A program made the translations under genes and the position numbers. A stretch of 20,270 nucleotides of DNA from a virus: the IMG/VR virus record IMGVR_UViG_3300012931_000892, one strand, 5' to 3'. This document shows positions 1 through 20,270 of this stretch, in pieces. The notes beneath the pieces were generated by a model. It made no database searches. It was not told the origin of the DNA and saw only the letters and a program-made list of their open reading frames with translations. The first letter of the stretch is position 1. Each line of letters opens with the position of its first letter.

Positions 1-7348: not shown

Positions 7349-7543
7349 CTAGAAGTCGCGGTCGCCAATGATCAGCACCCAGCGCAGCATGTTCGGCTTG
7401 CCGGGCGGTTGGATCAGCAGCGCCGGAGCGCCTTGGAACTTGCCCTCCTGGAGCACATCCCAACGATCCGTTCCAGCCTCGCGAACCCTGTTTTTGCCTT
7501 TGAGACTCTTTGGAACCAACCTGACCGACACGACCTTTTCCAT
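7349..7543 (-). CDS. hypothetical small protein (64 aa)
   Basis: ORF starting 1 nt after the RNA ligase stop. No recognisable motif. Confidence 0.25.
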   Translation of the reverse strand: MEKVVSVRLVPKSLKGKNRVREAGTDRWDVLQEGKFQGAPALLIQPPGKPNMLRWVLIIGDRDF

Positions 7544-7544
7544 A

Positions 7545-8258
7545 CTACTTCCCCAGCTTGTTCTTGATGATGTCGGCTCGTGTGGAGAAGTGCGACCCAG
7601 CGATGAACCCGTGCCGCACCATTTTGAAACGATATATCACCCACCTACCGTCGCCGACCTTTATGTACGCGCCCTCGCGCAGATCCCTGGACGAGAAGGA
7701 CGACCGCTGCCGGAGCATAGCCGCCAGCTGTTCCGGGTCCTTGATCGGTCCGCTGTGGAGTTGTGGCACCACCTCGAACCCCGCAGCGACCAGGATGCCA
7801 CGCGCCTCGAGCGGATCAACGAACCGCGCGGAGCCGTAGTCGTAGAGGTCGAACGCCATGAAGAACGACGGCAGCAGGTCGTACTCCACGCTGTGGCAGG
7901 CCAGCAGCCATTCGCCGAACACGCTCGTGTCGGGCGCGAGCCGCTCCAGCTCGTCGAACAGGTGCGCGTTCTCGTAGTACCAATTCCAGATCGGGGAGAA
8001 CTGCTTCTTGGCCGCCGTCCTGGCCGTGTGGCCCTTCCGCAGGATGTGGTTCCTGTTTCGGATGATCGGTCCCTTGGCCATGCCGACATTCGCCCCGTCC
8101 ACCTTCTCCGTCACCTGGACGCGGTCGGATTCGAAGATGATCCGGCACTCGTCCTCGGTGGCGACCAGGTCGTCACGGGTGGCATTGGGATTCCACGGCA
8201 GATGCTGCGTCCTAGGGTAGTCGGGTAGGATGTCCCGTTCGTTGACGAATCTGGACAT
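7545..8258 (-). CDS. ATP-dependent RNA ligase (Rnl2/PF09414-like nucleotidyltransferase)
   Basis: 'YPRTQHLPW....VTEKVDGANVGM' matches the KYPRTxHL ... EKxDGxN adenylylation (KxDG) motif of this ligase family. ATG at 8256-8258, directly abutting the ParB-like stop. Confidence 0.6.
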   Translation of the reverse strand: MSRFVNERDILPDYPRTQHLPWNPNATRDDLVATEDECRIIFESDRVQVTEKVDGANVGMAKGPIIRNRNHILRKGHTARTAAKKQFSPIWNWYYENAHLFDELERLAPDTSVFGEWLLACHSVEYDLLPSFFMAFDLYDYGSARFVDPLEARGILVAAGFEVVPQLHSGPIKDPEQLAAMLRQRSSFSSRDLREGAYIKVGDGRWVIYRFKMVRHGFIAGSHFSTRADIIKNKLGK

Positions 8259-8675
8259 TTAGAACTCTGGAGCTTTCCTGGTTTTTCCCGTTAGGTAGTT
8301 CAGCGTGGACACGAGTCCGCTGTAGGATGCTGGTATGCGCCTGCGGCGCAGGATGGACACAGCGATCAGCCTGTGGTGTCCGTCGACCACTATCGGCCCG
8401 TAGAAATGACCGTTGTAGGTATCGTTGTCCAGGACGATGGCGTCTATCCTGCTGGGATTCTCGACGAAAAAGCGAATCCTGGCGATGTGCTGGCGGCGAG
8501 AGACGATGCGCTCTTTACTCCAGCGGATCGGCGTCTTGCGCGACGAATATCTGTAGAGGCTGCAGACAACCGTTTCCTCGTCGAGACCCAGGGTCACATA
8601 TGGATCATAGTAGTGAAGCAGGCGACCAACAAGCACCATATTGGTTTCCTGCGATATCTCATCTATGTGCTCCAT
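8259..8675 (-). CDS. ParB-like nuclease (ParB/Srx fold) domain protein
   Basis: 'GPIVVDGHHRLIAVSI' matches the DGxHR(L/R) ParB N-terminal domain motif. ATG at 8673-8675 with GGAG upstream. Confidence 0.5.
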   Translation of the reverse strand: MEHIDEISQETNMVLVGRLLHYYDPYVTLGLDEETVVCSLYRYSSRKTPIRWSKERIVSRRQHIARIRFFVENPSRIDAIVLDNDTYNGHFYGPIVVDGHHRLIAVSILRRRRIPASYSGLVSTLNYLTGKTRKAPEF

Positions 8676-8685
8676 GGGAAAGCTC

Positions 8686-9357
8686 CTAGTCCGCCACTAC
8701 GCTCCATTCAGAGGTGAATTCCTTGATCTCTTTGGCCTTTTGTCGGATTTCGTCCGCTGTCCAGGCCAATGCCTCGTTGTTACCTCCGGCTAGGTTCCAG
8801 ACGAAACGGTGCGCCGTCAGGGTGCTCGGCTTGCCATTCGAGGCGAGCACGGCCACGAGTACGTGCGTGAAGCCCATGTCCATGACGCGCTTGCGCTCGT
8901 CCTCGGAGCAGTCCGGATCGCGCAGATATGCGTCGAGAGTGTAAACCACTGTGAACACTTTGTCCACCGGTATAGCAAGGGTCTTGCGGATTGTCCTCGA
9001 AAACGTCTTAGCACCATTGGCGGACTCGATCTTTTCGTGGATGGTGATGGTCCTATATCGTTTCAGGTACATTCCCACATCGCCACGGTTGACCCGGATG
9101 ACATAGTCGTCCGGATCTTGCGTCCGATGGCCGACCCCGCTGGACACGAAAGAGCAGACTTCTTGACCAAGAGCAATGTATCCTTGACCTGGTTGTCGGC
9201 AAGCCCACCACGGATAGTTCGTGATGGCATTAGCTAGACAAAACATGAACTTCTCTTTGTCTAGCACTTTGCTTCCGATCGTATTCTCGTCGAACGCCGT
9301 TACGATGTCGGCGAGTCCGATACATAAGCCGTGGTAACAGAAACTCATATGTTTCAT
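8686..9357 (-). CDS. hypothetical protein (223 aa), no motif recognised
   Basis: ATG at 9355-9357 with AGGA upstream. Sits in the same tight run as the ParB-like and RNA ligase genes. Confidence 0.45.
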   Translation of the reverse strand: MKHMSFCYHGLCIGLADIVTAFDENTIGSKVLDKEKFMFCLANAITNYPWWACRQPGQGYIALGQEVCSFVSSGVGHRTQDPDDYVIRVNRGDVGMYLKRYRTITIHEKIESANGAKTFSRTIRKTLAIPVDKVFTVVYTLDAYLRDPDCSEDERKRVMDMGFTHVLVAVLASNGKPSTLTAHRFVWNLAGGNNEALAWTADEIRQKAKEIKEFTSEWSVVAD

Positions 9358-9405
9358 AGTGTCCTACTGGCCTCCAAACTATTCTGCCAACAGTTTGGGA
9401 AACGG

Positions 9406-10038
9406 TCACACAATCTCGTCTACCATTCCCAGTTTGAGAGCTTTGTGTGCGCCAAACCAGATGTCGTGTTTGAGGATCCCGTCCAACTTTTTCCGCTTGA
9501 TTTTGGTGTACTTGAGGTAGACATCCCGGATCTGCCGCATAAACGATTTGCTATTTTCCATGTCATCGAGGAGTTCCTCGTACTTGCCAAAGTGCCAGCC
9601 TGACAATTGATGGATTAGGATGTAGGCGCTAGCGTTGATAGTTCGCTTGGCAGCCACCATAAACGGGAACGTGGCCGCGCTGGCACACATCCCGTCAATG
9701 ACAGCGTGGACTGGGACAGGACACCGGCGCACGGCGTCCATGGCCGCCACGCCTGAAAAAACACCGCCTCCACCACTATGGATATGGAGGATGATCGGGA
9801 GCGGGTCGCCACCGTTCTCGATCGCCTGGGTGCGCTGCTTATTGGATAAGGTGTGAAGAGTGTCGATCAGGACTGCGACCGTCTTGGTCATGATGGGGGC
9901 GTAGAAGTAGATGTGGTTCCCCACCAGTCGGATCTCGGAGTCGTCGTCGTGATCAGCGGATCCCCACAGCGGCTGGTCGTTTTCCTTCTCTTCTTCTTCC
10001 TTGGTTTGCCTGCCCCTTTTCCGGATGTCGGCCATCAT
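9406..10038 (-). CDS. clpP: ClpP-family (peptidase S14) serine protease
   Basis: 'ILHIHSGGGGVFSGVAAMDAV', 'VIDGMCASAATFPFMVAAKR' (catalytic Ser), 'ILIHQLSG' (His) and 'IRDVYLKY' (Asp) align with the ClpP catalytic triad regions. ATGATG at 10038 is preceded by GAGGAG. The longer N-terminal extension in the supplied ORF is probably untranslated. Confidence 0.65.
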   Translation of the reverse strand: MMADIRKRGRQTKEEEEKENDQPLWGSADHDDDSEIRLVGNHIYFYAPIMTKTVAVLIDTLHTLSNKQRTQAIENGGDPLPIILHIHSGGGGVFSGVAAMDAVRRCPVPVHAVIDGMCASAATFPFMVAAKRTINASAYILIHQLSGWHFGKYEELLDDMENSKSFMRQIRDVYLKYTKIKRKKLDGILKHDIWFGAHKALKLGMVDEIV

Positions 10039-10048
10039 TACTTTCTCC

Positions 10049-10330
10049 TCATTGTCGAAAAAGGCCCTCGATGCTGATTTGGTTGATGCCGATGATGGCA
10101 TCCCGCTCATCACCTCGTTCCACCATTATTCCACCAATTAAACGCAGCGCAGGATCTCCCCCCGGAATGTGACGGTCAATCCTGTCGCCAGGCACATATA
10201 TACCAATGAGCCCGATACCATCTCCCATTGGTTCATATACAGCCAAGCGTAGTTCGAGCAAGAATGCTGCATCCCATGGTCCTAAGGACAGGAGAGCTCC
10301 ATGTCTTCGGTAGCTATTGGTCGCGTCCAT
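10049..10330 (-). CDS. hypothetical small protein (93 aa)
   Basis: ATG at 10328-10330 with AAGGA upstream. Its stop sits inside the ClpP RBS. Confidence 0.35.
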   Translation of the reverse strand: MDATNSYRRHGALLSLGPWDAAFLLELRLAVYEPMGDGIGLIGIYVPGDRIDRHIPGGDPALRLIGGIMVERGDERDAIIGINQISIEGLFRQ

Positions 10331-11663
10331 GCTGTTCCTTATCTTTCTCCGCTAAAACGGCATAGATATTGCCCCAAATTTTCTCGATGAGGAACACGTG
10401 CGACTTGTCGCCATCCCCCTTCTTGCTCAGGTGATGGGCCAGTTCATGGATCATGGTGATGAGCGTCTTGACCATGTCAGACAGCACGGCTTTCGACACC
10501 ATGATCATTTTCCCGTTCCAGAGGCCCCACCGATCATCGGAACGGAACGATACGACATCCAGGATCTCCATCGGCACCCTGTGGCCTGCGCGACCAATAA
10601 GATCAACGGCCTTCTCCAGGTTTGCCTGCTCCTCCTGGGAAAGGTCCGACCAAGAATGCCGCACGACGATCTCCTCCCCCGCTTTCCTCTTGATCCCCTC
10701 AATGCCATCCTCTATGCCCATGAGGGTCTGAAGCAGCTTGGCCAATGTGGCAGGTAGAACGATACCCTTCTTTCCGAAGTGGTCAAGATCCTTGGACTCC
10801 ATGATGTTGGCTACCGGTACCGCTTCGCTGCCGAAGGTCCTGGTAAATTCGGAGACCAGTGCCGTCCTGGCCTCGTCGGACAAGTAAGACATCGAGTAGG
10901 ACGAGAGATCATTCGTGTCTGGTGCATCCTTACTCAGAAGGTCGTACAGCTTCCCCACCAGCGTCGGCCTGATTGATACAGCTTTCGCCCATATCGTAGC
11001 CAGACGCCAACCGAGATCGTACTGCGAGATGACCTTACGGTCCCTGTCGGTCGGGGCGTTGAACAGGTCGTATCCCGCCATGAGCTTAGGATCGTACTGG
11101 ACGAAAATGCCTTTCACAAATACCTTTCCCGACATGGATGGGTCGAGCAGCAGGCTACCCCACTCATCCACAGCCACCTTGTCGAAGTCGTCCCGAAGGA
11201 AGAGGAAGTTGGACCGCATCTCGGCCCACTTGGCGGACGAGATCTTGTCCACCTCCACAATGATGCCGCCGCAATCTTTGGCCTCGGAGATATCGAACGC
11301 CAACACTTCGACCTGGAACTTCTTCGAGCGGATGAGAATCGGTTTCCAGATCTCCTTGCCAGAACGGATCACGACCTTGTGCCCAGCACGCGTTAGACAC
11401 AGACTGGACAATTTGATTCCTTCTCCAAATTGTCCAATCATATCTTGACGTCCCACCTTGGTTGTGTGACCAAACAAAAGCGCCTCATGGGACAGCGTTA
11501 CGCCTGCGTTCTCAATCTTTAGGACATGACCGTTATGCCAGATTTTCATCGGAGCCTTGAACTCCGTTTCAGCATCCTTGGCATTCTGAATAAACTCCCG
11601 AATACCTTGCTGCATGCCCCAATCCGGCAGGTATGTAGTCTTGACCGTCAATTCAATGCGCAT
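10314..11663 (-). CDS. GHKL-type ATPase (Bergerat fold) protein with a C-terminal HExxH zinc-metallopeptidase-like motif
   Basis: The N-terminus 'IREFIQNAKDAETE' matches the Bergerat motif I (ExxxNxxDA). 'ENAGVTLS' matches the G1 box. 'GQFGEGIKLSS' matches the G2 box. Near the C-terminus, 'LITMIHELAHHLSKKGDGDKSH' contains HELAH plus a downstream His. Start taken at ATG 11661-11663 (GAGGA upstream) rather than the TTG at 11684. Confidence 0.4.
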   Translation of the reverse strand: MRIELTVKTTYLPDWGMQQGIREFIQNAKDAETEFKAPMKIWHNGHVLKIENAGVTLSHEALLFGHTTKVGRQDMIGQFGEGIKLSSLCLTRAGHKVVIRSGKEIWKPILIRSKKFQVEVLAFDISEAKDCGGIIVEVDKISSAKWAEMRSNFLFLRDDFDKVAVDEWGSLLLDPSMSGKVFVKGIFVQYDPKLMAGYDLFNAPTDRDRKVISQYDLGWRLATIWAKAVSIRPTLVGKLYDLLSKDAPDTNDLSSYSMSYLSDEARTALVSEFTRTFGSEAVPVANIMESKDLDHFGKKGIVLPATLAKLLQTLMGIEDGIEGIKRKAGEEIVVRHSWSDLSQEEQANLEKAVDLIGRAGHRVPMEILDVVSFRSDDRWGLWNGKMIMVSKAVLSDMVKTLITMIHELAHHLSKKGDGDKSHVFLIEKIWGNIYAVLAEKDKEQHGRDQ

Positions 11664-11755
11664 CAGAATCCTCGTTTTCTTCAACCACTATTTTCTAGGT
11701 CAGTCCTACATGAATATTATTGTCCGCTTTATCGACGAAACCATTGACGAAACTC

Positions 11756-12283
11756 TTACCGTCTCCGCTCGTCAATGATCCATTCCCGGCGCCTCGGCGG
11801 CAGTCGTCTGTCCTCACCACGGTCGAAAATGTACTCCTGCTCTACCCCGTACACATCCTCCCTCATACAGGTTGGATTTCGACAGGAAAATCTGTCATCC
11901 CCAAGTGTCCTCACACCCCATCTCTCTCGGCAGTTAGGACACTTAGGCACAGTCTCGCCGTCGGCATAGATCGCCGACGTCTCGATGGGGTCATCCGGCT
12001 TTCCGCCGCCAAAGGCGTGCTCGGTCGCCATCTTGACGTGTCGGCAACGCTTGTTCGGCTCGTCGACCTCACACAGATCCCCCCCGGATTTTCTACCTTG
12101 GTGGCAAGTAACCGACACGACCGTATCTCCATCCATATGGATGGATACCGTGTGTAGGATCGGAAACGGACGCTGGTGGTCGCACCTTCCCTCGGCGTGG
12201 GACACGGCGCATCCGTTGCCTCCAGGCCCAGCCTTACAGCGCGTCCAGCGCCAGTCGGAAACGATGAAGATCCTCAACGCCAT
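11756..12283 (-). CDS. Cys/His-rich putative zinc-binding protein (175 aa), possibly HNH-related
   Basis: Multiple Cys pairs (CKAG..C, CHQG, CEVD..C, CPNC, CRNPTC). Basic C-terminus. Confidence 0.35.
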   Translation of the reverse strand: MALRIFIVSDWRWTRCKAGPGGNGCAVSHAEGRCDHQRPFPILHTVSIHMDGDTVVSVTCHQGRKSGGDLCEVDEPNKRCRHVKMATEHAFGGGKPDDPIETSAIYADGETVPKCPNCRERWGVRTLGDDRFSCRNPTCMREDVYGVEQEYIFDRGEDRRLPPRRREWIIDERRR

Positions 12284-12292
12284 GGTTAACTC

Positions 12293-12739
12293 CTATGCGG
12301 CTATTGGTGGTCCGCCCTTCAACACCACCACCTCCATCCCTTCGAACTCGTTGGGAAGGTTTGCCTTTTCTGGGTTGCTGGCGATGACATGGATCGAATG
12401 ACCGCGTTTGCCAGCACCGAGTCCGACTGCGTGGATGTTCTCGCCGTCCATGTACTGCTTCGCGAACCGCTTTACCTTGGCGGTCAGCTCGGGAGGTGGG
12501 AGCGCGCCCATGCCAGGTAGTTGGGGCAACGTTCCTGCCGTTTTCATCTGGGCGGCGGCCTCAGAAGCCGGAGATACCTTGACCAGTTTCGTCAGTCTCG
12601 CTCGTTCCCTTACCGCGCCCTTGCCCTCCCCGAATCTTTCGTCAAGGATCATGAGTTGCTCCTGCGGCGTGCGCTTTGCTCGCGCCTCCTGTCTCTCATT
12701 CGCGCGTCTACGATTGTCCTCTTTCTTGCTCGGCATCAT
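12293..12739 (-). CDS. hypothetical protein with a basic N-terminus (148 aa)
   Basis: ORF in operon context. Starts MMPSKKEDNRRRANERQEARAKR. Confidence 0.35.
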   Translation of the reverse strand: MMPSKKEDNRRRANERQEARAKRTPQEQLMILDERFGEGKGAVRERARLTKLVKVSPASEAAAQMKTAGTLPQLPGMGALPPPELTAKVKRFAKQYMDGENIHAVGLGAGKRGHSIHVIASNPEKANLPNEFEGMEVVVLKGGPPIAA

Positions 12740-12782
12740 TAGCTCCTTTGTCCGCTATGGATAAAAGCGGCGCGAAAATCTT

Positions 12783-13049
12783 TCACTGCAAAACGATCTT
12801 TTTCGGTTGCGCTCCAGGCCCAGGATCCGCAGGTGCGGCGAGATCAGGAGCCGCCAGGCGTTCCTCGGCCTCCTGGATAGCTCTCTCCCGCCTCTGCAGC
12901 TTGTCGCGTTGCTCCTTCAGATACCCTGCGCACACGGAGGAATCAGTATGGCACAGGCCGCCAAACCAGTTTGCCCACCTGTGGTCCGGCCTCGCCAAGC
13001 CGGGACCACCGCACACGTCGCATGTACATGGTTCCGTGAAGATCTTCAT
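12783..13049 (-). CDS. small Cys-rich zinc-finger-like protein (88 aa)
   Basis: 'CTCDVCGG..C..C' cluster. Start is 3 nt after the upstream stop. Confidence 0.35.
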   Translation of the reverse strand: MKIFTEPCTCDVCGGPGLARPDHRWANWFGGLCHTDSSVCAGYLKEQRDKLQRRERAIQEAEERLAAPDLAAPADPGPGAQPKKIVLQ

Positions 13050-13052
13050 GGC

Positions 13053-13772
13053 TCATTCCTCCGGTCCGTCCGGGGCGCACATCCAAGCCAGCGCCACGGC
13101 GTCGGTGTCGCCCAGTAGCGCCTCGCCGAGTCTTGGCAGTCCGTCCTCCAGGTTCTGCCCGGTTAGGAACTCCATCCACCTGTCCATGTGCTCGCGCGGC
13201 GACACCTTCTCCAGATCCATGACCCTGGCGGAGCACTCGAAGTCGCACTCATATCCTCCGCTCCAGGAATCATATGTCTCCGTGTAGTTCGGTTTCAGCC
13301 TGACGATGAACCACTGTCCTGGGCAGATGCCGTTCTGTATGGCCCAATCGGCTACCGGAGTCATGGAATATTCGCCGTCTTTACAGTAACGACACTCCGA
13401 TTGGAAGGTTGTCTCCCAGAGCTGGACCTCGTCGTTGGTGATCTCGAACTCGAGCCATGTCATGTGGTCGTCGCGTCTCCCGACATCCGGCAGCGCGGAC
13501 AGCAGGTGGAATTCCAGGTCCTCCTCACCTGTGTTCTGAACCTCCATGTAGACATAGACGGTGCTGTAGTCCGTGTGGTCGAGCCAGTCGAATGGTTCGT
13601 CCGATGGTGGATCGATGAGCTTCTCCAAGCTGTATAGGATGTCGTGTAGACGTTCACGAACCATATGGTCGCGCAGAAACAGTGAGGGCCACTCATCCGG
13701 ATTGCCTAACCAGCCTTCACATACATCCTCCTGGATCAGGGTAGACTCAGACATCACTTCCCATGTGGACAT
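13053..13772 (-). CDS. hypothetical acidic protein (239 aa)
   Basis: Start taken at the internal ATG (13770-13772; MSTWEV..) because GGGAGG lies upstream and the preceding ORF's stop (13784-13786) sits in that RBS. Confidence 0.4.
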   Translation of the reverse strand: MSTWEVMSESTLIQEDVCEGWLGNPDEWPSLFLRDHMVRERLHDILYSLEKLIDPPSDEPFDWLDHTDYSTVYVYMEVQNTGEEDLEFHLLSALPDVGRRDDHMTWLEFEITNDEVQLWETTFQSECRYCKDGEYSMTPVADWAIQNGICPGQWFIVRLKPNYTETYDSWSGGYECDFECSARVMDLEKVSPREHMDRWMEFLTGQNLEDGLPRLGEALLGDTDAVALAWMCAPDGPEE

Positions 13773-13783
13773 TCGGCCTCCCT

Positions 13784-14167
13784 TTAGCGGAATCTTTGGA
13801 CAATCATGGCAACTCGGGCAGGGTGCGCAACCGTGATTTCTGACAACCAATTTGCCATCCATATCGTTACACCTGATATGCGATCCAAACACAAACAGAA
13901 GTGTTTCACAAGAACAGGAAAGGTTTCTGTTGGAGCGAAGCAGGGAAGGAACCTATAGTTCCTTCTGCCCAAAAACCTGATGGCAATAAACTGCCATAAA
14001 AAACAGGAACTATCACGATGGTTGACACGGCAACGGCCTCCTTCAGCAGGTGAAATAGGGCATGTCACCTCTCTTTTTTGTCGATATTGTTGACAATGAT
14101 GGTACCATCCCAGCATAGGCCGATCGCGCACATAGCCAAGGCAATGACGGACAAATAATACATACAA
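13784..14167 (-). CDS. questionable ORF (127 aa) at the edge of an intergenic region
   Basis: Open frame only. Cys-rich and atypical in composition. Conflicts with a hairpin plus T-run on the opposite strand. Confidence 0.15.
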   Translation of the reverse strand: MYVLFVRHCLGYVRDRPMLGWYHHCQQYRQKREVTCPISPAEGGRCRVNHRDSSCFLWQFIAIRFLGRRNYRFLPCFAPTETFPVLVKHFCLCLDRISGVTIWMANWLSEITVAHPARVAMIVQRFR

Positions 14168-14304
14168 CTTCCATAGCTATCTCTTCCTACCCACAACCAT
14201 ATCCTCTGGGGTGAATCCAGGCGTCCCTCGATCTCTAGGATTGGAACGGTCTTGTGGAACCACATTATCCTACTGCGCTAGCGCTGTCAGGTTGTTCTAG
14301 TCCC
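13893..14304. promoter_or_regulatory. largest non-coding gap in the window (about 400 bp), separating two minus-strand gene runs, with hairpins and a TTGACA box; probable promoter/terminator region
   Basis: Lower coding potential and more AT-rich than the flanks. Perfect 9-bp hairpin GGAAGGAAC-CTATA-GTTCCTTCT (about 13947-13969). Hairpin AGGTGA..TCACCT followed by CTCTTTTTTG (14048-14080, plus sense). TTGACAATGATGG at 14090. Palindrome GCGCTAGCGC at 14275-14284. Confidence 0.3.
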
Positions 14305-14706
14305 TTATTGCCGCACCACAGATGTGCGCCTGCCGTTTTTCCATGTTTCCATGATTTCAAAATCCTTATTCGGATTTTCCCCAATGTACTCCACCCGAAT
14401 CTTCTGATCCGGGAATACATCGGCAATGTATGCGGAAGGCGTCACGGCCGTGCCAAGCCATGCGTCGTGAATCTTCCCCTCGGCAAAAAGAACGGCGTGG
14501 AATAACCATATCCTGTCGCCGGATTGATAGTGTGCGAACAGCAGATCTTTATCAACCAGCGGCGCAATATAGACAAGCAGGTACTTGATTCCCTGTCGAC
14601 GCAGCCACTGGCCAACCTCGTCCGCCAGATCCATACACCAGTTGGTAAACTCCCCAATGCTGTTGCCGGACTCCCTCAGCCATCGCGTCTCCAGATCTTC
14701 GGCCAT
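14305..14706 (-). CDS. hypothetical protein (133 aa)
   Basis: ATG at 14704-14706 with GGAGGAGG upstream. Confidence 0.45.
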   Translation of the reverse strand: MAEDLETRWLRESGNSIGEFTNWCMDLADEVGQWLRRQGIKYLLVYIAPLVDKDLLFAHYQSGDRIWLFHAVLFAEGKIHDAWLGTAVTPSAYIADVFPDQKIRVEYIGENPNKDFEIMETWKNGRRTSVVRQ

Positions 14707-14715
14707 GGCCTCCTC

Positions 14716-14949
14716 CTAGTTCATTCCCCCGCCTTCCTTTGCGGCGGCGTCGGACTGGCCGCGCATGATCGTAAGCGCTGCCTCGGCCACGTCCCTGATT
14801 TTCGGGGCGACAGCGAGCCGCACAACCAGAGGACTGTAGACAAACCCTGCCATGACCAAAGAAATGAGCTTGATCTCCGATTCGGATAAGTCATTTCCGT
14901 GTGATTCTAACACTGTAACCAATTCCGCCATCAGATCCTTCGCCGCCAT
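14716..14949 (-). CDS. hypothetical small protein (77 aa)
   Basis: Internal ATG at 14947-14949 with AAGGA upstream. The upstream stop lies at 14951-14953. Confidence 0.35.
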   Translation of the reverse strand: MAAKDLMAELVTVLESHGNDLSESEIKLISLVMAGFVYSPLVVRLAVAPKIRDVAEAALTIMRGQSDAAAKEGGGMN

Positions 14950-14950
14950 A

Positions 14951-15322
14951 TCATATTCCTTTGTGTGGAAAGCACCTGTCACACTGAATATTTCCGGTCT
15001 CGCTCCCGCAGGAGACACACCTCCGACCAGCTCCATCCTCCGTCCATCCCCTATCTCTGCTGTGCCATCGCTTGCCGTACGAAAGGCGCCGCAGACAAAT
15101 GTCCATCATCCACATATCCAGGTTGTTCCATGCATAGACAGTCAGCATACCGTCGCCGGAGATATCCAGTTCAGCGTGTAGACCCTTGCGCCTAGCCTCG
15201 CGCAGCATCTTCACTGTAAGCAGGGCGCACAGTCTGTTCCGCTCCCGAGGCGACGGAGGAGGGATGAACTCCAGCGCGGATTCGGTCGGGACATTCCGGG
15301 CAGGCATCGGGGCATTTTTCAT
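14951..15322 (-). CDS. hypothetical protein with a C-terminal CxxC..CxxC zinc ribbon (123 aa)
   Basis: ATG at 15320-15322 overlaps the upstream stop (ATGA). C-terminal 'CVSCGSETGNIQCDRC'. Confidence 0.4.
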   Translation of the reverse strand: MKNAPMPARNVPTESALEFIPPPSPRERNRLCALLTVKMLREARRKGLHAELDISGDGMLTVYAWNNLDMWMMDICLRRLSYGKRWHSRDRGWTEDGAGRRCVSCGSETGNIQCDRCFPHKGI

Positions 15323-15477
15323 CTATTGTTTTCCTTCAAGGTCTTCAGGGCGTCCATGATCGCCAGAGCTCGCCCTGCGGCATTCTGGTCTGCCATCACA
15401 ATATTGTTGTTGAGCATCACCAGCACCCTTAACAATCCGATGGAAACGATGATCAGGATGATCAGACATATCAGCAT
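15319..15477 (-). CDS. small membrane peptide (52 aa) absent from the supplied ORF track
   Basis: Translation is MLICLIILIIVSIGLLRVLVMLNNNIVMADQNAAGRALAIMDALKTLKENNR*. Its start is adjacent to the upstream stop (15479-15481). Its stop overlaps the next start. Confidence 0.35.
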   Translation of the reverse strand: MLICLIILIIVSIGLLRVLVMLNNNIVMADQNAAGRALAIMDALKTLKENNR

Positions 15478-15478
15478 C

Positions 15479-15616
15479 TTAGCACCTCGACAGCATTGTC
15501 AACATCCCCCAGATTAGTTTTGCCGCCAGCCAGACAACCAGGATCCCGAGCAGAGCGGGGGCAACTGCGCGCAGGAAACTCCTAGTCCGGCGGAATCTTC
15601 TGCGCCTGCCTAGCAT
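15479..15616 (-). CDS. small membrane protein (45 aa) with an Arg-rich N-terminus and one TM helix
   Basis: Internal ATG at 15614-15616 with GGAGGAG upstream. Translation is MLGRRRRFRRTRSFLRAVAPALLGILVVWLAAKLIWG.. Confidence 0.4.
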   Translation of the reverse strand: MLGRRRRFRRTRSFLRAVAPALLGILVVWLAAKLIWGMLTMLSRC

Positions 15617-15752
15617 GTGTGCTCCTCCTGCGTGGCGCAAAGCACGCGAAACATTTGAGGCACCAGCCCCATCCGGCATGGATATCAACCTTCCGCGACC
15701 GACAGACCGGGCATTGGCTCCTCTCGCTGATCCGCAACCTGACCGGATACAT

Positions 15753-15983
15753 TCACGCCCCCATGAGCTTGGCTGTCGTCGACGCCAGTAGCGTGAGCGG
15801 AGTCAGCACAATCCCGTTCTTCATCTGTCCGTTGGTAACCAGGTCGTAGATAGGCAGCACGAAAGCCCCGGCAATACCCATGTGGAACAGAGTGGATGAC
15901 CACGGGACACTAAGCCACAGTTTGCCCAGCCACATGGCTGCCAATGCCAGCACGGCCACGACCACAGAAATCATTTCTCGCAT
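15753..15983 (-). CDS. two-TM small membrane protein (76 aa)
   Basis: ATG at 15981-15983 with AGGAAG upstream. Hydrophobic segments VVVAVLALAAMWL and IAGAFVLPIY. Confidence 0.45.
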   Translation of the reverse strand: MREMISVVVAVLALAAMWLGKLWLSVPWSSTLFHMGIAGAFVLPIYDLVTNGQMKNGIVLTPLTLLASTTAKLMGA

Positions 15984-16086
15984 CGAATCTTCCTAGTTCC
16001 GATCCTTGGGTGGCACGGTATCGCGCAGTGCGACCTCACGCCAGGACACGGCGCGCACCTTGCCCATAGCCATGGCCTCGAGGAAT

Positions 16087-16503
16087 TTACGATATTCCTC
16101 CTGGCGCACTAAGGAAACTCATCACCTCAAGGGTGACCGCCCGCTGCGCTGGTGTCATAACAACGCAGTGGTAACCACCATGGATCTTGTGATACTCACG
16201 CCCATTGGAGAACCTGCGAACTGGTGAGCCCTCCAGCTCGGCCATGAAGTGCTCGAAGTCCTGCGCCGGAAAGCAGAGTTTGAACTCGCCCAGCGGTATG
16301 TCCACCCACTTGCGATTAGCCAGGATAATCCCCGGCAGATCAGCGCCACCCTCTTTGGACTCCTCCACTAACATGACGGTTCCGCCGCGACCCTCGATGT
16401 CCGCGATCAGGTCGGCAACTAGTTCTTCGGGGCAGAAGTGGGCTTTGAACCCATCAAACATGACGCATGCCCAGGAGCCCGGTTCCAACTTTTCGATTTT
16501 CAT
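16087..16503 (-). CDS. hypothetical protein (138 aa)
   Basis: ORF whose start overlaps the upstream stop (ATGA at 16500-16503). Confidence 0.4.
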   Translation of the reverse strand: MKIEKLEPGSWACVMFDGFKAHFCPEELVADLIADIEGRGGTVMLVEESKEGGADLPGIILANRKWVDIPLGEFKLCFPAQDFEHFMAELEGSPVRRFSNGREYHKIHGGYHCVVMTPAQRAVTLEVMSFLSAPGGIS

Positions 16504-16865
16504 ACGTTTTCCTCCCTCATGATGTCTAGCTTGCTCTCACACCACGTCTCGTATTCCGCCTCGTCCGCGTTGGTTTGTGCCTCAAGGACGCACGTGATTA
16601 GTTCTTCCGTGTTGATGTCCCAGTCGACATGTTGGCCTACCATAACGAAATCGCCGCCATCCTCGATATCGAGCACGAGGATATCCTCAACTTCGCCGAA
16701 TGCCGACTCAGATGGATAGCAGTCCTCAGGATCGCCGTAGGTTCGACCTGGATTCCCCGGATAGCACCTAAACGTCACCTCAACCAAGTACAACCCTTCG
16801 CCGTGTTCCACGCTCGTGGTTATCTTCCGGGTGAATAGTCTCGTGCGTTTCCTCAAGCGCATCAT
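16500..16865 (-). CDS. hypothetical acidic protein (121 aa)
   Basis: ATGATG at 16865 with GAGG upstream. Confidence 0.4.
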   Translation of the reverse strand: MMRLRKRTRLFTRKITTSVEHGEGLYLVEVTFRCYPGNPGRTYGDPEDCYPSESAFGEVEDILVLDIEDGGDFVMVGQHVDWDINTEELITCVLEAQTNADEAEYETWCESKLDIMREENV

Positions 16866-16871
16866 ATCCTC

Positions 16872-17087
16872 TTAGCCAGACTTCTTGTTCCGGATACCCT
16901 TGAACCTCTCATGGATCTTCTTAACTACCTCGGCCCCCTCCGCGAGTTCGTTGGCGCCGACCTCGTCGTTGGAATTTCGCGCCGTCTCCTCCGCCAGCTT
17001 TAGACGCCGATGCGCGCTGTTAATGTGTTCGATGATCTCGTCCAGGTGCCACTCGCCCCAGGTTTTAGGTTTCCCGTTCGTGAACAT
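16872..17087 (-). CDS. hypothetical small helical protein (71 aa)
   Basis: ATG at 17085-17087. Confidence 0.35.
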   Translation of the reverse strand: MFTNGKPKTWGEWHLDEIIEHINSAHRRLKLAEETARNSNDEVGANELAEGAEVVKKIHERFKGIRNKKSG

Positions 17088-17125
17088 GACCTTGTTTGCC
17101 TTTCTGCCCCTATCGGAGCTCTACA

Positions 17126-17536
17126 TTACGACATCCGGCTAATCCGCTCTTGCATCGCCACGATGATCTTTGCGTACTCTGGTCGGACGTTTATTACGGT
17201 CAAAATGACTTCGCCAGCCGCACAGGCCTTCCTGACATGCTCGGCCGGATCCTTCTCGAAGAACCGACAGAACTTCAGCATCGTGCCGTACGCTGTTCCA
17301 GCCAAACGTAATCTGGCGAACTCGCCGTCACCTATGGTACCCGTCCCCTCCATCGAGGCAAGAGCTACAGCCATTGCCTCTTCAGTCTCAGTAGCGACCG
17401 CACGCAGATGGGATAGGAACAGAGATATTGCGACCTGCGGATCGCCCGACCGCACAGCCCCTAGGAGCCTACGGACCACATCCAGATGTTGTTCCATGGT
17501 TTCTGTCTTGTTTATTGTATCAGTTACCGGGATCAA
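17126..17536 (-). CDS. hypothetical protein (136 aa), TTG start
   Basis: TTG at 17534-17536 is preceded by GGAGGT at spacing 6. It overlaps the stop of the upstream gene. Confidence 0.4.
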   Translation of the reverse strand: MIPVTDTINKTETMEQHLDVVRRLLGAVRSGDPQVAISLFLSHLRAVATETEEAMAVALASMEGTGTIGDGEFARLRLAGTAYGTMLKFCRFFEKDPAEHVRKACAAGEVILTVINVRPEYAKIIVAMQERISRMS

Positions 17537-17912
17537 AAGTTACCTCCAGATCGAAGTCCGCGTCGCCATTCAGCTCCATAGGTTGCGACAGCATCCATAT
17601 CAGGTTTTCCATGGCGTAAATTGGGGGCTCCGCCACAAGTTCTACAACCATGTCCCGGTTCCGCCACTCCGCCTTCAGGAACGCAAAACCGTTATCCGAA
17701 TAGGTTGCAAACCAGTCGGTGACGGCCTCACGAGCCAGAAGCACTAGAGTCACGCCCTCCATCGGAAGCAGTTTGAGGATTGGGACGTATCCGCTGAGGA
17801 AATCTCCCGCCTCGACGCTTGCCAAAATGCCGGGTGCTGGATTGCTGCGGACTGGACCGCAGATTCCGTCGACCGCAAAATCGAGTAGACCGACCATGGG
17901 ATTTCTTGGCAT
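17520..17912 (-). CDS. hypothetical protein (130 aa)
   Basis: Start set to the internal ATG at 17910-17912 (AGGAAAG upstream). The supplied ORF's first codon is TTG without an RBS. Confidence 0.4.
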   Translation of the reverse strand: MPRNPMVGLLDFAVDGICGPVRSNPAPGILASVEAGDFLSGYVPILKLLPMEGVTLVLLAREAVTDWFATYSDNGFAFLKAEWRNRDMVVELVAEPPIYAMENLIWMLSQPMELNGDADFDLEVTFDPGN

Positions 17913-18030
17913 GTTCTTTCCTGTTTTTCCACAAAAACCAGTTCGGAGATTCTGTGCGGTTCCGGAATGCGCTCCCAAGCCTCGATCTCGATGTACGCAC
18001 GCAGACTCCAAGTCGGCACATGGAAAAGTG

Positions 18031-18198
18031 CTAGAACCTCACCGCTGTCGACTGTAGCCAGTCAGACATCCGTGCCATCCCCGCAGTACAAGTCGAGATC
18101 GTAATGGACACCAGGGTTGACGTCATCTTCGGATAGAGACCGGGCTCGACATAGCAGGAGGCCGCCATCAGGGCGGCGATCAGGGCGATGATCCTCAT
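18031..18198 (-). CDS. small lipoprotein (55 aa)
   Basis: ATG at 18196-18198 with AAGGAGG upstream. MRIIALIAALMAASC has a signal peptide with lipobox L-M-A-A-S-C. Confidence 0.45.
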   Translation of the reverse strand: MRIIALIAALMAASCYVEPGLYPKMTSTLVSITISTCTAGMARMSDWLQSTAVRF

Positions 18199-18452
18199 CT
18201 CTGTCCTCCTTGGCATTCCTTCTCGGGTTTCGGGTACAAGAGAGGCTCCACCTTCTCGCAGGGCACCGCCGCAATGGCCGGGCCGCCGTGTAGGCCGCCC
18301 TGCCACACGTAGGCGAAGCAGAGGCCGGACTGCTGGTGCTTGATGAACACTATCCCCTTCGCAGCCTCGGCGGCGTCCTCCCTCATGCTCGAGCTGTTGT
18401 CAACCACGCAGGAGCACAAGAGGGTTGCGCACAGCGCGAACAGGATCCTCAT
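18195..18452 (-). CDS. small lipoprotein (85 aa), apparent paralogue of the downstream gene
   Basis: ATG at 18450-18452 with GGAGGA upstream. MRILFALCATLLCSC has lipobox L-L-C-S-C. Its stop overlaps the next start (ATGA). Confidence 0.45.
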   Translation of the reverse strand: MRILFALCATLLCSCVVDNSSSMREDAAEAAKGIVFIKHQQSGLCFAYVWQGGLHGGPAIAAVPCEKVEPLLYPKPEKECQGGQR

Positions 18453-18589
18453 TTTCCATCCTCCAGGGCCTTGGCCTTCAGCAGCATCTCCTCACCCGAC
18501 TCCATGAGATCCTCGCCCTTGGCCTCGAGGGCCTTCCGGATCTGGTTCGGGGCCTCCCAGAGCGGCAGGTGGGTCATCATCGTCTCCAT
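18449..18589 (-). CDS. small Glu/Lys-rich helical protein (46 aa), possibly the C-terminal part of a frameshifted gene
   Basis: METMMTHLPLWEAPNQIRKALEAKGEDLMESGEEMLLKAKALEDGK* has protein-like composition. Its stop overlaps the next start. Confidence 0.25.
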   Translation of the reverse strand: METMMTHLPLWEAPNQIRKALEAKGEDLMESGEEMLLKAKALEDGK

Positions 18590-18776
18590 GTAGATCTCGC
18601 ATTTGCCGGGTGTCGCACACCAGCGAGATCCGGAGCTTGGCCGGTATGCCGTGGTAAAGGGCATGGTCGTCCATGGAGTCCAGGACCTTTCCGAGGCGGT
18701 TGTCGGCCCTCTGGTGCTCGGAATCTGCGTTCAGCCTGCCGCAGGCCATGTTGCGGAGCAAATTGTCGCTGTTCAT
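18492..18776 (-). CDS. hypothetical protein (MNSDNLL..., 95 aa). Its 3' third overlaps the previous feature in another frame and translates as low-complexity sequence
   Basis: ATG at 18774-18776 overlaps the GIY-YIG stop (ATGA). The first 60 aa or so look protein-like. The remainder (..HGDDDDPPAALGGPEPDPEGPRGQG..) looks like out-of-frame GC-rich translation. Confidence 0.25.
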   Translation of the reverse strand: MNSDNLLRNMACGRLNADSEHQRADNRLGKVLDSMDDHALYHGIPAKLRISLVCDTRQMRDLHGDDDDPPAALGGPEPDPEGPRGQGRGSHGVG

Positions 18777-19036
18777 GTCTTCTCCTGCCCGAGCCCGGCC
18801 AGGCGGCGCTTGGCCGCCGAACCGAGCCGCTTGATCTCCCGCTCGCGTCTCAGCGCCGCGCCCTTCGATCCGGCGAACTCGGACCACACCAGCCGCAGCG
18901 GCCGGTGCGCACGCGCCCATTTGGCACCCCTCTTTGAGGTGTTGTGCTCGTGGATTCGCCTGCTAGGATTCGTGGAGATGCCGCAATACAGCTGTCCATC
19001 GCGCCCGAGAGCTAAATATACCCACCATTCGCTCAT
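18773..19036 (-). CDS. GIY-YIG nuclease superfamily protein (YhbQ/UPF0213-like)
   Basis: 'WWVYLALGRDGQLYCGISTNPSRRIHEHN..KRGAKWARAHRPLRLVWSEFAGSKGAALRREREIKRL' follows the YhbQ pattern (GIY..YxG, R, E, ..N). Confidence 0.55.
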   Translation of the reverse strand: MSEWWVYLALGRDGQLYCGISTNPSRRIHEHNTSKRGAKWARAHRPLRLVWSEFAGSKGAALRREREIKRLGSAAKRRLAGLGQEKT

Positions 19037-19443
19037 ATTTGGCGCCTTGCCTCAGATTCGATCCTGTACTGACCGCCGTCCGAACCCTCCACCCGTTGTG
19101 TATAGTCTATGATCCATGTTATTACTTCGCAGATCTCGGCCACAGCAAGTATCCAGAGGGGCCGGTGTATGAAACCAAGCGCAAACCACAGAATCAGGAG
19201 AATAATCCCCTTCGCCAATGGGGTAGCGCTAACAATCCTATCGTCGACTCTATAACCAACATACTCTATATATCCAGACACTAGAGTCTCACCCTCCATG
19301 TGTGGCCACGGCCTGAATGCTGTGACCCTTCCACCTTGGATCCAGACGGCCACACAATGCGACAGCTCGTGGAGCACGGTGGAGCCGCATATGTAGAAGA
19401 CGATTACTACAGTCAGTTCCGCCAGGAACCAGCCCATGGTCAT
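19033..19443 (-). CDS. integral membrane protein with HExxH (HELSH) in a TM helix; putative membrane zinc metalloprotease (DUF3267-like)
   Basis: Start at ATG 19441-19443 overlaps the upstream stop (ATGA). 'FYICGSTVLHELSHCVAVWI' is followed by further TM helices. Confidence 0.4.
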   Translation of the reverse strand: MTMGWFLAELTVVIVFYICGSTVLHELSHCVAVWIQGGRVTAFRPWPHMEGETLVSGYIEYVGYRVDDRIVSATPLAKGIILLILWFALGFIHRPLWILAVAEICEVITWIIDYTQRVEGSDGGQYRIESEARRQI

Positions 19444-19712
19444 CTCGTCCTGATAGTTGCCCCCTTGAAGGGCCACCCGACACAGACCAAGAGCGTCACT
19501 CTTTGACCATGGGTATTCTTGCCGGTCACAGTGACCCCGGCGTCGTCTCTTTTGCTACAGCCCCGCCACTCCAGGAATGCCACCGCCCGGCTCTCGATTT
19601 TGACCTCTGTGAAACCGAGATTGGTGGCGGCACGGATCGCCTGATCCTCGTCCGCCAGGAAACCGCAGCCAGCCATGGCCATCAGCATGATTACTGCCAT
19701 GATTCGTTTCAT
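19440..19712 (-). CDS. lipoprotein (90 aa)
   Basis: MKRIMAVIMLMAMAGCGF has a signal peptide with lipobox A-M-A-G-C. Its start is adjacent to the stop of the radical SAM gene. Confidence 0.45.
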   Translation of the reverse strand: MKRIMAVIMLMAMAGCGFLADEDQAIRAATNLGFTEVKIESRAVAFLEWRGCSKRDDAGVTVTGKNTHGQRVTLLVCVGWPFKGATIRTR

Positions 19713-20270
19713 TCAGCTCTCCTTGTTCTCGTATTCCCTGAGCGCGTCGTACGCGCGTCCGATTGCCGCTGGATCATCGACCATGCCAGTGGCACCTCCA
19801 CCGGGAACGTCAGAATACACACGCCCGTCGGGCGACACTCGCAGATCACCGCATTCGGCCTCCTTAGCAGAGACCTCGATCCCGCTCTGTTCGCACTCCC
19901 ACAGGAGTTTTTTCCAGTTGCGTCGCGCACGCCCGCGCCTGATCAACGTGCGGTGACCGGTGGACGGATCGCCCCACCAGAGCATGTTCCGATCAGCGTC
20001 CCGCGCAACCCATGGTTTGATCATCGACGAATCGTGCCAGAGGTCGTTGGAGACATAAATGGCGATCTTATCACGCGCCCGTGCCTCCATTAATGTGCCC
20101 CAGAGCCTCTCCGAGCATGTACCGTTCGTAACCATGAAAATCGGCCCGCTGGACAGAAACGAAGCGATCCCGAGCATCGCCAGGAGGTCGGGATGAAGAG
20201 TCGGCTCACCTCCACCGATGGTAATCAGGGAATCATAGTCCGCCGAAACTGCCACTGCTTTCCTGAAGGT
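19713..20270 (-). CDS. radical SAM enzyme, QueE-like (7-carboxy-7-deazaguanine synthase family). The N-terminus lies beyond the window edge
   Basis: The frame stays open past 20270 (..TFRKAVAVSADYD..). 'SLITIGGGEPTLHPDLLAMLGIASFLSSGPIFMVTNGT' parallels E. coli QueE '[34 protein letters not shown]'. The CxxxCxxC cluster must lie upstream, outside the window. Confidence 0.45.
   Translation of the reverse strand, partial: TFRKAVAVSADYDSLITIGGGEPTLHPDLLAMLGIASFLSSGPIFMVTNGTCSERLWGTLMEARARDKIAIYVSNDLWHDSSMIKPWVARDADRNMLWWGDPSTGHRTLIRRGRARRNWKKLLWECEQSGIEVSAKEAECGDLRVSPDGRVYSDVPGGGATGMVDDPAAIGRAYDALREYENKES

Follow-up and report, generated by a model that had tools for sequence, protein, structure and literature searches.

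The question raised by this locus is what a phage would gain from a protein that begins as a GHKL ATPase and ends in an HExxH zinc site, and whether the ClpP-type protease encoded beside it belongs to the same process. The locus lies in a 20,270-nt stretch of viral DNA (IMG/VR record IMGVR_UViG_3300012931_000892; the whole stretch is referred to here as the window), and the three genes claimed in the original prediction were all found on its minus strand (Table 1). The 449-aa protein is a huge-phage-encoded ATPase module of the Hsp90/MutL type fused to a zinc protease of the Wss1/SprT type. Its ATG at 11663 is preceded, 6 nt upstream, by a GAGGA ribosome-binding site, and a start at this position is also supported by the alignment of homologues. 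The 93-aa ORF overlaps the end of the fusion gene by 17 nt and is separated from the ClpP gene by 10 nt at its own end; gaps of 92 nt upstream and 48 nt downstream border the trio, around which promoter and terminator scans gave background level only.

Table 1. Features of the three-gene locus (positions are those of the window; residues are those of the encoded protein)
Feature	Position	Strand	Remarks
GHKL-zincin fusion gene	10314..11663	-	449 aa; stop codon 10314-10316
Bergerat-fold (GHKL) nucleotide-binding domain, residues 1-155	11199..11663	-	N box, G1-like box, lid and G2 present
N box REFIQNAKDA	11571-11600	-	
Atypical G1 box IENAGVT	11496..11516	-	aligned to DFGPG (T4 rIIA) and DDGPG (Moorella phage homologue)
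G2 box IGQFGEGIK	11412-11438	-	
Transducer-like beta/alpha domain, residues 156-232	10968..11198	-	
Near-invariant loop D206-R207-D208-R209-K210	11034-11048	-	inside the transducer-like domain
Alpha/beta linker domain, residues 233-331	10671..10967	-	no fold assigned; secondary structure from the model; common to short forms
Wss1/SprT-like minimal zincin domain, residues 332-449	10317..10670	-	HExxH in the active-site helix of the zincin fold
HELAH, residues 406-410	10434-10448	-	followed by DGDKSH
D417...H422	10398-10415	-	candidate third zinc ligands
93-aa ORF, acidic protein	10049..10330	-	conserved in relatives
Stand-alone ClpP-family serine protease gene	9406..10038	-	210 aa; PF00574 match
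ClpP catalytic triad Ser120, His143, Asp192	9679-9681; 9610-9612; 9463-9465	-	aligned to the triad of solved ClpPs

Domain architecture of the 449-aa protein

Fold comparison of the structural model, which is of a monomer, identifies the Bergerat alpha/beta sandwich in the N-terminus of the protein; the motifs comprise an N box (R22-E23-x3-N27-x2-D30), a G1-like box (N52-x-G54), a lid lysine (K69) and a G2 box (G77-x2-G80-E81-G82-x-K84). The predicted assignment of this region to the GHKL ATPases is upheld, as fold and motifs agree and no profile search placed it outside the superfamily. A portal or other structural identity of the protein was also considered and is ruled out by the fold results. 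Conservation was counted in 66 non-redundant homologues with identity down to about 20%; E23 and D30 are each kept in 65, N27 in 63, the G2 residues G77, G80, E81 and G82 in all 66, and R209 of the RDR loop in 65.

The N box, G1-like box and G2 lie where they had been placed from the sequence; however, the G1 box is noncanonical, with Asn52 at the position of the G1 Asp and no DxGxG. In the homologues this column holds N in 37, D in 22, S in 4 and T in 3 (N/S/T in 44/66), and Asn is invariant throughout the 36-member clade of the window protein. Substitution of this kind at the adenine-contacting G1 Asp abolishes ATP binding in Hsp90 and GyrB; by analogy, ATP gating in the fusion protein may be altered or lost.

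At the C-terminus lies the HExxH motif, for which the chance expectation, given the size and composition of the protein, is 0.024; 62-63 of the 66 homologues retain it. It sits in the predicted active-site helix of a zincin fold rather than in a non-catalytic helix, which agrees with the metallopeptidase-type zinc site originally proposed. Candidates for the third ligand are D417 (+7; 62/66), H422 (+12; 45/66) and E427 (24/66), with no His at +6. Judged from this alignment, strong purifying selection acts on the putative catalytic residues at both ends of the protein. Among solved structures, the C-terminal domain most resembles Wss1 and Spartan, which are DNA-protein-crosslink proteases; the matched minimal zincin core is also common to non-DNA proteases (minigluzincins, Zincin_1), and the protein contains no recognisable DNA-binding domain.

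At the level of sequence profiles, support for the GHKL and SprT-like assignments appears weak but consistent. HATPase_c and HATPase_c_3 each match 14 of the 36 family members (best HATPase_c_3 match 1.2e-7), the sacsin-type ATP-binding domain profile reaches 1.7e-6 and 28 bits against an NCBIfam cut-off of 50, and Pfam SprT-like matches 4/36, with a best E of 2.2e-4 that lies under its 25.6-bit cut-off. The window protein itself has no Pfam match, and neither it nor the family profile found a significant match among PDB sequences; only fold comparison was informative there. Foldseek ranked Hsp90, which acts on protein clients, above the DNA-acting GHKL proteins, so that a link to nucleic acids comes from gene context only.

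A phage-specific family and its relatives

The family comprises 5,330 clusters (50% identity) at E<=1e-3 and 1,623 at E<=1e-30, its members are nearly all 430-465 aa long, and the gene occurs at 64 IMG/VR loci, with contig sizes of 8-442 kb. A cellular origin, in prophages or defence islands, was rejected, as 185,579 species genomes gave only five matches, all on MAG contigs; within the collections searched, the family lies almost exclusively on phage contigs. A second GHKL paralogue lies directly upstream in some phages. The only PADLOC match, to TmtA within the GHKL region, is weak (5.4e-4), and membership of a defence system cannot be claimed; the PF25856.2 tag precomputed on some homologues was not reproduced with Pfam and was not found in the literature.

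A census of 150 nearby ORFs lists DUF932, UvrD, ADP-ribosylglycohydrolase, RtcB, Ku, SNF2, ArdA, DnaB and RNase H, with helicases, Ku, ligases, SSB and RNase H among the repair and replication neighbours; the 25 families listed include no structural genes and no ClpP. No neighbour is shared across about 60 other loci, and none of these has a portal, scaffold or capsid gene near the fusion gene. The gene has no obligatory partner, and its surroundings are those of replication, repair, RNA-repair and anti-restriction, not of virion genes.

In the Hsp90 family (Hsp90, TRAP1, GRP94, HtpG), MutL, GyrB, ParE, topo II, MORC, SMCHD1 and the sacsin repeat, as in the fusion protein, a second beta/alpha domain comes after the Bergerat fold. 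The likeness to Hsp90 is near letter-for-letter in the N box (RExxxNxxDA), the lid Lys and G2 (IGxFGxG), and the conserved Arg loop may correspond to the place where Arg380 of Hsp90 or the Lys of MutL and GyrB would act. In contrast to these enzymes, most family members have Asn, Ser or Thr for the G1 Asp; the Hsp90 C-terminal dimerisation domain and the nuclease, Toprim and CW domains are missing, and a protease domain is present that was seen on no characterised GHKL protein examined.

Wss1 and Spartan require DNA for proteolysis and act together with the ATP-driven segregase Cdc48/p97, and the motif spacing of Wss1 is HExxHx5H. When compared to Wss1, SprT, Spartan and the minigluzincins (proabylysin, selecase), the fusion protein has the pattern HExxHx6D(x4H) as its likely third-ligand arrangement; it shows none of the SIM, VIM, SHP and UBZ motifs or Spartan-type DNA-binding domains, and it is fused to its own ATPase whereas Wss1 and Spartan recruit Cdc48/p97. 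Lon and FtsH also combine an NTPase and a protease in one chain, and FtsH is likewise an HExxH zincin; this is an analogy only; their ATPase is an AAA+ ring unfoldase and the present module a GHKL clamp, with no evidence of a chamber or of processive unfolding.

Relatives in cultured phages include the 360-380 aa proteins of PHROG 6077 (E. coli phage 4MG gp173, Pseudomonas phages Lucjan, PaMx11 and Ab18, and Vequintavirinae), which match residues 3-303 at 4.5e-54 with 25-33% identity. These short forms have the same core of GHKL, transducer and alpha/beta linker domains; however, they end just before the zincin beta-sheet and lack HExxH, which indicates that the core function of the family does not require proteolysis. 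Among 50,697 phage records, only CDS0173 of Moorella phage MTATph1 matches across 80% or more of the query; this protein contains HExxH. PHROG 6077 is annotated as "unknown function", no source searched names any homologue, and no description of the fusion was found in the literature searched; the combination, which the original prediction did not recognise as a described family, appears to be new to the literature.

The nearest named viral relatives are the rIIA proteins, dozens of which were found by Foldseek against BFVD (E 1e-7 to 1e-5), covering the GHKL part. T4 rIIA and rIIA-like proteins are phage-specific; a GHKL ATPase forms their N-terminus, and the C-terminal region behind it varies (PMC7824862). 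The rIIA proteins differ from the fusion in their length (620-1,050 aa), their canonical DxGxG and the absence of a zincin.

Proposed mechanism and competing readings

The reading tentatively preferred here, with confidence that falls a little short of even, makes the 449-aa protein a nucleotide-regulated, single-chain protease of a phage-specific family, which combines a clamp with Wss1-like cutting and serves early host takeover or counter-defence. The GHKL+S5 modules of MutL, topo II and MORC are ATP-operated dimerising clamps (PMC2292703). By analogy with such GHKL and transducer modules, nucleotide binding would close the lid and dimerise the N-terminal domains into a clamp; the clamp would capture a client protein, whether free or bound to DNA or RNA, and would present or unmask it to the C-terminal Wss1-like protease. 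A specific host protein, or one bound to nucleic acid, would thereby be cleaved early in infection. Counting against this reading are the Asn at the G1 position, the short forms that have no zincin, the lack of a DNA-binding domain and the higher Foldseek rank of Hsp90.

An extension of this proposal, considered unlikely, is that the family constitutes a new class of energy-dependent protease, sister to rIIA, in which a dimerising GHKL clamp rather than an AAA+ ring gates a fused Wss1-like protease, and with which phages widely eliminate a defence factor of the host or a protein bound to DNA; the Asn of the G1 box could then mean that another nucleotide is recognised, for example a defence-related signal.

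Two further explanations were considered. The first, genome maintenance, is distinctly unlikely; the protein would serve the phage's own replication, not an attack on the host, by removing, in the manner of Wss1 and Spartan, proteins that have become covalently attached to phage DNA (topoisomerase or HUH adducts, crosslinks), and the GHKL clamp would load the protease onto DNA. The nearest solved structures of the C-terminal domain, the frequent replication and repair neighbours and the classically DNA-acting character of GHKL+S5 modules (PMC2292703) argue for it; the lack of a recognisable DNA-binding module, the occurrence of the same zincin core in non-DNA proteases and the sub-threshold SprT-like matches argue against it, and the patchy distribution and protease-less short forms better fit an accessory or conflict gene. 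The second, to which a similarly low probability is given, is an anti-exclusion function like that of rIIA against Rex: the GHKL, transducer and linker core would sense or block abortive infection by the host, and the zincin would be an optional addition for auto-processing or for inactivating one host factor. The rIIA structural neighbours, a consistent motif-by-motif alignment with T4 rIIA, the zincin-less forms common in cultured phages, the GHKL paralogues directly upstream and an rIIB-domain gene four genes upstream in L082 (a locus whose fusion protein is 58% identical) are in keeping with this idea; however, the hhalign comparison with T4 rIIA fell short of significance (probability 2.6%, E 0.018, 68 columns), the likeness covers the GHKL part only, and an rIIB-like gene is absent from the window. 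The function of rIIA itself is obscure, and this alternative therefore renames the problem and explains nothing.

The adjoining ClpP gene and significance of the fusion

The ClpP-family protein matches PF00574 (8.8e-20, 71.8 bits; cut-off 20.2) and, like ClpP of peptidase family S14, has a Ser-His-Asp triad; it carries a charged N-terminal extension, and the canonical N-terminal axial-loop segment is unmatched. Its homologues (n=481) are about 205 aa long. The best profile matches are to head-maturation families (phrog_94, 4.3e-38; NF045542, full profile, 95 bits against a cut-off of 120), and the protein scores under the cut-off of every NCBIfam ClpP and head-maturation model. Unlike head-maturation proteases, it is neither fused nor adjacent to scaffold or capsid genes, and no portal, scaffold or capsid gene lies beside ClpP in the window or in the contexts of five relatives. 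A 44%-identical ClpP is encoded two genes from a phage AAA+ ATPase of the ClpA/B/C type, which points to an unfoldase-dependent protease. The neighbouring ClpP is thus probably not a prohead protease, as originally suspected, with the caveat that head-maturation profiles, though below cut-off, are its best matches.

The 93-aa ORF is a real gene, given its conservation in three relatives (65% identity in L002, 39% in L003 and 38% in L082); a homologue search with the protein recovered only the query itself, and a single-sequence AlphaFold2 model (pLDDT 50) gives no interpretable fold. A 94-aa DUF7352 gene that precedes a ClpP homologue in L081 is unrelated to it in sequence.

The fusion gene, the 93-aa gene and ClpP occur together only in one sub-clade (the window, L002, L003/L011 and L082), whose fusion proteins are 56-77% identical to that of the window; the trio is contiguous in four related genomes, with overlaps or gaps of at most 10 nt. 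An upstream gene is also syntenic within the sub-clade, so that shared ancestry explains the adjacency. ClpP is absent within 6 kb at about 60 other viral loci of the family, and ClpP homologues at 44-47% identity occur with neither the fusion gene nor the 93-aa gene. ClpP is therefore a lineage-specific neighbour of the fusion gene and not its partner, and the proposed pairing of ATPase/metalloprotease and ClpP as a functional module is not sustained; the 93-aa gene and ClpP probably form a separate, lineage-specific proteolytic cassette outside the mechanism of the fusion protein, with ClpP dependent on an unfoldase.

These observations also bear on a role in morphogenesis, in which virion proteins would be folded or held by the Hsp90-like module and processed, during capsid assembly, by the zincin together with the adjacent ClpP-like head-maturation protease. 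This role is highly unlikely: it draws on the head-maturation profiles of ClpP, the tight packing of the trio and one BFVD structural neighbour from a Sulfolobales filamentous virus, where it carries a structural-protein annotation, and the scattering of structural genes in jumbo phages makes the lack of an adjacent capsid gene weak counter-evidence; however, the NF045542 score stays below its cut-off, portal, scaffold and capsid genes are missing near the fusion gene in about 60 loci and near ClpP in five contexts, the adjacency is limited to one sub-clade, and the ClpP relative lies close to a Clp ATPase. Least credible, and given very little weight, is a two-protease effector in which the fusion protein and ClpP act together and the 93-aa protein, for which a ClpS-like role was considered, is the adaptor, as the contiguity of the trio within its flanking gaps is confined to the one syntenic sub-clade, about 60 other loci lack ClpP within 6 kb, and ClpP homologues occur without the other two genes.

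Both domains of the preferred nucleotide-regulated protease are well-known folds whose fusion is without a described example in the literature searched, in a family that, with about 1,600 clusters (50% identity, E<=1e-30), ranks among the larger phage protein families yet to be characterised. The label "GHKL ATPase-Wss1/SprT-like metalloprotease fusion" can be given to thousands of "hypothetical proteins" from phage metagenomes, and "prohead protease" should not be the default label for the ClpP that adjoins the fusion gene in this lineage. A GHKL-driven protease, if true, would extend ATP-dependent proteolytic machines beyond the AAA+ systems. An rIIA-like GHKL module on an identifiable effector offers a direct route to testing the role of such modules; should the reading as a new protease class be true, it would open a first mechanistic route to what is sensed by GHKL modules of the rIIA type.

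Fold and conserved residues of the GHKL-zincin protein

The GHKL-zincin protein, a 449 aa fusion of a GHKL (Bergerat-fold) ATPase and a Wss1/SprT-type zinc protease, combines known domains in a new architecture. The original prediction placed such a fusion beside a 93-aa ORF and a ClpP gene, and all of this is confirmed; every motif named is present, with the N box REFIQNAKDA, the G2 box IGQFGEGIK, and HELAH at residues 406-410 followed by DGDKSH (the chance expectation of an HExxH in this protein is 0.024). A Pfam search of the protein gives no match and PDB sequence searches give nothing significant, so the fold was tested by structure. The AlphaFold2 model (36 homologues) is confident, with a pLDDT of 87.2 and disorder only in the ATP-lid region 65-71; in a Foldseek search of the PDB with this model, the top matches are Hsp90-family chains (E 2.6e-8). 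Weak profiles agree: a sacsin-type ATP-binding domain profile matches the protein at 1.7e-6, while HATPase_c and HATPase_c_3 each match 14 of 36 diverse family members and SprT-like matches 4 of 36. The predicted GHKL N-terminus thus holds, and fold and profiles also favor a catalytic rather than an incidental HExxH helix. The loop D206-K210 lies where transducer domains carry their phosphate-sensing Lys/Arg.

Across 66 non-redundant homologues (~20-100% identity), R22, E23, N27, D30, G54, G65, K69, G77, G80, E81, G82, K84, R92, Y198, R207, D208, R209, H406, E407, H410, and D417 are invariant or nearly so; the alignment shows a fusion of two predicted enzymes with selection on both active sites. 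For the third zinc ligand, D417 (kept in 62/66) is the strongest candidate, ahead of H422 (45/66) and E427 (24/66). In place of the adenine-contacting Asp of the G1 box (DxGxG), the window's clade has Asn52 in each of its 36 members; among the 66 homologues this position is N, S, or T in 44 and Asp in 22, the latter including a Moorella phage homologue (DDGPG). In Hsp90 and GyrB, this particular Asp-to-Asn change abolishes ATP binding; the remainder of the nucleotide pocket is conserved despite Asn52, and the Asn, Ser, or Thr may reflect altered nucleotide specificity.

Distribution, short forms and likeness to rIIA

A word-indexed search returns 412 relatives (E<=0.001); the best 120 are almost all 434-464 aa with at least 96% query coverage, and none of these 120 carries a name from any source. 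An exhaustive HMM search returns 5,330 clusters at 50% identity (E<=1e-3; 1,623 at E<=1e-30), nearly all of 430-465 aa among the matches listed. Literature searches found no paper on the fusion, which therefore appears to be undescribed, as originally suspected. A precomputed Pfam tag, PF25856.2, sits on some homologues (P0012, P0020, and others); it is not reproduced by Pfam search, and the accession appears in no paper found. IMG/VR holds at least 64 GHKL-zincin loci on contigs of 8-442 kb, whereas 185,579 prokaryotic species (one genome each) give only five matches, all on MAG contigs; in the collections searched, the family therefore hardly occurs outside phage contigs.

In a cultured-phage collection, the counterpart of the N-terminal ~300 residues is PHROG 6077 (‘unknown function’; 4.5e-54), and this core is present in 110 phage records, some labelled ‘histidine kinase-like ATPase’ and one ‘RIIA lysis inhibitor’. 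Cultured-phage members are 360-382 aa, comprise the GHKL, transducer, and linker regions, and terminate immediately ahead of the zincin beta-sheet, which makes the protease an optional module of the family. The only cultured-phage match that spans 80% or more of the query, Moorella phage MTATph1 CDS0173, has the HExxH. Next to family members, the closest structural neighbours in BFVD are RIIA proteins, which number in the dozens (E 1e-7 to 1e-5), and the motif order of T4 rIIA aligns with that of the 449-aa protein; a profile comparison with T4 rIIA is not significant. An rIIB-domain gene near one orthologue has no counterpart in the window. A second GHKL paralogue, not in the window, lies directly upstream of the GHKL-zincin gene in several huge-phage relatives, and the two proteins may form a heteromeric pair.

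The locus and its ClpP gene

The GHKL-zincin, 93-aa, and ClpP genes are co-directional; the GHKL-zincin ATG at 11663 has GAGGA upstream and agrees with homologue N-termini, and the 93-aa protein is real. The parent 83-kb metagenomic contig carries dense small genes on the same strand. Its closest relatives come from contigs of 300-440 kb, of which one belongs to a GCA_9027302xx assembly, and the vault-like gene matches the uncultured huge-phage genomes LR756500, LR756501, and LR756503 (462-735 kb) with 45% identity across 78% of the gene. A huge (jumbo) phage is thus the very probable source. Viral MVPs were already described in a 2023 bioRxiv preprint (10.1101/2023.11.10.566534). The HNH gene, alone on the plus strand in an otherwise minus-strand array, looks like a homing-endonuclease insertion. 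The ParB-like, RNA ligase, and NMNAT-like genes downstream of ClpP are an RNA-repair and NAD-type accessory cluster.

Features of the window and of other fetched loci (L numbers) carrying GHKL-zincin or ClpP homologues
Feature	Location	Strand	Remarks
GHKL-zincin protein, 449 aa	10314-11663	minus	
G1 box	11496-11516	minus	
Bergerat fold	residues 1-155		AlphaFold2 model
Beta-rich domain	residues 156-232		ends in loop D206-R207-D208-R209-K210 ahead of long helix
Alpha/beta linker	residues 233-331		AlphaFold2 model
Zincin	residues 332-449		HExxH in helix 397-412; long C-terminal helix
93-aa ORF	10049-10330	minus	17-nt overlap with GHKL-zincin gene
ClpP-family protein, 210 aa	9406-10038	minus	start 10 nt past 93-aa ORF
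138-aa protein, ParB/sulfiredoxin-like motif VVDGHHRLIA	8259-8675	minus	weak matches only
RNA ligase	7545-8258	minus	PF09414, 2.6e-22
HNH/endonuclease VII-type gene	6608-7315	plus	phrog_1035, 7e-36
NMNAT-like cytidylyltransferase-fold enzyme	5889-6557	minus	
Major-vault-protein-like gene, 856 aa	2064-4634	minus	MVP shoulder 2.1e-26, Vault_3 4.4e-11
SPFH/Band-7 protein	1-1029	minus	~1 kb beyond vault-like gene, same strand
Second GHKL paralogue, 486-505 aa	L007 4533-5993; also L023, L024, L027		weak HATPase_c matches
Short form	L010 3995-5125		
Short form, phage 4MG gp173	L083 2992-4140		
Short form	L084 2968-4050		
ClpA/B/C-type AAA+ ATPase, 775 aa	L080 3481-5808		phage-encoded, 189-kb phage contig
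ClpP, 44% identical to window's	L080 7001-7615		two genes downstream of 775-aa ATPase
Phage_T4_rIIB-domain protein (PF26926), 144 aa	L082 3283-3717		four genes upstream of 58%-identical GHKL-zincin orthologue

The ClpP scores above the PF00574 threshold, and in an alignment with solved ClpPs Ser120/His143/Asp192 fall on the triad; the canonical N-terminal segment is unmatched. Its top profile matches are ClpP-related head-maturation families, under the curated cut-off. However, the window (RNA ligase, NMNAT-like enzyme, ParB-like protein, HNH endonuclease, vault-like protein, SPFH protein) holds no structural gene, a 47%-identical ClpP is housed in a replication region, and another stands by an AAA+ ATPase in an apparently complete Clp protease system carried by a phage; these contexts argue against a head-maturation role, and the original view that this is not a prohead protease is plausible rather than proven.

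By tblastn across all fetched loci, the ClpP and 93-aa protein are neighbours of the GHKL-zincin gene in no loci but the window, L002, L003/L011, and L082, whose GHKL-zincin proteins are 56-77% identical to the window's and whose upstream gene is syntenic too; ClpP is absent from ~60 other GHKL-zincin loci. The coupling is lineage-specific synteny, and the original interpretation is half right, correct in the fusion and unsupported in the pairing.

Proposed mechanism and alternatives

All-against-all clustering of neighbours gives no widely common partner of the GHKL-zincin gene; DUF932 is the most frequent, in 8 loci. Pfam families counted in the 150 large ORFs nearest the gene include DUF932, UvrD, ADP-ribosylglycohydrolase, RtcB, Ku, SNF2, ArdA, DnaB, and RNase H, with neither virion genes nor ClpP among the 25 families listed. 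The family is shown to be phage-specific and autonomous, amid nucleic-acid-metabolism and conflict genes.

Wss1 and Spartan are proteases that depend on DNA and act alongside an ATP-driven segregase. GHKL-transducer modules act as nucleotide-operated dimerising clamps (PMC2292703). From these two precedents, the clamp would close round a client on nucleotide binding and pass it on to the fused protease, most likely so that, early in infection, a protein of the host or one bound to DNA or RNA is cleaved; this model is held tentatively, at a little under an even chance. The non-canonical G1 residue, the short forms without protease, and the lack of a recognisable DNA-binding element in the protein count against it. 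A repair role on phage DNA is one alternative, set among neighbours such as UvrD and Ku and facing the same lack of a DNA-binding element. An rIIA-like anti-exclusion role, with the protease as accessory, is another; it has the RIIA structural neighbours and the short forms on its side, and the non-significant T4 rIIA profile comparison on the other. A morphogenetic chaperone-protease with an Hsp90-like module is a further alternative, and against it stands the lack of virion genes among the 25 families listed. The two-protease module first proposed is unsupported, given the synteny of the few related loci. The GHKL-zincin proteins are of interest mainly as a sister family of rIIA that is large and tractable, and as a possible GHKL-driven protease.
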